DNA from: a virus
Lineage: Duplodnaviria > Heunggongvirae > Uroviricota > Caudoviricetes
Virus record (IMG/VR): IMGVR_UViG_2675903433_000022
Strand: one strand, 5' to 3'
Length of the DNA: 64,000 nucleotides
In this document: positions 1 to 64,000 of the stretch, in pieces
How the letters are laid out: the number at the start of each line of letters is the position of its first letter
Numbering within the stretch: the stretch's first letter is position 1
The notes under the pieces: model-generated
Told to the model about the DNA's origin: nothing
What the model saw: the letters and a program-made list of their open reading frames with translations, nothing else
Databases searched by the model: none
Made by a program: the position numbers and the translations under genes

Positions 1-189
1 ATTACATACAAGTTGGCGAAAGAGGTTCAAGAGTTTCGAAAAGTCAGTGTCGAATCAGAGTCTACCAAAGCCGCAATAAACACTCTTATTCGCATGGGGT
101 TCACATGGGACGGTGGAGCTTACTGGCAAGCACCTCAACCCATTTTATCCGGCAATTAGGCGCTACAAATCCTTCTGCATGAATAAATA

Positions 190-210
190 AAGGCCATAAC
201 TTATGGCCTT
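190..210 (+). terminator. Stem-loop aaggccataacttatggcctt, first of three related aaggcca...tggcctt hairpins
   Basis: Inverted repeat read directly; related copies at 5432-5452 and 14574-14596; no strong T-run. Confidence 0.4.
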
Positions 211-297
211 AAATAAATTGTTTTCTACCTTTTCTTATTTGTGAAAATAAACCAGCACTTGGTAGTGCTTATGTAACAGCAAAGAAGAGAAAAACAC

Positions 298-747
298 ATG
301 AGTAACAAAATCGAAAACCCCGTAGTTCTCATTCACAAGCGTGAGAACCACGACTCCTATGCCGTGACGATCACCAATGGGAGTCACGATTTTTACGATG
401 GTCTGCTAATGGCCTCAGTGTCGCCTGATGAGGCAGACAACTCTTTTGCCGTCTTCGCTATGGTTGGTTACTACATGGCTGCCGAAATTGAGAAGTTGCG
501 GGCGCAGAGAGAAGCATTAGCGGCGGAGAATGCAGCCCTGAAAGAATCTGAGCGAGCATTCGATGCGATGTGTGCCGAGGAACACGGAGATAATTGGGTT
601 AGCGAATTAACGGAAGCCCCTGCTACCGACGCTTTTCTGGCTGAGATACGAGCGCAGGGCGTGGAGATGTTTGCTGAGTGCGCATACACACTTGAACATC
701 ATGATCACGCAGTAGCCTTCGCCGCTGAGCTTCGCAAAGGAGCATGA
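298..747 (+). CDS. Hypothetical phage early protein
   Basis: 149 aa ORF, first gene of a tightly packed plus-strand operon; stop is 1 nt from next start. Confidence 0.6.
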   Translation: MSNKIENPVVLIHKRENHDSYAVTITNGSHDFYDGLLMASVSPDEADNSFAVFAMVGYYMAAEIEKLRAQREALAAENAALKESERAFDAMCAEEHGDNWVSELTEAPATDAFLAEIRAQGVEMFAECAYTLEHHDHAVAFAAELRKGA

Positions 748-748
748 T

Positions 749-994
749 ATGGCAACCAATAAAACGTTAGAAGCCGCCAACTTATGGCAGATTGAGCGTG
801 CAAGGTTTGAAGCGGAACACCCGGATTTGCGAATAATGCTTAACCGTGTCGAAGAGCAACTGCATTGCAATATTATGGCGTCGGTCATCATGCTTAATGA
901 CCTTTCTTATACCGTTCGAGAAGTTAAGCGCAAAGCTAACGCGAAAGAAGTAAATAGCTCACCGAATACAAATGGTGATGTGAAATGCAGATAG
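749..994 (+). CDS. Hypothetical protein
   Basis: 81 aa ORF; RBS-like aaaggagca upstream; coupled to preceding gene. Confidence 0.5.
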   Translation: MATNKTLEAANLWQIERARFEAEHPDLRIMLNRVEEQLHCNIMASVIMLNDLSYTVREVKRKANAKEVNSSPNTNGDVKCR

Positions 995-1154
995 TGTTCT
1001 TCGGCTTGCTTCCACACCCAATTCGCCTTTGGGCGTCAACATCACTCATAAAGCCGCATGTCTTTTCTGATGGAACCGGTATTCCTGCATCAAAGCGTCG
1101 TACCGGTATCGCGGCGGCACGGCGTGCAGCAAGGAAACGCAGGAGAGCAAAACG

Positions 1155-1325
1155 ATGAAAAACCGTAAAGCAAAGATTCTATTAGTTCGTAGAAACGACC
1201 CTCGAGTCTTGCAATGGACAAGAATCAGCAACAGGAGAACGGGATTGTTCACTCATGTTGGTCAGATTATGCACTCATTTCGGGATGGTGGATTTTGGTT
1301 AAATCATGATCGTGTCGAAAATTAA
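1155..1325 (+). CDS. Small basic hypothetical protein (56 aa)
   Basis: ATG preceded by gcaggagagcaaaacg (AGGAG, 9 nt spacing); below the ORF-track size cut-off; translated by hand. Confidence 0.3.
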   Translation: MKNRKAKILLVRRNDPRVLQWTRISNRRTGLFTHVGQIMHSFRDGGFWLNHDRVEN

Positions 1326-1336
1326 GGTGAAAGAAG

Positions 1337-1660
1337 ATGACCACATCGCATTCTGCTATTACCCAGGAAAAAGCCTTCCACATACTCGAACGATTAGAGG
1401 CGCTTGCTACGGAGGAAGATATATCACTGGAGAAACTGGTTGAGTTCAGCCGTGTGATATTGCGTCGCAAGAACGATATGGAGCGACTGACATCTGGCGC
1501 TCAATCCTTATCAGTCAGGCGAACACTTTGTTGCAGCTTCTGCAACAAATCCCAGTACGCCGTCAAAAAGTTAATTGCTGGGGACGCCGTTTTCATCTGC
1601 GACGAGTGTGTGGATGTGTGCAACAGAATTATCCGGGGAGAGAAAGAGGGATCAGCATGA
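1337..1660 (+). CDS. Protein with C-terminal ClpX-type C4 zinc-finger domain
   Basis: C-terminus [35 protein letters not shown] closely resembles the ClpX N-terminal zinc-binding domain; RBS aaggtgaaagaag before ATG. Confidence 0.6.
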
Positions 1661-2178
1661 AATTTTCCAAATTTTCTGAGTTGGTGAATCGTATTTTGTC
1701 CAACAACCACAGCCATCGTCGCGATATGGATGTAACGATCGTTGTTCATTCGCCTGGTCGCATCGGTTCAACACCATCAGTTGAGGTTCAGTCAATTCAG
1801 GCGGGTTTTGATTGGGATGCCGGGAAAGTGATGATTTTTCCAGCACAGCCACTGACCACGCTAACACCGGAGCAGGTTGCTGATATTACTGAAAGTGTGC
1901 ACAAAGGCCAGTCATGGCACGCGTATCAGGAATACAAGAAGCATAAAGAGCAGTTGGAAAAATTGTCGATGGAGTTGGAAGCCGCTAAACAGAGGGAAAA
2001 AGATCTGTTTATGGAAAATGTTCGACTTAAGTCAGGTATAGCCGGTCTGATACACCTCGGTATTCGATATGCGGATGTTGAGGTCATGAAAATTGCTGGA
2101 GATGCCCAGCTTTCTACTCCATGCACTGACAGCATCATAAACAGCATTGCAACAGGCATTCGCATTACAGCAGAGTGA
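1657..2178 (+). CDS. Hypothetical protein
   Basis: ATG at 1657 overlaps previous stop (ATGA); RBS gagaaagaggga; the track ORF from 1528 is an in-frame upstream extension overlapping the previous gene. Confidence 0.55.
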
Positions 2179-2381
2179 GTGATATGGATAAAAATACCCC
2201 TGCTTACTGGAGTTTATCACTTGATACCGAATGCCCAAAATGCGGTCACAATTTCGATCTGCTTTGTGATGCTGATTTTTGGGAGTTTTCTGGAGCGAAA
2301 CAGGCGTGTGAAGAAATAGAAGGTTACGAAACATGCTGTCCAGAATGCAACCATGAATTTAAAACAGATTTTGTGTATTGA
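2175..2381 (+). CDS. Small zinc-ribbon protein
   Basis: Two CxxC pairs (CPKCGH...CCPECNH); GTG at 2175 overlaps upstream stop, alternative ATG at 2184. Confidence 0.5.
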   Translation: MSDMDKNTPAYWSLSLDTECPKCGHNFDLLCDADFWEFSGAKQACEEIEGYETCCPECNHEFKTDFVY

Positions 2382-2391
2382 AGCATAGCAA

Positions 2392-2913
2392 ATGACCACC
2401 TTTACCAAAGAACAACTAATTGATCATATTAATGATCGCAAAGATGTCCGTCAGAGAATGTTGGATACCGCAACGATTTCTTCTGGATTCCGAGAATATC
2501 TTGAAAGAGAGCTTGCCACCGATCAGATTGCCCTAGCGTCGCTGGAAGCTGAACCTGTTCTGTATCAGTCCTGCACTCGCCCCACTTGGAATAGCGGTGT
2601 TCCGTGGACGGAATGGAAAGAACGTAGTCGTGAGGGCTACGAAAACGATTTGCGCTTTACAGACACGCCTGACCATGCCGGTTGGATAAACAAATGTCGA
2701 AAACTATATACCACTCCGCCAGCGTCACTGCTACCTGACGGACTGGTTAAAGCCGTGCGCTTCTATGAACAGGTTAAGCGTGAAAATCCGCCAGTCGAAA
2801 CCGGAGCATGGAAAGACGCGGTTGACTGGGTGCTTAAAGAGGCTTTCCAGGCTGTATCAGTGTTGGAAAGCAGTAGAGAACACGAAGTTATTAGCCAGCA
2901 GGAGAAGGCATGA
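2392..2913 (+). CDS. Hypothetical protein, N-terminal paralogue of the 3108-3812 product
   Basis: 173 aa; starts MTTFTKEQLI, same as the ORF at 3108. Confidence 0.6.
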   Translation: MTTFTKEQLIDHINDRKDVRQRMLDTATISSGFREYLERELATDQIALASLEAEPVLYQSCTRPTWNSGVPWTEWKERSREGYENDLRFTDTPDHAGWINKCRKLYTTPPASLLPDGLVKAVRFYEQVKRENPPVETGAWKDAVDWVLKEAFQAVSVLESSREHEVISQQEKA

Positions 2914-3098
2914 GACAACTTTACACCATTGTTATCGCATTTGTTTTTGGTTTTGGCGGCATTTGCGTCGGTGAGAGTGCTGGCTATAACCGTGGATTAA
3001 GTGAAGGAGTTGCTATCAGCAAGGGGGATAAGTGGGATTGTGCTTACTCATACGTGACTGGATTCCTTATGTGTGATCGAACCCCAAAATATAAGTAG
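2910..3098 (+). CDS. Small membrane protein
   Basis: 62 aa, hydrophobic N-terminal segment IVIAFVFGFGGICVG; ATGA overlap with upstream stop. Confidence 0.45.
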   Translation: MRQLYTIVIAFVFGFGGICVGESAGYNRGLSEGVAISKGDKWDCAYSYVTGFLMCDRTPKYK

Positions 3099-3107
3099 AG
3101 GCTATCA

Positions 3108-3812
3108 ATGACCACCTTTACCAAAGAACAGTTAATCTCCCATGCACGCGAAAGCGTTAGTTATCTGGAAAACTTGAAAGGACGTGTTAGCAAAGAAGGT
3201 GCGGACTGCAAAGTTGTTATTGAGATGGTTGCACGAGATCTAAAACTGGCTCGAATTGCACTGACCTCACTTGAGACAAAACCAATAGGTGCATTCCACA
3301 TTGCAGAACAGCAAGTTGACGGTACAAGTGACTACATCAAGGATGGAGAGTGGCCTATTGATAATGGGACAATTGAAGTATACGCCGCCCCTCCAGTGCC
3401 AGTAGTACCGGAAGAAAAACCAATGCCTAATCCTCTTAGCATGTACGCGGTTGATGCTGTTGCCGCTATTGCAGAGGTGAGAGGCTGGAACGCCTGTCGT
3501 GCCGCTATGCTTCAGAGTCAAGATAATTGCATTAAGGATGGTTGGATAAGCTGTAGTGAGCGAATGCCTGTAATCGGCGAGCTAAATTGGAGAACTGGTT
3601 TTCCTTTGCTGATTACGTGTGAGATCGGCGTTATACCAGCTTATTACGGCTTTGTGAGCGTTAATGGGGATAAGCATTATGGTTTTATGGAAAGTTTTAA
3701 ATACGGAGACGATCGCGGCGGCCATCCTAAAACTAATGAATATGGTCTGATTAGCAATGTCACACACTGGATGCCGCTACCAGAACCTCCGCAGGAGTCG
3801 AAGAGTGAATAA
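3108..3812 (+). CDS. Hypothetical protein (paralogous N-terminus)
   Basis: 234 aa; MTTFTKEQLI start shared with the 2392 product. Confidence 0.6.
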   Translation: MTTFTKEQLISHARESVSYLENLKGRVSKEGADCKVVIEMVARDLKLARIALTSLETKPIGAFHIAEQQVDGTSDYIKDGEWPIDNGTIEVYAAPPVPVVPEEKPMPNPLSMYAVDAVAAIAEVRGWNACRAAMLQSQDNCIKDGWISCSERMPVIGELNWRTGFPLLITCEIGVIPAYYGFVSVNGDKHYGFMESFKYGDDRGGHPKTNEYGLISNVTHWMPLPEPPQESKSE

Positions 3813-4026
3813 AGCAGAGTTATTTCAGAAAATATCGGCTCTCGCGACTGAATGCCACGCTATAGCATCTGAGCTTGATGTTGGCGATGAACGAACCGAG
3901 ATGTTCGAAATATACAGTGTGCTGCGCAATCTCTGTCGGCGTGGCTACGCCACTCAAGTAGGGCGAATGACTAACCCACTACTCTCATCCTGTGATGAGG
4001 ATGACTCGGATGAGGATGACGAATGA
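3805..4026 (+). CDS. Small protein with acidic C-terminal tail
   Basis: GTG at 3805 preceded by AGGAG at 3793-3797; C-terminus DEDDSDEDDE; track ORF from 3757 overlaps upstream gene. Confidence 0.4.
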   Translation: MNKAELFQKISALATECHAIASELDVGDERTEMFEIYSVLRNLCRRGYATQVGRMTNPLLSSCDEDDSDEDDE

Positions 4027-4877
4027 TGCATAAATCAGTAGCCGGTGAGTTTCAGAAGGAAGTCGATAATACTACCGTTCTATTGGACGATATTTTAAGC
4101 ATTCTCGCGCTGCTTGAGGCTGGCGATTGGTCAGAACATTGCACTAAAACAGAGCTAGGCGGTCGGCTTGAAAGAGAGATTACACGACTTATTGGTGATG
4201 CGCAGGAAGCTACAGTCACTAGTTATGAGTTAATCGCTGAAGCCTGGCGTTTGATGGATGGACAAGATCCTAAAACCAGCGATTGGCATAGCAAGGCTTC
4301 GAAGTATTTAAATTCCAATAGGGTAGAAAAAGTTGATGATGTGAAACCGAAGCCAGTAGATCACGGTTTCCGCGATAACTGCGAATGCTCTAGTTGCCAG
4401 ACCACGGCCCGTATTTGTTCCGAATTGACAGATAAGTCCAGCCTAATCTACGAAGTTAATGTAGGCGGTAATACATGGGTCGAATGCACAAGAGCTGCAT
4501 ACGTAAGAGCAAAAGACAAGGGTGAATTAACCAGAGTTGTTACCCATCACCCAAATAATGAGCTTAAAGATCACCAGATTCGAGAACTAGTGAACGAGTT
4601 GCGGGATATTGCGGTTACGTATCACGGAACGCAGCAATTGCGGGAGAAAATTGCCAGAGCAGTGAACAACTCGCTCAAAGGTGGACAATCCCAACCGAAA
4701 CGTATACGAATTACACATATAGGTGAAAACGGAACAGAAATCCCCCAATTTTCTGTTGGGGACATCTTTGATGTACATGGAGAAGAGTTTGGTGAGCCTC
4801 ACATCACTATGCCTAGTGGCCATGTTTACTGGCTAAGAGCTATGGAGAAATATGGTGATAAATGGGAAGTGTTATGA
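4023..4877 (+). CDS. Hypothetical protein
   Basis: 284 aa; ATGA-coupled start. Confidence 0.6.
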   Translation: MMHKSVAGEFQKEVDNTTVLLDDILSILALLEAGDWSEHCTKTELGGRLEREITRLIGDAQEATVTSYELIAEAWRLMDGQDPKTSDWHSKASKYLNSNRVEKVDDVKPKPVDHGFRDNCECSSCQTTARICSELTDKSSLIYEVNVGGNTWVECTRAAYVRAKDKGELTRVVTHHPNNELKDHQIRELVNELRDIAVTYHGTQQLREKIARAVNNSLKGGQSQPKRIRITHIGENGTEIPQFSVGDIFDVHGEEFGEPHITMPSGHVYWLRAMEKYGDKWEVL

Positions 4878-5415
4878 GGGATGCGAAGTTATGACCAAAT
4901 TTGGAAAGCTGGAAGCTCATTTGCTGACTCGTAACTACCGCCATGATATACACCCATATAGACAGTGGATTGATGAAAGCGAAGGAGTTGTTACATTCCC
5001 TCTATACAGGTTTGATGGGATGTTGGCCGGGTATCAGACATACAGACCAGGCGCTCCTAAGCAGCATAGCAATCCGAAGATGGCCCGGTATTTCACACGA
5101 GCGCACGGCAGACAGCTACTATGGGGTACCTATCTTCCTTTAAAAGATGGACCGATATGGATAACTGAGTCGATTTTTAAAAGTGCAGCAGTGCACAACG
5201 CGGGCGGAAATTCGTGGGCGCTGTTAGGCTCGACTTTCTCAGCAGGATTACGTCGTCAACTGGCAATGCTGCCGTATGACTTTCGTGTAATAGGTGACAA
5301 TGATGCGGCTGGCGAATCACTTGTGAAGTCTTTCGGAAAAGGTTTTGTGGCACCGGATCTTGACGAGCTACAACCACATGAAGTGTCTAATTTGATTTTT
5401 AGCCATAGCCAATAA
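4852..5415 (+). CDS. Hypothetical protein
   Basis: Track ORF; alternative ATG at 4891 with GAGGGA RBS. Confidence 0.55.
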   Translation: MVINGKCYEGCEVMTKFGKLEAHLLTRNYRHDIHPYRQWIDESEGVVTFPLYRFDGMLAGYQTYRPGAPKQHSNPKMARYFTRAHGRQLLWGTYLPLKDGPIWITESIFKSAAVHNAGGNSWALLGSTFSAGLRRQLAMLPYDFRVIGDNDAAGESLVKSFGKGFVAPDLDELQPHEVSNLIFSHSQ

Positions 5416-5431
5416 GTATCACTTCTCCATT

Positions 5432-5452
5432 AAGGCCACAACTAGTGGCCTT
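5432..5452 (+). terminator. Stem-loop aaggccacaactagtggcctt at end of early operon
   Basis: Perfect inverted repeat immediately followed by the AAACAAtTTGTTT palindrome. Confidence 0.5.
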
Positions 5453-5465
5453 AAACAATTTGTTT
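5453..5465. promoter_or_regulatory. 13-bp palindrome AAACAAtTTGTTT (recurrent early-region motif)
   Basis: One of at least 11 intergenic copies read in the sequence. Confidence 0.45.
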
Positions 5466-5538
5466 TCTACGTTTTCTTATTTGAGAAAATCACGTTGTTG
5501 GCAGCTCATAGGCTTGTTGTTATACATAGCTGTATAGA

Positions 5539-5895
5539 TTATGAGCGTAAATTATTAGCGGATTTTAAGCCATATTCACCGTTATAGTAATTACTCGCGT
5601 TCCATTCATTGGGAAGCTCTTGTCTGTCCAATGTATAGTGGCGCACGATGTAACGACCTGCATCTTCTTCGAGGTACAGGCGGACATAGCCAATGTGAAT
5701 TACCGGTATGGGCGGCGTTCGTATTGCATAGATGTCGCGGAGATATACCGGTAGCTCGACAAATGCATCAGGTGCATCTGTGATGCTCGTTTTTTCACAG
5801 TATTCATATAACGCATCGTTGATATCGTTAAGGGATTCATGATCGTATATTTCCAGGTAATTACCCCGATCGCGATGGTACTCGATTTTAGCCAT
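5539..5895 (-). CDS. Hypothetical protein
   Basis: 118 aa, start adjacent to upstream stop (TGAATG on minus strand). Confidence 0.55.
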   Translation of the reverse strand: MAKIEYHRDRGNYLEIYDHESLNDINDALYEYCEKTSITDAPDAFVELPVYLRDIYAIRTPPIPVIHIGYVRLYLEEDAGRYIVRHYTLDRQELPNEWNASNYYNGEYGLKSANNLRS

Positions 5896-6480
5896 TCAAA
5901 ATCCCCTATTATCGTTTTGCATTTCTCTAATCCGGTCCAGAACAACTTCATGTTGGGCTTGGATAGCGGCTTTTTCGTTTTCAAGCCGGGCAATAGACTT
6001 CTCTAATTCTTTGCTGTACCAGGCAAGTTGGGTAAGGTTCATCCGGTTGTGATCGAGAGTTGGCGACACCTCGACGTGATCCCCTTCTTCCTGCCTTAAT
6101 GAGAAGAGATTCATCTCATCCCTTGAGGAAAATTCAGCAACAATTTCTTGTTGATGATCCGGTCGCTGCGGCATCCTTGCCAGTATAAATGGCGGTTCTA
6201 TTGAAAACATGAATGACGGTTTAGACCGTGTTTTGACCCATCTAGCTTGCTGTCTTTCGGCAAGTTCACAGGCTTCATCATAGTTATCTACAAAACCAAG
6301 CACGGATGGACGGTCCCACGCGCCACCATTCAGACAATAAACAACAATTTTCCCGTCAGGTTCTGTAACTCCATAGGGATGGTCCCACCAGGCGTCCAGC
6401 TGGGCTTTGGAGCGTTTCTCGTTAGGAGTGCAGTCAAAATTTTTGGGCAATGCAGGATCGAGAGGAATGCGGGCAGGCAT
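5896..6480 (-). CDS. Hypothetical protein
   Basis: 194 aa; RBS aaggaa 6 nt before ATG on minus strand. Confidence 0.55.
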   Translation of the reverse strand: MPARIPLDPALPKNFDCTPNEKRSKAQLDAWWDHPYGVTEPDGKIVVYCLNGGAWDRPSVLGFVDNYDEACELAERQQARWVKTRSKPSFMFSIEPPFILARMPQRPDHQQEIVAEFSSRDEMNLFSLRQEEGDHVEVSPTLDHNRMNLTQLAWYSKELEKSIARLENEKAAIQAQHEVVLDRIREMQNDNRGF

Positions 6481-6614
6481 GGCTAATTCCTTATTAATTG
6501 ATTAGTAACGAGGTTACGCTGATCCAGCGGTGATGAATAGTAGCAAAGCGCACAAAGTCATCAGAGGGGTTAAGACCCATAACGCGTTTGCACCAAAGGT
6601 GCATCTTTAATGTA

Positions 6615-6634
6615 TACTGTATGGATAAACAGTA
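6615..6634. promoter_or_regulatory. LexA (SOS) box tACTGTatggataaACAGta
   Basis: CTGT-N8-ACAG match to the SOS-box consensus TACTGTATATATATACAGTA, 19 nt upstream of the UmuD'-like start, overlapping a TATACT -10-like hexamer. Confidence 0.6.
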
Positions 6635-6652
6635 TTTTGAGGTGAAAACGCT

Positions 6653-7042
6653 ATGGGCTTCCCTTCTCCTGCGGCGGATTATGCTGAGAGCCGTATTTCT
6701 CTTGATCAGCAGATAATTAGACATCCTTCAGCGACCTACTTCATGAGGGCAGCTGATAGCCATCATCGTGAGGGAATATTACAGGGTGCATTGCTGGTGG
6801 TCGATTCCTCACTTACCCCGGTTGATGGTTCTCTGCTTGTATGCGCTCTGGATGGGGAATATCGCGTAAAAAGATACCGGAAGTATCCACGTCAGCATCT
6901 GGAGGATTTAAGAACCGGTAAGAAGGAAGCATTGCCAAAGGATGACGATGGATGCACGGGCAGCAATGCCGTGTTTGGTGTGATCACTCACATTATCAAC
7001 GACGCAAGAAGTGGCGAGTTTGATGATTGTCCCGTGATGTAG
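6653..7042 (+). CDS. UmuD'-like S24 peptidase-family protein, lacking the N-terminal arm
   Basis: Begins MGFPSPAADY, matching UmuD just after its self-cleavage site as remembered; conserved HPSATYF and VK motifs; RBS GAGGTGA; no umuC downstream. Confidence 0.7.
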   Translation: MGFPSPAADYAESRISLDQQIIRHPSATYFMRAADSHHREGILQGALLVVDSSLTPVDGSLLVCALDGEYRVKRYRKYPRQHLEDLRTGKKEALPKDDDGCTGSNAVFGVITHIINDARSGEFDDCPVM

Positions 7043-7054
7043 GAGAACTGATTA

Positions 7055-7078
7055 GGCGGTGCAATGCACCGCCTTTTT
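7055..7078. terminator. Bidirectional rho-independent terminator
   Basis: ggcggtgcaatgcaccgcc hairpin plus T-run, between convergent UmuD'-like gene and apbC. Confidence 0.6.
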
Positions 7079-7079
7079 A

Positions 7080-8180
7080 TCACACTGCGCGGAATGCGAT
7101 TTCGCCAGGTATTACTTCACCTTGCCAATACATTTGGGCAGCAACGCGATCTGCGAGGTCACGATAAATAGCCGTAAATTCGCTATCTGGACGACTAATA
7201 ACGGTTGGTGTTCCGTTATCCAGATCTTCACGAAGAGAGATATGAAGTGGCATTTGGCCTAACAACTGCGTGTTGTATTTCTCGGCCAGTTTCTGTGCGC
7301 CACCGGTGCCAAAAATTGGCTCGTGATGACCGCAGTTACTGCAAATATGCATACTCATGTTCTCGACAATACCGAGCACCGGAACCTCGACTTTCTCGAA
7401 CATCACAATGCCTTTTTTCGCATCGATCAACGCGATGTCCTGCGGCGTAGTTACCACAACCGCACCAGTTACAGGAATGTTCTGCGCCAGCGTCAATTGA
7501 ATATCACCAGTGCCCGGCGGCATATCGAGAACGAGATAGTCCAGATCAGGCCATAGAGTTTCCTGCAACATCTGCATTAACGCCTTGCTCGCCATCGGAC
7601 CACGCCACACCATCGCATTGTCGTCAGTTACCAGATAACCAATTGAATTGGTTGCCAGTCCATGAGACATAATCGGTGCCATGTGAGTACCGTCCGGTGA
7701 GGTTGGACGTTGGTTTTCCGCGCCAAGCATGGTTGGAATTGATGGCCCGTAGATATCGGCATCCAAAATACCAACTTTCGCACCTTCAGCAGCCAACGCC
7801 AGTGCCAGGTTTACCGCCGTGGAGGATTTACCAACGCCGCCCTTGCCTGAGCTGACGGCGATAATGTTCTTAACGCCATTAATGCCTGGTTGGTTTTTGA
7901 CGCGCTTAAGCGTGGCAATGTTGTACGACAGCTTCCAGTCGATAGCCTTTGCGCCAGTGATACGGAGCAGATCACCACTACATTGCTCTTTCAGGTCTTC
8001 AAAAGGCTTATTCCACACGAAAGGCATGATTAGTTCGACATGCAGTGTGTCATCCATCAACGCAACATGGTGTAACGCTTTAAGCGTAGTCAGGTTGTGT
8101 TTCAGGGTTGGGTGCTGAAAATTAGCCAGCGTACCGGCTACCATTGCTCTCAGGGCATCCGGCGATTTGGACTCGCTCAT
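7080..8180 (-). CDS. apbC: Fe-S cluster carrier ATPase ApbC/Mrp
   Basis: 366 aa; SSGKGGVGKSSTAVNLALALA Walker A, CSNCGHHEPIFG motif; ortholog-level similarity to enterobacterial Mrp; divergent from metG as in enterobacterial chromosomes. Confidence 0.9.
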   Translation of the reverse strand: MSESKSPDALRAMVAGTLANFQHPTLKHNLTTLKALHHVALMDDTLHVELIMPFVWNKPFEDLKEQCSGDLLRITGAKAIDWKLSYNIATLKRVKNQPGINGVKNIIAVSSGKGGVGKSSTAVNLALALAAEGAKVGILDADIYGPSIPTMLGAENQRPTSPDGTHMAPIMSHGLATNSIGYLVTDDNAMVWRGPMASKALMQMLQETLWPDLDYLVLDMPPGTGDIQLTLAQNIPVTGAVVVTTPQDIALIDAKKGIVMFEKVEVPVLGIVENMSMHICSNCGHHEPIFGTGGAQKLAEKYNTQLLGQMPLHISLREDLDNGTPTVISRPDSEFTAIYRDLADRVAAQMYWQGEVIPGEIAFRAV

Positions 8181-8337
8181 CCCGTCTCCTTTATTTTAAT
8201 TTGCGCAATTGTCGCCTTGTAGTGTACTCCAGCTACGGCATTTAATCATTTATGAGAAATGCTGTTATCACATGGCAGACATAAGGCCATTTTGTTACTA
8301 TCAAGCCCCTTTTCACTACAAAGAAGTAATGCCTACT

Positions 8338-10371
8338 ATGACCCAAGTCGCGAAGAAAATTCTGGTGACGTGCGCGCTGCCGTACGCTAACGGCTCAATC
8401 CACCTCGGCCATATGCTGGAGCACATCCAGGCTGATGTCTGGGTTCGTTACCAGCGAATGCGCGGCCACGAGGTTAATTTCATCTGTGCCGACGATGCCC
8501 ACGGTACGCCGATCATGCTGAAAGCACAGCAGCTTGGTATCACACCGGAGCAGATGATTGGCGAAATGAGTCAGGAACACCAGACTGATTTCGCAGGCTT
8601 TAACATCAGCTATGACAACTATCACTCGACGCACAGCGAAGAGAACCGTCAGTTGTCTGAGCTTATCTATACTCGCCTGAAAGAGAACGGTTTTATTAAA
8701 AATCGTACCATCTCTCAGCTGTACGACCCGGAAAAAGGCATGTTCCTGCCGGACCGTTTTGTAAAAGGCACCTGCCCTAAATGTAAAGCGCCAGATCAAT
8801 ACGGCGATAACTGTGAAGTCTGCGGCGCGACTTACAGCCCGACTGAACTGATCGAGCCGAAATCGGTAGTTTCTGGTGCTACGCCGGTAATGCGTGATTC
8901 CGAACACTTCTTCTTTGATCTGCCTTCTTTCAGCGAAATGTTGCAGGCATGGACCCGCAGCGGTGCGTTGCAGGAGCAGGTGGCAAACAAAATGCAGGAG
9001 TGGTTTGAATCTGGCCTGCAACAGTGGGATATCTCCCGTGACGCACCTTACTTCGGTTTTGAAATTCCGAACGCGCCGGGCAAATATTTCTACGTCTGGC
9101 TGGACGCGCCGATTGGCTACATGGGTTCCTTCAAGAATCTGTGCGACAAGCGCGGTGATACCACCAGCTTCGATGAATACTGGAAGAAAGACTCCACCGC
9201 CGAGCTGTACCACTTCATCGGTAAAGATATTGTTTACTTCCACAGCCTGTTCTGGCCTGCCATGCTGGAAGGCAGCAACTTCCGCAAGCCGACCAACCTG
9301 TTTGTTCATGGCTATGTGACGGTGAACGGCGCAAAGATGTCCAAGTCTCGCGGCACCTTTATTAAAGCCAGCACCTGGCTGAATCATTTTGACGCTGACA
9401 GCCTGCGTTACTACTACACTGCGAAACTCTCTTCGCGCATTGATGATATCGATCTCAACCTGGAGGATTTCGTTCAGCGCGTGAATGCCGATATCGTGAA
9501 CAAAGTGGTTAACCTGGCCTCCCGTAATGCAGGCTTTATCAACAAGCGTTTTGACGGCGTGCTGGCAAGCGAACTGGCTGACCCGCAACTGTACAAAACC
9601 TTTACTGATGCCGCTGAAGTGATTGGTGAAGCATGGGAAAGCCGCGAATTTGGTAAAGCGATTCGTGAAATCATGGCGCTGGCTGATCTGGCTAACCGCT
9701 ATGTCGATGAACAGGCTCCGTGGGTGGTGGCGAAGCAGGAAGGACGCGATGCCGATCTGCAGGCGATTTGCTCTATGGGCATTAACCTGTTCCGCGTGCT
9801 GATGACGTACCTGAAACCGGTACTGCCGAAACTGACTGAACGTGCAGAAGCATTCCTGAATACAGAACTGACCTGGGATGGTATCCAGCAACCGCTGCTG
9901 GGCCATAAAGTGAATCCGTTCAAGGCACTGTATAACCGTATCGATATGAAACAGGTGGAAGCACTGGTGGAAGCATCCAAAGAAGAAGTGAAAGCCACAG
10001 CTGCACCGGTAACTGGCCCACTGGCTGACGACCCGATTCAGGAAACCATCACCTTTGACGACTTCGCCAAAGTTGACCTGCGTGTGGCGCTGATTGAAAA
10101 CGCGGAGTTTGTCGAAGGTTCTGACAAACTGCTTCGCCTGACGCTGGATCTCGGTGGTGAAAAGCGTAATGTCTTCTCAGGCATCCGTTCCGCTTATCCA
10201 GATCCACAGGCACTGATTGGTCGTCACACCATTATGGTGGCTAACCTGGCTCCGCGTAAAATGCGCTTCGGTATCTCTGAAGGCATGGTGATGGCTGCTG
10301 GCCCCGGCGGGAAAGATATCTTCCTGTTAAGCCCGGATGCTGGTGCTAAACCTGGCCACCAGGTTAAGTAA
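8338..10371 (+). CDS. metG: Methionyl-tRNA synthetase
   Basis: 677 aa from [29 protein letters not shown] (HIGH motif), KMSKS present, C-terminal tRNA-binding domain; track ORF 8209 is an upstream in-frame extension. Confidence 0.95.
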
Positions 10372-10393
10372 TTAAACAACCTCTCTTCGCAAT

Positions 10394-10418
10394 GCCCGGC
10401 AACACGCCGGGCATTTTT
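10394..10418 (+). terminator. Rho-independent terminator after metG
   Basis: gcccggcaacacgccgggc hairpin followed by TTTTT. Confidence 0.7.
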
Positions 10419-10456
10419 CATATAGACACAATCCCTTCTGATTTACACAGTACCTA

Positions 10457-10469
10457 AAACAATTTGTTT
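10457..10469. promoter_or_regulatory. AAACAAtTTGTTT palindrome
   Basis: Perfect copy ~40 bp after the metG terminator; second copy at 10508-10520. Confidence 0.45.
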
Positions 10470-10533
10470 TCTGCCTTTTGTTGATGGAGATAATAAACCA
10501 CATAAGAAAACAACTTGTTTTGGAGTGGTTGAA

Positions 10534-10833
10534 ATGTTGAACATTACCCAAGCCTACCAGGTGGCATTGATCAGCTCATCTCATACATCAGAGGAAGATG
10601 CTCGCCGATTCATGATCGCAAGCAATGAGCTGGATTGGGTTTCACAAATTGAGTACGGTTGCATTGTCCACGCCGGGTTACAGGACGATGACTGGAAAGA
10701 TGAGTTGCGTCGATATGGTATATCCGAGGGCGCGATTGCGAACATTCAGAAAGTACTTGATGTAGGCTTTGACTCTGTACATTTTGATTGTGGCGCACCG
10801 GTCGTTGAAGGGCTTGAGTGCTGGCAATGGTAA
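10534..10833 (+). CDS. Hypothetical protein
   Basis: ATG with GGAG 8 nt upstream; 99 aa. Confidence 0.55.
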   Translation: MLNITQAYQVALISSSHTSEEDARRFMIASNELDWVSQIEYGCIVHAGLQDDDWKDELRRYGISEGAIANIQKVLDVGFDSVHFDCGAPVVEGLECWQW

Positions 10834-10869
10834 TCCGGCAATCGCTTCATACTAGATAACGGAGAATTT

Positions 10870-11055
10870 ATGCTTAAAGAAGACTCATATCTACTAAAGG
10901 CGCTTGAAATGCGTGGCGTTGAACCTACAGTGAAAAACGCTCACGATATCTACCTTCAGTTTTCGCCAGAGCTGAAACAGCTCATAAATAAATATGGAGT
11001 GAATGACTCCAGCGTCAAAGCCATGATAGATGATGAATTAGACCATCTCATCTAA
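10870..11055 (+). CDS. Hypothetical protein
   Basis: 61 aa; RBS acggagaattt before ATG. Confidence 0.5.
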   Translation: MLKEDSYLLKALEMRGVEPTVKNAHDIYLQFSPELKQLINKYGVNDSSVKAMIDDELDHLI

Positions 11056-11159
11056 CCAAACCGTTGATAATGGCGGTCACAATTTGATTCTTTTCTATAA
11101 GAATCCGTTGATCGCCACTACTCCCCTTCCATACCTGCAATCATATCCTTAAATATCAA

Positions 11160-11950
11160 TAGGTTATAGTTGTTTGCACAAACAAGAAAACAACTGAATA
11201 ACAGATCAACGAAACGTCAACGCTTTCTCCCGATTTGGTCTAAAAAATTGACGTTTTCACACATCACTTCTTATACCCGTAATTCTACGCAGCAGATAGC
11301 GCCACAGCGTTCAATTTTCACCACAGACGACTCAACACACTACCAACAAAAACACACGCTCAAAATCGCTCCCGTTGCGTTACACAACCATATAAACAAC
11401 TTATTTTCAGGTATAACAAAACAACTAAATAACACATACGCCATTACCAAAAACAACCAACCTCTTTATGGCAGGCTACCGAAAAGACCCACCTCTTCTT
11501 CCCAGGCTACCGGACAGCCAACCTAACTTTCACAGGCAATCCGAAAACATTCATACGCGCGATACCCACGACACGCCATTACCCAAACATCGAAGAAACA
11601 CCAGAATCACTGAAACCCCAACGAAGTCTGTAACCGCAAGGCTTCTCTCAATCCCAAAAGACACGAAACATAACAATCACGGGAAACGCCATTACCCAAT
11701 ACACGAATAACTACAAAAGCCCTTCACACACTCCAGACAAACAACTCAAACACAATAACGAAAGGAATAGCCCACCTGCCATTACTCCATATACGGAGAA
11801 GAACAATAACCATAACGACGAGAACACCCCATAGAAGAACCACCGCAAAACGAACGAAACCACATACACCGACAGAGAAAACAACACACCCAATCCACCA
11901 ACAGAAATAGTCGCCCTATAGAACGTTCTGGTAGGAGTGAGCATTAACGC
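11160..11950 (+). other. ORF-poor, strongly C+A-rich (G-depleted on plus strand) tract; possible non-coding RNA or origin-proximal region
   Basis: No ORF with an RBS; plus-strand composition skew visible by eye; terminator hairpin at 12035-12058. Confidence 0.3.
11457..11557. repeat. Three tandem ~30-bp direct repeats (CAGGCTACCGAAAAGACCCACCT-type), family 1
   Basis: Units read at 11472, 11503, 11533; related set at 14618-14705. Confidence 0.5.
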
Positions 11951-12034
11951 CTATAGAGAGGTTGAGACAGATAAAACACGAAGAAAACACAACATGTATA
12001 GCGAAGAAGCCAGGTATGTATAAGTGGGGAGGGA

Positions 12035-12058
12035 AGGAGGGGTGTCGCCTCCTTTTTC
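12035..12058 (+). terminator. Rho-independent terminator
   Basis: aggagg-ggtgtcg-cctcct hairpin followed by TTTTT. Confidence 0.5.
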
Positions 12059-12120
12059 GTATTTATTCAACTCCTGATTTTATCCCCCGTAACACCCCTA
12101 CGGTCAGCCTTCGGTCCATA

Positions 12121-12268
12121 CAGGGAAAAGGTTGCATCCCGCTACAGAAACGGCTGGATTGCCTTCGGGGAACGGCTGGAGGTTTTCAGGGAAACGGTCG
12201 AGCTGCCTTTGTGGATTTCGGGAAAAGGCTCGATGCCGGTTCAGGAACGGTGGCGTACCGGTATAGCG
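12121..12268. repeat. Six tandem ~22-25-bp direct repeats with core GGGAAA(C/A)GGCTG (iteron-like), family 2
   Basis: Cores at 12123, 12147, 12168, 12190, 12221, 12245; related set at 15304-15385. Confidence 0.5.
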
Positions 12269-12612
12269 AGAGAGAGTTGCGGCTACCCACCTGTAATGTG
12301 CGGTAAGAAGAGAGGCGCTCACGTGCAGGCGAACTTACTTACCGCTGGATTCCCTCTGAATGCCCAGCTACAGCGTAATTGTGCCAGACAGTCAGCGGGT
12401 CACAATCGATTTCAGTAGGTTTTCGGGGAGGGGATTATTCTGCCCACCAGCCATCTTCGGCCATTAAATCAGAATAATGTAAAAAGTGTACTCGGTACTG
12501 AACCTGAAAACTCACTGCCAAAACCACATTCACCGGAATAAAATCCTTTTTAGCCTTTGCGTTATTGCGATAATAACACCATCAAGAAAACATGTTGTTT
12601 AAGGATTGCTTT

Positions 12613-12942
12613 ATGTTTGCAAATATCGACATCAACCAAATCAAGAAAATGACTCAAAAAGAGTTTGACCAGTTTTATGAGCTGGAAGGTTGGTCTTCCA
12701 CTCTGATTAATTCAAGATGGGTGCTGGAACTGATGACTCGTGATGACGCACCTGCTTTGATGATCAGCGACCTGGGTGAAGATGCTGACTTTATGGATAT
12801 GAGCGAATTTTGTGTGGACACATACAACCGCAGCCAGAAGTACTACTTCACATGCGATAGCGAAAATGACGTGATTTCTAAGGTCTATCTTCACCTCGTC
12901 CAGCATTGGGACGTTCAGGAGTTTCTTGAAGTATTCGAGTAA
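12613..12942 (+). CDS. Hypothetical acidic protein
   Basis: ATG preceded by AAGGA (7 nt); track start 12592 falls inside the palindrome motif. Confidence 0.55.
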   Translation: MFANIDINQIKKMTQKEFDQFYELEGWSSTLINSRWVLELMTRDDAPALMISDLGEDADFMDMSEFCVDTYNRSQKYYFTCDSENDVISKVYLHLVQHWDVQEFLEVFE

Positions 12943-13096
12943 ACCCAACCAAAGCCAGCAATGCTGGCTTAACTTCATCTGTAGCCGCAGGGAAGAACCT
13001 GCATATCGCTCATGCGCCTGATCAATATGCTTTGTAGCCGTTTTCTTACTGGTATTATTTACGCCATTGAGAAAACAAGTTGTTTACGGAGTTGTG

Positions 13097-13408
13097 ATGA
13101 AAAAATCATTGGTTCTTGGTCTGGACAAAGACCAGAAGAGAAAAGAGAAGCCTGCACTGGTTGCTCAATTAACTTTGCTGGACATCGTTGCCAATGGGAC
13201 CTCTATTCGTCTGTTCCGTGAAACAGCGGTGTCTTTCGATAAAAACACCTTTACTCGTTATGTAATGAATGTTCGTCGCCAGCGTGGAAAAGGCTGGGTG
13301 GCATTTCAAAGAATGTGGCCGGAACATCAGCTCGAACTGGCTTTGATGGAAGTAAACCGCGTGGCCCAGCAAGAGATTCAGAGAGCATCAGTGATGGCAA
13401 TAGCCTGA
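13097..13408 (+). CDS. Hypothetical protein
   Basis: ATG with GGAG RBS, preceded by palindrome AAACAAgTTGTTT at 13073-13085. Confidence 0.55.
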   Translation: MKKSLVLGLDKDQKRKEKPALVAQLTLLDIVANGTSIRLFRETAVSFDKNTFTRYVMNVRRQRGKGWVAFQRMWPEHQLELALMEVNRVAQQEIQRASVMAIA

Positions 13409-13443
13409 TAATGTGCAAGTGGTAATTAGTCGACCGTACGACA

Positions 13444-13470
13444 GCCCCGCCATCCTTACGGGGCTTTTTT
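13444..13470 (+). terminator. Rho-independent terminator
   Basis: gccccg...cggggc hairpin plus TTTTTT. Confidence 0.6.
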
Positions 13471-13534
13471 GTATTGTAAGTACATACTTACGATCATAGA
13501 ATATAAAAATAACCAAGACACTACGGAGAGTGAA

Positions 13535-13930
13535 ATGACCGTTAAACGCGAAAAACTGACAGTTGATGTTTACTATGCCTCTGAAACCGCCGAAGGTAAG
13601 AATGTGGCAAAAATCACCGTTGTTACGTACAACACCGAAACTGGTGCCGAAGTACAGGCCAGTACGATCGTGCGTAAAGGTGATGCCTCCGGCGGCGAGT
13701 ACGCGACTCAATACCAGTCCATTCTCGATGCAACTGACCCGCTGCTGCTGAAAATCGAGAACTACTTCCGCCAGGTTGATGAAGAGGTGTTTGAAACCAT
13801 GATGAATATGGTTAACACAGTATTCGCCTCCAGCCTGAATACCAACACTACCTGGATTGGTCAGTACGGCCTGCGCATTACCTCCGGCATTCCTGCTGAC
13901 ACCTTAATCCCTGAAAGCGTATTCGCTTAA
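13535..13930 (+). CDS. Hypothetical protein
   Basis: ATG after ctacggagagtgaa RBS; track ORF start 13469 lies inside the terminator. Confidence 0.6.
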   Translation: MTVKREKLTVDVYYASETAEGKNVAKITVVTYNTETGAEVQASTIVRKGDASGGEYATQYQSILDATDPLLLKIENYFRQVDEEVFETMMNMVNTVFASSLNTNTTWIGQYGLRITSGIPADTLIPESVFA

Positions 13931-13941
13931 TCTTCTTTGAA

Positions 13942-13966
13942 TGGCGCGTAAACCGCGCCATTTTTT
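13942..13966 (+). terminator. Rho-independent terminator
   Basis: tggcgcg-taaac-cgcgcca hairpin plus TTTTTT. Confidence 0.6.
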
Positions 13967-14046
13967 ATGCCCGATAACAATTTGTTTTCTACCTTATCTG
14001 ATTTGTGAAAATGATTTCACTGAAGCAACTTAATAAGGAAACCATC

Positions 14047-14421
14047 ATGGGACTTGATATCTATATCGAGACACAGCCTAAAAACGATCTGAATAACGAG
14101 GCATCCAGAAAGCAGGTTGCTTACTTCCGTAAGTTCAATGCGCTCGTTGGGTGGATGGAGCGCAACGTAGGTGAAGTCGAAAATTGTGAGCTTTTAGAAT
14201 TAACGATGAATGACATTTGTTTTCTGAAGGCTCATTTGATGCACATAAACGAAAGTAATTGCGAAGAGTACTTGCCTACCCGGGAAGGCTTTTTCTTCGG
14301 CAGTCAGGAGTACGATGAAGGTTACTGGCATGACGTGGACAAGCTGAAAAAACTTGTGGAAGACCTGATCAGGAACCACGACTTTCACAATAACAGACTG
14401 ACGTTCTGCGCCTGGTGGTAA
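14047..14421 (+). CDS. Hypothetical protein
   Basis: ATG with AAGGAA RBS; track start 14005 lies in the promoter-like motif. Confidence 0.55.
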   Translation: MGLDIYIETQPKNDLNNEASRKQVAYFRKFNALVGWMERNVGEVENCELLELTMNDICFLKAHLMHINESNCEEYLPTREGFFFGSQEYDEGYWHDVDKLKKLVEDLIRNHDFHNNRLTFCAWW

Positions 14422-14573
14422 ATATGGGCGATTTCAAGAAACGCCTGAAGGAAAGAGCCGAGATGGTCAGAAAGCAAAACGCCTCTTCTGTCATCAGATA
14501 TGCAAGGCAGTTTAGTCGCAACAACAAATCAGTTGAGGAAAAGATCCTTAGCGTAATCGGGCGATAATTATTA

Positions 14574-14596
14574 AGGCCATCAGCATTGGTGGCCTT
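14574..14596 (+). terminator. Stem-loop aaggccatcagcattggtggcctt
   Basis: Third copy of the aaggcca...tggcctt hairpin family. Confidence 0.5.
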
Positions 14597-14617
14597 AAAT
14601 GACCATCCTGTTTCCCG

Positions 14618-14705
14618 CAGGCTAAAAACACCAACCTCTTACCTCCAGGCAACCGACAAACCCACCTGTTCCCGTCCGGCTACCGCAACTTTCCACTTTG
14701 ACGCC
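14618..14705. repeat. Three tandem ~30-bp direct repeats, family 1 (second locus)
   Basis: caggctaaaaacaccaacct / caggcaaccgacaaacccacct / cggctaccgcaac units. Confidence 0.5.
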
Positions 14706-14771
14706 TTATTCGTACAACGATAATTAACACCAACAAGAAAACAATTTGTTATTTACGATAAGGAATTAATC

Positions 14772-15254
14772 ATGAATTTTATCGCTACTGTAAACGCACC
14801 CGCACATGGCAATATCGTTGTAACGTTCTCTGACATTGAAAAACGAGTACTTGGTGCCTGGCGTCACAATGAGACGGTAGAACTGTCAGAACAAGAAAAA
14901 TGCATTATTTCACGCGACATCATTGGCAATCGTCGTTACTCGCGGGTATTTGAGAAAGCGTATGTGGTAAATTCTGGATTCGGAACGTTCGTCTTTCCGG
15001 TGCGCTCCGGGCGATTCTGCCAGTCCAAGCTGATTGAGTTCGCTACGCAGATTTCTGTCTGGATTAAAACTCAATCGTCGTTCAAATTTTCCGACGATGA
15101 AGCAGTATCGCAGGGGATGCGGATCGCCAACAATGCGATTAAATGCAAAAACATTACGTATACCGCTGGCGTTGATACATGGAAACTGTTTTGCGCTAAC
15201 TTTATGCTGAATGTATACGCAAGCAACCGCATCCACATCCTTGATGGCGTGTAA
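14772..15254 (+). CDS. Hypothetical protein
   Basis: 160 aa; RBS ataaggaattaatc; preceded by palindrome site 14739-14751; followed by terminator. Confidence 0.6.
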   Translation: MNFIATVNAPAHGNIVVTFSDIEKRVLGAWRHNETVELSEQEKCIISRDIIGNRRYSRVFEKAYVVNSGFGTFVFPVRSGRFCQSKLIEFATQISVWIKTQSSFKFSDDEAVSQGMRIANNAIKCKNITYTAGVDTWKLFCANFMLNVYASNRIHILDGV

Positions 15255-15263
15255 CTGAGAAGA

Positions 15264-15285
15264 GGGCCAGAAACGGCCCTTTCTC
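15264..15285 (+). terminator. Rho-independent terminator
   Basis: gggccagaaacggccc hairpin plus T-rich tail; the hairpin itself contains the GAAACGGCC core. Confidence 0.55.
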
Positions 15286-15303
15286 TATAGCCACCAGCTG
15301 CCG

Positions 15304-15385
15304 CAGGGAAATTTTCAGAAACGGCGAGGAACGCATTCATGAGCCGACGGGAAACGGCCAGGATTTTTTCGGGAAACGGCTGCAT
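15304..15385. repeat. Tandem GGGAAACGGC-core repeats, family 2 (second locus)
   Basis: Cores at 15306, 15319, 15350, 15372. Confidence 0.45.
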
Positions 15386-15870
15386 TCGCCTTTGTGTAGA
15401 AAAAAACATCGGGAAGCTGGTGGAATCCAACCAGCGGTTGTCGGACAGGTGAGCGGGGAAAATTATGATGACTTTCGTCGCCTGAGACATCCAGATTTCT
15501 TTCGTAGCGTAATCACATACGTGATTAAGTGGTGTGATTATGTGAAAAATCACGCGCACATAATACGCGAGCGGATACGGAACAAAACAAAATGCCGATC
15601 CGCGCCGACAATTAAACGCGGACACATAGCAAGAATAAAAGCCAATGATTAACCATACACCATAACGCAATATAACGCGATTTAAGCGCGTTAATGCGCT
15701 AAGTAATGGGTATGTACTGGTAAGGATATAAAAGCGCGTCTATGGCGTTATTTTGGCGCTTATTTTTATGTTGTTGGCTTGAGTCAAAGACAATAAAAAA
15801 AGCGCCATCATTGGCGCGTTATGGTGGAAGTATTGGAAACGAAAAAAGCGCCCATAGTGGGCGCTCGATT

Positions 15871-16101
15871 TTATTTGTGTAAACTGATTTTAAATCCCAT
15901 TTCTACAAACGCTTTTAACATTAAAAATATATCAGCGTCGTTCACGTCTGCTTTTTTTCGCTCCTGGTCGCTCAATAAGTCAATTTTGCGCGTCGTTTCA
16001 TCTATAAGCTCGACTGCGCGCCCAGCGTAACCAGCGATCCCAGCGATGCGATTAACATAATATTCATTATGGACGTTAACGCCAGCGATAAGAACAAACA
16101 T
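15871..16101 (-). CDS. Hypothetical small protein in AT-rich island
   Basis: 76 aa; RBS ttaaggagcttaatc before ATG on minus strand. Confidence 0.5.
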   Translation of the reverse strand: MFVLIAGVNVHNEYYVNRIAGIAGYAGRAVELIDETTRKIDLLSDQERKKADVNDADIFLMLKAFVEMGFKISLHK

Positions 16102-16120
16102 GATTAAGCTCCTTAAAAAA

Positions 16121-16324
16121 TTAAATAGAATTTTGAAGTTTTCCGATTAATGCGCTTAAACGTAAGTATTCACGTTTACGCTTGCAATCTCGCTTGTTGT
16201 TAAGCAAATCAGAAAACGTAAAATTTAATTGGTCGCGTTGCGCGATCAAATCATCGATTAATTCCAGTTTATAAGCGCGATACTTTGCGCGATATTCCGC
16301 GCGGATCTTGTCATAGCTGACCAT
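16121..16324 (-). CDS. Hypothetical small basic protein in AT-rich island
   Basis: 67 aa from MVSYDK; RBS aaaggag 8 nt upstream; track ORF extends to 16369. Confidence 0.45.
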   Translation of the reverse strand: MVSYDKIRAEYRAKYRAYKLELIDDLIAQRDQLNFTFSDLLNNKRDCKRKREYLRLSALIGKLQNSI

Positions 16325-16372
16325 CTTTAAAGCTCCTTTAAAGCGCCCACTATGGGCGCTTGATTCCATTAA

Positions 16373-17023
16373 TTACGCTTTGAAAGCATCAGCTAAATAA
16401 TTGTAGAAATCATTTTTAATGAAGCGATATTGCTGAGTACCAGCTTTCGCACTCCCAGCTCCTTTGACTTTTTCAACAAGTCCAAGACGTTCGCAAAGAT
16501 TGATCAACTGGTTGGCTTGAGTATAGCCAGCGTCCAATTTAATTTCACACGCTTTTTTAGCTTCATTCATTAAATCGAAAACAGCGCCATTGGTGAACGT
16601 GTCGATCTCGTCGTTAATCATATCGATTAAAGCGAATACACGAGATCCAGACATATCAGCGATGGAATAAACGCATTTACCAGATTTAATTGATTTAACC
16701 AGATAAACCAGTTTTTCCAGAGAATAACTATTAGTCATTGCATCACGGAAAAATACTTCTGGCGCTTGTTTGCTTGCTTTAATCGCATAGTAGAAAACAG
16801 AGCATAATTTTTCGTCTTCAACAGCGTTTACAACGTTGTTGATGAAGTAAGCAAGTTTAGTGGTCGCAGCTTGCATATTTGCTTTGTCTGCTTTAGTGTG
16901 CGTACCATTTTTATAATGTTCGTTATATGTTTGAGTTGCCAGATCTGCTTTTTCGCGCAGTTCATCGGATACAATGGAAGCAGCTTCAATGATGGATTTT
17001 TTAGAAATGATAATGTTAGCCAT
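16373..17023 (-). CDS. Hypothetical protein in AT-rich island
   Basis: 216 aa; RBS aaggaaaaattatc; locally low GC. Confidence 0.6.
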   Translation of the reverse strand: MANIIISKKSIIEAASIVSDELREKADLATQTYNEHYKNGTHTKADKANMQAATTKLAYFINNVVNAVEDEKLCSVFYYAIKASKQAPEVFFRDAMTNSYSLEKLVYLVKSIKSGKCVYSIADMSGSRVFALIDMINDEIDTFTNGAVFDLMNEAKKACEIKLDAGYTQANQLINLCERLGLVEKVKGAGSAKAGTQQYRFIKNDFYNYLADAFKA

Positions 17024-17306
17024 GATAATTTTTCCTTATGTAAATTTAAAATTTATTGTCGTTAGCGTCTTCGCTTTCGACGAGTTCAATTATCGATACA
17101 CGAAAAAAGATTGCAAGTGTTTTTTTAAAATTTTTTGCAGGGATGAAAGTCCTAGAAATAAAAGCGAGATCGTCGAAGGTGTTCCCTAAATAAATAATCG
17201 ATTCCGACTTTCGACCTTATATATATTTAGATTATTTGATTTATAGATATAAAGAAGTGATGTGAAAAATAATAACCGGACTTAGCCGGTTATTAACCTT
17301 ATAGAT

Positions 17307-17615
17307 TTATTGAACAGACTCTACAGCCTTACGATTGGTGTCAAATAGCGCATCAACGAACTGTGCCGATGACTCGCTAGATTCGCAATCCAACATTGCC
17401 CGTTCTTCATTTGCCACTTTCTTACACAGTTCCACATTCTCACCTATCGCTTTTCCTGCTTTTACGGCTGCCGAAAATTGATACATGCAAACTGATACAT
17501 TCTGAGACGTTGAGCACACGTCATTCATCAGCGACTGAATGACAGGCTTATAGTCCATTGCATTTGCCGCAACTGAGCAAAGTAAAAATAATGGTGGTAA
17601 CAATATCGATTTCAT
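17307..17615 (-). CDS. Small secreted (signal-peptide) protein
   Basis: N-terminus MKSILLPPLFLLCSVAANA resembles a Sec signal peptide; several Cys in the mature part. Confidence 0.55.
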   Translation of the reverse strand: MKSILLPPLFLLCSVAANAMDYKPVIQSLMNDVCSTSQNVSVCMYQFSAAVKAGKAIGENVELCKKVANEERAMLDCESSESSAQFVDALFDTNRKAVESVQ

Positions 17616-17618
17616 AAC

Positions 17619-18143
17619 TCAAAAAGGCAAAATTCGCTCAACCCAATCGAACAAAACAACTATTTTTCTACCGTTCTCGACACGTAGTGTAACCTGACAA
17701 GCATCTGCGCCTGCTGACACTCCCTCAATTTCACGGCCATCCGCCATGTACACCCTTATAGATTTGTTTGCTTTGTAGGCTTGGTTGCAAATTGCAAAAA
17801 AATCGCGGCGTGATGGCCGATTATCGACATAATCAGGGTGAACTGTTAGTCGACCTTTGAAATCGTGAGCGATACTGTCAACCACACCTGATTCAATTGT
17901 ACTAATGCGTTCAAGTGGGAGCCTTATACGATTTTCTTTATCAAAAGGGGCTGGGCAAAGGTCAACTTTGTTACGAGATGGCATGAGGCCATAAACGTAC
18001 ATGCAAAACGCCTGGCCATCTTCGAGAGTGACCCTTACAGGAATTTGTTCTCTGCGCCAGAACATCAGTAGTTTTTCAACGTTAGTGTAATCTCGCGGCC
18101 AGAGTTCAGCTTGGATACCGTAGGTAATATCTTTGGTTGTCAT
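17619..18143 (-). CDS. Hypothetical protein
   Basis: Start MTTKD directly after the upstream stop; track ORF to 18221 overlaps the upstream gene. Confidence 0.5.
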   Translation of the reverse strand: MTTKDITYGIQAELWPRDYTNVEKLLMFWRREQIPVRVTLEDGQAFCMYVYGLMPSRNKVDLCPAPFDKENRIRLPLERISTIESGVVDSIAHDFKGRLTVHPDYVDNRPSRRDFFAICNQAYKANKSIRVYMADGREIEGVSAGADACQVTLRVENGRKIVVLFDWVERILPF

Positions 18144-18147
18144 GTCA

Positions 18148-18612
18148 TCACAGAGTTGTTGGCAGAATGTCGATGTCACCAGAATTGCTGGTGAACACCC
18201 TGAACGCTTTTGTGTCTCCATTCTTCAGAGTCGTTTCTCGCTCTTGACGAGCGGGGTTTAGAGCACATAAACCTGCACCTTCAAGAGATGCACCCACAAT
18301 TAATTCTCCGGCATTTAAATGGAAAGTCGCTTTTTCGCCTGTAGCCAGTTTTGCGACAGTTTCGCCGTTGATGAAAATGGAAGCATCACATCCAGCTCCT
18401 ACAAAACCTGTGTCTCTCATTACCACCAACGTAGCTGGCGCTGCGCTTTGATACTTGAACACTTTGGCCTGCGGTGCTGGTTTGGCGTCATGGATTGATA
18501 TTGGGCGTGATTGGCACGCGGTAAGCATCAACACTGGTAACGTTAGTAGAGGGAGAAGCGAGTATTTCATGATAGTTTTAGAACAGAAAGTGAACAGTAT
18601 GGGAGACTTCAT
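18148..18612 (-). CDS. Putative lipoprotein
   Basis: Signal peptide with lipobox LTAC (…LPLLTLPVLMLTAC); RBS agggagacaaag before the first ATG; a shorter start at MKYSLL is possible. Confidence 0.6.
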   Translation of the reverse strand: MKSPILFTFCSKTIMKYSLLPLLTLPVLMLTACQSRPISIHDAKPAPQAKVFKYQSAAPATLVVMRDTGFVGAGCDASIFINGETVAKLATGEKATFHLNAGELIVGASLEGAGLCALNPARQERETTLKNGDTKAFRVFTSNSGDIDILPTTL

Positions 18613-18638
18613 CTTTGTCTCCCTAATTGATAGCGTGA

Positions 18639-18917
18639 TTATTTTAATCTGCTTAATAGCGTTTCGAGATCTTCCTTTGTCATATTAGAGTTCTCATAGA
18701 TACGCATGATTTTCTCACGAGTCTTAGCGGAAGCCCCGACAGAAGATATAACCTTGTCAAAGTCGGCCATTGTCAATTGTTCCAGAATGGTATTTATGAC
18801 TTCAGCCTTAGACATTTTGATATTTTTTTCTTTTAGTTTCACTTGAAACTTTCCAAGTTTGTCATTGGCCTTATCAGACAATGCTACCTGACAATAAGTT
18901 GTTTTCTTTTCACTCAT
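18639..18917 (-). CDS. Hypothetical small protein
   Basis: 92 aa, immediately downstream of the helicase gene on the minus strand. Confidence 0.5.
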   Translation of the reverse strand: MSEKKTTYCQVALSDKANDKLGKFQVKLKEKNIKMSKAEVINTILEQLTMADFDKVISSVGASAKTREKIMRIYENSNMTKEDLETLLSRLK

Positions 18918-18919
18918 AA

Positions 18920-20479
18920 CTAATCTCGTTTCAGAACTCCAAAATCGAATGCTCCATCAATAGGCAATACACCTTCTGCAAAGCCAGGTGTGGTGTCGAT
19001 GATGTGTTTTCGCTCATAAGAGTGAGACAACAGGTATTTGTTGCTAATGTCAATGAAATCAGTGATAAAACACACGTTTGCCTGATTTTTTTTGGCTCGT
19101 AAGCCACGACCGACACGCTGCCTCATTTCAACTTCTGCTTTCCCACCACCAGCAAGAATGACCGCACCAACGCTTGGCACATCAACACCGACATCCAGAA
19201 TAGTCGAGCCTATTAAAACATCTATTTCTCCAGACGCTAAACTGTTCAGCTTTGCTTGCCTTGTCGCCTGGTTAGATTCCCCATAGATGAAGTCAACTCT
19301 AAGGCCGGACTCTTTCATCATTTCCATCAGGATTTGCCCGTGGCGTTTAAGACGAACCAGAGTCATACAATTGAGAGAATGTTGCTTATAGAGCAATGCT
19401 TCGCGAACAATGGCCTCGTTACGTCCCAAATTATACACGATCCCCAACTGATAAGCCTTTTGGTAGGCGGTGCTCATACCAACTCTAAAATTGAGGTGTT
19501 TGTTGGCAAGTTCGGCCTTGATTCTGGCCTCGTCTGGCTTGTAGGCAACTTTATGATAAAGGAAGTACGGCTTTGCCAGAATGCCTCGATCAATCAGGTA
19601 CTTTTCTGTGACTTTAATTTCAATTCGCCCGGCCACCGCCATCAGGCGCATGTTGGCTTCCGTCGAATCCTTCATGAACGGCGTGGCTGTAAGCGCCAGA
19701 CGATAGTCTGCGTTCACACATAATCTGGCGATGTCATAGAAATTTGAGCCTGAAGACTCATGCGCCTCTTCCAGAATAAGAAGAGAGACACTTGAAAGGA
19801 AGCGTTTCACCAACTCCCGACGTTTGAGGTGGTAGCTTTTCTTATCTGGTGTTGCATCGCGTGGTGGTTCTTCGAGGAAACTTGCAAGAGTTTGAACTGT
19901 AGCGACGTTGATATGTCGTGATACCTGGAACTCACCCGAGCCAATGACTCCAACCTTTTGGTCTTTTAACCACGGTTCGCCATTTTCGGCGCGGTAGTCG
20001 ATGGATCTCTGGAAGTTTTCGGCCATTTGAAACATCAGAACAGAGCGGGTTGTTAAAAATAATGTCATTCGACCGATACGTGCAGCTGCTTTGCAGGCAA
20101 CGTTAGATTTCCCGCCACCAGTAGCGATCTGCGCAATCATCATTCCCTCTCGAACCAGTGTTTCCACAGTCTGATCCTGATACGCATAATCAGGATTGTA
20201 TGGGAATGGGTTAACCGCCGGATTTGGTTTACCAAGCGCCGGGGCTTTGTCTTTGCGGATATGAACACATTTGATGCCCGCCTTGTTCAAGTTCGCCGCT
20301 ACAGGCTTGGCAAAGCCAGCAGGGAACGAGTTTTTACTCCAGTTGAACATCGTGCTTGTGCCCTTCCAGTCGCCAGTCTCGACTTCGTAGCTCAACATTT
20401 GCTGCACCAGTTGCTTTACCTTGTCATCTGCGCCAGAAATAAGCGCATTTACTGCGTTAGATACAATCCGAACAGTCAT
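18920..20479 (-). CDS. Superfamily-2 DEAD/DEAH-box helicase
   Basis: Walker A IATGGGKS, DEAH-type LILEEAHE, TATP motif, C-terminal helicase motifs (GRGLR). Confidence 0.8.
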   Translation of the reverse strand: MTVRIVSNAVNALISGADDKVKQLVQQMLSYEVETGDWKGTSTMFNWSKNSFPAGFAKPVAANLNKAGIKCVHIRKDKAPALGKPNPAVNPFPYNPDYAYQDQTVETLVREGMMIAQIATGGGKSNVACKAAARIGRMTLFLTTRSVLMFQMAENFQRSIDYRAENGEPWLKDQKVGVIGSGEFQVSRHINVATVQTLASFLEEPPRDATPDKKSYHLKRRELVKRFLSSVSLLILEEAHESSGSNFYDIARLCVNADYRLALTATPFMKDSTEANMRLMAVAGRIEIKVTEKYLIDRGILAKPYFLYHKVAYKPDEARIKAELANKHLNFRVGMSTAYQKAYQLGIVYNLGRNEAIVREALLYKQHSLNCMTLVRLKRHGQILMEMMKESGLRVDFIYGESNQATRQAKLNSLASGEIDVLIGSTILDVGVDVPSVGAVILAGGGKAEVEMRQRVGRGLRAKKNQANVCFITDFIDISNKYLLSHSYERKHIIDTTPGFAEGVLPIDGAFDFGVLKRD

Positions 20480-20543
20480 AAACCTCTTTCCTTAGTGCCT
20501 TTTGTATGTTATTTGGCTATTATAATAAGTAAGTGATTACTTA

Positions 20544-21242
20544 GTGGATTGTAGCAATAAAATGGATGTAAAAATCACGATTTTGCAGGTTGATGTTGCC
20601 AACCTTCGCCCGAATACCTGGAACACCAATTCGGTTGGTGCGCAGAATTTTGAAAAACTGAAAGGTTCTATCGAAAAATTGGGCTTTTTTAAGCCAATTT
20701 TGGCTCGTGAACTTGAAGATGGATTTTTTGAAATCCTCGGCGGCGAACATCGCTGGCGTGCTGCTATTGAGCAAGGAATTTCAACGGTTCCGGTGCTTTC
20801 TGTGGGCAAAATTAGCGATGTCGTAGCTAAACAGATGTCACTGGTGGACAACGAGCGATACGGTGAAGACGACCAAATCGCATTGCAACGCTTCATTGAA
20901 GAAATTCAGTCAGAACTTGACTATCAACTGTCTGAAATCGCCCCGTATGACGACGAAATCTCGATGGTTTTAGCAAAAGAGGCGGCAATCGACCTTGAAG
21001 CACTGGAGGCGTTGTCTCGTGGTAGTGATGAGCCTGTCGATACCGACAAACGAGAGAAAACCGAACGTGTGGGGGCGGAACATCAGACCATGCGCTTCAA
21101 AGTAACTTTCGATGCGTCAGATCGTGTTGCAGAAACCATAAAAAACATCATCAAAGAGCAGGCTATTAACACCGGTAATGAAATGGAGAACGCTGGTGAG
21201 GCTCTGGTGTGGCTGGTCGACTACTACAAGGAGCGTATGTAA
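20544..21242 (+). CDS. ParB/Srx-fold (ParB N-terminal domain) protein 1
   Basis: VANLRPNTWNTN and GGEHRWRAA motifs typical of the ParB nuclease-like domain; start ambiguous (GTG 20544 or ATG 20562). Confidence 0.7.
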   Translation: MDCSNKMDVKITILQVDVANLRPNTWNTNSVGAQNFEKLKGSIEKLGFFKPILARELEDGFFEILGGEHRWRAAIEQGISTVPVLSVGKISDVVAKQMSLVDNERYGEDDQIALQRFIEEIQSELDYQLSEIAPYDDEISMVLAKEAAIDLEALEALSRGSDEPVDTDKREKTERVGAEHQTMRFKVTFDASDRVAETIKNIIKEQAINTGNEMENAGEALVWLVDYYKERM

Positions 21243-21910
21243 TGACCAAAAAGTTTGAAATCGTATATCGCGACCCGGCAGATCTTATTCCCTATGAGAT
21301 GAATGCCAAAAAGCATGATGAACAGCAGATCCGAGATCTGGCCGCAGCCATTAAAAAGCGCGGATTTGACCAGCCAATTACGGTCGATAAGAACGACGTA
21401 ATTATTACTGGCCACGGCCGCCGTGAGGCTGCAATTTTTGCTGGACTTGAGCGCGTGCCGGTTATTGTTCGCGATGATCTCAGTGATGACGAGGTTCGTG
21501 CGAAGCGCCTTGAAGATAACCGACTTGCCAGCATTGATTACGATGCAATTAAGCTACAGAAAGAGCTTGAGTCGCTTGTTCTGGACGATATCGAGGTTTT
21601 CGGCTTTGAAGAGCGTGAGTTGAATGTTCTCGTTGGCAGTATGACAGAAGAAATGGACACCGACTCGCTAGTTATCGATCTTGGCGAAGAAACTAAACGA
21701 CAGAAGGATGAACACACCGAGATCAGTCGCGAAGTTGCAGCGGAAGAAGTACGTGTTGTCGACGTATTGGGCTTTAAAACGCTTCCTGCTGGCTCTGCCA
21801 TTGTTGTTGGTGATTTGCTTGCCCACATGGAAGAAATGACGGGAGAGAGCGGGGTAGACGCATTTGTGGCATATGCGGAGAAGATCTCTTCCGGGGAGAT
21901 GGCTGCATGA
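21242..21910 (+). CDS. ParB/Srx-fold (ParB N-terminal domain) protein 2
   Basis: LIPYEMNAKKH...GHGRREAA motifs; ATG overlaps upstream stop (TAATG); RBS AAGGAG. Confidence 0.7.
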   Translation: MTKKFEIVYRDPADLIPYEMNAKKHDEQQIRDLAAAIKKRGFDQPITVDKNDVIITGHGRREAAIFAGLERVPVIVRDDLSDDEVRAKRLEDNRLASIDYDAIKLQKELESLVLDDIEVFGFEERELNVLVGSMTEEMDTDSLVIDLGEETKRQKDEHTEISREVAAEEVRVVDVLGFKTLPAGSAIVVGDLLAHMEEMTGESGVDAFVAYAEKISSGEMAA

Positions 21911-22572
21911 GCAAATACATCATCAACGTATCGTTTCAGACTCGCGTAAATAAAACCACGCGCACATTGGAAATCGCTGAGTCGTTCGGGCTTGGCCTGG
22001 ACGAAAAAGAGTGGACGCTTTACGACAATCTGGAGCTGGAAGTGAAGCAGGGCGATGTGGTGTACATCACCGGCCAATCCGGTTCCGGCAAATCCGTTGT
22101 GCTGCGCGAGTTGCAACGACAGATGAAGGATGAAGGGCTGTCTGTAGCCTCCATCGATGATTTTACCTTCGATAATGAGGTTAACGTCATCGATCAGTTG
22201 GGCAAAACGACCAGTGATGCGCTTGGGTTGTTATCTATGGCTGGTCTGAACGATGCATATCTGTTTGTTCGCAAGCCTTCTGAAATGTCAGACGGCCAGA
22301 AATATCGTCTCAAGATTGCCAAACTGATTGAGTCAGGCGCTAAAGTGTGGGCTGCTGACGAGTTCGGCGCTGTTCTCGACCGTGTAACCGCTCAGGTTGT
22401 GGCGTCTAACCTCCAGCGTGCCGCTCGAAAGGTTGGTGCGACGGTAATGGTGGCGACGACTCACGAAGACCTGAAGAACGCGCTGCGCCCGGATATGCAG
22501 ATCACCAAGCACTACAAAGAACGCGTGAAGGTGGAATATCACAATGGTAGTCATGATGAGGTCCATTCATGA
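21907..22572 (+). CDS. ABC-type ATPase (no transmembrane partner)
   Basis: Walker A GQSGSGKS, signature-like MSDGQKYRL, Walker B VWAADEF, H-loop TTHE; ATGA-coupled. Confidence 0.7.
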   Translation: MSKYIINVSFQTRVNKTTRTLEIAESFGLGLDEKEWTLYDNLELEVKQGDVVYITGQSGSGKSVVLRELQRQMKDEGLSVASIDDFTFDNEVNVIDQLGKTTSDALGLLSMAGLNDAYLFVRKPSEMSDGQKYRLKIAKLIESGAKVWAADEFGAVLDRVTAQVVASNLQRAARKVGATVMVATTHEDLKNALRPDMQITKHYKERVKVEYHNGSHDEVHS

Positions 22573-23459
22573 CGGACATCATCATTAAACGCTACCGCCC
22601 TGAAGAGTTTCCGCGTCATCTGGACTTTCTGGAGCGAATGACTGTTACAAAGGGAACTGTAGAGGACTGGCACGCTCTTAAGTCGCTTCACTACAAAACA
22701 GACGGCAAACCTTTCGCGCCAACTTACTATCGCTGCGAACTTGATGACCGTCTGGTGGGCGTCGTGGTTATGGCTTACCCGAAACTACTGTTGGCACCTC
22801 GCCACCGCATGTTTCCTAAGTTGAAACCAACCACTAATACCACCGTGGCTAACCAGTACTGGGGTCGGTACGTGAATAACAACTTTGCGGTGATCAGTCG
22901 CTCAGTTGTGGATACTCAGTATCGTGGCGTAGGCGTCTCTTATCGAATGATTAACCTGGTTAGCAGGATGCATGACCGGCCAATCATTGAGATCCAGTCC
23001 TCGATGAGCAAATACAATCCCTTCGCCATGAAAGCAGGGTTTAAGTTCATCCGCCCTGAGCGACCGAAGAGCTATGAAAGTGCACTGCGTGTATTCCAGC
23101 GCCATTTCCGTTCCGACCCGGGTGATAACGAGGCGATCGTCAAAGAGTTGTTCGCAATGAGCGAGTCTCGTCGTCGCCGTGCACTGCGTGATCTGGTGGC
23201 GGACTACCACAAGAACAGTTCCCTGGCAAAAGCTGGGCGGAATCGTGGCACTACGATTCAGGACATTGCCGACAGTCTGGTGGACGAGGCCAGCATTGTG
23301 AAGCTGCTCAAGGACATTCACAACCTGAGCTTTACGTCTCCGTTGTATGGTGTGTACCGAAACCCTGACTTTGGCCGTCGACTGCCTGACACGCTGCCAC
23401 TGCTGGCATTCGACAAACAACCTTTGGATAAACCGTTAGAAATTGCTTTACCGGCATAA
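22569..23459 (+). CDS. Hypothetical protein with GNAT-like acetyltransferase motif
   Basis: VVDTQYRGVGVSYRMINLV resembles GNAT motif A; ATGA-coupled to the ATPase gene. Confidence 0.5.
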   Translation: MTDIIIKRYRPEEFPRHLDFLERMTVTKGTVEDWHALKSLHYKTDGKPFAPTYYRCELDDRLVGVVVMAYPKLLLAPRHRMFPKLKPTTNTTVANQYWGRYVNNNFAVISRSVVDTQYRGVGVSYRMINLVSRMHDRPIIEIQSSMSKYNPFAMKAGFKFIRPERPKSYESALRVFQRHFRSDPGDNEAIVKELFAMSESRRRRALRDLVADYHKNSSLAKAGRNRGTTIQDIADSLVDEASIVKLLKDIHNLSFTSPLYGVYRNPDFGRRLPDTLPLLAFDKQPLDKPLEIALPA

Positions 23460-23468
23460 GGATTTGCC

Positions 23469-23735
23469 ATGACGTTAACCGACAAACAAAAGGACATCAT
23501 CAAAACGCTCAATCTCGGTTATGAGCGAGGTCATCTACTTGATCTGGACGAATTGCTTGAAGTTTTGCCGTACAAGACAACCAAGCAAAGTATCCAGTTC
23601 TCAATTCGCGCTCTGATAAAAAAGGGGCTGGTGGAGAAAGGGCATACGCGCCAACGCAGTGACAATCGCTATCACCGCCGGACTCTTGGGTTAACCACTT
23701 TAGGTCGAGCCAAAGCGAAGTTACTGGTGATGTAA
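23469..23735 (+). CDS. Small basic putative DNA-binding protein
   Basis: 88 aa; RBS AAGGA; sits immediately upstream of the packaging genes. Confidence 0.5.
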   Translation: MTLTDKQKDIIKTLNLGYERGHLLDLDELLEVLPYKTTKQSIQFSIRALIKKGLVEKGHTRQRSDNRYHRRTLGLTTLGRAKAKLLVM

Positions 23736-23758
23736 TCGGTCTGGGAGCTTATTTAAAG

Positions 23759-23815
23759 ACCTGCTTCTGTATATATAAATAATAAGTAACTTATTAAATA
23801 TATACGGAAGCAGGC
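23759..23815. repeat. ~56-bp imperfect palindrome, copy 1 (cctgcttctg-core-cggaagcagg)
   Basis: Second copy at 56808-56866 has an identical 36-bp core with the flanking stems reverse-complemented. Confidence 0.6.
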
Positions 23816-23877
23816 TTCGTAAGACATGCCAGACCTAATTAAACACCCCAGAAAACAAGTTGGTTAGCAGATGCAGT

Positions 23878-23890
23878 AAACAAGTTGTTT
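23878..23890. promoter_or_regulatory. AAACAAgTTGTTT palindrome upstream of terS
   Basis: Perfect copy, with an imperfect copy at 23853-23865. Confidence 0.45.
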
Positions 23891-23930
23891 TAGAGCGCAT
23901 GGACGCGCTCTGTGTGTTTTAGAGGGATCT

Positions 23931-24563
23931 ATGACGGTCGAAAAAGACGAGGTAAAAACTCGCCTGACACCAGCGGAGTGGGCCGAAGCTGAAGCCAAAT
24001 GGACGTCAGGCGAATATACACTCTCAAAGCTGGAGGAAGAGTACGGCATTCGTCGTGAAACACTCTCCAGACATTTCAAAAAGCGAGGATTAGAGAAAGG
24101 CGCGGACTCTGTTGGGAAGATGGTTCGTGAGTCTCTTAAATCTGACGCAGAGCTTCGCGCTAAAGCCCGTGCGGAAAAGATAGAAGAACGTCGTACACGT
24201 TATGACGGCTGGGCGTATGCGTTGGGGCAGATGGTGATGGTCGAAGTCACTACGGCCAAACGTGAGGGTAAGCCTTTAGGGGCGATTGAGGATTCTCTCA
24301 AGAGCTTACAGAGAGCCAGTAATACCCTTGCAAAATGCTTTGAAGTTTCGTCCAAAGCATTGGGCATGGATCATGCGGAAAATGACGAGGAAGAAATTCC
24401 GAACCTGGTATTTGGTGAGCTTACGCCTTCCCAGGTGGCGAAATTACGTCAGGAAGACGACGAGCCTGAAATCATCGATGACGAATTGCTTGAGACGTTG
24501 GAAGAAGAAGCTCTAAGCGAATTTGATGCGACAGATGATGGAATTGAAGGGGAGGACGAATAA
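23931..24563 (+). CDS. Terminase small subunit (putative)
   Basis: 210 aa directly upstream of and overlapping terL; HTH-like LSKLEEEYGIRRETLSRHF; acidic C-terminus. Confidence 0.6.
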   Translation: MTVEKDEVKTRLTPAEWAEAEAKWTSGEYTLSKLEEEYGIRRETLSRHFKKRGLEKGADSVGKMVRESLKSDAELRAKARAEKIEERRTRYDGWAYALGQMVMVEVTTAKREGKPLGAIEDSLKSLQRASNTLAKCFEVSSKALGMDHAENDEEEIPNLVFGELTPSQVAKLRQEDDEPEIIDDELLETLEEEALSEFDATDDGIEGEDE

Positions 24564-25819
24564 TGGCAATCCCGTCCTCGCTCAGTCTTGTGCAACTGCA
24601 TTCTGGACAGATGAAAGTCTTCCAGTCTCCGCATCGATTTAAAGTTGTTTGTGCTGGTCGACGCTGGGGAAAATCCCGGTTGTCGATCTCCACTATTATT
24701 CGTGCGGCGGCAAAGGAAAAAAAGCAAAGAGTCTGGTATGTCGCTCCTACTTACCAGATGGCTCGCCAGATTTTGTGGGACGATCTACAGGAAGTTCTGC
24801 CTCGTAAGTGGGTTAGGAAAAAGAACGACACCACGATGACAATCGTGTTGAAGAACGGTTCGGAGATCGCCCTCAAAGGTGCTGATAAGCCTGACACTCT
24901 GCGCGGCGTAGCGTTGCATTTTGTAGTGCTTGATGAATTTCAGGATATGAAGGCTGACACCTGGTACAAGGTGTTACGACCTACTCTTTCATCGACACGC
25001 GGCGGTGCACTGATCATTGGTACGCCAAAAGGCTTCTCGGAATTTCACAAACTGTGGACTATAGGCCAGAACGTAGAGCTGCAAAGAAAGGGACAGTGGA
25101 AGAGCTGGCAGTTTGTAACTGCCGATTCTCCGTTTGTACCTACGGCGGAAATTGAAGCTGCTAAGAATGATATGGACCCGAAATCGTTCGCTCAGGAGTA
25201 CCTGGCGAGCTTTGAGAACATGTCCGGGCGCGTTTACTACCCGTTCGATCGTAACGTGCATGTAAAACCGCTTCAGTTCAACCCTCGGTTGCCTATATGG
25301 GTAGGGCAGGACTTCAACATTGACCCGATGTCTTCAGTAATTTTGCAACCTCAGCCAAATGGTGAGCTATGGGCAATTGATGAATTGGTGCTCTTTTCCT
25401 CTAACACGGCAGAGGTTTGTGATGAGCTTGAGAGACGCTTCTGGCGCTGGAAATCACAGATAACGGTATTTCCAGATCCGGCAGGTGCTTATCGCCAACA
25501 TGCTCGCGGGGAGTCTGACGTCGACATATTCAAAGAGAAGGGATTCTTACGTGTCGATTATTCGAAAAAGCACCCGCCAATTGCGGATCGTGTTAATGCT
25601 GTTAACCGAATGCTGATGACCGCATCTGGAGATATCCGGTTGTATATCGATCCGAAGTGCAAGCATTTGATTGATTCACTGGAAAAAGTCATCTACAAGC
25701 CTGGAACACGAGATATGGATAAGACAGGTGGCATTGAGCATAGTGCAGACGCATTGGGCTATCCAGTACATCGTAGGTATCCAGTCAAAAACCGTGTTAT
25801 TCTTGGTGGTTCTCGATAG
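24563..25819 (+). CDS. Terminase large subunit
   Basis: 418 aa; Walker A-like VVCAGRRWGKS; gene order terS-terL-portal. Confidence 0.8.
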   Translation: MAIPSSLSLVQLHSGQMKVFQSPHRFKVVCAGRRWGKSRLSISTIIRAAAKEKKQRVWYVAPTYQMARQILWDDLQEVLPRKWVRKKNDTTMTIVLKNGSEIALKGADKPDTLRGVALHFVVLDEFQDMKADTWYKVLRPTLSSTRGGALIIGTPKGFSEFHKLWTIGQNVELQRKGQWKSWQFVTADSPFVPTAEIEAAKNDMDPKSFAQEYLASFENMSGRVYYPFDRNVHVKPLQFNPRLPIWVGQDFNIDPMSSVILQPQPNGELWAIDELVLFSSNTAEVCDELERRFWRWKSQITVFPDPAGAYRQHARGESDVDIFKEKGFLRVDYSKKHPPIADRVNAVNRMLMTASGDIRLYIDPKCKHLIDSLEKVIYKPGTRDMDKTGGIEHSADALGYPVHRRYPVKNRVILGGSR

Positions 25820-25834
25820 GTAAGTAATTATCTA
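25817..25834. promoter_or_regulatory. TAGGTAAGTAATTATCTA, copy of late-region ATAAGTAAGTA-type motif
   Basis: Intergenic between terL and portal; one of at least 14 related copies. Confidence 0.4.
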
Positions 25835-25845
25835 AGGTTATTCAA

Positions 25846-27420
25846 ATGGAATTGAACGACAAACAAATTAAGGATCTGGTGGCGCGACGCCACCCGGAAT
25901 ACGAAAAGAAAAAAGAACATTGGGACTTCCTCGCCAGCACTTACGCTGGCGGGCGTGGTTGGTTTACAGACAATATCTTTCGTTACTTTAAAGAGGGAGA
26001 TCAGGAGTTTAAGGAGCGAGTTGAGCGTGCTTATCGCTTCAACCACACTCGTGAGGTGGTAAACCTCATCAACAAATATCTCTTTAAAGAAGACATTCAT
26101 AGAAATATCGAAGAGGCACCAGAGCAGATCCGCAATTTCTGGAAACGTGCGACTCGCCAGAATGCCTCTATTGACTCATTTATGGCCGCTATTGATTTGC
26201 AGTCGTCTATTTACGGTCGCATATGGGTTGTTGTCGATAGCACGATGAGTGGTGATGTTGAGTCAGTAGCTGACGAGAAAAAGAAAGATGCTCGCGCCTA
26301 CGCCTACTGGATTTCACCTCAGCAAATGCTGGATGTGGCATGGGACGACGACGGGAATATGTTGTGGGCGTTAATTGTGGAAGTCGCTCGTGATGACGCA
26401 GATCCTTTTACTTCTACAGGTCAGGAATACCAACGTTATCGTCTGTGGACACAAAACGAGTGGTATCTGTTCCGTGAGGAAGTGAAGAAGGGCGCTGGTG
26501 GAGCAGGTCGCCGTCAGGCAAAAGTTATTTTAGAGGATAGCGGTGAGCATAATCTCGGCGTAGTTCCTGTGTTTCCTGTTGATTGTATTGGAGAAAGTGA
26601 ATCACCGTATTTCAGCCCATCGTTGATCGATGATATCGCTTATCTTGATCGTGCGGTTGCAAACTATCTGTCAAACCTTGATGCCATTATTCAGGATCAG
26701 ACATTTAGCCAGTTGGCTATACCGGTACAGTCGCTTTTACCTGGTGATGAAAACCACACTAAAGTGCTTGAAATGGGCACAAAGCGAGTCTTCACCTACG
26801 ATTCTGAAGGTGGAAACCAGCCGTTTTATCTGTCACCAGACCCGAAACAAGCTCAGATGATCATCACTACGATTAAGACGGTGATTAACGAAATCTACCA
26901 TTCAGTTGGTGTAGCTGGTGAGCGAACGAAGCAGGACAACGCACAGGGAATCGATAACTCATCTGGTGCCGCAAAAATGTATGACTTCCAGCGTGTAAAT
27001 AGCTTGCTTGTCACAAAAGCAGAGCGTCTGGAAAGGGCTGAACGCCAAATCATGCTACTGGTTGCGAAATGGATGGGGGTAGATCTGGACGAAGACCACT
27101 CTTTAATTGCGTATCCAGAAAGTTTCGATATTCGTGGCCTTACAGATGAATTTTCTGTTGCCGAGAAACTGTCATTACTTCAGGCACCGGACTCTGTACG
27201 TCGTCACCAGATGGAAATGCTTATTGAGAAGATTTTCCCGAACATTACTGAGGCGATGAAAAAGGAATTTGATAAAGATCTCTTGAATTTTCCGCCAAAA
27301 AATGATCTAAATACCCTTGAAAATAAGTCAGTACTTACTTATGATCGTGGTACAGCCCAAGAAAGCGGGCAAGATCAACCCCGAGGGAATGGGGACTCAT
27401 CTACTCAAGAGAACGAGTGA
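25846..27420 (+). CDS. Portal protein (putative)
   Basis: 524 aa, immediately after terL and before scaffold and capsid genes. Confidence 0.7.
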   Translation: MELNDKQIKDLVARRHPEYEKKKEHWDFLASTYAGGRGWFTDNIFRYFKEGDQEFKERVERAYRFNHTREVVNLINKYLFKEDIHRNIEEAPEQIRNFWKRATRQNASIDSFMAAIDLQSSIYGRIWVVVDSTMSGDVESVADEKKKDARAYAYWISPQQMLDVAWDDDGNMLWALIVEVARDDADPFTSTGQEYQRYRLWTQNEWYLFREEVKKGAGGAGRRQAKVILEDSGEHNLGVVPVFPVDCIGESESPYFSPSLIDDIAYLDRAVANYLSNLDAIIQDQTFSQLAIPVQSLLPGDENHTKVLEMGTKRVFTYDSEGGNQPFYLSPDPKQAQMIITTIKTVINEIYHSVGVAGERTKQDNAQGIDNSSGAAKMYDFQRVNSLLVTKAERLERAERQIMLLVAKWMGVDLDEDHSLIAYPESFDIRGLTDEFSVAEKLSLLQAPDSVRRHQMEMLIEKIFPNITEAMKKEFDKDLLNFPPKNDLNTLENKSVLTYDRGTAQESGQDQPRGNGDSSTQENE

Positions 27421-27441
27421 TAAGTAACAAAGGGAATTTTT

Positions 27442-28329
27442 ATGAAACTGTGGCAAATGCTTTTGGCCCGTCGTGGTCTGATGGATGTTGCTGAAGCGCA
27501 TGAGCGTGGGGGCGCTGGCGGTGTAGCTGCTGATAATGAGCAGAGTACACAAGATCCTGACAAGCAGGGTGAACAAAAAGAGCAGCCGAAGGGTGATGAC
27601 GAATACGCTGGCATGACTCATGAAGAGTTACTGGTCGAACTTCGCAAAACCAAGAAAGCTGGTGCTGAACTGCTGAAAGAGAACATGAAGCGCAAAGAGA
27701 AAGAGCGCACATTGGCCGATCAGCTTGCTCAGTACGGTGATATCGACCCGGCGCGTGCTCGCCAGCTTTTAGAAGCTGAACAGGCCGCAGAAAACGCACG
27801 TCGTGAGGCGGAGCAAGCTGAACTGGAGCGTCGTGGTGAGTTCGATGCTGTTAAAAAACAGATGATCGAAGCACACCAGGCAGAGCTGGCACAGCGTGAC
27901 GAACGTTATGCAGCACTGGAAAGTGAAAACGCATCACTGAAATCTCAATTAGTCGAGATGACCGTGGGCGCTTCCTTCAGTAACTCTCTCTTCCTACGTG
28001 ACAAAGTTCTGATGACTCCGGCAAAAGCCCGCGTGATCTACGGTTCTCATTTTGAAGTGGGTGAAGACGGTAGCGTAGTGGGTTATGACAAACCGGCAGG
28101 TCATAAAGAACGAGCTGTTCTGGTTGACGGTGAAGGTAAGCCGTTGCCGTTTGAATCCGCGATTGAACGCATTGTGCGGGCAGATCCGGAAGCTGACGCA
28201 TTGATGCGTAGCGAAGCCAAGCAGGGTGTAGGCTCACATTCCAAATCGACCTACACAATATCCCAACCGAAGAACAAGTCGACTATGGATAAGTTGGCCT
28301 CCGGTCTGGGGAAAATTGGACTTAAGTAA
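27442..28329 (+). CDS. Head scaffolding protein (putative)
   Basis: 295 aa, charged helical sequence with coiled-coil character, between portal and major capsid. Confidence 0.6.
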   Translation: MKLWQMLLARRGLMDVAEAHERGGAGGVAADNEQSTQDPDKQGEQKEQPKGDDEYAGMTHEELLVELRKTKKAGAELLKENMKRKEKERTLADQLAQYGDIDPARARQLLEAEQAAENARREAEQAELERRGEFDAVKKQMIEAHQAELAQRDERYAALESENASLKSQLVEMTVGASFSNSLFLRDKVLMTPAKARVIYGSHFEVGEDGSVVGYDKPAGHKERAVLVDGEGKPLPFESAIERIVRADPEADALMRSEAKQGVGSHSKSTYTISQPKNKSTMDKLASGLGKIGLK

Positions 28330-28354
28330 CATCTAAATCAAAGGGAATTGATAG

Positions 28355-29230
28355 ATGCCATTACTGCGTGAAGAAGCTGAAAAGCTGTCTAACAACGAAC
28401 TTGAACAGGGTGTGATCGAAACTATCATCGATCGCGATGACCTGTTTGCCATCCTGCCTTTTATGAAAATTAATTCAAAGGCATATCTGTACAACCGTGA
28501 AAAAACGCTGAGTGAAGCTACCTTCATCGACGTTAACGACACCATCCCGGAAGGTGCAGCAACCTTCGAAGAATGCGTTGCGAAACTGCGTATTCTGGCT
28601 GGTGACGTAGACGTTGATAAATTCCTGGCAACCACTATGGCCGACACCAATAACCAGTTGGCTATTCAGGTTCGTCAGAAAGTTAAAGGTCTGGCTCGTG
28701 CGTTCCGTCGCAATCTGATTTTGGGTGACTCCAGCACCAACAACAAAGCGTTTGACGGCATTCCACGCCTGATGCACGCAGATCAGAAGATCGATATCGC
28801 CGGTGCATCTATGACTTTCTCTATGTTCGACGAACTGGTCGATGCGGTGAAAGATCTTGGTGCTGACTGCATCATGATGCGTTCAGAGCACCTTCGTGCT
28901 TACCGTGCGCTGCTGCGTACAGTAAACGTAGGTCCGTCTGAAATCATGATGGAGAACTTCGGTCGTCCGATGCTGTGTCATAACGGCGTTCCGTTCATCA
29001 TCAACGACTTCATCCCGACCGATGCTGGCAAAGCAAGCATCTACTGCCTGCATCTGTCAGAAGAGAACGGCGTTACTGGTCTGTATGGCGGCGACAACGC
29101 AGGTATCGTTGTTGAAAACATTGGTACTGTACAGAACAAAGACGCAGTACGTACCCGTGTGAAGTGGTACTGCTCTCTGGCGAATAAGCACGATAAGGCT
29201 ATCGCTGCACTGACCAATGTAAAAATTTAA
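28355..29230 (+). CDS. Major capsid protein
   Basis: 291 aa after scaffold; strong RBS; followed by a strong terminator as expected for an abundant late product. Confidence 0.75.
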   Translation: MPLLREEAEKLSNNELEQGVIETIIDRDDLFAILPFMKINSKAYLYNREKTLSEATFIDVNDTIPEGAATFEECVAKLRILAGDVDVDKFLATTMADTNNQLAIQVRQKVKGLARAFRRNLILGDSSTNNKAFDGIPRLMHADQKIDIAGASMTFSMFDELVDAVKDLGADCIMMRSEHLRAYRALLRTVNVGPSEIMMENFGRPMLCHNGVPFIINDFIPTDAGKASIYCLHLSEENGVTGLYGGDNAGIVVENIGTVQNKDAVRTRVKWYCSLANKHDKAIAALTNVKI

Positions 29231-29262
29231 TCAGTGTAGTAGATAGGTAGTTATCTATGTTA

Positions 29263-29290
29263 AAGGGTGGGCTATACGCCCACCCTTTTT
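29263..29290 (+). terminator. Rho-independent terminator after capsid gene
   Basis: aagggtgggctatacgcccaccctt hairpin plus TTTTT. Confidence 0.6.
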
Positions 29291-29303
29291 GTAGGAGCGA
29301 GAA

Positions 29304-30224
29304 ATGCCAGAACAAAAGATGAAGATTACGGAAGAGGCATTTTCGGATTTTACGGGGCATATGTGCCGTGCCGGATTTACCAATTCTATCTCCGATGAAC
29401 CTTTAACCGAGCGGCAACAAAGTCAGCTATCTGCTTGTTTGCAGGCGGTTCCCCTCTCCCAATCCGTAAACATAACCCCGGCTTCACCGTCAGTTTTGGT
29501 TGGGAAAACTGTTCAACTTAGTGCAGGTATTAGTATGGGTAAGAGTGCCAGTTCATTCACCTGGAAGTCAGCCAATGACCAAATTGCAACCGTTAACGGC
29601 ACTGGATTAGTAACTGGCGTAGCACCAGGCAAAGTAAAAATTACTGCAACTGATCAGGAAACCCAGCTTTCCGCTTCAGTGGAAGTCACCGTAAATCCGG
29701 TAGCCGTTCAATCCGTAACGGTAACGCCAGAATCAACGTCTGTTGAGAAAGGGAAATCAGTCAGTCTGAAAGCGAATGTTCAGCCGTCAAATGCGACGAA
29801 TAAGGCTGTTACCTGGTCTTCCAAAAATGAAGATAAGGCAACGGTAGACCAGAGCGGGAACGTAACTGGTGTAGAAGTTGGCACTGCGACGATTGAGATC
29901 GTTTCCCAAGATGGTAGCAAAAAGGCAACTGCAACGGTGGAAGTAACTGCGCCTGTTGTGGCTGTTACCGGCGTCGAAATCGACCCAAATAGCACAACCG
30001 TTGAGGCAAACAAAACTGTTCAGCTGACCGCAAATGTCGAGCCGGCAGGAGCCACAAATAAAACCGTTACTTGGGAATCCAAAAATACCGAGTTTGCAAC
30101 GGTTGACAGCGAAACCGGTGTTGTAACTGGTGTTGCGGCTGGTACTGCCACAATCGAGGTTACTACCCAAGATGGTAGCCACAAAGCGACAGCAACTGTA
30201 GAAGTTACTGCCGCACAGGAATAA
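29304..30224 (+). CDS. Ig-like (Big_2-type) domain protein, probable head decoration protein
   Basis: Three tandem ~80-aa Ig-like repeats (VTVTPESTSVEKGKSV..., VTGVEIDPNSTTVEANKTV...). Confidence 0.65.
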   Translation: MPEQKMKITEEAFSDFTGHMCRAGFTNSISDEPLTERQQSQLSACLQAVPLSQSVNITPASPSVLVGKTVQLSAGISMGKSASSFTWKSANDQIATVNGTGLVTGVAPGKVKITATDQETQLSASVEVTVNPVAVQSVTVTPESTSVEKGKSVSLKANVQPSNATNKAVTWSSKNEDKATVDQSGNVTGVEVGTATIEIVSQDGSKKATATVEVTAPVVAVTGVEIDPNSTTVEANKTVQLTANVEPAGATNKTVTWESKNTEFATVDSETGVVTGVAAGTATIEVTTQDGSHKATATVEVTAAQE

Positions 30225-30268
30225 CCGATATTGGGCGGCGAAAGCCGCCCAAGTGGAGAGAAAGCGTT

Positions 30269-30703
30269 ATGAAACCAGCAAAAATTGTTTTATTAGAACC
30301 GCAATTTTCCGGTTATTCGGGAATGCTGTGTGGCGTTCAGTTCGAGAACGGGGTATCCGTAGCAGAGTTGCCTTTTATCGACCAGCAGAGGATTTGTGCT
30401 TCAATGCGAGCGTCAACAGTAGAGGGCAAAAATGTTTCTCCGTCTGCCGCATACAGTGATCGTGGTGAATTGACAGCAGACCTGATTACCGAGCCAGCAG
30501 CGCCTGACATTGTGCCAATGAAACGTGGGACACCAGATGAACCGGCCAAACAGATCCAGACTTTCACACGAGAAGAGCTGGAGTCAATTGCAGACAACGA
30601 AGGTATTGCCGGTCTACGAGTTATTGGTAATCAGGTTGGTGTCAAAGCGAAAGGAATTGTCGAAATGATTGAAGGCATCCTGAAAGCACAAGGCGGTGAG
30701 TAA
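30269..30703 (+). CDS. Hypothetical head protein
   Basis: 144 aa; RBS GGAGAG. Confidence 0.5.
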   Translation: MKPAKIVLLEPQFSGYSGMLCGVQFENGVSVAELPFIDQQRICASMRASTVEGKNVSPSAAYSDRGELTADLITEPAAPDIVPMKRGTPDEPAKQIQTFTREELESIADNEGIAGLRVIGNQVGVKAKGIVEMIEGILKAQGGE

Positions 30704-31536
30704 TGGCGCAGATCGACTCGTATCGTAGCGGTGAAGCTGTTTCTCTTTCATTTGCCTTCAACGTGCTGGATATCGAATCTGCCACCTACACAGTAAAGGA
30801 CAGCACCGGGGCTATTCTCGTTGATGGCGAGCCGCTAGAAATTACCAGCGGTCAAATGTCGATTCCGGTTGTCGTGTCGGCTGAATATAACCAGCTCTCT
30901 GAGAAAGAGCGAGATCTGCGGTACGTCATTGTGAAGGCTGTTGCATCGGGCCTGACGCATGAAGAGCGTCAAATGTATGTTCTGCTGAATAGTTTTGAAC
31001 TGTCGATACCAGAACAGTCGTTTGCAACTGTCGCTGATGCTCAAATGCAGGCGATCGATATGCTGAATGGGGACACTTTGCTGTCGGATGGTGAAGGCTT
31101 AATGCGCAAGCGTCTCATTGAGGCTACCAGACGAATTAAAACTTTACCGTTCTCAATCCGCAAAATTCTACGTATCGACTTTGACCGATACGATCGCCCT
31201 CAAAATATGCTGAATGTGTATGACATTCCGTGGGGAGCAGATGGAGCGTACCGGCATGATTTAGTCGATTGGGAAAAGATGACGCAGGAGAAGTTTGAAG
31301 AGTTCCCTGACTACTTCAAAGAAGCGTTGATGCTTGCCGTTGTCAACGAAGCGTGTGAGATCGCAAATGGCAATGATGTTGCCGCAGCACGAGAAGATGG
31401 CATTTTGTCAGAGTCCATCGGTGAAACAACCAACATGTACCGTACCGGCAAAGCTGCAAACGTGCATGTGGCTCGCAGTACCTGGCGCTTGCTGGTCAGT
31501 TACATCAACAACCGTATGATTGTTCGCCGTGCGTAA
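30703..31536 (+). CDS. Hypothetical head/connector protein
   Basis: 277 aa; TAATG coupling. Confidence 0.5.
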   Translation: MAQIDSYRSGEAVSLSFAFNVLDIESATYTVKDSTGAILVDGEPLEITSGQMSIPVVVSAEYNQLSEKERDLRYVIVKAVASGLTHEERQMYVLLNSFELSIPEQSFATVADAQMQAIDMLNGDTLLSDGEGLMRKRLIEATRRIKTLPFSIRKILRIDFDRYDRPQNMLNVYDIPWGADGAYRHDLVDWEKMTQEKFEEFPDYFKEALMLAVVNEACEIANGNDVAAAREDGILSESIGETTNMYRTGKAANVHVARSTWRLLVSYINNRMIVRRA

Positions 31537-31615
31537 CGCCAGTCGCATTATTTACTTTTGGTCGAAAGGTTTTTTGGCCAGTAATGAGAGCGACCGACAA
31601 CAACAGGGAGAGAGC

Positions 31616-31960
31616 ATGAATATTTCATGGCAAACAGAAATTGCGATCTACCGCTTTGGCGCAAAGAACGTTTACGGTGAGGCGCAATTACAATTCGTCA
31701 GGAAGACGAATGTCGGCGTGGTTAAGTTCGAACAGAGTAATGAGAAATCGTCAGTTCGTGCTGATAGCTCTGGTAGTCGTGGTAAGGCGAGTCTGGAGCT
31801 GTTTGATGCTGTGTTAGTTGTCCCTTTAGAAGCGGCTGTACAACTTGATGATGTGCTGATCCTTGAAGGTCAAAAATTAAAGGTGTCCAGTGTTCATCGT
31901 CGCTGGGGGCTACGAGGAAGACCAGGGCATCTTGAAGTGGGGGCGAATATATGGGTCTGA
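31616..31960 (+). CDS. Head-tail adaptor (putative)
   Basis: ATG with GGGAGAGAG RBS; small protein in connector region. Confidence 0.5.
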   Translation: MNISWQTEIAIYRFGAKNVYGEAQLQFVRKTNVGVVKFEQSNEKSSVRADSSGSRGKASLELFDAVLVVPLEAAVQLDDVLILEGQKLKVSSVHRRWGLRGRPGHLEVGANIWV

Positions 31961-32424
31961 AATACGATGCGCATCAGTTCAAACGTGCGGGGAATAGACT
32001 CAACAACAGCCAGAAAGCATTTAAGCGATATCTTATTCGGGACATGGAAAAGCTGGCGCGCTTGGTTGAGCGTCTTAGCCGTGCAATGGCCCCGCTGGAA
32101 ACCGGATCTCTGGAGACAGCCATCTTTGCCAGGGTGATTAAAGAAGGTTATTCAGGGCTGCGCATTGAGCTTTCTGTGTCTGGAGCAAAACCACGTCAGG
32201 GGCATCCGGGTGTAGAAGTAGGTGACTATGCTAAGTACATGGAGCTGGGTAAATACCGACTCGGTTATCTTTCTCGAATGAAGAACGTGACAAACCCACC
32301 AATTGCCGGTGTTAAACCCCGTGTTGGGCCACACTTTCTGGAAAGAGCGGTGGAAATTAGCGAGAAGCAGTTCTCAGAAGCGATTCTTGAGGCTGCCAGA
32401 AAAGCCGGTTTTACGAGAGGTTAA
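31951..32424 (+). CDS. Head-tail joining / tail-completion protein (putative)
   Basis: 157 aa, overlaps upstream stop. Confidence 0.5.
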   Translation: MGLKYDAHQFKRAGNRLNNSQKAFKRYLIRDMEKLARLVERLSRAMAPLETGSLETAIFARVIKEGYSGLRIELSVSGAKPRQGHPGVEVGDYAKYMELGKYRLGYLSRMKNVTNPPIAGVKPRVGPHFLERAVEISEKQFSEAILEAARKAGFTRG

Positions 32425-32425
32425 T

Positions 32426-32809
32426 GTGTTTATCGAAGCGTTTGCAAGTTTGATGCAGAAGGCAAAGATTGGCACGGTCGGGGCTGACATTTTCTGTCAC
32501 TACTTGCCTGCCAATGTGAAATCTGGCGTCCTGCTTATTAACCCAAATACCGGTATCAGCATCGATCATGAGCTACAGGGCTTTTACCACGAATCATTCA
32601 CAATAATTGTACGTGGTTCGTCAATCACTACGACGGTTGAGAAAGCCAATAAAATCATTGAGATGTTTCCAGTAGAGGAAACGGAATCTGGTGGTGTTTA
32701 TTTTCGACTGGTACGACCGATGGCGATGCCAATCATTTATCCCAAAAATGATGGAGCATTAATAGAAGCAGGCATTCCTGTTGAATTTGCTGGCTATTTA
32801 TTGAATTAA
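32426..32809 (+). CDS. Tail component (putative tail terminator)
   Basis: GTG start after upstream stop with GAGAGG RBS; track ORF from 32303 overlaps the previous gene. Confidence 0.45.
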   Translation: MFIEAFASLMQKAKIGTVGADIFCHYLPANVKSGVLLINPNTGISIDHELQGFYHESFTIIVRGSSITTTVEKANKIIEMFPVEETESGGVYFRLVRPMAMPIIYPKNDGALIEAGIPVEFAGYLLN

Positions 32810-32815
32810 CTCAAT

Positions 32816-32835
32816 TAGTAAGTATATACTTACCA
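32816..32835. promoter_or_regulatory. TTAGTAAGTATATACTTACC, late-region motif copy
   Basis: Directly upstream of the major tail gene. Confidence 0.4.
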
Positions 32836-32883
32836 TTAGCGCAATGAATGCGTAGAATTAACGGAAAAAGGAGTTTTCCATCA

Positions 32884-33630
32884 ATGTCTAATACCCATGT
32901 AAAAAACATCAAACTTGGTGCCTGTAAGGTGTCGTTTGGTGGTGTGGATTTGGGTTACACCAAAGGTGGTGTTCAGGTTGAAGTAGCCACTGAAACGCTG
33001 AAAGTCACCGTCGATCAGTTGGGGCAGACCGTAATTTCCGAATTAGTTCAGGGGCGCAACATTACCATCACCGCGCCTCTGGCTGAGTCTGTACTCCAAA
33101 ACATGGTTGACCTGATGCCTGGTTCTACTCTGAGCGAAGATGACAACTCTGTCACGATCACATCTGCACAGGGCGTTAACCTGATTGATGTGGCGAAGGA
33201 GCTGGTTCTGACTCCGCAGGACACCACCGACTATGTGTTGACCATCCCGAAAGCGGCAACCGCGGGCAACTTCACTATGACCTACCAGTCTGATGATGTT
33301 CGTGTGTTCTCTGTTCAGTTCAGCGCATACCCGGATGATGAAGGCGTTCTGGGCAAAATGAGCGGTCCTAAACCGGTAAAAACTGTGTCGATCTCACCGG
33401 AATCTCCAACCGTAAAAGCTGGAGAAACTGTGCAACTGACAGCCGAAATCACTCCAGCTGATGCCGCAGACAAAACCGGTGTTTGGGAATCCGAAGACCA
33501 GGAAAAGGCCACGGTAGATCAAACGGGTCTTGTGCGCGGTGTGGCGCAGGGTACTGCAAACATCTCCTTCACCAGCAATAGCGGTTCTAAGAAGGCAACT
33601 AAGTCAGTAACGATTAACCCCGCAGATTAA
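32884..33630 (+). CDS. Major tail protein with C-terminal Ig-like domain
   Basis: ATG with AAGGAG RBS; C-terminal Big_2-like domain; positioned before chaperone and tape-measure genes. Confidence 0.65.
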   Translation: MSNTHVKNIKLGACKVSFGGVDLGYTKGGVQVEVATETLKVTVDQLGQTVISELVQGRNITITAPLAESVLQNMVDLMPGSTLSEDDNSVTITSAQGVNLIDVAKELVLTPQDTTDYVLTIPKAATAGNFTMTYQSDDVRVFSVQFSAYPDDEGVLGKMSGPKPVKTVSISPESPTVKAGETVQLTAEITPADAADKTGVWESEDQEKATVDQTGLVRGVAQGTANISFTSNSGSKKATKSVTINPAD

Positions 33631-33643
33631 TCAGTAATTAAGC

Positions 33644-33669
33644 AGAGGCTCAGGATGGGCCTCTCTTTT
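33644..33669 (+). terminator. Rho-independent terminator after major tail gene
   Basis: agaggc...gcctct hairpin plus CTTTT. Confidence 0.5.
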
Positions 33670-33685
33670 AAAAGGATTTTAACCA

Positions 33686-34003
33686 ATGACCAAATTACTC
33701 GATCTAGATTCCATTCTGCCTCCGAAGAAAAGCATCAAATTTGGCGGTCAGGAATATCCCATCGTTGAAATGACGGTAGGTCTGTTCGTTTCCATCAAGC
33801 AGATGGAAGGAAAAGATCTCATGAACATGTCTCCTGTTGAGCAAGTGACAGCTTATGCAGATCTGGTTCGTAAGGTTATCCCTTCAGTGCCTGATGAAGT
33901 TCTTGAAAAACTGACTGTTCCGCAACTCCAGCAGATCTTCACCTTCGCTATGGAAGTGATTGATGAAGAAAACGAAAAAGCGGCTGGCGAAGGGGCAAAG
34001 TAA
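33686..34003 (+). CDS. Tail assembly chaperone (lambda G-like)
   Basis: 105 aa directly upstream of the tape-measure gene. Confidence 0.6.
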   Translation: MTKLLDLDSILPPKKSIKFGGQEYPIVEMTVGLFVSIKQMEGKDLMNMSPVEQVTAYADLVRKVIPSVPDEVLEKLTVPQLQQIFTFAMEVIDEENEKAAGEGAK

Positions 34004-34353
34004 TTTCCCGCGATGAATCCGGGACAAGGACCGTCTCAATAGATCTCGGATTCTATTTCAGTCGTGTAGTTGCTCACTACGCCGTGTCGCCATTAGAGCT
34101 ACTGAACGTTCCTCTCACGATGTTCTGGATGCTCAGTCGCAATATAGACCGTCTGCGTGCGGAAGAGGATGTCCGCAACTTACAAGTCGCTCGTGCGTCC
34201 CAGGCGGATGGCGAGGCTGTGAAGGCGTTCATGGAGGGTTTGCAACTCAGGATTGGAAGACCAGTCGTAACAGATAAAGTCTACGATCCAAGCCAGGATA
34301 AGGCAGACCCTGACGCCAAAGAGCAACTGATGCAAATATTTGGCAGAGGATGA
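33686..34353 (+). CDS. Tail assembly chaperone frameshift product (G-T-like), -1 slip near 33974-33980
   Basis: The -1 frame is open from 33967 to 34353 and overlaps the G frame only at 33967-34003, which contains the A-run GAAAAAG. Confidence 0.45.
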
Positions 34354-34360
34354 CAAGGGA

Positions 34361-37300
34361 ATGTCACAAAACGTAGAGTTTATCCTGTCGCTGGAAGACA
34401 AACAGTTTACAGCGTCAATCGATCGTGCGGGGAAACTGCTTACTCGATTTGGTGAGCAGGTAACAAAGCCTGCTCAAAAAATCCAAACCTTTGAACGCTC
34501 TTTGGGTTCGGTCGCCCGTATCACTGGCGTTCTGGAAAGCAAGCTCGATTCTACGGCAGATAAACTACAGGATGTAGCTGCCGGTTTTGAGCTTGCTTCA
34601 GATGCTACGCGTAAAATGCGTGGCAACATCACCAGCCTCAATTCTGGTCTTAAAGCCCTGATTGAGCGCGTCGATACGACAACTTCTTCAGTAGATAAAC
34701 TCACCGCGTCATTACGTAAAGTGCAATCAGAGCTAAATGATTTCTCTGATTGGGCGACCTATGCAAGCAAAAGCGCAAGCCGCTTTGGTACGGAGGTCAA
34801 AGAAGCCTCTGCGTCCGTGAGTGGCATGAATACGCGCCTTAATACCACGACGAAGCGACTCAGTAATTGGGGTGTCACAACGAGTCAGGCTGCCGAGGGA
34901 CTGAAAAAGGTTCGTGAGCAGATGGACGAAGTTATCGGACGTCAGCAACTGATTAGCAAGCCGGTACGCGTTCGTACATCTGGAAGTGGCGATGGTGGTA
35001 GCGGGCGGCGTAGCGGCGCTTCTGGCCATAGCGGTAAAAGTAACGAAGGAGGTATGTTCTCTGGCCTTCGTGGCAACATTTTCCTGCTTGGCGAGATCGG
35101 AGATGCAGCCAGAACGGTTACTGACATCATGTTTGGGTGGCAGAAGCCTATTGTTGAAGCTGCGGCCGAAATGGAACGTATGCGGGTGATGCTTCGAGGG
35201 TTGAATAAGGAGAAGTCCAACCCGGGCCAGGCTGCCGCTGATGATATGAAGTACATCGTAGACATGGCTCAAAATGCGCCGTTCGCGATGCAGGCGTTAA
35301 CAGACTCCTTCGTGAAGTTTCGTTCTGCTGGCTTAGATCCAACCGATGGTTCTCTGAAGGCGCTGGTGGACTCCGTTGCTCGTTTTGGTGGTGATAGTGA
35401 GCTGTTGAAACGTGCGGCTGTGGCCGTTCAGCAGATGTCCGGTAAGGGCGTTGTGTCAATGGAAGAGCTACGTCAGCAATTAGGTGAAGCCGTTCCTAAC
35501 GCGATGCAGGCAATGGCAGACGCCGCAGGCATCACTATGGGGGAACTGACTAAAGCCGTTGCCAGCGGTACGGTTGAGGCAAAACAGGCGTTGTCTCTGA
35601 TGTTTGTTGGTCTGCGTGCGGAGAATGAGAACGCAGCGAAAGACATGATGCAAACCTACACAGGTGCGCTGGCGCAACTTCAGACGTCATTCACGTTATT
35701 TGCTGATCGGGTTGGTCAGGCCGGATATCTGGATTCTCTATCGAAGGGGATGAAAGAACTGGCTTCAATCATGAATAGCGCCGAAGGGATTTCGTTTGCC
35801 AATTCTTTAGGCTCGGGGTTAACGACGGCAATTGATGGGTTGCGTCAGCTTGCTCAATGGTTAGCAAAGAACCAAGAGCTGGTAATTAATCTCGGTAAGG
35901 TCGTGGCCGCGATGGTTGCGTTCAAACTGATGCGAGCAGGGATCATGGGGGTAGTTGGCGCAGGCAGCCAGATGGTTAGCACCTTTGCCACGATGGCGAC
36001 CGCCATACAGACTCCATTTAACCTCGGCGCTACAGCAGTAACCCGATTCAATCGTGCGGCACGTATGGGGCTGGCTCCGATCCCCTCTCTTATTTTCGCC
36101 ATCCGTGGGGCGATTACTGGGCTTAAAGGCGCTTTTGCTGGATTAACGGCGTTCATTGCAGCAAACCCTATAGGGGCAGCATTTACAGTTGCCACTGTAG
36201 CTGTTGCTGGCCTAATCACGTACATGACCATGCTCCGCAGCGAAACTTCAAAGGTCGTTGACGAGATTAGGAAAATACCAGAGGCGATGACGGCGGCCAA
36301 ACGTGCACAAATGGCCGACCGCGCAGAAAAGCTCGAAAAGCAGATTCTTGCTGATCAACGAGCATTAAAAACTGGTGAGGGTGTTAATTACGTATCTAAC
36401 TCTGCCGGTGTTATTACTCACAAAGAGTCGAAGGCTGACATCGAAGCACGCCTGAAAAAAAATCAGGAAGAGTATCAAAAGATAACCGGCACGATAGCTC
36501 TTGGTGACGGCGCTGTAGCAAAGCGTTTGGCTAAAGAGGCTGCCGAATCTCAGATTGAGAAAATTCGAGCGGAAAACCAGATTTTCGCGGCAACATTCGT
36601 GAAAGCCCGGCAGGAGGCTCTGGAGAAGATCCAGAAAATCAATGATGACGGTTCACTTTCAGATGACGAAAAGAACAAGCTATTGGCACCGTTACGTGAA
36701 ACGGTAAACAAAAGCTATCTGGAGCCTGCGCAAAAACTGGTTGATTCACTTTCTTCTCGTAAGAATGCGACCGAGAAGCAAATCGCGACTCTTAATGATC
36801 AGCTTGAAAAAGCCAAAAAGGATGGAAATACCGAGCAGATCCAGAAACTGCAAGGCAGTATTCGTGGTTATCAGGAGCATTTGGAAGCCGTTGCTCAGGA
36901 GCTGACTCAGGCAGAGTTCGAGAGAGATAACGCGGCCAAAACTGGTAAGGGCGTAATGTCAAACCAGGGGACTGTTCTTGGGTTAGGTACAACTGATAAA
37001 GCTGCTCAGAAGGCGCTGGCGCAATATATGCGAAACCAGATGGATTCTGCGACTTATCAGCGTACTTTGCCTGACGGCACTCCGATGATGGACTTCGAAG
37101 GTAAGCCGATTATTGGGCCTAAACAACTCAAGACGCAGCTTAATTTGCAGAAAGCATCCAGTGCCAGCTCTCTGGAGAAAATGAGCGATGAAGAGCGTGC
37201 CGCAGCCATTGCTGCACTGACTAAAGCTCGTGAACAGGATGCAGCAGCTGCCGAGAAAGCAGCCCAACGATCAGCTAACGCCTCGCAGCGTGCGGCCAAG

Positions 37301-38914
37301 AAGGAACAGGCAGCGCAACAGAAACTGGCAGCCGGATACCAGAAGGCTCTGGACAAAGCCGATCAGCTTATGGGGCAAATGGGTGAAAGCTCTAAGGCTA
37401 CGGTATCGTTTGATCAGTCTCTTCGCGATACAACGAAATCGCTGACAGATTTGGCTAATGCGGTTCCTAACGAGTTCATCACTCAAGAGATGATCGACAA
37501 GGCGAAAAAACGTCTTGAGGACCTCAAAAATGCGACACCTGAATATCGCGAGATGTTTAATCGCCGCAATGTTGAGCAGATGATCTCCACTTGGGCACCG
37601 GAGGCGGATTCCATTATTAGTGCTGGCTATACGCCGTCTCGTGAAGAGAAAGTTGCTGATTTCGAAGACACCTACAACCGCAATCTTAAAGCGTTGATAG
37701 AACTTCGTGATAAGGCGTCTGATCCTAAAGTCGTGGCGCTTTATACAAAGAAAATCAATCAACTTATTGCTGCTGGCAATACCGCGCTTATTAAAGAGAC
37801 GGGGACTGCGACGCAGAAGTTGGCACTGGAATACGAAAACCTGGCAGAGCAGATCGAAAGCACCTGGACTGATTTGTTTAGTGGCTTAACTGATGTCCTG
37901 ACTGATTTCGTTATTAACGGGAAGATGAGCTTCTCCAGCCTATCTCAGTCCATTTTGAAAGATATCACCAATATGGTCGTGAAGTCGCAGATCACGCTGC
38001 CTCTAATGAACATGTTGGGGATGGGAACCACCGCAGCTGGTAGTTCACAGAGTGATAATTTGCTGACCGGGGTTGCTTCCGCCGTTGCCAATCAAGGTGT
38101 ACGAATGGGTAACACTGTTAACGGCGACAAATCAGTAGGAGAAGCAACGAAGGAGACGTCCAGTTCGGTAACTGGATTGGGGCAAACAACACAGCAGACC
38201 ACCAGCGCAATTGGCACAGCAACAAATGCGATTGGTAGCTGGGTATCAGGGCTATTTGATAGCACTGAAGCCAAAGATGCTGAGACAAAAGCAGTGAAGG
38301 ATTCCATCTTCTCGATGCAGAACCTCAGCTCTGTTACCGGCGCGCTGTCTGCCGCGTTTGCAATGCTTGGAGCTAATGCTTCCGGCTCTGGTAATAAGTG
38401 GTTGAGTTTTGGAGCAACGGTTGCATCTGGTCTTGTTTCAGCTTGGGCTGGCGGTGGTTTCGACAGCGTGACATCAAGCTCTGCTAAAACCGCAACCAGC
38501 AGTGTGGCTGACGGAACTAAAGGTATTCCTGCAATCCCGAAGTTTGCAAATGGAGGAATATTCGGAAAAGACGGCGTGATCCCGCTCCGGGCATACCAGA
38601 AAGGCGGTATTGCTAACTCACCTCAATTGGCGTTGTTTGGGGAAGGTTCTATGAATGAGGCGTATGTTCCATTGCCTGATGGTCGAACAATCCCTGTAAC
38701 GCTCAGTACCGATGGTATGAGTGGAGGAGGAAATGTTCTTTCTCCGGTATCAATTGAGATCAACGTCCATAGTGACGGTAGCACAACTGAATCCGGCGAT
38801 ACAGAAAGCATATGGAACAATGCCGCTCAACGGATGAAAGCAATCGCGCTTGAGACTATCGCTCAAGAGAAACGCCCTGGCGGATCACTCAACCCAAACA
38901 CTCAACGTAACTAA
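34361..38914 (+). CDS. Tail tape-measure protein
   Basis: About 1520 aa, helical N-terminal half, Gly/Ala-rich hydrophobic middle; alternative TTG start at 34340. Confidence 0.85.
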   Translation: MSQNVEFILSLEDKQFTASIDRAGKLLTRFGEQVTKPAQKIQTFERSLGSVARITGVLESKLDSTADKLQDVAAGFELASDATRKMRGNITSLNSGLKALIERVDTTTSSVDKLTASLRKVQSELNDFSDWATYASKSASRFGTEVKEASASVSGMNTRLNTTTKRLSNWGVTTSQAAEGLKKVREQMDEVIGRQQLISKPVRVRTSGSGDGGSGRRSGASGHSGKSNEGGMFSGLRGNIFLLGEIGDAARTVTDIMFGWQKPIVEAAAEMERMRVMLRGLNKEKSNPGQAAADDMKYIVDMAQNAPFAMQALTDSFVKFRSAGLDPTDGSLKALVDSVARFGGDSELLKRAAVAVQQMSGKGVVSMEELRQQLGEAVPNAMQAMADAAGITMGELTKAVASGTVEAKQALSLMFVGLRAENENAAKDMMQTYTGALAQLQTSFTLFADRVGQAGYLDSLSKGMKELASIMNSAEGISFANSLGSGLTTAIDGLRQLAQWLAKNQELVINLGKVVAAMVAFKLMRAGIMGVVGAGSQMVSTFATMATAIQTPFNLGATAVTRFNRAARMGLAPIPSLIFAIRGAITGLKGAFAGLTAFIAANPIGAAFTVATVAVAGLITYMTMLRSETSKVVDEIRKIPEAMTAAKRAQMADRAEKLEKQILADQRALKTGEGVNYVSNSAGVITHKESKADIEARLKKNQEEYQKITGTIALGDGAVAKRLAKEAAESQIEKIRAENQIFAATFVKARQEALEKIQKINDDGSLSDDEKNKLLAPLRETVNKSYLEPAQKLVDSLSSRKNATEKQIATLNDQLEKAKKDGNTEQIQKLQGSIRGYQEHLEAVAQELTQAEFERDNAAKTGKGVMSNQGTVLGLGTTDKAAQKALAQYMRNQMDSATYQRTLPDGTPMMDFEGKPIIGPKQLKTQLNLQKASSASSLEKMSDEERAAAIAALTKAREQDAAAAEKAAQRSANASQRAAKKEQAAQQKLAAGYQKALDKADQLMGQMGESSKATVSFDQSLRDTTKSLTDLANAVPNEFITQEMIDKAKKRLEDLKNATPEYREMFNRRNVEQMISTWAPEADSIISAGYTPSREEKVADFEDTYNRNLKALIELRDKASDPKVVALYTKKINQLIAAGNTALIKETGTATQKLALEYENLAEQIESTWTDLFSGLTDVLTDFVINGKMSFSSLSQSILKDITNMVVKSQITLPLMNMLGMGTTAAGSSQSDNLLTGVASAVANQGVRMGNTVNGDKSVGEATKETSSSVTGLGQTTQQTTSAIGTATNAIGSWVSGLFDSTEAKDAETKAVKDSIFSMQNLSSVTGALSAAFAMLGANASGSGNKWLSFGATVASGLVSAWAGGGFDSVTSSSAKTATSSVADGTKGIPAIPKFANGGIFGKDGVIPLRAYQKGGIANSPQLALFGEGSMNEAYVPLPDGRTIPVTLSTDGMSGGGNVLSPVSIEINVHSDGSTTESGDTESIWNNAAQRMKAIALETIAQEKRPGGSLNPNTQRN

Positions 38915-38956
38915 CTATCGACTGCCCCGGTCGGGGCAGTCTCACAAGGATGTGAG

Positions 38957-39292
38957 ATGGAAAGACAAACGTTTAATTGGTATCCAGATTACGAATCTGA
39001 AAAAAGCGTAAAACCGAATGTAACTGTACTTAATTTTGGTGATGACTACGAGCAGCGACAGGCTCAAGGTCTTAATCGTATTAAAGAAGAATGGTCGTTA
39101 ACCTTTACCAGATCATACAACGAAATTAATGCAATCGATGACTTCCTGACTGAGCGATCAGGCGTTGAATCGTTCTATTGGGTTAATCCAAGAGGCAAGC
39201 AGATTGTAGTTGTATGTGACAGTCATACGGTCAAGCGATATCAGGGGTACTGTGTCTTAACAGCTACATTCAGACAAGTATTTGAAGCTTAA
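38957..39292 (+). CDS. Minor tail protein (lambda M-like)
   Basis: 111 aa immediately after tape-measure gene. Confidence 0.6.
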   Translation: MERQTFNWYPDYESEKSVKPNVTVLNFGDDYEQRQAQGLNRIKEEWSLTFTRSYNEINAIDDFLTERSGVESFYWVNPRGKQIVVVCDSHTVKRYQGYCVLTATFRQVFEA

Positions 39293-39298
39293 GTATCT

Positions 39299-39324
39299 GG
39301 ATAAGTAAGTACTAATTTACTATC
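39299..39324. promoter_or_regulatory. GGATAAGTAAGTACTAATTTACTATC, late-region motif copy
   Basis: Intergenic before the L-like gene. Confidence 0.4.
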
Positions 39325-39374
39325 ATTGTGGCGCTGACAGGATGTTAGCGCCTACTTATTTCAAGGATGAAACA

Positions 39375-40073
39375 ATGGGAATTAAAGCTGATATTCAGAG
39401 CTTATCTCCCTCTGCACTCATTGAGTTGTTCGTACTGGATATGTCGAACACAACTTCAGGGGGGAAGCTATTCTTCCACGCCGGAACAAACGAACTGATG
39501 CAACCGGTCGTCTGGCAAGGGGTGACATACGAGCCGTGGCCAATCAAAGCATCAGGCTTTGACAAAACGGGCCAGGGAACGTTGCCACGTCCAAAAATTC
39601 AGGTATCGAACTTTGCCGGAACCGTCTCTGCGGAAGTTCAGGCGAACGACGATCTTGTTGGCTGCCGCATTATTCGCAAGATGACGCTGGCTCGCTTCCT
39701 CGATGCCGTTAATTTTAAAGACGGCAACCCAACAGCAGATCCAAACCAACATTTCCCGGATGAAATGTGGTTTATCGAACAGAAAACTCTCGAAACTCAT
39801 CAGGTTGTCGAGTTTGAATTGTCCAGTGTGTTCGATTTGATGGGGGTGCAACTGCCGTATCGTCAGATCATTAAAAACACCTGCCCGTGGAAATACCGAG
39901 GGCCAGAATGCGGCTATACCGGTCCATATTTCGACAAAAATAACCAGCAGACGTCTATGTCTGGTGCTGATTACTGCACAAAACGTTATGACGCCTGTAA
40001 TGCGCGTCGGAATTATTTTGCCAACGGAGTGATCCATTTTGGCGGGTTTATTGGAGCTACGCGATATGGGTAA
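39375..40073 (+). CDS. Minor tail protein (lambda L-like)
   Basis: 232 aa from MGIKADIQ; AAGGA RBS; Cys-rich C-terminus. Confidence 0.65.
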   Translation: MGIKADIQSLSPSALIELFVLDMSNTTSGGKLFFHAGTNELMQPVVWQGVTYEPWPIKASGFDKTGQGTLPRPKIQVSNFAGTVSAEVQANDDLVGCRIIRKMTLARFLDAVNFKDGNPTADPNQHFPDEMWFIEQKTLETHQVVEFELSSVFDLMGVQLPYRQIIKNTCPWKYRGPECGYTGPYFDKNNQQTSMSGADYCTKRYDACNARRNYFANGVIHFGGFIGATRYG

Positions 40074-40863
40074 TAAAGCAATCCCTGAGCTTGGCTCTGA
40101 CGTTATGCAGCAAATCTATCTCTGCGCCATAAATCGCTACCCTAATGAAGCGTGTGGCTTTCTGGTTAGAACTAATGGCGACAAATATCGCTTTATGGAA
40201 GCGCGGAATGTTTCGGAGAACCCGCAGAACACTTTTGTAATGCACGTTGACGACATTATGGCGGCAGAGGATGCGGGTGATGTTATCGCAATCTGGCATT
40301 CACATACTGATGAATCAGCAGAAGCATCTGATGTCGATCGTGCAGGCTGCGAAGCGACGGAAGTTCCGTGGATGATTCTGGCTATTCGCAAGAATGTTGA
40401 GGGAGATGCCCCTTTCCATTTTAGCGAGATGAATGTGATCACACCTGATGGTTTCGAAATGCCATACCTGGGCAGACCGTATGTATTTGGCGTATTCGAT
40501 TGCTGGATGTTGTGTCGGGATTATTTGAAGCGTGAGTTTAACGTCGAACTAAACCCGAACGCACACCTGCATATTCCATCGTGGTACACCGGCGATAACG
40601 ACATTCTCGATCAGAACTACCGTAACGAGGGATTGGTGCGTCTTGCGCCCGGAACAGAGCCTCAACGTGGGGACGTATTCTTTATCCAATACGGGAAAAT
40701 GCCTGACCACTGCGCGGTTTATATCGGCGATGGAATGATTCTTCATCACCAGATCGACCGCCTAAGTTGTCGTGCTTATTACGGCGGAATGTATCAGAAA
40801 CATACGACGCATCACTTGCGTCACAGAGACTTGCTCAAGGGAGATGAGACGTGTCTGAGTTAG
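40066..40863 (+). CDS. Tail tip assembly protein (lambda K-like: MPN/JAB plus NlpC/P60-type domains)
   Basis: HSHTDESAEASDVD (JAMM-like) and NlpC/P60-like Cys/His region; ATG overlaps the L-like stop. Confidence 0.7.
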   Translation: MGNKAIPELGSDVMQQIYLCAINRYPNEACGFLVRTNGDKYRFMEARNVSENPQNTFVMHVDDIMAAEDAGDVIAIWHSHTDESAEASDVDRAGCEATEVPWMILAIRKNVEGDAPFHFSEMNVITPDGFEMPYLGRPYVFGVFDCWMLCRDYLKREFNVELNPNAHLHIPSWYTGDNDILDQNYRNEGLVRLAPGTEPQRGDVFFIQYGKMPDHCAVYIGDGMILHHQIDRLSCRAYYGGMYQKHTTHHLRHRDLLKGDETCLS

Positions 40864-41441
40864 TTCATGTGCAGCTTGGCGGCCCTATGGCCAAACATTT
40901 TGGCCGCCACTGGCATCTAAAGGTGCGTAATACAAAACAGGCTCTGGATTTAATTGAGGCCAACAAGCCTGGGTTTAAAGCATGGATGAAGCGCAATATC
41001 AAAACCTATGACAGATACCACATCCAGATCACCAATAAACAGGGCCACAAGTGGTCTGTGGACGAGAGTGAATATCAGATGATGGGGCAGTCTGACAACA
41101 TAGCCAAAATCCGCATTACCCCTGTTCCGCGAGGAAGCGGCGGTTCTGCTTTTGGGTGGTTTCAGACGGTTGTTGGAGCAGTATTAATGGTTGCCTCGAT
41201 ATGGGTGCCCGCTCTTGCGCCTCTCGGTTTGTCACTGATGATGGGCGGTATAGCGCAAATCATATCTCCGCAAGCCACTAACGAAAGTGTGAGGCAGGCG
41301 GATAACTCGAACTCTTATTACTTTGATGGACCTCAAAACACAACAAACCAGGGGAACCCTGTACAGCTTATCTATGGCGAGGAAATTTTAGTTGGCTCAC
41401 AGGTCGTGAGTTCTTCTATCACCATCGACCAGCTTATGTAA
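40851..41441 (+). CDS. Tail assembly protein (lambda I-like)
   Basis: 196 aa with hydrophobic C-terminal half; GTG start with AAGGGAG RBS. Confidence 0.6.
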   Translation: MSELVHVQLGGPMAKHFGRHWHLKVRNTKQALDLIEANKPGFKAWMKRNIKTYDRYHIQITNKQGHKWSVDESEYQMMGQSDNIAKIRITPVPRGSGGSAFGWFQTVVGAVLMVASIWVPALAPLGLSLMMGGIAQIISPQATNESVRQADNSNSYYFDGPQNTTNQGNPVQLIYGEEILVGSQVVSSSITIDQLM

Positions 41442-41458
41442 TCAAGGATTTTTTGGAC

Positions 41459-44400
41459 ATGGAACAGTTCAAGAAGAAAAAATTACCGCTTTTTATTGCC
41501 GGTGCTGGTGGCAAGAAAAGTAAAAGCTCCAGCCGTACCCCGGTTGAAGCTGATGATACTGTCAATTCTCGTGCTATGGCAGCCATCCTCGACCTTCTTG
41601 GCGAGGGGGTTATCGGTGGCCTGGTAAATGGCGCAAAGTCGATCTTCATCGACGATTTACCGATCTTGAATGAAGATGGCTCTTCCAACTTCAGCGGTAT
41701 TACATGGGATTTTCGTGACGGCTCACAAGACCAGACGCCAATGGCTGGTTTTGATTTTGTCGAAACGCCTAAGTCCGTAAATATTCAGCTTAAAAAAACA
41801 CACGACGTTACGGTTTCAATCGATAACGATGAAGCTGATCGCGTTCGTGTCATCATGAAATTCCCCTCTTTACGTAGCGTTGATAAAAGCTCTGGCGATA
41901 CAAATGGCACTACGGTGAAGTACAAATTCCAGATCGCCAACGGAGACGCAACATTTTCTGATGTAGTGGCAGAAGGTGAGAAAAGCGTTGATATCACGCT
42001 AACGGCAAAGAAAACCGGCGTGTATTACCGTAGCTATGAGCTGAAACTACCTAAGCCTGGTCGTGCATACAAGGTTAGGGTGATTCGTCTTACAGATGAT
42101 AACAGTAGCCAGTACCTCTACAACGACACATGGGTTGATTCCATAGGTGAGATTGTCGACACGCCAATGAACTACCCTAACTCTGCTCTTGTTGGCTTGA
42201 AGGTCAATTCAGAGCAGTTTGGTAGCACAATGCCTTCCCGTTCGTATTTGGTGCGCGGTATCAAAATCCGAGTACCGTCAAACTACAACGAATACACCAA
42301 TACTTATGTCGGCGTATGGGACGGTACTTTTAAGCTGTTGTCTTCTTCAAACCCTGCGTGGATTCTCTACGATTTGCTTACCAATACTCGGTATGGTCTT
42401 GGGCAATTTGTGTCGGAATCCATGATTGACCTCGGCCAGCTCTACCAGATTGGTCGATATTGTGACGAAGAGGTCGATGATGGCTTTGGGGGTAAAGAGA
42501 AACGCTTTGCAATCAATACGCAGATCACCAGTCGACAAGACGCATACCGATTAATTCAGGATATTGCCGGTGCATTCCGCGGCATGGTGTTTTGGGCTGG
42601 TGGCATGGTTAACATCATGCAGGATAGCCCATCAGATCCAGTAATGATGTTTACCAACTCCAACGTCAAAGATGGACTGTTTACCTATAAAGGTTCTGCG
42701 CGTAAAGATCGCCCATCCGTTGCGCTCGTAACCTACAACAACAAGGAGGACGGTTATAAGCAAAACATCGAGTACGTTGAAGATCAGGACGCAATGCGCC
42801 GTTATGGTGAGCGTAAAACAGAAGTCGTAGCATTTGGATGTACAAGCCGAGGCCAGGCTCACCGAGTTGGTTTGTGGCTTTTGTATACCGCCAGAATGGA
42901 GTCGGATGTAATTACATTTACTGCCGGCTTAGACGCCTCATTTCTGATGCCCGGTGAAACCGTTCTGATTCAGAACAAATATCGTGCAGGTAAACGTAAC
43001 TCCGGTCGAATTGTGGAGTTTACCAAAAACAGCATCACTCTCGATGCGCCTGTGTCGTTAGCTAAAAGCGGCAGCTTTATTCGGATATTGAATCAGGAAG
43101 GCAAAATCGTTGAGCGCGATGTTCTTGAAACTGGCGAAAACATAACAAAGGTTACGTTTTCAAAAGCTCTGTCGTCAGCGGAAACGCCTGTTTTGAACGG
43201 TGTCTGGACAATTACAGAACCAGATCTCGAACCTATGCGCGTTCGCATCGTTAACATCGCTCAGGGGGAAACGTCGGGTAGCTTTGACATCACCGCTGTT
43301 GAGAACAATCCGTCTAAATATGAGGCAATCGACAATGGTGCAACGCTTATCCCGCAGAATACGACGGTATTGGACCCGACTTACTCTAAGCCATCTAATT
43401 TGCAAATCACTGAAGGGACTTATCTCTCAAGCCCGGGCAACCTGTCAGTAAAACTGACTGCAACATGGGAAGGAAAATCTCCAGAGTATTGGATTAGTTG
43501 GCGACGTTCTGATGAAAACAATGTATCGAACTGGCAATCGGCGCGTGTAACCGAAGAGCAATACGAAATCGTTAATGTCGCGGAGAATGGACGCTACGAC
43601 TTCCAACTGTATGCGGTTTCATTCAACGGTAAAAAAACAGAGATTATCAGTACCGTTTATCAGGTGTTGGGCACAATGACACCGCCGGATGCCCCAACGT
43701 CATTAACGGCCGTTGGAGACTATCGTAATGTGATACTGAATTGGGTTAATCCAGATTCGGTAGACCTTGATCACATTAATGTTTACGCATCCCAGACCAA
43801 CAATCTGGATACAGCGAAACTGATCGCAGAGTCTGCAAGCACCACCTTTACACATGCTGGTCTTGGGGATAGCGAAACGTGGTATTACTGGGTTCGAGCA
43901 TCGAACAAGCGAGGTATGTTAAGCCCTCCGAACTCAAACTTGGGTACAGAGGCGACAACTCGCGATGTACTGTCGTTCCTGGCTGGCAAAATTACATCTT
44001 CCGAGCTTGGTCAGGCTCTGCTTGAGGACATCAACAGCAAAGCCTCTCAAGAAGCAGTTGACGAGTTAAATGAGCATATCAACCAGAGCGTCGAATCTTT
44101 GGAGGGGTCGGTAAACGACGTTAAGGAAGATATAGCTGAATTAGATAAGCAGTTCAGCGATAACCTCGCGGGTTTTGAAATAAAATTCAACGAGCGTAGC
44201 GATGCTTTGGAGAACGCACAAACCGAGCTTAAAGGTGAGGTTTCGGCAACGATCGACAAGGTCAATGAAGCGTTTGAAAAAATTGATGCTGCTGATGCTG
44301 CAATTGTTGAAATCGAAAACACCGTATCTGAACACGATAAAGCTCTCGCTAATACAGTCGAGGCAATAAAGGCTGCAAGAGACGAAGCGGCGGCTCTTAT

Positions 44401-46183
44401 TGCTAAGGAAAGCGAGGCTCGTGTAGAAGGTGATGCCGCAAACGCTAAACAACTGGAAGTGTTGCAGTCGACGGTAGAGGAAAGTTCCGCAGCCGTTGAA
44501 GAAATGAAAAAGACGGTTGCAGAGGTCGATCGTGCCAGTGCAGAACTGACTACGAACATTGAGGCGTTAGCCAAAACAAATATTGACCTGGCTCTTCGTC
44601 AAGATGAAGACCAGCACAAGCAGATGGTCAATAACGCGAAGATCGCAACAACACAGAAAACCTTTGCTGATGATATGTCTGCAATGGCCACGAAGGTTGA
44701 GGAAATTCGCGTAGAAATTGGCGAAGACATTAAGGCCAGTATTCTGGAAGAGTCCACCGCTCGTGCCGATGGCGATGAAGCGTTGGCAAAGCGTGTCACT
44801 CAGCTGCAATCTAAGTTTGAAGGAGATATCAGCGCGGCGATTAGTACAGAACAGGAGGCTCGTACATCTGCCGATGAAGCTTTGACGAAACAAATAACTC
44901 AGCTTGAGTCGAAAGTAAGCAACGATATTGTCGCAGCCATTAAGGAAGAGCAAGAAGCCCGAGCAACGGAAGATTCGGCTCTGGCAAGCCAGATCACCCA
45001 ACTTCAGGCAAAAGTTGATGATGATATTTCTGCTGCAATACGCAGTGAGCAGGAGGCGCGTGCGAGCGGAGACTCTGCGTTAGCTAAACAAATAAACCAG
45101 CTTCAAGCAAAGGTTGACGGTGATATATCCGCCGCCATCACTCAGGAGCAGGAGGCCAGAGCAAGTGCTGACGAGGCGCTCTCACGAGAAATTAACAGCC
45201 TGCGGGCGCAGACCGGAACTGACATTGCCGCAGCCGTTGCTGTAGAGACAAAGGCAAGGACTGACGCCGATAGTGCATTGTCCAGCCAGATTACATCTCT
45301 TACAGCAAAAGCTAATGATCTCGAGGCGTCTCTTGCCAAAGAAACAACGGCTCGTGCAGATGGCGATACCGCTTTAACAAAAGAGGTTTCAAGTTTAAAA
45401 GCACAGACAGCGAAAGATATTAGTGCGGCCGTTGCAGTGGAAACGCAGGCTCGAACTGATGCTGACTCGGCGCTATCGTCTCAGATCACCAAGCTGACCT
45501 CTCAATACAAAGAGGATATTAAAGCGGCTGTAGCAACCGAAACGAAAACGCGTACAGAGCAAGATGCGGCACTGGCGACTCAAATCACAAACTTAGAGTC
45601 TCAAACAGCAGCCAACATTTCTGCGGCGGTCACAACTGAAACGACAGCGAGAACGCAGGCAGATAATGCACTAAGTGGGCGAATCGATACTCTGAAAGCA
45701 GAGGTGGATGGAAATACCGCGACAATTCAACAGCAGGCAACAGCCATTGCTGATACCAACAAAAAAGTCTCAACCGCGTGGACGTTGAAAATGGAGACTT
45801 CAACGAGCGGAGGGCAGAAGTATGTTGCCGGTATTGCGCTTGGTATCGACACCACCGGTCTTTCTCAGTTTTTGGTGCAGGCGGACAGATTTGGTTTGGT
45901 CAACTCTGTTAACGGGAAGATCACCACGCCATTTGTTATCGAAAACAGTATCGCCTATATGAATGGTGCGTATATCAAGGATGGCACAATCACCAATGCA
46001 AAAGTAGGCGATCTGCAATCTACCAATTTTGTTAGCGGTAGATCTGGATGGCGGTTCGGCAAAAATGGAACGCTTGAGATCAACGGTAATAGCGGCGGCA
46101 ATGGGCGATTGGTTATAAATGGTCAGCGGATTGACGTTTATGACGATAACAACGTCCTACGAGTAAGAATTGGCCTTCTGTGA
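41459..46183 (+). CDS. Tail tip / host-specificity protein (lambda J-like) with internal coiled-coil repeat array
   Basis: About 1570 aa following M-L-K-I-like genes; fibronectin-type region; ten or so 33-aa repeats. Confidence 0.8.
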   Translation: MEQFKKKKLPLFIAGAGGKKSKSSSRTPVEADDTVNSRAMAAILDLLGEGVIGGLVNGAKSIFIDDLPILNEDGSSNFSGITWDFRDGSQDQTPMAGFDFVETPKSVNIQLKKTHDVTVSIDNDEADRVRVIMKFPSLRSVDKSSGDTNGTTVKYKFQIANGDATFSDVVAEGEKSVDITLTAKKTGVYYRSYELKLPKPGRAYKVRVIRLTDDNSSQYLYNDTWVDSIGEIVDTPMNYPNSALVGLKVNSEQFGSTMPSRSYLVRGIKIRVPSNYNEYTNTYVGVWDGTFKLLSSSNPAWILYDLLTNTRYGLGQFVSESMIDLGQLYQIGRYCDEEVDDGFGGKEKRFAINTQITSRQDAYRLIQDIAGAFRGMVFWAGGMVNIMQDSPSDPVMMFTNSNVKDGLFTYKGSARKDRPSVALVTYNNKEDGYKQNIEYVEDQDAMRRYGERKTEVVAFGCTSRGQAHRVGLWLLYTARMESDVITFTAGLDASFLMPGETVLIQNKYRAGKRNSGRIVEFTKNSITLDAPVSLAKSGSFIRILNQEGKIVERDVLETGENITKVTFSKALSSAETPVLNGVWTITEPDLEPMRVRIVNIAQGETSGSFDITAVENNPSKYEAIDNGATLIPQNTTVLDPTYSKPSNLQITEGTYLSSPGNLSVKLTATWEGKSPEYWISWRRSDENNVSNWQSARVTEEQYEIVNVAENGRYDFQLYAVSFNGKKTEIISTVYQVLGTMTPPDAPTSLTAVGDYRNVILNWVNPDSVDLDHINVYASQTNNLDTAKLIAESASTTFTHAGLGDSETWYYWVRASNKRGMLSPPNSNLGTEATTRDVLSFLAGKITSSELGQALLEDINSKASQEAVDELNEHINQSVESLEGSVNDVKEDIAELDKQFSDNLAGFEIKFNERSDALENAQTELKGEVSATIDKVNEAFEKIDAADAAIVEIENTVSEHDKALANTVEAIKAARDEAAALIAKESEARVEGDAANAKQLEVLQSTVEESSAAVEEMKKTVAEVDRASAELTTNIEALAKTNIDLALRQDEDQHKQMVNNAKIATTQKTFADDMSAMATKVEEIRVEIGEDIKASILEESTARADGDEALAKRVTQLQSKFEGDISAAISTEQEARTSADEALTKQITQLESKVSNDIVAAIKEEQEARATEDSALASQITQLQAKVDDDISAAIRSEQEARASGDSALAKQINQLQAKVDGDISAAITQEQEARASADEALSREINSLRAQTGTDIAAAVAVETKARTDADSALSSQITSLTAKANDLEASLAKETTARADGDTALTKEVSSLKAQTAKDISAAVAVETQARTDADSALSSQITKLTSQYKEDIKAAVATETKTRTEQDAALATQITNLESQTAANISAAVTTETTARTQADNALSGRIDTLKAEVDGNTATIQQQATAIADTNKKVSTAWTLKMETSTSGGQKYVAGIALGIDTTGLSQFLVQADRFGLVNSVNGKITTPFVIENSIAYMNGAYIKDGTITNAKVGDLQSTNFVSGRSGWRFGKNGTLEINGNSGGNGRLVINGQRIDVYDDNNVLRVRIGLL
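44750..45700 (+). repeat. About ten tandem ~99-bp (33-aa) repeats inside the J-like gene
   Basis: Periodic units ALxxQIxQLQAKVxxDISAAIxxEQEARASxD read in the translation. Confidence 0.5.
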
Positions 46184-46211
46184 TGGTAGAAAAAAATATT
46201 TATATCGGTAA

Positions 46212-46236
46212 AAATAAGTAGGTAATTACTTAATGG
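46212..46236. promoter_or_regulatory. AAATAAGTAGGTAATTACTTAATGG, late-region motif copy
   Basis: Intergenic before the tail-fibre gene. Confidence 0.4.
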
Positions 46237-46276
46237 TGGGCAAGAATAGCCCACCAAATCAAGGAGCATATTCAAC

Positions 46277-49200
46277 ATGTGGTACAGGGAAGGTACTATC
46301 ACATTTACACAGGGCAGCAATACTCTGGTTGGGGCAGGGACAGCCTGGAACGTAACAGCTAATGGTGTGTTGCCGGGGATGATCGTCATTGGCCCCGACA
46401 ACAAGCTGTATGAGATCAAGCGCGTAACCAGTGATACGAACATTGTTCTCTCAGAACCTTATACCGGCGAAACTCAGTCTGAAGTTCCGTGCCGAATCAT
46501 TACGACCTATGAAGGCGACTTAACACAGTTTAGCGCGCGCTTTACTGCACTAATGTCGCGTATGTCGGCTGATTCCAAGTCCATGCGCAGTTGGTTGACT
46601 GCTCTGGATGAGGTGACAATCGAGCGTGAAGACGGTACAGAAGTGACCGTTAAGCCGCTAATGCAGATCGTCAACGAGCACAACGAAAACGTTGAGTGGT
46701 ATAAAAATAACACTGACGCGATTAATGCTGCTGGCGACAAAGCTAGTGAGGCGGCGGCCAGTGCTGCCGCAGCAGCAGAAAGCGCCAATACCGCTGGAGA
46801 AAAAGCCTCTCAAGCGTCTCAAAGTGCATCCGCTGCGGCATCTTCACAAAGTGCTGCAAGTGCGAGCGCAACTGCTGCGAAAAAATCTGAAACGAACGCA
46901 CAAGCTGCAAAAGAAGCGGCAGCAGAATCAGCATCTGTAGCGTCGGCCAAAGCATCGGAGGCAGCAACATCTGCGTCCAGTGCCTCTGCGTCTAAGGATG
47001 CAGCCAAAGCATCAGAGACTAACGCTTCATCGAGTGCAAACGCGGCGGCATCATCGGCAACAGAAGCTGCAAATTCGTCTAAGGCAGCAAAAACGTCAGA
47101 GACAAACGCAAAAGCATCTGAAACGGCAGCCGAACAAAGTGCATCGTCTGCAAACAGTTCGAAATCTGCGGCAGAAGCATCAGCGAGCGCAGCCTCAGCA
47201 AGTGCGGTTAGTGCTTCATCAAGTGCAACAGCGGCAGGAAAATCTGCGGATAGTGCATCGTCATCAGCGACAATAGCTACCACAAAAGCGACAGAGGCGA
47301 CAAGTCAGGCTACAGCTGCTAAAAATTCAGCATCGGCAGCAAAAACCTCTGAAACAAATGCAAAGGTCTCAGAAGACAATGCGGCTTCCTCTAAGGCGGC
47401 AGCTGCTGAATCTGCAAGTTCTGCGTCTGCATCAGCCACCTCAGCATCCGCTTCAAAAGATGAGGCGACCAAGCAGGCATCAGCAGCGAAGGGTAGTGCT
47501 TCAACGGCATCCACGAAAGCAACAGAGGCGGCAGGCAGTGCGACGGCTGCATCTCAGAGCAAAGCTGCTGCTGAATCCGCTGCGACCCGTGCAGAAGCTG
47601 CCGCTGATCGTGCTGAAGAGATTGCCGGTGCAGTTGCGATGGAAGATGCAAGCCTTACCACCAAAGGTGTTGTGAAACTTAGCAGTGCTGTCGACAGCAC
47701 CAGTGAATCTTTAGCCGCGACACCAAAAGCAGTTAAGACCGCATATGATAATGCTGAAAAACGACTACAGAAGGATCAGAATGGTGCTGATATCCCCGAC
47801 AAGGGCCGCTTCCTGAATAACATTAATGTTTACAGCAAAGGTGAAGTGGATAAGAAAAAGGGGATGCGATACGTTGTGGTAAATGCCCCGGCGGGTGTCC
47901 AGGAAGGTAAATATTATCCGTTAGTGATAAAAAGGAATGACAGCCATCGGGCATCCCGCGTTGTCATTTCAACGCCAAGTCGCACAGCTAATCACAGAAT
48001 GAATAACTGTGAGTTTAATGGTTTTGTTTGCGCAGGCGGCTGGACGGACCGGGGTAGCTATGCCTGTGGTATGTTCTGGGCTTATTCATCATCGGAACGC
48101 GCTATTCATTCCATTCTGATGAGTAATAAAGGCGATACCGTAGACAGCGTATTCTATATAGAAGGTGGGGCATTTCCCGTAGAGGTCTTTTTAGAAGAAG
48201 GACTCTCCGTTACTGCACCTGCTTCTGATTATGTTGTTGCTGAAACGACTTATAAATTTGGCGCAACTGATCCTTATTCTGAATCAGTTGCGGTAAATTT
48301 AATTTTAGATTTTAAACAAGGCAATGGATTTTATAGTTCGTATCCTGTTTTGAGTAAGTCAGACATTAGCGGTAATAAGGTTTACGCTAATGATGAAGTT
48401 ATTGTCCGTAGTCAGAATGCGTTAAGGATGATTGCTGGCGATTACGGTGTCATATGGCGAAATGATGGAGCAAATACTTACTTGCTGATGACTGATAAAG
48501 GCGACCAGTACGGTGGCTGGAACGGTCTTCGACCATTTGCTGTAGATAACGCAACAGGTGAAGTTACGATCAATACACCACTTAATTCTCCAAAAGGGGT
48601 TAAGGGGAATTCTGATACAGCTACGAAACTTCAGACTGCAAGAAAAATATCCGGTGTTCCATTTGATGGCTCTACTGATATCACTTTAACCGCCGCGCAT
48701 GTTGCCGCTTTCGCAAGAAGAGCAACAGGGTCATATGCGGATGCTGATGGTGGCGTGCCGTGGAATGCTGAATCTGGTGCTTACAATGTAACTAGAACAG
48801 GCGACAGTTATATTCTTGCCAACTTTTATACCGGTGTAGGTAGTTGCCGTACGCTTCAAATTAAAGCTCACTATAAAAATGGTGGTCTGTTCTACCGTTC
48901 CTCAAGAGATGGCTATGGTTTTGAAAGTGGTTGGGAGCAGGTTTACACGACTGGATTTATGCCTCAGCCGGCTGATATAAACGCACCAACCGCTGCCGCT
49001 GGATGGTTAAATAGTGGTAACGGAACGGCATTTACGACTGCTCAATTTATAACTTGGCTAAATAATCAGGGGGCATTTACAAACAAACATTGGATCGCAC
49101 GGTGCTCATGGACTTACGCCAACAATAATTATATAGACGACACTGGTTGCGGTAGGATCGATCTATCTGGTTCCGTGATTGAGGTGTTTAGTAATAAGGC

Positions 49201-50695
49201 AACAAGCCACTACACTATTCGTGTTACAACGACAACAACATCAGGTCATGGTGGTGTTAATAATGCGGAATTTATTTATGTGTACAATGGGAGTGATTAT
49301 GCGCCAGGCTGGCGTCGTTCTTATAACACCAGAAACAAACCAACAGCTTCTGATGTAGGAGCATTACCGCTTTCAGGTGGCACATTATCTGGGGGGTTAA
49401 CGTCTTCTGGTGAGATCGTTTCAAAATATGCAAATGGTTTCCGCATTGCTTACGGTAACTATGGGTTCTTTATCCGTAATGACGGCGGCAGCACATATTT
49501 CATGCTAACAGCATCAGGAGATACGTTAGGTTCATGGAACAGTTTGCGACCGATTACAATTAATAATACCAGCGGTGTTGTGTCTATTGGTAATGGACTA
49601 AATGTTACTGGTGGCGTAAATGGTAGCTTGAATGGCAATGCTTCAACAGCTACGAAGTTACAAACAGCGAGAAACATCAATGGTGTTAAGTTTGATGGTT
49701 CAGGCGATATCAATATTAATACATTGGTTTCTCGTGGCCGAGTTACGGCTTTAAGCGGTTCTACTCAAGGTACTGCTGGCATTCAAATGTACGAGGCGTA
49801 CAACAATAGCTACCCGACCACGTATGGCAACGTATTGCACATGAAAGGGGCGAGTGCTGCTGGTGAGGGCGAGTTGCTTATTGGCTGGAGTGGTACGAGC
49901 GGTGCACATGCGCCGGTTTTCATTCGCTCCCGAAGAGATACCACTGATGCGGCATGGTCAGCGTGGGCGCAGGTATATACTGCTAAGGATTCAATTCCTG
50001 GTGTGAATACAACCGGTAATCAGAACACTACTGGTAATGCCGCAACCGCCACAAAATTGCAGACAGCAAGGAAAATTGCTGGTGTGGCGTTTGATGGCTC
50101 TGCCGATATTACTTTGACTGCGGCTAACCTTAATGCCTATACGAAAACAGAGGTAACAAACCTTCTAAGTTCCTATGCAACCAGATCATCACTGACAGGC
50201 TATAGTGGCAACCTGGATATTATTGCTGAAACACTGGTTGTCAAATCAGGCGGTAGTGGAGGGTTTGCTATATGGGATATTGGCACAACTACTAGCGGTG
50301 CCAATATGTACATTGATCCAAACCCAGGTATCAATACAGTTTGGCGTTCAACATCTTCAAGGCGCTATAAAAAGGATATTGAAACATTACAAGATCGATA
50401 TGCTGATGAACTTTTGTCATTAAGACCTGTTTGGTATCGTTCAATTTGTCGAGGTGACCGAAAGGATTGGGGGTATTACGGCCTTATTGCTGAAGAGGTT
50501 GGTGAGATTGCCCCGCAATATGTCCATTGGCGTGAACCAACAAATAATGATTCTCCAGAAGATATTTCCTCAAATGGTATGGTCGCTGAAGGGGTGATGT
50601 ATGAGCGTTTGGTTGTACCACTCATTCATCATATTCAGCAATTGACCAAAAGGGTTGAGGAGCTTGAAACGAAGTTAAATTCACCTAAAGAATAA
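46277..50695 (+). CDS. Long tail fibre with C-terminal intramolecular chaperone (S74-type)
   Basis: 1472 aa; Ala/Ser-rich low-complexity region; three ATKLQTARKIxGVxFDGSxDI repeats; C-terminal YKKDIETLQDRYADELLSLRPVWYR resembles self-cleaving chaperone domains. Confidence 0.8.
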   Translation: MWYREGTITFTQGSNTLVGAGTAWNVTANGVLPGMIVIGPDNKLYEIKRVTSDTNIVLSEPYTGETQSEVPCRIITTYEGDLTQFSARFTALMSRMSADSKSMRSWLTALDEVTIEREDGTEVTVKPLMQIVNEHNENVEWYKNNTDAINAAGDKASEAAASAAAAAESANTAGEKASQASQSASAAASSQSAASASATAAKKSETNAQAAKEAAAESASVASAKASEAATSASSASASKDAAKASETNASSSANAAASSATEAANSSKAAKTSETNAKASETAAEQSASSANSSKSAAEASASAASASAVSASSSATAAGKSADSASSSATIATTKATEATSQATAAKNSASAAKTSETNAKVSEDNAASSKAAAAESASSASASATSASASKDEATKQASAAKGSASTASTKATEAAGSATAASQSKAAAESAATRAEAAADRAEEIAGAVAMEDASLTTKGVVKLSSAVDSTSESLAATPKAVKTAYDNAEKRLQKDQNGADIPDKGRFLNNINVYSKGEVDKKKGMRYVVVNAPAGVQEGKYYPLVIKRNDSHRASRVVISTPSRTANHRMNNCEFNGFVCAGGWTDRGSYACGMFWAYSSSERAIHSILMSNKGDTVDSVFYIEGGAFPVEVFLEEGLSVTAPASDYVVAETTYKFGATDPYSESVAVNLILDFKQGNGFYSSYPVLSKSDISGNKVYANDEVIVRSQNALRMIAGDYGVIWRNDGANTYLLMTDKGDQYGGWNGLRPFAVDNATGEVTINTPLNSPKGVKGNSDTATKLQTARKISGVPFDGSTDITLTAAHVAAFARRATGSYADADGGVPWNAESGAYNVTRTGDSYILANFYTGVGSCRTLQIKAHYKNGGLFYRSSRDGYGFESGWEQVYTTGFMPQPADINAPTAAAGWLNSGNGTAFTTAQFITWLNNQGAFTNKHWIARCSWTYANNNYIDDTGCGRIDLSGSVIEVFSNKATSHYTIRVTTTTTSGHGGVNNAEFIYVYNGSDYAPGWRRSYNTRNKPTASDVGALPLSGGTLSGGLTSSGEIVSKYANGFRIAYGNYGFFIRNDGGSTYFMLTASGDTLGSWNSLRPITINNTSGVVSIGNGLNVTGGVNGSLNGNASTATKLQTARNINGVKFDGSGDININTLVSRGRVTALSGSTQGTAGIQMYEAYNNSYPTTYGNVLHMKGASAAGEGELLIGWSGTSGAHAPVFIRSRRDTTDAAWSAWAQVYTAKDSIPGVNTTGNQNTTGNAATATKLQTARKIAGVAFDGSADITLTAANLNAYTKTEVTNLLSSYATRSSLTGYSGNLDIIAETLVVKSGGSGGFAIWDIGTTTSGANMYIDPNPGINTVWRSTSSRRYKKDIETLQDRYADELLSLRPVWYRSICRGDRKDWGYYGLIAEEVGEIAPQYVHWREPTNNDSPEDISSNGMVAEGVMYERLVVPLIHHIQQLTKRVEELETKLNSPKE
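46720..47650 (+). repeat. Low-complexity Ala/Ser/Lys-rich repeat region within the tail-fibre gene
   Basis: Repetitive ASxAAxSA units; generates spurious ORFs on both strands. Confidence 0.4.
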
Positions 50696-50755
50696 ACAAC
50701 TTCAATCGGGGCTGGAACTAAACCAGCCCCTGCTTAAAAGTATAAGGATATATTT

Positions 50756-51010
50756 ATGAGCTATGGTGCACAGGTATGGTCGCCATCAAGACAGGAGATG
50801 GTCGATGCGTTGGCCCCTGTTTATTACCTCGATTATTTTACTCCCTCTGGTTCTGGAAGTAGAACATATGAGGTTGAGGCGGGATTGGGAATCGACTATT
50901 ACATAATGGACGTAACCAATGGGAAATACACAAGTCTTACGGTTTCTGGAAATACCATTTCATGGTCTGGAGCTAGTGGCAATTTAAACATATTGGTTTT
51001 TCAAAAATAA
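50756..51010 (+). CDS. Hypothetical tail-fibre-associated protein
   Basis: 84 aa; AAGGA RBS. Confidence 0.5.
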   Translation: MSYGAQVWSPSRQEMVDALAPVYYLDYFTPSGSGSRTYEVEAGLGIDYYIMDVTNGKYTSLTVSGNTISWSGASGNLNILVFQK

Positions 51011-51618
51011 TGTACGGAAGCAAGATATATCGATCTGACGGGAAGGTCTGGATGTCTCCTTCTTTGTCTCCTATCGTTTTTCAGAGAAAGCAGGTTGTTT
51101 CTTTGTCTGGCGGGACAGAGTTTAACACCCAAATATCTCCAGATCGTTCACCGATGATTTTTGTTGCCTATTCGAAAGCTGTTTCATTAATAGCCAACAG
51201 AATAGTGCGTAACAACCAGGTGATTTACAGTTTCGGAGGTCAGGGTAGCGACTCTAGTGCCACGATATACGTATTTTCGAAAGGTATAGCCAAAAAAGAA
51301 ACTTGGGGCATGAGTTTTTTCAATGCGCGAGGAGAGGAGATCTATAATACGGCAAATATCCCACTTTCATTTACCTTTCTTAATAATACGGAGTGGAACA
51401 GTTCTGGAGGGCATGTTTTTGATTACCCGCCAGCGATAATCCCAACATATGCAAATGTGTTCGCGGTTCCAGTACCGGGCGGGGCCATGACAATGGTTTA
51501 TGGATATGCGGCATATGGAAATACTGTTAGTTCCATATTCGTAAACCAACTTAATGGCGGCCATAGTTTTAGCGTAAATGGCAGAGTACCGGTAATAAAT
51601 AGAAATCTGTATAACTGA
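51010..51618 (+). CDS. Hypothetical tail-fibre-associated protein
   Basis: 202 aa; TAATG coupling. Confidence 0.5.
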   Translation: MYGSKIYRSDGKVWMSPSLSPIVFQRKQVVSLSGGTEFNTQISPDRSPMIFVAYSKAVSLIANRIVRNNQVIYSFGGQGSDSSATIYVFSKGIAKKETWGMSFFNARGEEIYNTANIPLSFTFLNNTEWNSSGGHVFDYPPAIIPTYANVFAVPVPGGAMTMVYGYAAYGNTVSSIFVNQLNGGHSFSVNGRVPVINRNLYN

Positions 51619-51628
51619 TGAGTAAACG

Positions 51629-51859
51629 ATGAAAAGATTATTTCTAACAATAGCTGTTGTTCTCTCTCTTACTGGCTGTCAGAAATTGCCGACACCCATA
51701 TGTTATGGTGAGGCTATCATTGGTGGACAGGAGACAGTCATACCTATATATGCTGTTAAAAAGGTTAACGGCTATACCTTATACAAAGCGGGTAGCATCT
51801 ATAACTGGCGATGGGTTGGAGTAGGTGCTTTCTCATCAGTGCGTTGCAATGCTGAATGA
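51629..51859 (+). CDS. Small lipoprotein, candidate superinfection-exclusion (Llp/Cor-like position)
   Basis: 76 aa with signal peptide and lipobox LTGC; located directly downstream of the fibre genes. Confidence 0.6.
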   Translation: MKRLFLTIAVVLSLTGCQKLPTPICYGEAIIGGQETVIPIYAVKKVNGYTLYKAGSIYNWRWVGVGAFSSVRCNAE

Positions 51860-51879
51860 TAAGTAAGTACATACCTACA
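51859..51879. promoter_or_regulatory. GATAAGTAAGTACATACCTAC, late-region motif copy
   Basis: Intergenic before the lysis cassette. Confidence 0.4.
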
Positions 51880-51940
51880 ACAAGAAGGTGAAATGTGATA
51901 TAAATCCGCCATCCCGATTTGACTTTTCATGGAGGAAAAC

Positions 51941-52264
51941 ATGTCGAACGAGATGGCGGGCGTTACAACAGAGCAAGTTGAGCGTATTGCCGCGATCGTT
52001 GCTCGGGAGGTTGTTGGCAAATTAGGCAAAGAGCTACGTGAAGAAATTGGCCAGGAGGTCAATGATCAGCTGAAAACCTACTTTGGTGATATGACCCCGG
52101 CGCAACATAGTATTCAACACTCCAACCTGGACAAGCTCCTTAACCGGTTAGATTCCATCTCCAGTGGGTTCTTTGGCGGCATTGTTTCTAAAATAACGTC
52201 GTTCATTATTACCGCACTGCTTTTGGGGTTAGCCGCGTATGGCGTAAAAAATGGACTGCAATAA
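51941..52264 (+). CDS. Membrane protein with single C-terminal TM segment (possible holin-like protein)
   Basis: GGAGG RBS 5 nt before ATG; C-terminal ITSFIITALLLGLAAYGV. Confidence 0.45.
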   Translation: MSNEMAGVTTEQVERIAAIVAREVVGKLGKELREEIGQEVNDQLKTYFGDMTPAQHSIQHSNLDKLLNRLDSISSGFFGGIVSKITSFIITALLLGLAAYGVKNGLQ

Positions 52265-52277
52265 CAGGAGATCAAGG

Positions 52278-52970
52278 ATGAAGACTCCGAGAGGCATTCG
52301 TAATAATAACCCCGGTAATCTTGATAAAGGATCACCGTGGCAAGGTCTGGTTGCGAATCCAGACGAACCGCGTTTTTGCACGTTTAAAGACCCTGTTTGG
52401 GGGATTCGTGCGCTGGCGGTGACTCTAATTACCTACCACGACAAACGTCGCGCAAAAGACGGCTCAAGTATCGATACCATTCGTGAAGTTATTGAACGTT
52501 GGGCACCGCCGAATGAAAACAACACTGACGCCTACATTAATGAGGTGTCTAAAGCCGTTGGTGTAACCGCAGACATGATCATCGATCTGCATGATTACGA
52601 CATCCTTCGACCTTTGGTTGAGGCAATCATTCGCCACGAGAATGGCCGGGGTCCGCTAAAAACGCTGAACACCTGGTATGCGGCAGAAGTTATTGAGGAA
52701 GGTCTGCGTCGAGCTGGCGTTGTTAAGCCGGTGAAAACCGTGAAGGCTGTTCCTGTAACTAAAGAAACAGCAGGCGCAACTGTTACAGCAGGTATTGGTC
52801 TGGCGCAACTGGCCGATGTTATGCCGCAGGTTTCCGCTGCTATGGATAAGGCACAAGGCCATATCTCTAGCGGGGATACAGTACGCATCATCTTCGGTAT
52901 TGCCACTATTGTTGTGGCCGGATTCATTGCCTGGTCGCAGGTAAGAAAACACCAGAAAGGGATGGTCTAA
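52278..52970 (+). CDS. Lysis-module protein, possible cell-wall hydrolase with C-terminal membrane anchor
   Basis: AGGAG RBS; hydrophobic C-terminus IIFGIATIVVAGFIAW; position between putative holin and spanins. Confidence 0.5.
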   Translation: MKTPRGIRNNNPGNLDKGSPWQGLVANPDEPRFCTFKDPVWGIRALAVTLITYHDKRRAKDGSSIDTIREVIERWAPPNENNTDAYINEVSKAVGVTADMIIDLHDYDILRPLVEAIIRHENGRGPLKTLNTWYAAEVIEEGLRRAGVVKPVKTVKAVPVTKETAGATVTAGIGLAQLADVMPQVSAAMDKAQGHISSGDTVRIIFGIATIVVAGFIAWSQVRKHQKGMV

Positions 52971-52971
52971 T

Positions 52972-53223
52972 ATGCTAGGCAGCCTGATGACAAAGCTAAA
53001 AGTTGCTTTGATTACGCTGGCTGCCGTTCTTTTCGTTCTGGTCGGCGCTTACACGATGGGCGGGAATGCAGCACGACGAGCAATGGAAGAGAAGGCAAAA
53101 CAGGAAGACAGAAAACGACTTCAAAGCACAGTGGACGTCAAAAATGAAACACTTGATGAGTTACGGCGCAAGGATGCTTCTTCTGTTCATCATGAGTTGC
53201 ACAATAAGTGGTTGCGTGATTAA
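52972..53223 (+). CDS. i-spanin (Rz-like)
   Basis: 83 aa, N-terminal TM helix then charged coiled region. Confidence 0.6.
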   Translation: MLGSLMTKLKVALITLAAVLFVLVGAYTMGGNAARRAMEEKAKQEDRKRLQSTVDVKNETLDELRRKDASSVHHELHNKWLRD

Positions 53224-53374
53224 GCCTCAACCCGCTGGTGTGCTTTTCTGCGATGCGGCTACACCGCTATACATCAGCCGTGATGATCTCATGACCGAAG
53301 AGACTGAAAGAGAGGTGCTTTTTCACAATATGATAGGGGAGCGATTGTGTGGATGGGGCAGAAAAGTACCATAA
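53144..53374 (+). CDS. o-spanin (Rz1-like lipoprotein), overlapping the i-spanin gene in the +1 frame
   Basis: MKHLMSYGARMLLLFIMSCTISGC signal with lipobox; start lies inside the Rz-like gene. Confidence 0.55.
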   Translation: MKHLMSYGARMLLLFIMSCTISGCVIKPQPAGVLFCDAATPLYISRDDLMTEETEREVLFHNMIGERLCGWGRKVP

Positions 53375-53551
53375 CAGAAGAGGAGTTTTCTAACATAAAA
53401 TTTGCATATTATTAGAGCACAAGGTAGATTTGGCACATGGATGTCAAGTAAATCATCCCTTGCATTAATGCTGCGACGCATACTCGTAGCCTCTAAACCC
53501 TGACAAGGGTCGCCGCTATGACATTAAGTTAATACCGGCTAAGGTGGACAC

Positions 53552-53935
53552 ATGCTGAACGAAAAACGTTCTATACAAACAATTCGCGATTGCACGAGTG
53601 TTATCGCAACTCATGTGCTGAATAAGCGCAAACTTGAGGTGCGTAAACTTAACAACGATGCGACTGCGCCAAAAGACACTCGCTTCATCGTAACTTTCAA
53701 AGACGATGTTGAGAATGCTGGTGCCAGTGTAAAACCGTTGGCTGAAGCGATTTTCCTGAACGATCGTGTTCGTTTCATTGTGAAGCCAGCAAAACAATAC
53801 CCTGAATTAGCACGGTTTAGTGACCAATTCTCTGAAATTATTGAGAGTGCAATTCGCCGCTTTCTTAATACTCATGGTAGCATTGTCAGCAATACAACTG
53901 CTGATGGTACTGCTCTAAGATGGCACCTACACTAG
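53552..53935 (+). CDS. Hypothetical protein
   Basis: 127 aa; RBS ctaaggtggac. Confidence 0.5.
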   Translation: MLNEKRSIQTIRDCTSVIATHVLNKRKLEVRKLNNDATAPKDTRFIVTFKDDVENAGASVKPLAEAIFLNDRVRFIVKPAKQYPELARFSDQFSEIIESAIRRFLNTHGSIVSNTTADGTALRWHLH

Positions 53936-54672
53936 AACGCACATACTCTAAAAATCTTTATGAGTTTCCTCACCGTGGGGAAACTCGCGTTTCACGTTTT
54001 GGCTACCTCATCAACGAAGCATCGCTTTTCAAAATATCTGAAATAACCATTATCGAGCCTGATGATGATATCTGTCTGTATATCCTGATGGAGAAAGTTG
54101 GAGCACGAGATCAGGGTGAACTGATGGACTTCATTCTGGACAGAGGCGAAGATGGAATGTCTGATTCGGACATTATTCAAGCAATTCTGCGTTCCGACAT
54201 GCTCGATCAGAGCAGAAACACGATAGCAGGCAGAATTGCCTTGCGTGAATACACATTCATCGAGGATGGGGTAGAGATTGACTGCTATCAGATTGCAGGT
54301 GTTGAAACAGAAAGAGCAATAAGGCAAAGGGGACTGTGCAACCTCACGTATCGCTTCCTCCTTCATTGGTACGAACATCTTGTCTGTGATTACAATCAGA
54401 CCATTCCTGGCGCAAAAATCTGGGCCGGTCCATTAATGCGAACAGGTGATGTAAGAATTTACAACGCAAAAACTGAGACGTTCGAGGATGTGTTAGGCGA
54501 ATATGGGATGGGAAAAGAAACCGGCTTTTTGCCGTGGAACAGAGGATTGTTACTTGATCCAGAATTAAGCTCTTGGTTTCCAAATAAGGTGCAAGTTAAC
54601 GTTGAGAAATTTATCGTACTTATCATCTCCCGCAAAACAAGAACCCCAGTTGGTTTATATCTAAAAGATTAA
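53920..54672 (+). CDS. Hypothetical protein
   Basis: 250 aa, overlaps upstream gene by 16 nt. Confidence 0.55.
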   Translation: MAPTLERTYSKNLYEFPHRGETRVSRFGYLINEASLFKISEITIIEPDDDICLYILMEKVGARDQGELMDFILDRGEDGMSDSDIIQAILRSDMLDQSRNTIAGRIALREYTFIEDGVEIDCYQIAGVETERAIRQRGLCNLTYRFLLHWYEHLVCDYNQTIPGAKIWAGPLMRTGDVRIYNAKTETFEDVLGEYGMGKETGFLPWNRGLLLDPELSSWFPNKVQVNVEKFIVLIISRKTRTPVGLYLKD

Positions 54673-54677
54673 CAATT

Positions 54678-54700
54678 AGGCGACTTCTGTCGCCTTTTTT
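54678..54700 (+). terminator. Rho-independent terminator
   Basis: aggcgac-ttct-gtcgcct hairpin plus TTTTTT. Confidence 0.65.
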
Positions 54701-54800
54701 GTTAACAGCCATTGATTCTCGCCTAAAAATTCTAAGGCAGCACCTACCATTTAACCTTTACACAGCAGCCGTAGGCATTTAGGCTATATCACATATAAGA

Positions 54801-54813
54801 AAACAAGTTGTTT
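54801..54813. promoter_or_regulatory. AAACAAgTTGTTT palindrome upstream of parA-like gene
   Basis: Perfect copy 36 nt before the ATG. Confidence 0.45.
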
Positions 54814-54848
54814 CAGACAATAATAATAGACGCAAAGGGAACTCTCCA

Positions 54849-55517
54849 ATGACCAAGATCTTTGTGGTTGGCGGCACAAAGGGCGGGCCTGGCAAATCCA
54901 CTGTTGCCCAGCAAATTGCCGTTTGCCTGAAAGTCAAAAAGAAGAAGAAGGTTTATATCACTGATATAGATATTCAGCGCACGACAACAAGCTGGTGTGA
55001 AGACCGTCGACAGAACGAAGACCTTGAGCTGATTCCTTTTGCCTACGTTCAGGATGACATCATTAAGCACCTAAAATCGCTTCAGGGTAGAGCTGAGTTT
55101 GTAGTGGTAGATGCTGGTGGCTTTGACTCCGAAATTCAGCGACAAGCGATGCTGATGGCCGACGTTATCATTATCCCGCTGCGTCCTAAGCGTCGTGATT
55201 TGAAATCTCTGCGTGACATCGATCCTATTATCGACAATGTTCGTAATGTAAACGATAAAGTGAAGGTCCGCGCGGTCATGAACCAGTGCCCGGCTTTGCC
55301 ATCACAAGTGTCTCGCATTCTGGCGGCTAAAGAGATTGTCGAGACGTTTGGCATCGAGTCTGCGCCAGTCAATCTATATAACCGCAACGTCTACGATGAT
55401 GCGGAAGAGTCTGGTCGTTCTATCTTCGAAATGACCGGTAGCGAGCGCGACAAAAAGGCTGAAGCCGAGTTTGAAGAATTTGTAGATTATCTGTTGAGTC
55501 TGGAGGAAGAAGAATAA
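54849..55517 (+). CDS. ParA/ParF-family partition ATPase
   Basis: Deviant Walker A KIFVVGGTKGGPGKST; 222 aa (small type Ib ParA size). Confidence 0.85.
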   Translation: MTKIFVVGGTKGGPGKSTVAQQIAVCLKVKKKKKVYITDIDIQRTTTSWCEDRRQNEDLELIPFAYVQDDIIKHLKSLQGRAEFVVVDAGGFDSEIQRQAMLMADVIIIPLRPKRRDLKSLRDIDPIIDNVRNVNDKVKVRAVMNQCPALPSQVSRILAAKEIVETFGIESAPVNLYNRNVYDDAEESGRSIFEMTGSERDKKAEAEFEEFVDYLLSLEEEE

Positions 55518-55876
55518 TGTCCATGAAAATGGGTGACCTAGCAAAGCGCAAAGAGCCTGATGCACCGGCTAAGAACACAACTCCTTTGCGCCAACCAGTC
55601 AGACCACAGGGACGCCCGACTCGTGGCAAAGAGAAAATTAAGAGCCGCACGATGTCACTGGAGGACGAATACTTCGAACTGCTGGAGATGATGAAGTTCA
55701 TCCCTCGTTTCGAGAAATTCACCCGTTCAGACGTGATTCGCGCAGCCATTTTCCATCTGGCAGAGAAGTCACCGCAGGAAATCGAGGACATCGTGAAACT
55801 TAACGAGGCGATCACAGCTGCCGATGTCACGATGCGTACCGATGAAATCAAACGAGAGTTGATGAAAAAAGGTTAA
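55517..55876 (+). CDS. ParG-like small partition / centromere-binding protein (putative RHH)
   Basis: 119 aa, basic disordered N-terminus, TAATG-coupled to ParA-like gene. Confidence 0.55.
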   Translation: MSMKMGDLAKRKEPDAPAKNTTPLRQPVRPQGRPTRGKEKIKSRTMSLEDEYFELLEMMKFIPRFEKFTRSDVIRAAIFHLAEKSPQEIEDIVKLNEAITAADVTMRTDEIKRELMKKG

Positions 55877-55928
55877 AAATCATGCATTGGCGCAATGTAC
55901 GCGCCAATGCATAACTACAGTGTCAGCT

Positions 55929-56696
55929 TTATGCCGCGCTAACACTATGTTCAGTCCTAACCACCCCAACCTTCACAAAAGGGCTACCGTAGCTTGGTGG
56001 CTTCTTGATTAATTTGCCTACATACAGTTTTCTAATATGCTCATCGGCTATTCTGCCAACAAATTCATAACGTTTTGTGTCGGGGCCAAGAGCTATATCC
56101 CTTGTAAAGTACTGCTGAGAACCGGCTTTGACCCAGCATTCAATCCGATAAACTTCCATTATCAGCCCACCATATGTAGCGTAGGCATATTTGAGATTCT
56201 CGTCTCTTGGAACCTTTGCCCATACGCCACGCGTAGCTTCATATAATGCCAGAGCGGACATTCCTGACTTGTAGGTGCTGTTTAGCAGGAAGGCAAGACC
56301 GGCGTGCTCAGGAGCAATTTCAGTTTCCTCTTGCAGCACTAAGTGATGGTAGGCGTCCAGTGATATTCTGCCCATCATGGAACCACTTCCTCGTACCTTA
56401 TTCGTAAGCTCTCCGACCCCCATAAGGTCGATGCATGTCGCCTCAACAAGTTTGGCTGTGGTTTCATCCATACCATGACGAAGTATATCTATGCCTAATT
56501 TTTTATTAGCCAAAAGTTCTTTGATCCGCATGGATTTGGGAGAGTCATCGGGATACTTGATGTGATCGAGACAACGAGTCGATTTGCCTTTTCCTATGTA
56601 AAACGGTCTTTTCATCTTGTCTTCTGTATCATAGAGACAGTAAACATAGTATTTAGCCTTATCCAATGATCTCGCGTATACCGATAAATCGTCCAT
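55929..56696 (-). CDS. GIY-YIG nuclease-domain protein
   Basis: N-terminal YVYCLYD...PFYIGKGKSTRCLDHIK matches the GIY-(10-11)-YIG pattern; lone minus-strand gene. Confidence 0.65.
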   Translation of the reverse strand: MDDLSVYARSLDKAKYYVYCLYDTEDKMKRPFYIGKGKSTRCLDHIKYPDDSPKSMRIKELLANKKLGIDILRHGMDETTAKLVEATCIDLMGVGELTNKVRGSGSMMGRISLDAYHHLVLQEETEIAPEHAGLAFLLNSTYKSGMSALALYEATRGVWAKVPRDENLKYAYATYGGLIMEVYRIECWVKAGSQQYFTRDIALGPDTKRYEFVGRIADEHIRKLYVGKLIKKPPSYGSPFVKVGVVRTEHSVSAA

Positions 56697-56807
56697 TATT
56701 GCATCTCTTAGCTACTGACTAATGCGTTCTATTTTACACATAAGTTTTTAATCAATTTAACAGGCTCAAAGTGTAGAGCTTCTGGGCGTCTAAGACGACA
56801 AGTTATG

Positions 56808-56866
56808 CCTGCTTCCGTATATATAAATAATAAGTAACTTATTAAATATATACAGAAGCAGGTCTT
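56808..56866. repeat. ~56-bp imperfect palindrome, copy 2
   Basis: Core tatatataaataataagtaacttattaaatatatac identical to copy 1; stems reverse-complemented. Confidence 0.6.
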
Positions 56867-56945
56867 TTAAAAGACACCACCAGAACAACTCCCTTCCGTT
56901 TCCACTTCCAAAAACTGCCACCAGTCGCTATCATCCGCTCATTGT

Positions 56946-56967
56946 GATAAGTAAGTAACTACCTACC
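56946..56967. promoter_or_regulatory. GATAAGTAAGTAACTACCTACC, late-type motif copy
   Basis: Immediately upstream of the 56979 gene. Confidence 0.4.
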
Positions 56968-56978
56968 AGGTGAGCCAC

Positions 56979-57719
56979 ATGAGCCAAATCTTTTTCGATA
57001 CCATCGACAACGACCAGTACGACTTCATGACAGAGTGGAATACCGCTGTTATGGACAAGTGGGTCGCTGAAAACATTGGTTTGTCGCGCTGTAAAGACGA
57101 GGCTGAACTCTTCGAGACGAAGTGGTTTGATTATCGCGACATGCATCCTCTCATGGCCACCTGTCTTTTTACGGAGGCATACAAACGTCAGTACTCAAAT
57201 ATCATGCTGACGCACGGTCGCGAACACTTTGAAACAGCTCCGTTCACCACCGGGTTAAAACGCCTGCCTTATCAGGAGTTGTCGACTGCCAATAAAACGT
57301 CGCTATGGAAAGCACGCCAGTTTGCTGACCGCTATTGCTGCTCATACGACTACTTTATCTCCACCGTTCTTTCCGCAGCTGCACGACGACTGTGGGACAA
57401 GCTGCCGCGTCCGCAGCATTTGTGGCAGCCAGAACTGATTGAGATATTCGAAGATAAATTAGCCAGACGCGCAACAACCCGTCTGGATGACTCTCTGGTT
57501 AGCTTTAAGCATATGGGAGACATGCAGTTCAACCCGATTCAGGAAAGCTATTTTGAGTGGATTCTTGAGCGTTTACGCGCCATCCCCCGCAGCAAGCGCA
57601 TACGCGCAATTTTCTCCGCTATCTGGCTAATGGAAATCGTTCCAGAGCGCCTTATTTCCGCCCACTTTCCAGAAGAACTGGAAGAAGCACGGCGGTTTAT
57701 TGATCCCCTATCTAATTAA
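56979..57719 (+). CDS. Hypothetical replication-module protein
   Basis: ATG with AGGTGA RBS; upstream of the helicase gene. Confidence 0.55.
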   Translation: MSQIFFDTIDNDQYDFMTEWNTAVMDKWVAENIGLSRCKDEAELFETKWFDYRDMHPLMATCLFTEAYKRQYSNIMLTHGREHFETAPFTTGLKRLPYQELSTANKTSLWKARQFADRYCCSYDYFISTVLSAAARRLWDKLPRPQHLWQPELIEIFEDKLARRATTRLDDSLVSFKHMGDMQFNPIQESYFEWILERLRAIPRSKRIRAIFSAIWLMEIVPERLISAHFPEELEEARRFIDPLSN

Positions 57720-57730
57720 CTAATACTAGA

Positions 57731-57743
57731 AAACAATTTGTTT
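57731..57743. promoter_or_regulatory. AAACAAtTTGTTT palindrome upstream of helicase gene
   Basis: Perfect copy 20 nt before the ATG. Confidence 0.45.
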
Positions 57744-57762
57744 AAAAAACAAAGGAAAGCAC

Positions 57763-59103
57763 ATGACCGAACTTTGCCATACAGGACGCGGGCTGTCCGA
57801 AGAGTTTGATGAAGATTTCCAGAACAGACTGACGGCATATTTTTGTCGTGATCACGAGTTTCTTACTCGTGCGGGAGATCTGGTTGTGCCTAGCCAATTT
57901 GCCAATGCGGCCAATGCCATATTGGTTAATATGGTTTCGGGCTATTACCGTATGTACAAGAGCGCGCCCTCTTCATCTGCAATTCTGGATATGCTTAAGC
58001 GTGCGAAACGCGATAAGACTATCCGTGAGGAACTATTCGCCGATGTTGTTGCTGCGTTTAAGCGCATCCTTGCAGAAAAATTGTCCGATACCTCGTACAT
58101 GGTTGACCAGGTATCAACCTTCGCAAAAAGCGTAGCGTTTGATGATGCTCTGATTAAGGCTGCTGAACTGAAAGAGAAAGGCGACTTTCAGGGGGCGATG
58201 GCAATCATGGCCAAGGTTCAGCAGATTGGATCGAACGAAGCGACCGGAATCTATGACTACTACACCTCCGCAAGTGAGCGATTGAAAGCGCGTGAATATG
58301 AGGCTTCAGAGGAGTATGTGCCAAACAGCATTACAACTGGACTCCCTCTGCTCGATAGGTTGCTGTACCAAAAAGGCTGGGCGAAGCGTGAAATGGTGCT
58401 CTTCATGGGGTTCGCTAAATCCGGTAAATCGACCGCAATGGGTGAATTTTCCATAAACGCAACGCTTGCTGGCTACAATGTTCTGTATCTCTCGCTGGAG
58501 GTTCACACCACCATTTTATCCGACCGTTTTGATGCAAGATTGTCGGAGACAGAAATGTCCAAGCTGGTGGAACGGCGCGATGAGGTTCATCGTAAGTTGG
58601 CAGAGTTGGGAGCCACGAAGGGGATTGGTAGTTTGTGGGTGGTTGAGCGTCCGTCAGGAAGTATGTCACCGGCAGATCTGGACCGTATGCTTAACAGCAT
58701 GAAAGCCAACGGCATGGTGCCTGACATGGTTGTTGTCGACTACGCAGATTTGATGCGTGCCAGTTATGACCTTCGTGATGATCGCGCCAACATTCGTAGT
58801 ATCTACACCGATTTGCGCGCTCTTTATGACAAGCATAACGTTGCTGGTATCACGGCATCGCAGACAAACCGTGAAGGTGGCGCGTCAGAAGTTGCCACAA
58901 TGATGCACGCTGCCGACAACATCGAAAAAGTACGTATTGCTGACCTGGTAATAACGATCAACAAAACCGAAGAAGAAGAAGCGAAAGGAGAGGCTCGTCT
59001 CTACTTTGCTGGTTCACGTAACCAGCAGGGAGGGATCAGCATTCGCGTTAAACAAAACCTCGAACAAATGCGCTTCATTGAGCGAATCTTAGACGTTACC
59101 TAA
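57763..59103 (+). CDS. DnaB-like replicative helicase (RecA-fold)
   Basis: Walker A GFAKSGKST and DnaB C-terminal-domain-like motifs; adjacent to the primase gene. Confidence 0.7.
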   Translation: MTELCHTGRGLSEEFDEDFQNRLTAYFCRDHEFLTRAGDLVVPSQFANAANAILVNMVSGYYRMYKSAPSSSAILDMLKRAKRDKTIREELFADVVAAFKRILAEKLSDTSYMVDQVSTFAKSVAFDDALIKAAELKEKGDFQGAMAIMAKVQQIGSNEATGIYDYYTSASERLKAREYEASEEYVPNSITTGLPLLDRLLYQKGWAKREMVLFMGFAKSGKSTAMGEFSINATLAGYNVLYLSLEVHTTILSDRFDARLSETEMSKLVERRDEVHRKLAELGATKGIGSLWVVERPSGSMSPADLDRMLNSMKANGMVPDMVVVDYADLMRASYDLRDDRANIRSIYTDLRALYDKHNVAGITASQTNREGGASEVATMMHAADNIEKVRIADLVITINKTEEEEAKGEARLYFAGSRNQQGGISIRVKQNLEQMRFIERILDVT

Positions 59104-59184
59104 AAAATAAGCGTGGAGAACACCTCCACGCTTGATTCATTGGTGAAACAACTTTTCTTTTGCCAAACCACAAAAGAAAAACAC

Positions 59185-60366
59185 ATGAGCCTTTATGTTA
59201 TATCAACATTTAGGTTGGTCACAATATTGCCTGTTAAAAGTGGAATTATCGTGAGCGAGCTGAAAGAGCTAATTACCGAATTAGATTTTGAACAATGGTT
59301 GGACACTGAAGGTATCGTTTATCGACGTGGAGGCGTGAGTGCTCGCGGTCGTGAAGTGAATATCAAGGAGTGTCCGGTATGCGGCAGCTCCAACTGGAAG
59401 GTATATTTCAATCTGACCAGTGGTGTCGGCAAATGCTTCGCTGGTGATCATCCCGAAGAGATTCAGTTTAATAAGCTGGTCTTCCTCAAGCACTACAGCG
59501 GTAAATCACGACGACAGTTCGAGGAATATGTGCAGAACGCTCTTCTTTCCCAGGGGTGGGCACCAAAGAAAGAAGAGATAGTGCTTGCAAGCACAGTCGA
59601 GTTAGAGGGACCACTTGCACTCCCTCGTCATTACGAACTTCCTATAGATGGCCGTCTTCCAGACTATCTGGTTGAACGAAACATATCGCCTGAAATGGCA
59701 AAGTATTTTGACCTACGATACTGCGTCGAAGGCAAGCACGCTTATGTAGATCCGTATACAGATCAGGTTAAAGGACAGATATTCGATATGCGAATACTGA
59801 TACCGGTTTACGATCTGGATGGGGTAATGAAGACATTTCAGGGACGAGACATTACCGGTACAGCAGAACGCCGCTACCTCTTTCCTATGCAGCTTCCAGC
59901 TTCAGGTAAGTTTCTCTACAACGGCCATAATGCGGTCGGCAAACAGACTGTAGTTGTCTGTGAGGGGGCATTCGATGTTATGGGGGTTAAACGAGCTATT
60001 TTTGATGAAGAAACATTACGTGATTACGTGGAACCAATAGGAACGTTCGGGATGCATCTATCTGGTAACACCACTCAGGATGCAGAAGATCAGTTAGGCG
60101 CGTTCCTGACGCTCAAGGCGCGTGGGTTACGTAATGTGATCATGATGTGGGATAGTGAAAAGCAAGCTATACGCAACACTATGGCCGCAGCCAGGCGACT
60201 GACCAGTATCGGTCTTAATGTCAAAGTGGCGTGTTTGGGCGAGGAAGGACTCGACCCGGGCGATGCAACGCCAGAGCAAATCATCAAAGCCTATTATCGG
60301 GCAAAACCGTATACCAAGCAGTTGGAGTTACAAAGCAAGGTTTTGGGCATTAAGGCTCTATCATAA
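59185..60366 (+). CDS. DNA primase (zinc-ribbon plus TOPRIM)
   Basis: CPVCGSSNW...CFAGDH zinc ribbon; VVVCEGAFDVMG TOPRIM; start uncertain (ATG 59185 or GTG 59251); track start 59113 lies in a hairpin. Confidence 0.7.
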   Translation: MSLYVISTFRLVTILPVKSGIIVSELKELITELDFEQWLDTEGIVYRRGGVSARGREVNIKECPVCGSSNWKVYFNLTSGVGKCFAGDHPEEIQFNKLVFLKHYSGKSRRQFEEYVQNALLSQGWAPKKEEIVLASTVELEGPLALPRHYELPIDGRLPDYLVERNISPEMAKYFDLRYCVEGKHAYVDPYTDQVKGQIFDMRILIPVYDLDGVMKTFQGRDITGTAERRYLFPMQLPASGKFLYNGHNAVGKQTVVVCEGAFDVMGVKRAIFDEETLRDYVEPIGTFGMHLSGNTTQDAEDQLGAFLTLKARGLRNVIMMWDSEKQAIRNTMAAARRLTSIGLNVKVACLGEEGLDPGDATPEQIIKAYYRAKPYTKQLELQSKVLGIKALS

Positions 60367-60379
60367 CAATCACCTTTAA

Positions 60380-60401
60380 AATAAGTAGATGATTACTTAT
60401 C
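60380..60401. promoter_or_regulatory. AATAAGTAGATGATTACTTATC, late-type motif copy
   Basis: Intergenic after the primase gene. Confidence 0.4.
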
Positions 60402-60441
60402 TTTCTGTGAGAATACTTTCATCTGTTAGCTAGGAGTTGGT

Positions 60442-61224
60442 ATGAAAGACGAAATTCAGAAATTAGCCTGCGACATCATTGATAAAACTGGTTTAGAAAT
60501 CAGCGAGAGCAATCGGCTAGACATCATTGAAAAAGCCGTAAAAACAGCAATGGATCATATCGCCACTCGTTTGGTCGAGATCCCGCTACCGGGGCTACCT
60601 TATCTGAAGGTTAAGTTACACGTATGGGGTGAACCTTCTTGTGCACGGCGTTCTGCATTAGTTGTTTTTATTAGCAAAGAAAACCCGATCAGTCTTAAAG
60701 TGCAGGTTGGGGCATGGATGGATGGCAAAGTGATCTACACAAATACCGTTTTTTGTGCGTCAAATGACAGTATTATTGAAGAGGCTATTCAAGAATCACT
60801 TCTAACTATGCATAGCTTAGTTTTGCTGGAAGACAAGCAAAACTACGAAGAGTACTTACGGTCGATAAAAGGTGAGAGAACATTGTCACTTAAAGCCGAT
60901 TTCGTTACCCCGACAAACCTGTTGGAAGTCTTGCTTAATAAAGGGGCTAATGATGCCGTAAATGTAATCAGAGAGAGTGAGTATGCGTCTCTTTGCGACA
61001 TGTGCAAAAGCCAGTTGGATCTGGTGCATATCGTTATTGATGCTGGGAAGGCATGTGATGGCGTAATGGCGGAATTTGCTGGGAAGATGGTCAGGATTGC
61101 TAACGAATTACCGATGATAGAGCAAGAGGCTAAATCATACGCCACCAATCATGTCACAGAGCTTCTTGTCCCCTATCGCTTAGAAAGCAATCAGCGCAAG
61201 ATGATTAGCTGGGGAAGTTGGTAA
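60442..61224 (+). CDS. Hypothetical protein
   Basis: 260 aa; TAGGAG RBS. Confidence 0.55.
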   Translation: MKDEIQKLACDIIDKTGLEISESNRLDIIEKAVKTAMDHIATRLVEIPLPGLPYLKVKLHVWGEPSCARRSALVVFISKENPISLKVQVGAWMDGKVIYTNTVFCASNDSIIEEAIQESLLTMHSLVLLEDKQNYEEYLRSIKGERTLSLKADFVTPTNLLEVLLNKGANDAVNVIRESEYASLCDMCKSQLDLVHIVIDAGKACDGVMAEFAGKMVRIANELPMIEQEAKSYATNHVTELLVPYRLESNQRKMISWGSW

Positions 61225-61281
61225 TCTCTCCGCGCGTCGTTTTTTTTACGCAAACAATGATAGGTAAGTACAAGATTATTT

Positions 61282-61764
61282 ATGGCGATAGTTGTGAAAG
61301 CTGATTTGTCAAAAATCCCCTCTATTTCAGGAAATAATGGTTATTCACTTCGTTGTGAGGAAGTAAAGATAAACGGTGAGTCGGCATATTGCAGTTACTC
61401 CGTTTGCCAGCACACCATTCTTGCCTTCAAAGAAAGCCGTCTTCCTCGAACTTCTTTCCAGTCGTGCGCAACCGCTATTAAAGCAGGCAAATGCAAGGCG
61501 TTAAAAATGATGGTTGAAGAGATTCGTAAAGGAGAATCTCTGTATTTCGAAGATATGACCGCACTCATTAAGGAGGTTGAAGAACGGAATAAACAAGCCA
61601 GAACTATAAAACGAAAACGTGACAGTGTAACGATTAATAGCATGGTTAAGAAGAGCGCCACATCACAAACAGCGATCACTGACGTGTATGCGGCGTTGCT
61701 TGAAGAAACAACAAAAGAAACACATGAGCAAATCGATCAACATATGGAGGCAAAACAACAATGA
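61282..61764 (+). CDS. Hypothetical protein
   Basis: 160 aa; ATGA-coupled to the ligase gene. Confidence 0.5.
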   Translation: MAIVVKADLSKIPSISGNNGYSLRCEEVKINGESAYCSYSVCQHTILAFKESRLPRTSFQSCATAIKAGKCKALKMMVEEIRKGESLYFEDMTALIKEVEERNKQARTIKRKRDSVTINSMVKKSATSQTAITDVYAALLEETTKETHEQIDQHMEAKQQ

Positions 61765-63083
61765 AAAAGTTGATCGCACTTAAGCATAAGCTGGACGAAA
61801 TGAAAGCTATGGGAACCAATGCAAAAAAAGAGGCATTGGCCAACATGGATGACTTTGAACAAAGCATGGTTTCATTGATGCTCAACCCTTTCATCCGTTT
61901 TGGGGTAAAGAAATACAAAGTGGCAGAGCCGCTTAGTGAGTCCGTCCTAAGTGACGAAAAAGCCATTGATGTACTGAATAAGCTGGCCTCTCGCGAGCTG
62001 ACGGGGAGCGCAGCAATAGTTGCTGTTGAGTCTATCGTGGCGTCAATGTGCGCCGATGGGCAGGACGTCTTCCGTCGTTTCCTCTTAAAAGATCCGAAAG
62101 CTGGCGTTGGGATTAGCCTATGTAACAAGGTTTTTGAAAATCCCATTCCGAAATTCGAGGTGCAGCTGGCGTCACCGTATAAAGAAAAAGGCGACAAATA
62201 CCCCTTCAAGCCAAATCCTAAAGCCAAATGGCCGATGATTGGCAGCCTTAAGCTCGATGGTTTGCGAGTAATTTGTGAGGTTATTGTTGACGAGGAAGAG
62301 GTTAACTTCCTTTCTCGTACTGGTAATCCAATCACGTCTCTCGATCACCTAAAGCCAGCCATGCTCGAATTAGGCAAACTTTCAGGCCACAAACACATCT
62401 TCTTCGATGGTGAAGGAACAGCCGGTTCATTTAACCAGTCCATATCTGCATTGCGCAAAAAGAACGTGCAGGCAATTGGCGCTATTTATCATGTTTTCGA
62501 CTTCTTCCTACCGGAATGGCGAGCACAGGCTAAATCCAAAGAGTATGCAAAGACAGGTATGAAGCTGAAAGAGCGCCTGGCTATGCTGGTGGCGTTGTTC
62601 AAAAACGATCGCAGTGAAGGCTACACACAAGACATTCACCTGCATCCGTTCTATATCATCCATAGCCACGAAGACTTCATCGAACGCTTCATGAAACGCC
62701 TGGACGATAACGAAGAAGGGGAGATGGGCAAAGATCCGAACTCTGTTTACGAGTTTAAACGTACCCGCAGCTGGTGGAAGTTAAAAGACGAAGATTCAGA
62801 AGATGGTGAAATTATCGACTTTGAGCCGGGCGACCCGGACTCTGGTTTTGCCAACACACTTGGAAAAATTGTTATTCGTCTTGAAAACGGCGTCATCGTT
62901 CGTGCGAGCGGCATTAAGCATAAATATCTGGACGAGATCTGGAACAACAAAGAGAAGTACCGTGGTCGTATTGTCGAGGTTCATTGTCACGAGAAAACAC
63001 CGGACGGCAGCTTACGCCACCCACGACTGAAATGGCCGCGTTGCTTACGCGATACAGAAGATCGAATCGGAGATAAAGAATGA
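61761..63083 (+). CDS. ATP-dependent DNA ligase
   Basis: Motif I KLDGLR, motif III FFDGEG, C-terminal DPNSVYEFKRTRSWWKLK resembling T7-type ligase motifs. Confidence 0.85.
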   Translation: MKKLIALKHKLDEMKAMGTNAKKEALANMDDFEQSMVSLMLNPFIRFGVKKYKVAEPLSESVLSDEKAIDVLNKLASRELTGSAAIVAVESIVASMCADGQDVFRRFLLKDPKAGVGISLCNKVFENPIPKFEVQLASPYKEKGDKYPFKPNPKAKWPMIGSLKLDGLRVICEVIVDEEEVNFLSRTGNPITSLDHLKPAMLELGKLSGHKHIFFDGEGTAGSFNQSISALRKKNVQAIGAIYHVFDFFLPEWRAQAKSKEYAKTGMKLKERLAMLVALFKNDRSEGYTQDIHLHPFYIIHSHEDFIERFMKRLDDNEEGEMGKDPNSVYEFKRTRSWWKLKDEDSEDGEIIDFEPGDPDSGFANTLGKIVIRLENGVIVRASGIKHKYLDEIWNNKEKYRGRIVEVHCHEKTPDGSLRHPRLKWPRCLRDTEDRIGDKE

Positions 63084-63259
63084 TGCTCGGCTGGATGATT
63101 GCATTTTTAGCGGTTGGTTTTTTAATCGGTATTGTGGTGATGTCCAGTTGCATCAATGACTACATTAAAAGCGGTGTTATAGAACGACGCGGTCGTATTT
63201 ATCGCATTGTAGAAATAACCCACACAGTGAAGGAGATTAAGGATGATCGTATTAAGTAA
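63080..63259 (+). CDS. Small membrane protein (59 aa)
   Basis: ATG overlapping the ligase stop; hydrophobic MIAFLAVGFLIGIVVM; paralogous to the 63455 ORF; translated by hand. Confidence 0.3.
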   Translation: MMLGWMIAFLAVGFLIGIVVMSSCINDYIKSGVIERRGRIYRIVEITHTVKEIKDDRIK

Positions 63260-63458
63260 GCGGGAGAAGGAAACGCTTCATGAAATCAGTAAGTGGCCGG
63301 AGTTCCCTGAGTACTGGAAGCCTAAAACGCGAGCTAAGTTAGAGCGTTTAGGGTTGGTTGCAAACGTTTCTGAAACGAAGTGTTCGGCCAACTACCAGTT
63401 AACTGATAAAGGGAAAGTATTGCTACAGCAATTAGTAGAATCAGGAGTGTTAAAATGA
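63243..63458 (+). CDS. Hypothetical protein
   Basis: 71 aa; AGGAG RBS 7 nt upstream. Confidence 0.5.
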   Translation: MIVLSKREKETLHEISKWPEFPEYWKPKTRAKLERLGLVANVSETKCSANYQLTDKGKVLLQQLVESGVLK

Positions 63459-63607
63459 TTCCATACATCTCATTAGCTTTTATGGGTGGCTTCCTTATTG
63501 GCTTCGGCATCTGTCGTGATTTAATTAAGCAGGAACTTAAAACCAAAACACTGTGCATCGGAAAGCGTGTGTATCGGGTAGTTCATGAAACAAAGGTTAG
63601 AAAATGA
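63455..63607 (+). CDS. Small membrane protein (50 aa)
   Basis: AGGAG RBS; hydrophobic LAFMGGFLIGFGIC; ATGA coupling on both sides. Confidence 0.3.
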   Translation: MIPYISLAFMGGFLIGFGICRDLIKQELKTKTLCIGKRVYRVVHETKVRK

Positions 63608-63894
63608 TCAATTTAACTTCTTGGAACTGGTGGTTGGCCACCTATTTCTTAGCGGCCGGAGTCGCATTCGCCTTTTACGTAGGTCAGTTAGTCGTAAAAC
63701 TGTTGCTGATTAAATTTGCTAGTCATAAACGTATCGATGATGGTCTGTGGCGTCTTGGCACCTTGGTGGAAACTCGCTACGGGCAACTTAAGGAGAACGA
63801 AACCATTACTATCCAAGCGAAACGATTCACTGCCACCATCACAAGAACACCTAGTCGTAGAGTGGCCTTGATCAAAAAAGTTACAACCGAATAA
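63604..63894 (+). CDS. Membrane protein
   Basis: 96 aa, N-terminal TM WWLATYFLAAGVAFAFYV. Confidence 0.5.
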   Translation: MINLTSWNWWLATYFLAAGVAFAFYVGQLVVKLLLIKFASHKRIDDGLWRLGTLVETRYGQLKENETITIQAKRFTATITRTPSRRVALIKKVTTE

Positions 63895-64000
63895 AAATAC
63901 AATGATAAGTATTTACTTACTTATCATTTATGTATAAGATGACTTTGTTTTCGTTGAGACGCGACTGTTTGAACTTAAATACAAGTGCAAACGAAGAAGT

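Follow-up and report, generated by a model that had tools for sequence, protein, structure and literature searches.

A gene-free block of 1.5 kb, kept in hundreds of SSU5-type phage-plasmids, is non-coding and, judged by the comparison of its lineages, is under selection both for its sequence and for its strand composition. We read it as a conserved control region whose core would act at the RNA level on rightward (plus-strand) transcription, and we tentatively propose, giving the idea somewhat less than an even chance, that its C/A-rich tract serves as an insulator or attenuator on whose untranslated RNA Rho loads, with a conserved stem-loop on one side and a hairpin on the other. The window, that is, the whole 64 kb stretch of DNA analysed here, is an SSU5/pHCM2-like phage-plasmid with 96% identity to Escherichia phage Cyrano. 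Clinical Escherichia, Klebsiella, Salmonella and Enterobacter commonly carry phage-plasmids of the SSU5/pHCM2 type, and cargo such as resistance genes sits at exactly the variable site bordering the block. The conserved 1.5 kb are currently flagged by no annotation pipeline, and a literature search found no paper on this region (a preprint on phage-plasmid heteroresistance concerns a different family).

The block was found in 838 plasmids of PLSDB and in 237 of 5426 complete E. coli genomes. Its left edge, placed at 11057 in the initial annotation, proved to be exact: the conservation among relatives rises there from 0.54 to 0.86, directly behind the upstream gene's stop codon. To the left of the block lies a hot spot for the insertion of variable cargo genes, here the host-derived mrp and metG plus small genes, and this flank differs in every lineage. 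On the right side lies a set of small genes, each with its own promoter adjoining a shared palindrome, and these genes 3' of the block are conserved. Shortened copies of the block in large Klebsiella plasmids turned out to be only remnants cut by IS elements or transposons, and are uninformative on function. The individual features are listed in Table 1.

Table 1. Features of the gene-free block and of the region 3' of it, with positions in the window
Feature	Position	Strand	Remarks
Two-tier stem-loop directly 3' of the upstream stop	11071-11117	+	MFE -29.1 kcal/mol, z = -2.5 versus shuffles
C/A-rich, G-/T-poor tract	11160-11950	+	One uninterrupted C>G bubble (10997-11965); skew kept in every relative; non-coding
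Best-conserved block	11180-11285	+	Column identity 0.91-0.97
Copy of the 13-bp palindrome AAACAAnTTGTTT	11394-11406	+	One mismatch here
Dispersed direct copies of (A/T)CGCCATTAC(C/T)C.A.A..CGGAGAAGAAC	11440, 11575, 11688, 11778 (within 11440-11785)	+	Copies compared in four lineages
Three tandem 31-nt units ACC.ACCTCTT.......CAGGCTACCGAAAAG	11451-11543	+	Column identity 0.88-0.92
G-rich/pyrimidine hairpin and T-run	12031-12058	+	In this lineage a canonical intrinsic terminator
Array A, six direct units C(A/G)GG(G/A)AA(A/C)GG(C/T)	12123-12265	+	Spacing 22, 22, 22, 31, 22 nt
Promoter plus leader, first downstream gene	12566-12615	+	Extended -10 TGCGATAAT (12566-12574)
Array B, sister of array A	15305-15430	Same sense as A	Same unit, 3 kb downstream

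The tract is the most skewed part of the 64 kb, and the depletion in G and richness in C and A that had been pointed out for its plus strand are borne out by the base frequencies (A.392, C.301, G.133, T.174, compared with A.282, C.218, G.248, T.251 in the whole window). Skew calculated in sliding windows of 700 nt, a check that had been suggested with the initial annotation, goes down to -0.45 for GC in the tract (window mean +0.06, sd 0.08), the next most negative value elsewhere in the window being -0.17, and the AT skew reaches +0.47. All lineages retain a GC skew of -0.2 to -0.5 and an AT skew of +0.3 to +0.6, even those at only 60-68% identity. Where lineages differ at a column, the G content is for the most part still lower than the average of the window, and A<->C exchanges rank with the most frequent types of substitution in the tract. 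Between the window and SSU5, the identity of the tract is 68%, versus 37% for the fourfold-degenerate sites of a neighbouring gene. Neither DNA curvature nor a 3-nt periodicity was found in the tract. Given its strand asymmetry, the tract probably functions as a single strand read rightwards, which fits a transcript better than a duplex DNA site.

Only short ORFs are present in the block, and they differ among relatives of 96% identity, in agreement with its description as ORF-poor. The statement that the ORFs lack ribosome-binding sites and start at non-ATG codons was partly correct: two of them do begin with ATG (11468-11710 on the plus strand and 11711-11944 on the minus strand), but neither has a Shine-Dalgarno sequence. 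Substitutions are even over the three codon phases (e.g., 86/88/76), indels of 1, 2, 10, 11 and 23 nt break the reading frames, and no PGAP gene lies in the block in the plasmid records inspected. The tract is kept among relatives without codon periodicity, the pattern that had been looked for, and there is good support for reading this as something other than a protein gene. Unusual proteins of low complexity (one or several), encoded for instance by the 118-aa and 80-aa plus-strand ORFs or by the hydrophobic 77-aa minus-strand ORF, would agree with the presence of ORFs of 77-118 aa and with the hypothetical proteins annotated here in some phage records. We consider this very improbable, because the position and frame of the annotated ORFs are inconsistent among records of 92-96% identity, substitutions have no third-position bias, the ATG at 11468 of the 80-aa ORF is missing from the other lineages of alignment A1, and the FPKM is zero in LB.

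The plus-strand RNA of the tract folds poorly. Its MFE in 150-nt windows ranges from -6 to -22 kcal/mol (window mean -37.3, sd 7.4) and the tract includes the six least structured of such windows in the 64 kb; the foldability of the minus-strand RNA is within or near the normal range. With C>G bubbles defined as 78-nt windows with %C >= %G on the non-template strand (PMC6144790), a single uninterrupted bubble of ~970 nt extends from 10997 to 11965 with an area of 15232 %xbp. It is the largest bubble on either strand of the window and has 4.5 times the size of the next largest on the plus strand. In vitro, Rho caused termination on every tested template whose bubble exceeded 78 bp or 700 %xbp (PMC6144790), and the area of the bubble described here is ~22 times the size above which this happened. 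Rut sites are located in C>G-biased, weakly structured regions, and the primary binding site of Rho prefers A and C (PMC12360218). The tract shows three features of a Rut region, namely a C>G bubble longer than 78 nt, weak RNA structure and untranslated RNA. Its YC density is 12.3 per 100 nt versus 9.6 in the window, with five chains of six suitably spaced YC. A conserved periodicity of C or YC above that of shuffled sequence was found in none of nine lineages, and the C/YC spacing signal is borderline and confined to this window (peak 7.4 versus a shuffle 95% value of 7.2).

In the mechanism that we propose, a polymerase arriving from the left would transcribe the stable entry stem-loop first and after it an untranslated stretch of ~0.8-0.9 kb whose RNA, rich in C and A, poor in G and nearly free of structure, is of the kind that Rho prefers as a substrate. 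Rho would load on this RNA and the transcript would be released, exonucleases would trim the unstructured 3' tail back to the stem-loop, which would protect the trimmed end, and the hairpin at 12031-12058 would serve as a back-up stop. As a net result, the tightly controlled phage module downstream would be insulated, or conditionally attenuated, from upstream transcription. The entry stem-loop, with an outer stem GGCGGTCAC/GTTGATCGCC, an inner stem GATTCTT/AAGAATC and the apex UUUCUAUAAG, corresponds to about 94,285-94,330 of Cyrano and recurs in the predicted folds of almost every lineage; the distant relative L056 has a stem of wholly different sequence (TCAACCTCTC/GAGAGGTTGA), yet a hairpin and the TTTCTATAAG loop are retained. 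At the other end, the terminator noticed in the initial annotation at 12035-12058 was recovered by the scan as a 10-pair stem (12031-12057) followed by a T-run. A hairpin is predicted at this position in all lineages, and in the SSU5-type lineages it is not followed by a T-run. We infer Rho as the acting factor, insulation as the selected function, and any roles given here to the embedded repeats.

A published stranded RNA-seq data set for the Cyrano lysogen of E. coli LF82 (S1 Table of PMC9928086; GEO GSE154648) covers both sides of the tract entry. CYRAN_102, which ends 110 nt before the tract, is expressed at 45-590 FPKM, and CYRAN_103, which corresponds to the first half of the tract, at about 0-14 FPKM. 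The RNA falls more than 100-fold across the entry; no intrinsic terminator is predicted between the two. The tract is therefore not an abundant non-coding RNA in lysogeny, and it looks more like a site where transcription ends. Of the long non-coding transcript that had been put forward for this region, the strand asymmetry remains in agreement, but a lysogen with a 96%-identical element contains essentially no RNA of the tract. CYRAN_105, the gene downstream, goes up in expression although the tract remains silent, and thus has its own promoter.

Some observations count against an insulator. The drop occurs within 110 nt, faster than usual Rho action, and thus either the assumed 3' trimming or an unrecognised stem-loop terminator is needed. 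Rho loading needs ~80 nt, which leaves the retention of ~800 nt unexplained, as it does the sequence-specific islands, namely the GCCATTAC copies, the 31-nt CAGGCTACC repeats and the promoter-like 11180-11285. In addition, the genes upstream of the block are oriented away from it in the Klebsiella and L007 lineages, so in these there is at present nothing to insulate against. Like Rho-dependent terminators and Rut sites (e.g., lambda tR1 and leader attenuators), the tract is untranslated, C>G-biased, A/C-rich and barely structured, it follows the end of a gene, and in vivo the transcript from upstream stops there. Unlike a normal Rut site, however, this putative Rho site is ~10 times longer, includes conserved repeats together with a promoter-like block, and is kept as a whole in different genera. 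In the leaders of temperate elements such as P4 timm and P1 icd-ant, untranslated RNA lets Rho stop transcription before the lytic genes; these leaders are short and under known antisense RNA control, whereas no such antisense RNA and no sequence similarity to them were found here. A true insulator would be built-in and sequence-independent, explaining how arbitrary cargo can be taken up without derepression of lytic genes, and the tract would be an unusually large natural Rho-loading module as well as a ready-made part for synthetic biology.

The islands within the tract could also belong to a regulated long non-coding RNA gene, whose promoter-like block would be kept off in lysogeny by repression and become active on induction. 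Its product, ~750 nt of C/A-rich RNA without structure, would have its end at the 12031-12058 hairpin and act as a sponge for a single-stranded-RNA binder, with the repeated motifs as binding sites; proposed targets are Rho, Hfq, the FljA-family regulator of the element, and an RNA-cutting defence or toxin nuclease. We regard such a gene as unlikely. The region 11180-11285 contains a AAGAAAACAA box, TCAACG repeats, an inverted repeat AAACGTCAA/TTGACGTTT, an A-tract and, 3' of the latter, a promoter-like pair, TTGACG (11248-11253) and TTATAC (11271-11276), separated by a 17-nt spacer. Both hexamers and the distance between them are invariant among the lineages, whereas roughly half of the bases in the spacer change; this extends to the distant L056, where the counterpart is TTGACA-17-TTATAC. 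The palindrome AAACAAnTTGTTT, found at the promoters or in the 5' leaders of many of the element's operons, also occurs within the tract; SSU5, Klebsiella and other lineages have a perfect copy there. The repeated islands are better conserved than the rest of the tract: L056 has CAGGC three times at ~30-31 nt in correspondence to the 31-nt units, the dispersed (A/T)CGCCATTAC motif is found in five or six copies in SSU5-type lineages, and four of the seven GCCATTAC copies in the 64 kb are located in the tract region, where 1.7 are expected. The terminator at the tract end and the silence in lysogeny, which is compatible with a repressed promoter, are likewise in line with an RNA gene. However, the candidate -10 is poor, with no T at -7, and the consensus promoter scan does not report the site at 11248-11276, and an untranslated RNA of such composition should itself be shortened by Rho.

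As for the possible targets, a gene of the FljA family (PF03614, E = 2.5e-84, with a weak Hfq-like match) lies a few kb downstream of the block, and the same holds for L056 and L057, the two distant relatives examined. Proteins of the FljA type block the translation of fliC mRNA (PMC2652032), but when compared with the FljA target, the 5' leader of fliC, the tract and the promoter leaders score no better than shuffled sequences (shared words ACCCAATAC and ATCAACGA). ARN-type Hfq motifs are at the level expected from composition, with two runs versus about one expected. Covariance models of Rfam 15 gave no match in the window at the gathering score and only chance-level matches in 10800-12800, and a scan for tRNA and tmRNA with ARAGORN found nothing. 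CsrB and RsmZ (which bind CsrA) and CrcZ (Hfq/Crc) are likewise non-coding, several hundred nt long, and carry many copies of short motifs, and the units of array A contain GGA as in CsrB/RsmZ. The region differs from these sponge RNAs in that the GGA units are not in conserved hairpin loops, no Rfam match is found at E <= 10, ARN-type motifs are not above composition and the tract RNA is absent in lysogeny. Array A was also considered as a structured CsrB-like sponge and rejected, as it forms no conserved hairpins (the consensus fold has an energy of -13.3 kcal/mol, and its covariation term, +0.5, gives no support). In the more specific form of the RNA-gene reading, which we hold to be quite improbable, a decoy of ~0.75 kb with repeated motifs would be made after induction from its own repressed promoter and would tie up a host single-strand-RNA machine, with Rho as the leading candidate. 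A Rho decoy would be an RNA-only route to relieve the Rho-mediated silencing of phage genes, and the alternatives would be Hfq, the element's own FljA/Sm-like regulator or an RNA-cleaving defence nuclease.

The suggestion of a replication or packaging element found little support, apart from the two iteron-like arrays. A cis element at the DNA level, e.g., a lytic replication origin or a locus of the copy-control or partition type, is in our view rather unlikely. In such an element, phage proteins would bind the 22-bp units of arrays A and B, the 31-bp units and the GCCATTAC sites, and the skewed strand would stay unstructured when unwound or displaced in an R-loop, so that helicase and primase could load; the element encodes a UvsW-like helicase, an RNase H, a DnaB-type helicase and a primase. 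The spacing within array A is close to whole helical turns, the array lacks a conserved RNA fold, and it gains and loses entire units between lineages. Moreover, arrays A and B bracket a gene block, as incC and incA bracket repA in P1. Against a DNA element, the 22-bp repeats are unlike the iterons of the element's own RepA (IncFIB), which are of the CTCTCTATAGTGGAT type with 21-bp spacing, and an assignment to RepA was rejected for this reason. There is no DnaA box and no outstanding AT-rich unwinding block in 11057-12590, the units of L056 are spaced by 28, 24 and 34 nt and thus are not helically phased, and a pac site is unlikely because the terminase genes are 12 kb away. The model of the 160-aa protein beside array B is confident (pLDDT 88), but no PDB structure matches it at E <= 0.001, and a PDB sequence search gave no significant match (best E = 0.7), so that neither hints at an initiator; the other proteins between the arrays have no Pfam match. 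Finally, binding sites in duplex DNA leave the single-strand bias over 800 nt and the A<->C exchange unexplained. If the block were a decoy RNA or an origin instead of the insulator that we prefer, it would stand for a core function that annotation has missed in a widespread mobile-element family.

Iteron arrays of the P1 and F type (incC/incA, incB/incC) resemble the arrays described here in having direct repeats of ~22 bp, in the gain and loss of entire units, and in forming two same-sense arrays around a gene block; they differ in that no recognisable initiator gene lies between the present arrays and that the spacing is not conserved in the distant L056. Towards its right end, the block passes into the leader of the first downstream gene, in which the palindrome AAACATGTTGTTT (12588-12600) and AAGGA are followed by the ATG at 12613.

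The gene-free block of 1.5 kb at 11057-12590 has as its core a C/A-rich, G-poor tract (11160-11950) with base fractions of A.392, C.301, G.133 and T.174. In 700-nt windows, the GC skew of the tract reaches -0.45, about 6 sd off the window mean (the next lowest value elsewhere is -0.17), and its AT skew rises to +0.47. The depletion in G and the richness in C and A described in the initial annotation are thus borne out, as is the terminator hairpin near the tract end, which has 10 pairs and is followed by a T-run. The ORFs were likewise found to be only short, but the claim that all of them start at non-ATG codons did not stand, as two begin with ATG. That the block is no protein gene agrees with the absence of codon periodicity in the substitutions, which between lineages 60-86% identical are spread evenly over the three codon phases (e.g., 86/88/76), with indels of 1, 2, 10, 11, 21, and 23 nt between the same lineages, and with the "hypothetical proteins" of phage records, whose position and frame differ among records 92-96% identical. 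The NCBI pipeline called no gene in the block in the plasmids inspected, and neither Rfam families nor tRNAs matched it. The non-coding status of the block is therefore solid, and a protein-coding block is highly improbable.

By its sequence, the window source is a phage-plasmid of the SSU5/pHCM2 type. The block is 96.5% identical to positions 94269-95803 of Escherichia phage Cyrano, a plasmid-prophage of E. coli LF82, and 67-72% identical to Salmonella phage SSU5 and Klebsiella phage-plasmids. PLSDB has 838 plasmids with related sequence (Klebsiella, Escherichia, Enterobacter, Salmonella, Citrobacter, and Cronobacter), and among 5426 complete E. coli genomes 237 carry it, plasmid-borne in every case. 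The block is without annotation in the RefSeq plasmids inspected, and no description of it was found in the searchable literature. Contig JAEWTL010000044.1, from a MAG labelled Bacillota, matches the E. coli-type block with 97% identity or more across no less than 1.3 kb; it probably comes from an enterobacterial phage-plasmid and was mis-binned. The left edge of the block can be placed exactly: across 27 non-redundant relatives, conservation rises from 0.54 to 0.86 at 11057, directly past the upstream stop codon. On the 5' side lie the host-derived cargo genes metG and mrp and two small genes, and on the 3' side, in order, conserved small genes, regulators, a UvsW-like helicase, ParB-like genes, and packaging and structural genes. 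The divergent mrp(apbC)-metG pair (7080-10371) has the layout known from the E. coli chromosome, which suggests capture of host DNA, and occupies a variable cargo site immediately left of the block; MetRS is annotated also in Cyrano and PhiR41_1.

Sequence comparison indicates that the block is under selection for both sequence and composition. The skew is kept in every lineage, also in L056, a distant relative with only 51% identity in the flanking protein, and in columns varying between lineages G is mostly under the window average. A-to-C and C-to-A transversions are among the commonest substitution classes (the top class in two of three lineage pairs), so that keeping A or C matters more than the choice between them. 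Identity of the tract is 68% to SSU5 and 69% to Enterobacter, compared with 37% and 40%, respectively, at fourfold-degenerate sites of a conserved neighbour gene; the same comparison with Klebsiella is blurred by mosaicism.

RNA of the tract plus strand folds at -6 to -22 kcal/mol in 150-nt windows, against a mean of -37.3 (sd 7.4) for the 64 kb, and the six least structured windows of the 64 kb are all among them, whereas minus-strand RNA, at -24 to -38 kcal/mol, is within or near the normal range. The full 783-nt tract RNA folds no better than shuffled sequence (z = -0.6). As only the plus strand is unusually unfoldable, the selected property is an unstructured plus strand, indicating either a rightward transcript or a displaced plus strand; the neighbour genes, exit hairpin, and promoter-like block all lie on this strand. 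Rut sites are C>G-biased, weakly structured, and untranslated RNA, the primary binding site of Rho favouring A and C (PMC12360218), and above a C>G-bubble area of 700 %xbp every template tested terminated with Rho in vitro (PMC6144790). Scored by the 78-nt definition of the latter study, the tract is a single C>G bubble (10997-11965) of 15232 %xbp, about 22 times that level and 4.5 times the next largest on the plus strand. YC density in the tract is modestly raised, and neither C nor YC shows a conserved periodicity there.

In stranded RNA-seq of the LF82 lysogen (log2(FPKM+5), S1 Table of PMC9928086), CYRAN_102 is high and CYRAN_103 nearly silent, so transcription, or at least stable RNA, stops at the block entry in lysogens; the stretch from CYRAN_102 to the tract has no predicted intrinsic terminator. 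From this profile, the tract is silent in lysogens and the downstream genes are driven by their own promoters. We tentatively read the block as an untranslated insulator or attenuator that loads Rho and separates the variable cargo site from the conserved palindrome-bearing gene module; the entry stem-loop would serve as a protected 3' end, with the exit hairpin as back-up stop. Rho-dependent termination in an untranslated leader is the most economical mechanism and of a known kind, although, compared with known terminators of this sort, the block is unusually large, conserved, and composite. This reading explains composition, strand, lack of structure, position, and RNA-seq, and leaves the 800-nt length, the conserved repeats, and the promoter-like block unexplained.

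Features of the block and its surroundings, with expression of the corresponding Cyrano genes
Feature	Position	Strand	Details
Two-tier stem-loop (entry)	11071-11117	+	exposes UUUCUAUAAG
Most conserved section	11180-11285	+	identity 0.91-0.97
Palindrome AAACAAnTTGTTT, copy within C/A-rich body	11394	+	from alignments
Three tandem 31-nt units	11451-11543	+	each ends CAGGCTACCG; from alignments
GCCATTAC-type units	C/A-rich body		four copies; five or six in SSU5-type lineages
G-rich hairpin (exit)	12031-12058	+	canonical terminator in this lineage
Array A (direct repeats)	12123-12265	+	six C(A/G)GGAAA(A/C)GGC units, spacing 22, 22, 22, 31, 22 nt
Less conserved stretch	12270-12560		replaced in SSU5 and Citrobacter
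Promoter and leader of first downstream gene			TGCGATAAT, palindrome AAACAAnTTGTTT, AAGGA, ATG, in this order
AAACAAnTTGTTT sites, 0-1 mismatch	211, 5453, 10457, 10508, 11394, 12588, 13073, 13975, 14739, 23853, 23878, 54801, 57731
CYRAN_102	ends 110 nt ahead of tract		45-590 FPKM (PMC9928086)
CYRAN_103	11170-11526		0 FPKM in LB, <=14 elsewhere (PMC9928086)
CYRAN_104	array A region		about 1-20 FPKM (PMC9928086)
CYRAN_105	first downstream gene		climbs to about 200 FPKM, independently (PMC9928086)

The anatomy was read from the lineage alignment A1, the 27-sequence alignment, and L056. In L056, the stem sequence of the entry stem-loop is wholly different, with hairpin and loop retained. The most conserved section contains a AAGAAAACAA box, TCAACG repeats, the inverted repeat AAACGTCAA/TTGACGTTT, an A-tract, and a promoter-like TTGACG-17 nt-TTATAC, whose hexamers and spacing are invariant across lineages while the spacer sequence varies. 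The exit hairpin has as counterpart a hairpin without T-run in SSU5-type lineages and, in L056, a 200-nt G-rich, C-poor block (L056 3100-3290; Logan SRR23468752) with GC skew +0.55 and many GGG runs, matched in the window by just a short G-rich hairpin (12017-12045). The promoter-like block, the terminator, and the motif islands would be accounted for by a lytic-phase long non-coding RNA started there and serving as decoy for an RNA-binding factor, a reading that we consider unlikely and against which the poor -10 speaks. The product of the gene at 17619-18221 (minus strand) belongs to the FljA family ("repressor of phase-1 flagellin", PF03614, E = 2.5e-84) and shows a weak Hfq-like match at residues 146-188; both distant relatives examined (L056 and L057) encode a homologue. 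In LF82, expression of this gene is low in LB and rises about 10-20-fold in the other conditions, also inside macrophages. Given that FljA-type proteins block translation of fliC mRNA (PMC2652032), this nearby product is a candidate binder. A link between the tract and the fliC leader failed statistically and was rejected.

Between lineages, array A gains and loses entire units. Its helically phased repeats, and the recurrence of their unit in array B (15305-15430), which places the small-gene block 12592-15254 between two arrays, would fit a role at the DNA level, for instance as lytic origin or control locus. We regard this, too, as unlikely: the repeats are unlike the RepA iterons beside the element's own repA, their phasing is lost in L056, the block has neither DnaA boxes nor an unwinding element, and duplex binding sites do not account for a single-strand composition bias. 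Nor is an initiator recognisable, as the one flanked protein modelled (160 aa, 14772-15254) has a confident AlphaFold model (pLDDT 88; mixed beta-sheet/helix fold) to which Foldseek matches nothing in the PDB at E <= 0.001. The remaining probability goes to readings other than those discussed here.

The 13-bp palindrome AAACAAnTTGTTT occurs, with at most one mismatch, at no fewer than 13 intergenic sites in the window, and allowing up to two mismatches gives 19 matches compared with 6.3 expected. It usually stands about 13 nt past a GATAAT-type -10, just ahead of the Shine-Dalgarno of many small genes, or else directly past plus-strand terminator hairpins. Judging from this placement, it likely serves as operator or leader element for a regulon not described before, of which the tract is probably a member.

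The 160-aa protein (phrog_1641) is conserved and confined to these Enterobacteriaceae phage-plasmids. Array B, built on the same 22-nt unit as array A (CGGGAAACGGC...), has been kept in SSU5, Klebsiella, and Enterobacter relatives; it lies in gene-free 15255-16370, and after it comes another non-coding region, which contains AATCACA boxes and several hairpin/T-run terminators. An inverted repeat, CCACCAGCTGCC/GGAAGCTGGTGG, brackets array B at 15291-15302 and 15412-15423; it is conserved in Klebsiella and SSU5 relatives and is the Chi octamer GCTGGTGG in both orientations, with a further reverse-orientation Chi at 12446-12453.

What the first reader, a model, noticed from the sequence alone, without database searches (positions are those of the whole stretch)
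11457..15385. Two families of tandem direct repeats present in the same order at two loci (iteron-like)
Family 1 (~30-bp units CAGGCTACCGAAAAGACCCACCT...) occurs as three tandem units at 11457-11557 and again at 14618-14705. Family 2 (~22-25-bp units with core GGGAAACGGCTG) occurs as six units at 12121-12268 and four at 15304-15385. Each family-1 array lies about 600 bp upstream of a family-2 array. Tandem arrays of 20-30-bp units are typical of iterons at plasmid or phage origins, or arrays of regulator-binding sites. Together with the ParA/ParG module this could mark a plasmid-type origin.
Basis: partly seen in the sequence, partly recalled or inferred. Interest (0 to 1): 0.65.

Follow-up and report, generated by a model that had tools for sequence, protein, structure and literature searches.

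The report
Conserved repeat arrays bracketing phage-plasmid early units
Two different sets of short, evenly spaced DNA repeats sit in the same order at two places in an SSU5/pHCM2-type phage-plasmid and are conserved across many enterobacterial genera; they look like docking sites for an unidentified DNA-binding protein, and they are not the plasmid's replication origin.

Summary
Family 1 (F1) has bipartite units of about 30 bp, ACCnACCTCTT-N5/6-CAGGCTACC, three at 11456-11543 and three at 14602-14685. Family 2 (F2) has 22-bp units with core GGGAAACGGC, six at 12121-12262 and three or four at 15304-15383. All units are on the + strand.

The window is an E. coli SSU5/pHCM2/pMT1-like phage-plasmid, 97% identical to phage Cyrano. 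About 90 relatives from Escherichia, Salmonella, Klebsiella, Enterobacter, Citrobacter, Kluyvera, Buttiauxella and Yersinia keep the arrays, their order and their spacing. The flanking DNA there is only 58-75% identical.

The plasmid-origin reading fails. The window has no RepA gene. In relatives RepA has its own unrelated iterons 9-34 kb away. The ParA/RHH module lies 40 kb away and carries a different operator.

At locus 2 the arrays bracket a transcription unit. F1 lies just upstream of a conserved sigma-70 promoter and F2 just past a conserved terminator hairpin, which argues for a DNA-level role. RNA structure has no covariation support.

My best reading is phased protein-binding arrays that control or organise two early units. 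The candidate binder is a universally linked winged-helix protein at 16373-17023. A lytic-origin role remains a live rival.

The parts
11456..11543 (+). F1a: three tandem bipartite units (ACCnACCTCTT-N5/6-CAGGCTACCG), start-to-start spacing 31 and 30 bp
   Evidence: 4 hits against 0 in shuffles. Conserved in relatives. Information profile.
12121..12262 (+). F2a: six units with core ggGAAAcGGc.gg, spacing 22/22/22/31/22 bp. Spacers are variable, and relatives gain or lose whole units.
14602..14685 (+). F1b: three F1 units. They lie between an upstream hairpin (14573-14600) and the -35 of the promoter of the 160-aa gene.
15304..15383 (+). F2b: one partial and three full F2 units. They start about 20 bp after the terminator hairpin of the 160-aa gene, in a convergent intergenic region.
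14697..14752 (+). Conserved sigma-70-type promoter of the 160-aa gene (-35 TTTGAC 14697-14702, 16-nt spacer, -10 GATAAT 14719-14724), followed by the operator palindrome AAAACAATTTGTTA at 14738-14751.
   Evidence: Sequence. Conservation in 14 diverse relatives. Palindrome statistics. The promoter assignment is by consensus, not by experiment.
14772..15254 (+). Gene for a 160-aa protein of unknown function (phrog_1641), the cargo bracketed by F1b and F2b.
15257..15285 (+). Conserved hairpin GAGAAGAGGGCC-AGAAAC-GGCCCTTTCTC, a probable intrinsic terminator of the 160-aa gene.
   Evidence: RNAalifold helix at columns 6-37, kept in 10 of 10 diverse relatives with one- and two-sided changes. The simple terminator scan did not call it.
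11290..11950 (+). A+C-rich, G/T-poor non-coding segment between F1a and F2a (A 41%, C 32%, G 12%, T 15%). It carries a third oriented repeat, F3 (GCCATTACY, some copies extended to ..AATACACGGAGAAGAAC), at 11440, 11575, 11688 and 11779.
   Evidence: composition conserved at 58-75% identity; no conserved ORF. No gene is annotated here in most records.
11211..11277 (+). Conserved block upstream of locus 1. It holds the inverted repeat GAAACGTCAA / TTGACGTTTT and a promoter-like -35 TTGACG (11248-11253) with TATACC 18 nt downstream. This is only a candidate promoter, because its -10 is weak.
   Evidence: Alignment. Not called by the promoter scan. The region is at floor level in Cyrano lysogen RNA-seq.
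12031..12057 (+). G-rich block with a terminator-like hairpin and T-run just upstream of F2a. The hairpin and T-run are clear in the E. coli lineage only.
16373..17023 (-). Gene for a 216-aa protein (phrog_1513), the candidate array-binding protein. It has an N-terminal helical hairpin and a C-terminal winged-helix domain, and it is universally linked to locus 2.

Best explanation
F1 and F2 are two kinds of phased, same-orientation protein-binding site arrays that act on double-stranded DNA. They belong to the early-gene region of SSU5/pHCM2-type phage-plasmids and bracket two units: a non-coding A+C-rich segment (locus 1) and a promoter-gene-terminator cassette for a 160-aa protein (locus 2).

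Proposed mechanism, which is inferred. An element-encoded DNA-binding protein loads cooperatively on one face of the helix at F1, which occupies about -45 to -130 of the promoter at locus 2. The best candidate is the universally linked winged-helix protein at 16373-17023. The same or a partner protein loads at F2, just past the terminator. The two arrays then form a higher-order complex, by looping or insulation, that sets the expression or accessibility of the bracketed about 650-bp unit during the switch between plasmid maintenance and lytic growth.

Shown: the arrays are real, conserved and phased; they lie outside the transcription unit at locus 2; and they are not the RepA origin. Inferred: that a protein binds, which protein it is, and that the output is regulatory or architectural.
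For: 1. Conservation. The arrays are kept in about 90 loci from at least eight genera, with conserved cores (about 1.8-2 bits per position) and free spacers (0.2-0.6 bits). This is the pattern of sequence-specific protein sites.
2. Phasing. Spacings of 22, 31 and 33 bp (F2) and 28-31 bp (F1) are close to 2 or 3 helical turns. Natural variants add or lose whole units.
3. Position at locus 2. F1b ends 12 bp (window) to about 24 bp (relatives) upstream of a conserved -35/-10 promoter. F2b begins just after a conserved terminator hairpin. Both arrays are therefore outside the mRNA.
4. Shared motifs only. The arrays are shared between the loci but the cargo is not.
5. No RNA signal. RNAalifold gives no covariation support within F2a or F2b (covariation terms +1.96 and -1.1), and there is no Rfam match.
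6. Low transcription. Locus 1 is at floor level in lysogen RNA-seq of the 97%-identical phage Cyrano (PMC9928086 S1 table).
7. Candidate binder. A highly conserved winged-helix protein is encoded next to locus 2 in 67 of 67 relatives.
Against: - F1 and F2 are different motifs, so a simple one-protein loop is not obvious.
- At locus 1, F1a has no recognisable promoter after it and lies about 180-270 bp downstream of a candidate promoter. The promoter-upstream logic therefore holds only at locus 2.
- The strand-asymmetric composition of locus 1 and the uniform orientation of all three repeat families would also fit a single-strand (RNA or ssDNA) function.
- The 28-bp and 48-bp spacings are off-phase.
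Confidence: 0.4

Rival explanations
1. Lytic-cycle replication origin, or origin plus a distant cis-enhancer. F2, with or without F1, would be iterons for a phage-encoded initiator distinct from plasmid RepA, used at two loci 3 kb apart. Known parallels (from established knowledge) are P4 ori/crr and SPP1 oriL/oriR. The conserved non-coding A+C-rich segment would be the transcription-activated or unwinding region.
For: - 22-bp phased direct repeats in clusters of 6 and 3-4 at two loci.
- A 1.5-kb conserved gene-free region, which is unusual in a compact phage genome, with strand-asymmetric composition conserved across relatives.
- The element encodes its own Pol III alpha, DnaB-like helicase, primase, ligase and UvsW-like helicase but has no assigned lytic origin.
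- The neighbouring conserved winged-helix protein gives weak Foldseek hits to Orc1/Cdc6 and RTP winged-helix domains.
Against: - There is no AT-rich unwinding element, DnaA box or GATC cluster at the arrays.
- Locus 2 brackets an ordinary protein gene and lies where transcription converges, not diverges.
- Cumulative GC skew shows no inflection there.
- A more origin-like site exists at 56730-56865: a DnaA-box-like sequence and a 55-bp AT-rich palindrome directly upstream of the 249-aa/DnaB-like helicase genes.
- No initiator has been identified.
Confidence: 0.25
2. RNA-level element. Locus 1 would be a long untranslated, G-depleted RNA made after induction. Its oriented repeats (F1, F3, F2) would be multivalent binding sites for an RNA-binding factor. 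Candidates are the adjacent FljA-like/Hfq-like translational repressor, Rho/Nus factors (the segment is C-rich and G-poor like a rut site, and F1 has a boxA-like CCUCUU), or CsrA (most F2 units carry GGA).
For: - All repeats are on the strand of the surrounding genes.
- The A+C-rich, G-poor composition (C/G about 2-2.6 over 650 nt) is conserved while the sequence diverges, and there is no ORF.
- An FljA-family protein (PF03614, E 2.5e-84, weak Hfq hit) is encoded nearby in 67 of 67 relatives.
- F3 shares ACCCAATAC with the E. coli fliC 5'UTR.
- F2 units fit CA(N)GGA (one search lists the GGA sites).
Against: - At locus 2, F1b is upstream of the promoter and F2b is downstream of the terminator.
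- There is no covariation.
- The F1 to G-block pairing is no better than composition-matched shuffles.
- GGA is not enriched overall (16 observed against about 12 expected).
- There is no Rfam hit.
- The region is at floor level in lysogen RNA-seq.
- The candidate promoter has a poor -10.
- The 9-mer shared with fliC could be chance.
Confidence: 0.12
3. Centromere-like partition sites for the type Ib ParA / 119-aa RHH-like system at 54849-55876, placed far from the par genes, as the dispersed sop sites of phage-plasmid N15 are.
For: - Direct-repeat arrays are the usual form of type Ib centromeres.
- No repeat array is found next to parA.
- The protein after ParA has a weak ribbon-helix-helix hit.
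Against: - The arrays lie 40 kb from parA.
- The parA promoter instead carries the palindrome AAAACAAGTTGTTT, which recurs at 13 sites and is the more likely ParG-type or global operator.
- pMT1 lacks this ParA module yet keeps locus 2. That retention may simply be recent.
Confidence: 0.08
4. Iterons of the plasmid-maintenance (RepA-type) origin or its copy-control locus.
For: Only the general architecture: a 22-bp period and two clusters.
Against: - There is no RepA in the window.
- The family's RepA genes carry their own dense, unrelated iterons with DnaA boxes 9-34 kb away.
- The pMT1-type RepA iteron motif is absent from the window.
Confidence: 0.02

Closest known systems
Iteron arrays of RepA-type plasmid and prophage origins (P1 oriR/incA, F ori2/incC, and the pMT1/pHCM2 RepFIB-like origin)
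   Same: Tandem direct repeats with a period of about 21-22 bp, a conserved core with variable spacers, more than one cluster per replicon, and whole-unit copy-number variation.
   Different: - No Rep gene lies beside the arrays.
- The element's real RepA iterons are a different sequence at a different place.
- No DnaA box or AT-rich element is adjacent.
- Two distinct motif families occur in a fixed order, bracketing a unit.
Two-site phage origins: P4 ori/crr and SPP1 oriL/oriR (from established knowledge)
   Same: The same short repeats occur at two loci kilobases apart on one phage genome and are bound by one initiator.
   Different: No initiator is known here, and no unwinding element has been found. 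Locus 2 encloses an ordinary gene with its own promoter and terminator.
Winged-helix or RHH proteins that coat arrays of direct repeats: TubR-tubC (pBtoxis, phage c-st), omega protein heptad arrays of pSM19035, ParG-parH of TP228
   Same: Clusters of phased direct repeats are bound cooperatively, and some serve as operator and centromere at several loci. The neighbouring 216-aa protein has a TubR/MarR-like winged-helix domain.
   Different: The units here are longer (22 and 30 bp, against 4-12 bp). There is no TubZ, and ParA is not adjacent. Binding has not been tested.
Cox (P2) and Apl (186) type arrays, in which one small protein binds phased direct repeats at two loci (switch promoters and att)
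   Same: Oriented, helically phased direct repeats are used at two separate loci of a temperate phage to set the lysis-lysogeny state.
   Different: Those arrays have periods of about 10 bp, use a single motif, and lie at the switch region and att site. Here there are two motifs, with 22- and 30-bp periods, in the early accessory-gene region.

Membership tests
Iteron-type plasmid origin (RepA/iterons) | Tandem direct repeats of about 17-22 bp at a phasing of about 22 bp | tested here: met
   F2: 22/22/22/31/22 bp.
Iteron-type plasmid origin (RepA/iterons) | A cognate Rep initiator gene adjacent to the repeats | tested here: not met
   No RepA homolog in the window. In pAVS0968-B, RepA is 34 kb away. 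In pMT1, repA is about 9 kb away.
Iteron-type plasmid origin (RepA/iterons) | The repeats are the sequence bound by the element's Rep, that is, they match the iterons flanking rep | tested here: not met
   The RepA-flanking iterons are GTATGCTGTCAGCGGT and ATCCACTRTRGAGAG. They are unrelated to F1 and F2. The latter motif has 0 hits in the window.
Iteron-type plasmid origin (RepA/iterons) | A DnaA box and an AT-rich unwinding element next to the iterons | tested here: not met
   No DnaA-box match between 11000 and 15400. GC content is 43-56% across the arrays.
Iteron-type plasmid origin (RepA/iterons) | Supports autonomous replication or exerts incompatibility | not testable with these tools
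   Needs cloning and incompatibility assays.
Two-site phage lytic origin (P4 ori/crr type) | The same initiator-binding repeats at two separated loci | tested here: met
   F2 and F1 each occur at two loci 3.1 kb apart.
Two-site phage lytic origin (P4 ori/crr type) | A phage initiator that binds the repeats, with replication starting there | not testable with these tools
   No initiator was identified by Pfam, NCBIfam or PHROGs. Needs marker-frequency analysis.
Type Ib partition centromere (ParG/ParR-type) | A repeat array at or next to the par operon that doubles as its operator | tested here: not met
   parA is at 54849. Its upstream region has no F1 or F2 and no direct-repeat array, but it does have the palindrome at 54800.
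Promoter-proximal transcription-factor site array | Sites phased and positioned within about 150 bp upstream of a conserved promoter | tested here: inconclusive
   Met at locus 2, where F1b ends 12-24 bp upstream of the conserved -35. Not met at locus 1, where no promoter follows F1a. F2 lies downstream of the terminators.
Protein-sponge or structured non-coding RNA (CsrB/RsmZ-like) | Transcribed, with repeated GGA motifs presented in conserved hairpin loops, and a match to a curated family | tested here: not met
   No Rfam match. No covariation. GGA is not enriched. The locus 2 arrays lie outside the transcription unit.

The most novel reading that the evidence does not exclude
Locus 1 (about 11.25-12.3 kb) is not just a set of DNA sites. 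On this reading it encodes an induction-specific, G-depleted and therefore unstructured RNA of about 1 kb. Its three oriented repeat families would form a multivalent platform that captures an RNA-binding factor. Candidates are the universally linked FljA-like/Hfq-like translational repressor, or host Rho, Nus or CsrA. That would make it a phage-plasmid-encoded protein sponge or anti-termination hub that times early gene expression. The fliC-leader-like ACCCAATAC in F3 would then be a mimic of the FljA target.
Probability: 0.1. Interest if true: 0.75.

Novelty: new variant of a known kind. Interest (0 to 1): 0.5.

Why it matters
SSU5/pHCM2/pMT1-type phage-plasmids are very common in clinical Escherichia, Klebsiella, Salmonella and Enterobacter, and one forms part of the Yersinia pestis pMT1 virulence plasmid. 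More than 800 plasmid records carry this region. Their cis-acting control elements are essentially undescribed, and I found no paper mentioning these arrays.

A 1.5-kb gene-free region with three oriented repeat families, kept across genera, must do something important for the element. Plausible roles are control of the early or anti-defence gene block, a lytic origin, or a regulatory RNA.

Identifying the binder would give a handle on the plasmid-to-phage switch of this family. It would also give a clean, testable system: two motifs, two loci, one candidate winged-helix protein.

The check also corrects a tempting misannotation. These arrays are not the plasmid origin or incompatibility determinant, which lies at repA.

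Tried and rejected
1. **RepA-type origin.** Rejected: there is no RepA in the window, and unrelated iterons flank repA in relatives.
2. **Segmental duplication.** Rejected: only the arrays are similar between the loci.
3. **Coding region.** Rejected: no ORF in the A+C-rich segment is conserved in position or frame. The short ORFs annotated over F2a in a few records were not checked directly and are not annotated in most records.
4. **Known RNA family.** No Rfam hit at E <= 5.
5. **Conserved RNA structure in F2a or F2b.** No covariation. The long-range F1 to G-block helix predicted by RNAalifold was tested with duplex energies against composition-matched shuffles. It is not significant (z mostly between -1.5 and +1), so I also drop the 'inverted F1 copy' idea.
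6. **CsrA sponge.** GGA count is 16 against about 12 expected.
8. **Arrays outside the family.** A viral-contig scan for paired F2 cores returned SSU5-like contigs, plus chance or simple-repeat hits only.
9. **GC-skew origin mapping.** The skew follows gene orientation only.
10. **Chi sites near the arrays.** Chi is enriched throughout the window (16 copies), so this is not specific.
11. **Pfam, NCBIfam and PHROGs on neighbouring small proteins.** No DNA-binding family was found.
12. **Literature searches** for the arrays or for an SSU5 lytic origin. Nothing found.

Full report
**What the window is.** The 5 kb around the finding is 97% identical to Escherichia phage Cyrano (the pLF82 phage-plasmid). 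It is 94-98% identical to many E. coli plasmids of 100-120 kb. It has weaker matches in Klebsiella, Salmonella (pHCM2, phage SSU5), Enterobacter, Citrobacter, Cronobacter and Yersinia pestis pMT1. The window is therefore part of an SSU5/pHCM2-type phage-plasmid. The finding lies in a block of small rightward genes of unknown function at 10.5-15.3 kb. This block follows metG and apbC-like accessory genes and precedes a leftward operon and the packaging and head genes.

- F1 units are bipartite, ACCnACCTCTT-N5/6-CAGGCTACCG. They lie at 11456-11481, 11487-11512 and 11517-11543, and again at 14602-14627, 14630-14655 and 14660-14685.
- F2 units share the core ggGAAAcGGc.gg. Cores start at 12121, 12145, 12166, 12187, 12219 and 12242, and at 15304 (partial), 15316, 15348 and 15370.
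- A 26-nt F1 pattern hits four times, against none in 100 shuffles.
- F1a against F1b and F2a against F2b align far above shuffles (z = 12.8 and 7.6). The DNA between the arrays does not.
- In a complete relative the arrays occur nowhere else.

**Conservation.**
- I fetched six annotated relatives, 6 genome loci and 77 viral-contig loci. Nearly all carry F1 x 2-4, then about 650-710 bp, then F2 x 3-6. A variable set of small genes follows, then F1 x 2-3, the 160-aa gene and F2 x 3-4.
- pMT1 has only the second locus, next to an IS1541 insertion.
- Flanking non-coding DNA is only 58-75% identical. The repeat cores are nearly invariant (about 1.8-2 bits per position), and the spacers are free.
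- The 22/22/22/31/22 spacing of F2a is kept. Variants differ by whole units.
- This is the signature of selection on sequence-specific sites and on their register.

**Not the plasmid origin.**
- The window has no RepA homolog.
- In the 97%-identical pAVS0968-B, the RepA homolog lies at the record start, flanked by more than 15 iterons GTATGCTGTCAGCGGT at spacings of about 21-51 bp. That is 34 kb from the arrays.
- In pMT1, repA is flanked by ATCCACTRTRGAGAG iterons, DnaA boxes and GATC clusters. Neither motif resembles F1 or F2, and the pMT1 motif is absent from the window.
- The arrays have no DnaA box, AT-rich tract or GATC cluster.
- The ParA (222 aa) plus 119-aa RHH-like module lies at 54849-55876. 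Its promoter region carries a different element, the palindrome AAAACAAGTTGTTT.

**Anatomy.**
- *Locus 2.* The order is: an upstream hairpin; F1b; a conserved sigma-70-type promoter (TTTGAC, 16 nt, GATAAT); the palindromic operator; a Shine-Dalgarno sequence; the 160-aa gene; a conserved hairpin with a T-rich tail; then F2b. F2b lies in a gap where rightward and leftward transcription converge. Both arrays are therefore outside the mRNA of the unit they bracket.
- *Locus 1.* This sits in a 1.5-kb stretch with no annotated gene in most records. The order is: a conserved block with an inverted repeat and a weak promoter-like site (11211-11277); an operator-like palindrome (11394); F1a; a 650-bp A+C-rich, G/T-poor segment; a G-rich block; then F2a.
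- The A+C-rich segment has no conserved reading frame. It carries a third oriented repeat, F3 (GCCATTACY...), and its composition is conserved.

**DNA or RNA?**
- RNAalifold finds no covariation in F2a or F2b.
- A predicted long-range F1 to G-block helix is no better than composition-matched shuffles.
- Rfam has no match, and GGA motifs are not enriched.
- In published RNA-seq of the Cyrano lysogen, the pseudo-ORFs covering locus 1 are at or near the detection floor (PMC9928086 S1 table).
- Together with the positions at locus 2, this favours a DNA-level function. The strand asymmetry of locus 1 keeps an RNA or single-strand role possible for that locus.

**Who binds?**
- The bracketed 160-aa protein gives a confident AF2 model with no structural relative.
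- Among neighbours, two genes are present in 67 of 67 relatives. One is an FljA-family protein (PF03614, E 2.5e-84). The other is a 216-aa protein that is unusually conserved, at 83-100% identity.
- It is the best candidate binder, but this is inference only.

**Verdict.**
- The arrays are real, conserved, phased protein-site-like repeats.
- The most economical mechanism is cooperative protein binding on DNA at F1 and F2 that brackets and controls two early units (confidence 0.40).
- A lytic origin or enhancer is the main rival (0.25). It is weakened by the lack of an unwinding element, by convergent transcription at locus 2, and by a more origin-like AT-rich palindrome with a DnaA-box-like site at 56730-56865 beside the helicase genes.
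- RNA-level function (0.12), a dispersed centromere (0.08) and RepA iterons (0.02) follow.
- I found no description of these arrays in the searchable literature.

Noticed in passing
window 211, 5452, 10456, 10507, 11394, 12587, 13072, 13974, 14738, 23852, 23877, 54800, 57730: The palindrome AAAACAANTTGTTT occurs at 13 sites (22 strand-matches against 0.3 expected). It always lies in promoter or 5'UTR regions: of early genes, the terS-like gene, parA and the DnaB-like helicase gene. It looks like the operator of a global repressor, or of a ParG/KorA-like regulator.
   Followed up: partly
window 11290-11950: A 650-bp non-coding segment with A 41%, C 32%, G 12% and T 15%. The skew is conserved in relatives that are only 58-75% identical, and no ORF is conserved. 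It contains an oriented repeat, F3 (GCCATTACY, some copies extended by AATACACGGAGAAGAAC), at 11440, 11575, 11688 and 11779. As RNA it would be an extreme C-rich, G-poor, Rho-loading-type sequence.
   Followed up: partly
window 17619-18221 (-): An FljA-family protein ('repressor of phase-1 flagellin', PF03614, E 2.5e-84) with a weak Hfq/Sm hit. It is present in 67 of 67 relatives. The F3 repeat shares the 9-mer ACCCAATAC with the E. coli K-12 fliC 5'UTR. This could be chance and has not been tested further.
   Followed up: partly
window 16373-17023 (-): A 216-aa protein of unknown function, 83-100% identical across all relatives. It is predicted to have a helical hairpin and a C-terminal winged-helix DNA-binding domain.
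   Followed up: yes
window 56730-56865: A DnaA-box-like TTTTACACA and a 55-bp AT-rich near-perfect palindrome (CCTGCTTCCGTATATAT...ATATATACAGAAGCAGG). They lie in the divergent intergenic region upstream of a 249-aa gene and the DnaB-like helicase gene. This is a more conventional candidate for a phage origin.
   Followed up: no
window 54849-55876: A small ParA (222 aa; MipZ/ParA Pfam hits via its pAVS0968-B counterpart), followed by a 119-aa protein with a weak ribbon-helix-helix (aCcr1) hit. No direct-repeat centromere lies next to it.
   Followed up: partly
window 12444, 15291 (- strand) and 15416 (+ strand); 16 sites window-wide: The Chi octamer GCTGGTGG occurs 16 times in 64 kb, against about 2 expected at random. 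Copies next to F2b and downstream of F2a are conserved in relatives. The enrichment is general, not specific to the arrays.
   Followed up: partly
window 10525-11055: Two small early genes just upstream of locus 1. One has a DUF5983 domain (E 8e-13). The other has a weak, sub-threshold hit to the T7 gp5.9 RecBCD inhibitor (E 0.006). This suggests the region is an anti-defence or early gene block.
   Followed up: no
window 11211-11257: The inverted repeat GAAACGTCAA / TTGACGTTTT, with 27 bp between the arms. The right arm overlaps the promoter-like -35 upstream of locus 1, and the repeat is conserved in all aligned relatives. It may be a separate operator.
   Followed up: no
window 7080-10371: The phage-plasmid carries an apbC/Mrp-like ATPase gene and a full-length methionyl-tRNA synthetase gene (annotated in Cyrano and in RefSeq relatives).
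   Followed up: no
L018, L043, L046, L089 and others, compared with window 12121-12262: Natural variants of F2a lack exactly one or two 22-bp units. Some relatives have four F1 units. The arrays therefore expand and contract by whole units.
   Followed up: yes

Follow-up and report, generated by a model that had tools for sequence, protein, structure and literature searches.

A low-GC block of an SSU5-type phage-plasmid as a probable core operon with a swappable slot for small genes

Within the 64,000-nucleotide stretch of viral DNA analysed here (the window), positions 15660-17300 stand out by their composition, which raises the question whether this block is a foreign island, as originally predicted, or part of the core of the element that carries it. 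The window is a phage-plasmid of the SSU5/pHCM2/pMT1 family; at the DNA level it is 95-98% identical to SSU5-like phage-plasmids of E. coli and 80% identical to SSU5. The descriptive part of the original prediction was borne out: GC is 37.5% in the block compared to 46.6% for the whole window, which makes it the most AT-rich 1.6 kb and places it within the lowest 0.24% of all 1641-nt sliding windows of the 64 kb (mean 46.7%, sd 2.6; the absolute minimum begins at 16051). The three minus-strand genes are also present, as co-oriented ORFs of 216 aa (16373-17023), 67 aa (16121-16324; the mechanical ORF list starts it at an ATG within the hairpin region, giving 82 aa) and 76 aa (15871-16101), and their ribosome-binding sites are indeed similar and strong (AAGGAGC 5' of both small genes, AAGGA 5' of the 216-aa gene). 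It seems probable that the block is a core operon of SSU5-type phage-plasmids, silent in lysogens and fitted with a slot in which small genes can be swapped. The features on which this rests are the following.

17270-17295, minus strand: intrinsic terminator of the upstream 102-aa gene, TAATAACCGG-CTAAGT-CCGGTTATTA plus a T-run (terminator scan; kept in 11 of 11 aligned relatives)
17024-17269, minus strand: regulatory leader, GC 30% (promoter scan, GC content and conservation)
16373-17023, minus strand: core gene for the 216-aa protein (phrog_1513, no annotated function)
16342-16360, minus strand: upstream copy of the terminator hairpin; the transcript reads AGCGCCCA-UAG-UGGGCGCU, its loop orientation being opposite to the one that prevails in the family
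16121-16324, minus strand: optional cassette gene A, 67 aa, charged and predicted to be helical (phrog_6145; CAI 0.367, which is average)
15871-16101, minus strand: optional cassette gene B, 76 aa (phrog_1585; homologues and alleles in relatives)
15841-15866, minus strand: downstream hairpin copy, at which the operon meets its first intrinsic terminator (by scan: 9 pairs including 6 G-C, tail TTTTTTCG)
15795-15817, minus strand: second, back-up intrinsic terminator, GCGCCA-AUGA-UGGCGC plus U7 (scan and fold; in nearly all relatives)
15662-15760, no strand: non-coding array with a 10-bp phase (CG dinucleotide periodicity and conservation)

The 216-aa gene is carried by 815 PLSDB plasmids and found in 240 of 5426 complete E. 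coli genomes (4.4%), where it is plasmid-borne in every case; Yersinia pestis pMT1 has it too, as do SSU5/pHCM2-type plasmids of Salmonella. All SSU5/pHCM2/pMT1-type relatives that were examined have the gene in synteny, even where protein identity falls to 39-62%, in the conserved order helicase, small ORF, FljA-like regulator, 216-aa gene, slot, convergent 160-aa gene, and its protein sequence is strongly conserved among relatives. The family is narrow (24 clusters at 50% identity among 1.84 billion proteins) and, like those of the 67- and 76-aa proteins, restricted to the SSU5-type lineage and to this locus, with no copies in other phage groups. Nor is the codon usage of the main gene that of a foreign acquisition: the 216-aa gene reaches a Fop of 0.652 (rank 2 of the 79 ORFs of the window; GC3 0.32) and, with weights taken from E. 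coli ribosomal-protein and elongation-factor genes, a CAI of 0.561 (rank 3 of 79), placing it among the best host-adapted genes of the window. Its codon bias is like that of capsid genes (CAI of the major head protein 0.703, scaffold 0.533, major tail protein 0.533), which predicts, without proving it, that the protein is abundant. Homologues in other hosts have a GC content of 38-41% and a CAI of 0.49-0.53, the low GC being retained in Salmonella, Klebsiella and Yersinia backbones. The low GC of the block is due to the regulatory leader, A/T-ending preferred codons and amino acids with AT-rich codons, and not to foreign origin.

It is unlikely that the whole block came in horizontally as accessory cargo with an anti-defence, superinfection-exclusion or toxin-antitoxin function, as had been suggested. 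The block is the lowest-GC stretch of the window, its small genes are variably present, all three proteins are without annotation, and anti-defence loci typically place small, variable proteins after a strong promoter; however, the 216-aa gene is core, syntenic and AT-rich in every host background, its codon usage is highly host-adapted, and the three families are confined to one lineage and position. For the 216-aa gene, acquisition as cargo is refuted by conservation, as it is a core gene in all relatives, which is what the original prediction itself had named as evidence against a foreign island. A horizontally acquired compositional island was likewise rejected: the composition is atypical, but the main gene is highly codon-adapted and universal in the family. 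What stands of the predicted accessory nature concerns the two small genes, since of the 815 plasmids with the 216-aa gene 517 also have the 67-aa gene and 376 the 76-aa gene, and six states of the slot are found among 88 loci. An anti-defence role is conceivable for these small genes. Exclusion and toxin-antitoxin functions fit poorly, with the Cyrano homologues at the detection floor in lysogens (PMC9928086) and the small genes independent of each other; in the 88 loci the 67-aa gene stands alone in 27 and the 76-aa gene in 20, so that they do not form an obligate pair. A type II toxin-antitoxin pair was discarded on the grounds of these single-gene loci, the silence in lysogens and the lack of a Pfam, NCBIfam or PADLOC family. 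Indeed, none of the three proteins had a significant match in Pfam, NCBIfam or PADLOC, and matches in PHROGs led only to families without credible function. An Rfam search of the window and the locus did not find a known RNA family, and a literature search for the function or expression of these genes found only the LF82/Cyrano RNA-seq.

The proposed operon would be a single transcription unit, ending at two tandem intrinsic terminators, the first of which has been duplicated directly after the 216-aa stop codon; between the two hairpin copies the slot would hold zero, one or two promoterless small genes of two lineage-specific families. The families filling the slot are indeed lineage-restricted, with 0-2 copies per locus and a patchy distribution, and the CAI of the small genes is average (0.34-0.37). 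In relatives with a ~62%-identical 216-aa protein, a 31%-identical allele of the 67-aa gene occupies the same position; the label 'MIT family metal ion transporter CorA', attached to this gene in SSU5 and PHROGs, looks like a misannotation. The 76-aa gene has a second allele of 75 aa (45-51% identical), which replaces or adjoins it in relatives including Y. pestis pMT1, and the AF2 model of the 76-aa protein is of low confidence (pLDDT 68), with the order beta-alpha-beta-beta-alpha-beta. When the slot is empty (10 loci), the sequence reads TAA, 13 nt, GCGCCCACTATGGGCGC, TTTTTT and then the second terminator, whereas an occupied slot consists of a hairpin with an AAGGAG ribosome-binding site in place of the T-tract, the small ORF(s), the hairpin with T6 and the second terminator. 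In loci L028 and L033, three hairpins surround two cassettes; in the arrangement of the window type no hairpin separates the 67-aa from the 76-aa gene, so some cassette boundaries do without one. A promoter scan of the stretch from the 216-aa stop codon to the small genes found no sigma-70-like site.

In alignments of the window with loci L029, L028 and L002, the breakpoints in the slot fall at the hairpin motif, and the allele replacement that distinguishes the window from L029 runs from a shared ribosome-binding-site block (TTTTAAGGAGCTTAATCATG) to the hairpin. Each unit takes the form T-run, AAGGAGCTTAATC, ATG, ORF, stop, hairpin, and, judging from these breakpoints, the repeat of hairpin and ribosome-binding site may serve as the short homology for loss, gain and replacement of units, presumably by recombination between co-resident or co-infecting relatives. 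The patchy distribution of the small genes could also reflect repeated deletion from an ancestral full array instead of gain. Independent mobility of the cassettes was considered and rejected, as the sole chromosomal homologue of the 76-aa protein is encoded by a degraded copy of this element that has integrated, where its neighbours are unchanged.

The two hairpins that bracket the slot are two copies of the operon's own terminator. Each copy forms a stem of 9 bp closed by a 3-nt loop, at about -15 kcal/mol, and a scan of the 64-kb window (~45 kb of the element lie outside it) found the 19-nt hairpin only twice, compared to 0.01 expected, both times at the slot locus. The copies differ in their tails (UUUAAAGG versus UUUUUUCG). 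The downstream copy has an intact U6 tract and a fold of -15.6 kcal/mol (z=-3.5), its hairpin with the TTTTTTCGTTTC tail is kept in all relatives, and with a 9-bp stem, 3-nt loop and U6 it qualifies as an intrinsic terminator, so that termination is predicted at 15841-15866; the same is predicted for 15795-15817 (6-bp stem, U7). In the upstream copy, UUUAAAGGAGC stands in place of the U-tract and provides the 67-aa gene with its ribosome-binding site; the stem at 16342-16360 is followed by UUUAAAGG, with only 3 U, and does not qualify as an intrinsic terminator. A similar tendency is found in 77 relatives, where the number of Ts in the next 8 nt is 2-6 for the first hairpin copy versus 5-7 for the last. 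Since the U-tract has given way to the ribosome-binding site of a small gene, the upstream hairpin would attenuate rather than stop transcription, and it may in addition stabilise the 3' end of the 216-aa message. It is therefore likely to be a read-through attenuator or 3'-end stabiliser as well as the left boundary of the cassette slot.

The 216-aa protein is predicted to consist of an N-terminal helical bundle and a C-terminal winged-helix domain. The latter (approximately residues 130-216) has a predicted three-helix core and beta-hairpin wing, with a putative recognition helix, YTQANQLI, that holds the invariant T168, Q169 and Q172, while the N-terminal helical domain of about 115 residues is novel. 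A structural search found no full-length match, a profile search of the family against PDB sequences returned only a designed helical protein (E=0.47), and a Pfam search with distant homologues gave nothing. The predicted helical bundle and winged helix, together with a codon usage matching that of the most abundant virion proteins, make an abundant DNA-binding protein the most likely product.

A further feature conserved in relatives lies just beyond the terminators. The array at 15662-15760 comprises four W5-GCGC units (15662-15699), a near-invariant core, GTAATGGGTATGTAC (15703-15717), and three further units (15730-15759); its CG dinucleotides are periodic at 10 bp, with a score that was reached by 0 of 1000 shuffles. 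The number of units varies in relatives (2 in pMT1, 3 in SSU5), and in the Buttiauxella locus (L011) the array consists of 5.3 tandem copies of CGTTTTAGCG. The array may be bound by protein. It lies inside the coordinates of the original prediction, which did not mention it. A similarly phased stretch can be seen by eye in the distant locus L088.

Two bolder readings build on these elements. In the first, which we regard as a rather long shot, the repeated hairpin and ribosome-binding site would form a module dedicated to exchange, analogous to the PeSL motif of T4-type phages but promoterless, by which SSU5/pHCM2/pMT1-family phage-plasmids shuffle small early-lytic effectors, e.g. for anti-defence or host takeover, behind a very highly expressed core gene for a new, abundant, DNA-coating or -organising phage winged-helix protein that recognises the phased array. 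In the second, which is less probable still, the 216-aa protein would be a TubR/ParR-like centromere-binding adaptor or a replication initiator acting on the adjacent 10-bp phased array.

As for the expression of the proposed operon, its upstream edge is marked by the terminator at 17270-17295, behind which a conserved AT-rich leader with a sigma-70-type promoter would drive the 216-aa core gene. The presumed promoter consists of TTGCAA (17116-17111), a 16-nt spacer and GATAAT (17094-17089), preceded by an A/T tract, and the leader as a whole carries phased A/T tracts. Conserved blocks occur in the leader (AAATATATAAGG, TTTATTTAGGGAACACCTTCGA at 17173-17194, and TTTATTTCTAGGAC) and in the 5'-UTR (CGTCGAAAGCGAAGACGCTAACGA); CTTG...TCGATAAT and other leader blocks are invariant across relatives with diverged flanks. 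A 22-mer of the leader, considered as a potential operator common to several sites, occurs nowhere else in the window. The operon is silent in lysogens, based on the Cyrano homologues: CYRAN_113 and CYRAN_112 are at 5.9 and 5.0 normalised reads compared to a Cyrano median of 9.8, in low-count lysogen RNA-seq of this relative, and macrophages at 6 h are the sole condition in which both go up (PMC9928086 S1 Table). From this silence in the plasmid (lysogenic) state we infer a timing in the lytic cycle, in which the unit would presumably be switched on.

An alternative reason for the silence is xenogeneic silencing of the 30%-GC promoter, with the block being an H-NS-bound, rarely expressed island and its codon signal a coincidence. 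Many H-NS targets rise in expression in macrophages, and the modest rise seen here, as well as the phased A/T tracts in a leader of such low GC, would be in line with this. The conservation of the protein, promoter, 5'-UTR and terminator blocks, and the high CAI and Fop kept across hosts, argue against it and indicate selection for efficient expression rather than a silenced passenger, which makes H-NS silencing an improbable account of the locus.

The original prediction had further described two mutually reverse-complementary hairpins, at 15845 and 16350, around the small genes. An exact 19-nt pair exists, AGCGCCCATAGTGGGCGCT at 15847-15865 and its exact reverse complement at 16342-16360, at positions that deviate somewhat from those given; the inverted arrangement, however, does not extend beyond the loop. 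The hairpin flanks are in direct, not inverted, register (AAAGCGCCCA...TGGGCGCTyGATT, family D5), and the stem is itself palindromic, so that the copies differ just in the 3-nt loop. Among relatives, this loop reads CTA 136 times and TAG 20 times, with 1-3 occurrences for each of the single-step intermediates; CTA is the loop of the first copy in 57 of the 77 two-copy relatives and of the terminal copy in 75 of 87. Clusters with 216-aa genes that are at least 99% identical hold several loop states, and the 4-nt loop of the second terminator also occurs in both orientations in relatives (TTGT 26 versus ACAA 8; ATGA 16 versus TCAT 7). The 'inverted' appearance of the hairpins is thus a loop polymorphism that recurs among near-identical relatives, and the flip is best explained by intra-hairpin template switching. 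That the hairpins are inverted repeats of an invertible or site-specifically recombining segment that switches the small genes, suggested by the perfect 19-mers 476 nt apart around both genes in the window, is effectively refuted: beyond the direct flanks and palindromic stem, most relatives have direct repeats (both CTA), no recombinase gene is adjacent, and all 94 cassette genes run in the direction of the 216-aa gene, none being inverted. Integron cassettes were also rejected, since the hairpin, a palindrome without mismatches, measures 17-19 bp and has no integrase in its neighbourhood, whereas an integron attC site is an imperfect palindrome of 57-141 bp with an adjacent intI integrase and attI/Pc.

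SSU5-type phage-plasmids are common in clinical Enterobacteriaceae, and all three genes have been annotated only as 'hypothetical'. The present analysis does not overturn current understanding; it tells a core, probably abundant, lytic-phase DNA-binding protein apart from a small swap slot, and this split can guide experimenters as to which gene to take for phage biology and which for strain-specific effects. For genome scans it calls for caution, since low GC reflects a regulatory leader and translational codon selection here, and not foreign DNA. The locus is also a clean natural example of terminator duplication at gene-cassette boundaries combined with frequent inversion of hairpin loops.

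Such loop inversions have their counterpart in template-switch micro-inversions, as reportedly formulated in Ripley's quasipalindrome model (micro-inversion of a hairpin loop by intrastrand template switching), and said to have been described as chloroplast hairpin inversions by Kelchner and Wendel in 1996 and as template-switch micro-inversions at hairpin loops by Loytynoja and Goldman in 2017. In both cases the loop is exactly reverse-complemented between perfect stems, recurrently and far above the single-step intermediates; the present case involves two neighbouring phage terminators. Intercistronic attenuator or stabiliser hairpins, such as the REP elements in malEFG and the stem-loops of phage early operons, set differential expression within operons. 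The upstream hairpin resembles them in being a GC-rich stem-loop with a weakened U-tract between an upstream gene of CAI 0.56 and downstream genes of 0.34-0.37, but it is a duplicated copy of the operon's own terminator, and its role as attenuator is a presumed one. The predicted three-helix core and beta-hairpin wing of the 216-aa protein resemble the winged-helix domains of MarR, PadR, ArsR, TubR and ORC; however, Pfam, NCBIfam and the PDB profile search gave no sequence-level membership, and the N-terminal domain is novel. The gene order of acr-aca operons is unlike that found here, where a large, codon-optimised HTH gene comes first.

Morons, in the concept of Hendrix and Juhala, are typically transcribed in lysogens. 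The small genes resemble them in being present in some relatives only, between conserved genes, with an intrinsic terminator of their own and a GC content below the genome average; they differ in lacking a promoter of their own (as judged by the promoter scan) and in their fixed position behind one core gene, and the 216-aa gene, unlike the variably present 67- and 76-aa genes, is always there. Moreover, the small-gene homologue CYRAN_112 is at the detection floor in lysogens (PMC9928086). The closest parallel in form may be the PeSL motif of T4-type phages (Arbiol et al. 2010, PMC2839356; Comeau et al. 2014, PMC4122927), which is described as a strong early promoter with a terminator stem-loop around ORFans, forming 'mobile regulatory cassettes'. 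Both systems have a short terminator-stem-loop motif repeated on both sides of small ORFans, and in both the breakpoints of indels and allele replacements between close relatives lie in the motif. PeSL, however, combines the stem-loop with an early promoter, is dispersed in many copies through hyperplastic regions and gives rise to mini-circles excised through recombination from one motif to another, whereas the motif described here combines the stem-loop with a T-run and Shine-Dalgarno block and occurs at a single locus of the 64-kb window, where a tiny repertoire of two families of promoterless cassettes would depend on read-through from the core gene.

The AT-rich block had been read as an island of acquired cargo, which is mostly wrong: two small genes do vary within a slot, but the 216-aa gene beside them belongs to the core and is host-adapted, and the surrounding hairpins are duplicated terminators. 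The compositional contrast itself holds up, with 37.5% GC for 15660-17300 against 46.6% for the window (lowest 0.24% of equal-size windows), as do the three minus-strand ORFs with AAGGAG-type ribosome-binding sites.

Features of the region (window positions)
15273-15385, non-coding, four GGAAACGGC repeats (GCCGTTTCC on the minus strand), just past the convergent 160-aa gene and its stop codon
15662-15760, non-coding, 10-bp phased array: four, then three W5-GCGC units around the core GTAATGGGTATGTAC (15703-15717)
15795-15817, second terminator
15847-15865, main terminator hairpin, last copy
15871-16101, minus strand, 76-aa gene
16121-16324, minus strand, 67-aa gene
16342-16360, main terminator hairpin, first copy
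16373-17023, minus strand, 216-aa gene
17024-17306, non-coding leader, 30% GC

The region and its 10-kb surroundings are 95-98% identical to E. coli 'phage CMS-2020a', PhiR41_1 and Cyrano (a relative in E. coli LF82), and ~80% identical to Salmonella phage SSU5 and Klebsiella relatives, matches by which the window is part of an SSU5-type phage-plasmid. Gene order in annotated relatives is constant: DEAD-box helicase, small ORF, (lipoprotein), FljA-like regulator, 216-aa gene, 0-2 small genes and the convergent 160-aa gene. The upstream neighbours are also mosaic. Only about one in four related loci has the secreted-looking 102-aa protein (17307-17615, phrog_9536), and the FljA-like 'repressor of phase-1 flagellin' gene (17619-18221; PF03614, E=2.5e-84, with a weak Hfq-like match) occurs as several alleles (55-100% identity) beside near-identical 216-aa genes.

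The 216-aa protein belongs to phrog_1513 (without assigned function) and to no family in Pfam, NCBIfam or PADLOC. Its own family is narrow (24 clusters at 50% identity among 1.84 billion representatives) and found almost only on ~100-115 kb contigs from Enterobacteriaceae. With tblastn, the gene is detected in 12 of 12 SSU5-like phage records and in 815 PLSDB plasmids, 62 of them from Yersinia (including Y. pestis pMT). Of 5426 complete E. coli genomes, 240 carry the locus, on plasmids in every case. The small genes are variable among relatives, as the original prediction would have it: the 67-aa gene is carried by 517 PLSDB plasmids and the 76-aa gene by 376 (118 of these with a ~51%-identical allele), while 10 of 88 slots are empty. 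No relatives of either small protein were found outside SSU5-type elements; the single chromosomal match, to the 76-aa protein, is inside an integrated, degraded copy of the element and has the usual neighbours.

Codon usage does not mark the 216-aa gene as foreign either, as it uses host-preferred codons. Its E. coli preferred-codon fraction (0.652) is the second-highest of 79 ORFs, and its CAI (0.561, with weights from 30 E. coli K-12 ribosomal-protein and elongation-factor genes) ranks third (mean 0.37, sd 0.09), compared to 0.703 for the major head protein and 0.533 for both the scaffold and the major tail protein. The optimal codons that it favours end in A/T (GCT, GTT, TCT, GGT, CGT, AAA, GAA), and its overall GC content is 37.6% (GC3 0.32). 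Because homologues in Salmonella, Yersinia and Klebsiella backbones (43-50% GC) keep both a low GC content (38-41%) and a high CAI (0.49-0.53), its composition is an old, selected property rather than a sign of recent import. The CAI of the 67-aa and 76-aa genes is average (0.34-0.37). Elsewhere in the window, a 720-aa protein (8209-10371, phrog_8598) has the second-highest CAI (0.592); this is higher than for the scaffold and tail proteins and suggests a further uncharacterised product made in very large amounts.

The AF2 model of the 216-aa protein, built on a 17-sequence alignment, is confident (pLDDT 82, pTM 0.74) and predicts that a long helical hairpin or bundle forms the N-terminal part and a three-helix + beta-hairpin domain the C-terminal part; a profile search against PDB sequences gave no match. 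The most conserved parts are a putative recognition helix, YTQANQLI (T168, Q169 and Q172 are invariant down to 31% identity), and a central SYSLEK motif. Given its fold, its codon bias and its silence in lysogens, the best inference is a DNA-binding protein that would be abundant in the lytic programme.

This silence is seen in RNA-seq of LF82 grown in LB, where CYRAN_113 and CYRAN_112 have 5.9 and 5.0 normalised reads (floor 4.99, Cyrano median 9.8) and the flanking genes CYRAN_111, 114, 115, 117 and 118 have 18-114; CYRAN_113 and CYRAN_112 are up only at 6 h in macrophages, with log2(5+FPKM) of ~5.6 and 4.6 (PMC9928086, S1 Table). With both near the floor, it follows that the operon is off in the plasmid state, judging by this one relative (216-aa protein 97% identical to that of the window, slot with the 76-aa gene only), which argues against exclusion, toxin-antitoxin and partition functions. 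A lytic-phase unit fits. Repressor control and H-NS silencing of the 30%-GC leader are both compatible with the RNA-seq and cannot be separated as the cause. A promoter scan of the leader gives a sigma-70-like promoter (TTGCAA-16-GATAAT). Relatives with diverged flanks share its CTTG and TCGATAAT elements without change, as they do several blocks upstream and one in the 5'-UTR. Since no promoter-like site was found between the 216-aa gene and the small genes, the latter most likely depend on read-through of a disabled hairpin.

By eye, the charged 67-aa protein is probably helical. SSU5 records (SSU5_119; 6123-6326 in related locus L001) label it 'MIT family metal ion transporter (CorA)', from where the label has spread to PHROG 6145 (category 'moron, auxiliary metabolic gene and host takeover'); this identity is implausible for a soluble, charged protein of 67 residues, and the label is almost certainly an annotation error. 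For the 76-aa protein, AF2 gives a low-confidence beta-alpha-beta-beta-alpha-beta model (pLDDT 68).

Of 91 related loci fetched, the 88 with both flanking genes were tabulated from the 216-aa stop codon to the convergent gene.

Slot states among 88 loci
Empty: 10
67-aa gene only: 27
76-aa gene only: 20
67-aa and 76-aa genes: 17
67-aa gene and 75-aa allele (a variant of the 76-aa gene): 3
75-aa allele only: 6
31%-identical 67-aa allele, most distant clade: 5

An empty slot reads TAA, ~13 nt, GCGCCCACTATGGGCGC and TTTTTT, with the second terminator (GCGCCA-N4-TGGCGC-T6) ~30 nt on. In occupied slots, the main hairpin after the stop codon is followed by TTT(T)AAGGAGC... in place of the T-tract and then by the small ORF, 3' of which come another hairpin copy with an intact TTTTTTCG tail and the second terminator; the 8 nt after the hairpin contain 2-6 T in the first copy and 5-7 in the last. 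Two loci, L028 (IMG/VR UViG_2529293139_000001) and L033 (UViG_3300045988_163895), hold both alleles, 75-aa and 76-aa, as a tandem pair (about 3650-4250) with hairpins before, between and after, the cleanest example of the order hairpin, cassette, hairpin, cassette, hairpin. Compared to locus L029 (216-aa protein 99% identical), the window is near-identical as far as TTTTAAGGAGCTTAATCATG and once more from the hairpin onward, with a 45%-identical ORF between. Together with the slot states, this alignment indicates that exchange boundaries coincide with the conserved regulatory block; the two small genes form a genuine but narrow variable slot, bounded by a repeated terminator + ribosome-binding-site block.

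The hairpins had been described as mutually reverse-complementary, and the two 19-mers (without further copies in the 64 kb) are indeed exact reverse complements. Their flanks, however, are in direct register, and therefore only the loop is inverted; on folding, each copy has a 9-bp GC-rich stem and a 3-nt loop. Among 169 copies the loop is CTA in 136 and TAG, its exact reverse complement (differing at all three positions), in 20; other variants have 1-3 copies each and include the reverse-complement pairs TTA/TAA, CAA/TTG and TCA/TGA. Second-terminator loops likewise occur in both orientations (TTGT 26, ACAA 8; ATGA 16, TCAT 7). Loop states differ within groups with at least 99%-identical 216-aa genes, and the flipped loop can be in either the first or the last copy. 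An invertible switch is ruled out by the co-orientation of cassette genes with the 216-aa gene (94 of 94) and the absence of a recombinase. The loop pattern is the mark of concerted inversion within a perfect palindrome, for which intrastrand template switching is the established mechanism. Given this polymorphism, the inverted pair in the window is one state of a repeat that is otherwise usually direct.

The 10-bp periodicity of the phased array was reached in 0 of 1000 shuffles, and Rfam gave no family match for it. It is conserved across SSU5-like elements with a near-invariant core and a variable number of units (2 in pMT1, 3 in SSU5; 5.3 tandem CGTTTTAGCG copies in a Buttiauxella locus, L011), and may be a protein-binding array, iteron- or centromere-like. 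The GGAAACGGC repeats, one of which is embedded in the terminator of the convergent gene (GGGCCAGAAACGGCCC), are kept as far as the distant L088 clade. Both features lie between the terminators and the convergent gene and could be binding arrays, conceivably targets of the 216-aa protein with its predicted winged-helix domain. In a separate stretch of ~0.9 kb (11060-11990), A and C strongly outnumber G and T on the plus strand (GC skew between -0.33 and -0.37, AT skew as high as +0.52). It contains three CGCCATTACC(C/A)AA copies (11439, 11574, 11687) and no apparent convincing ORF, and may give a long non-coding transcript or serve as a region of binding sites.

The main value of these results lies in pointing experimenters to three uncharacterised genes in a phage-plasmid family that is clinically widespread. 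The arrangement itself is a modest variation on morons, PeSL-type modular shuffling and attenuator hairpins. As in the PeSL cassettes of T4-type phages (PMC2839356, PMC4122927), exchange boundaries fall on a conserved regulatory motif; unlike the terminator + promoter described there, the motif here combines a terminator with a ribosome-binding site and is found at one locus only within the 64-kb window.
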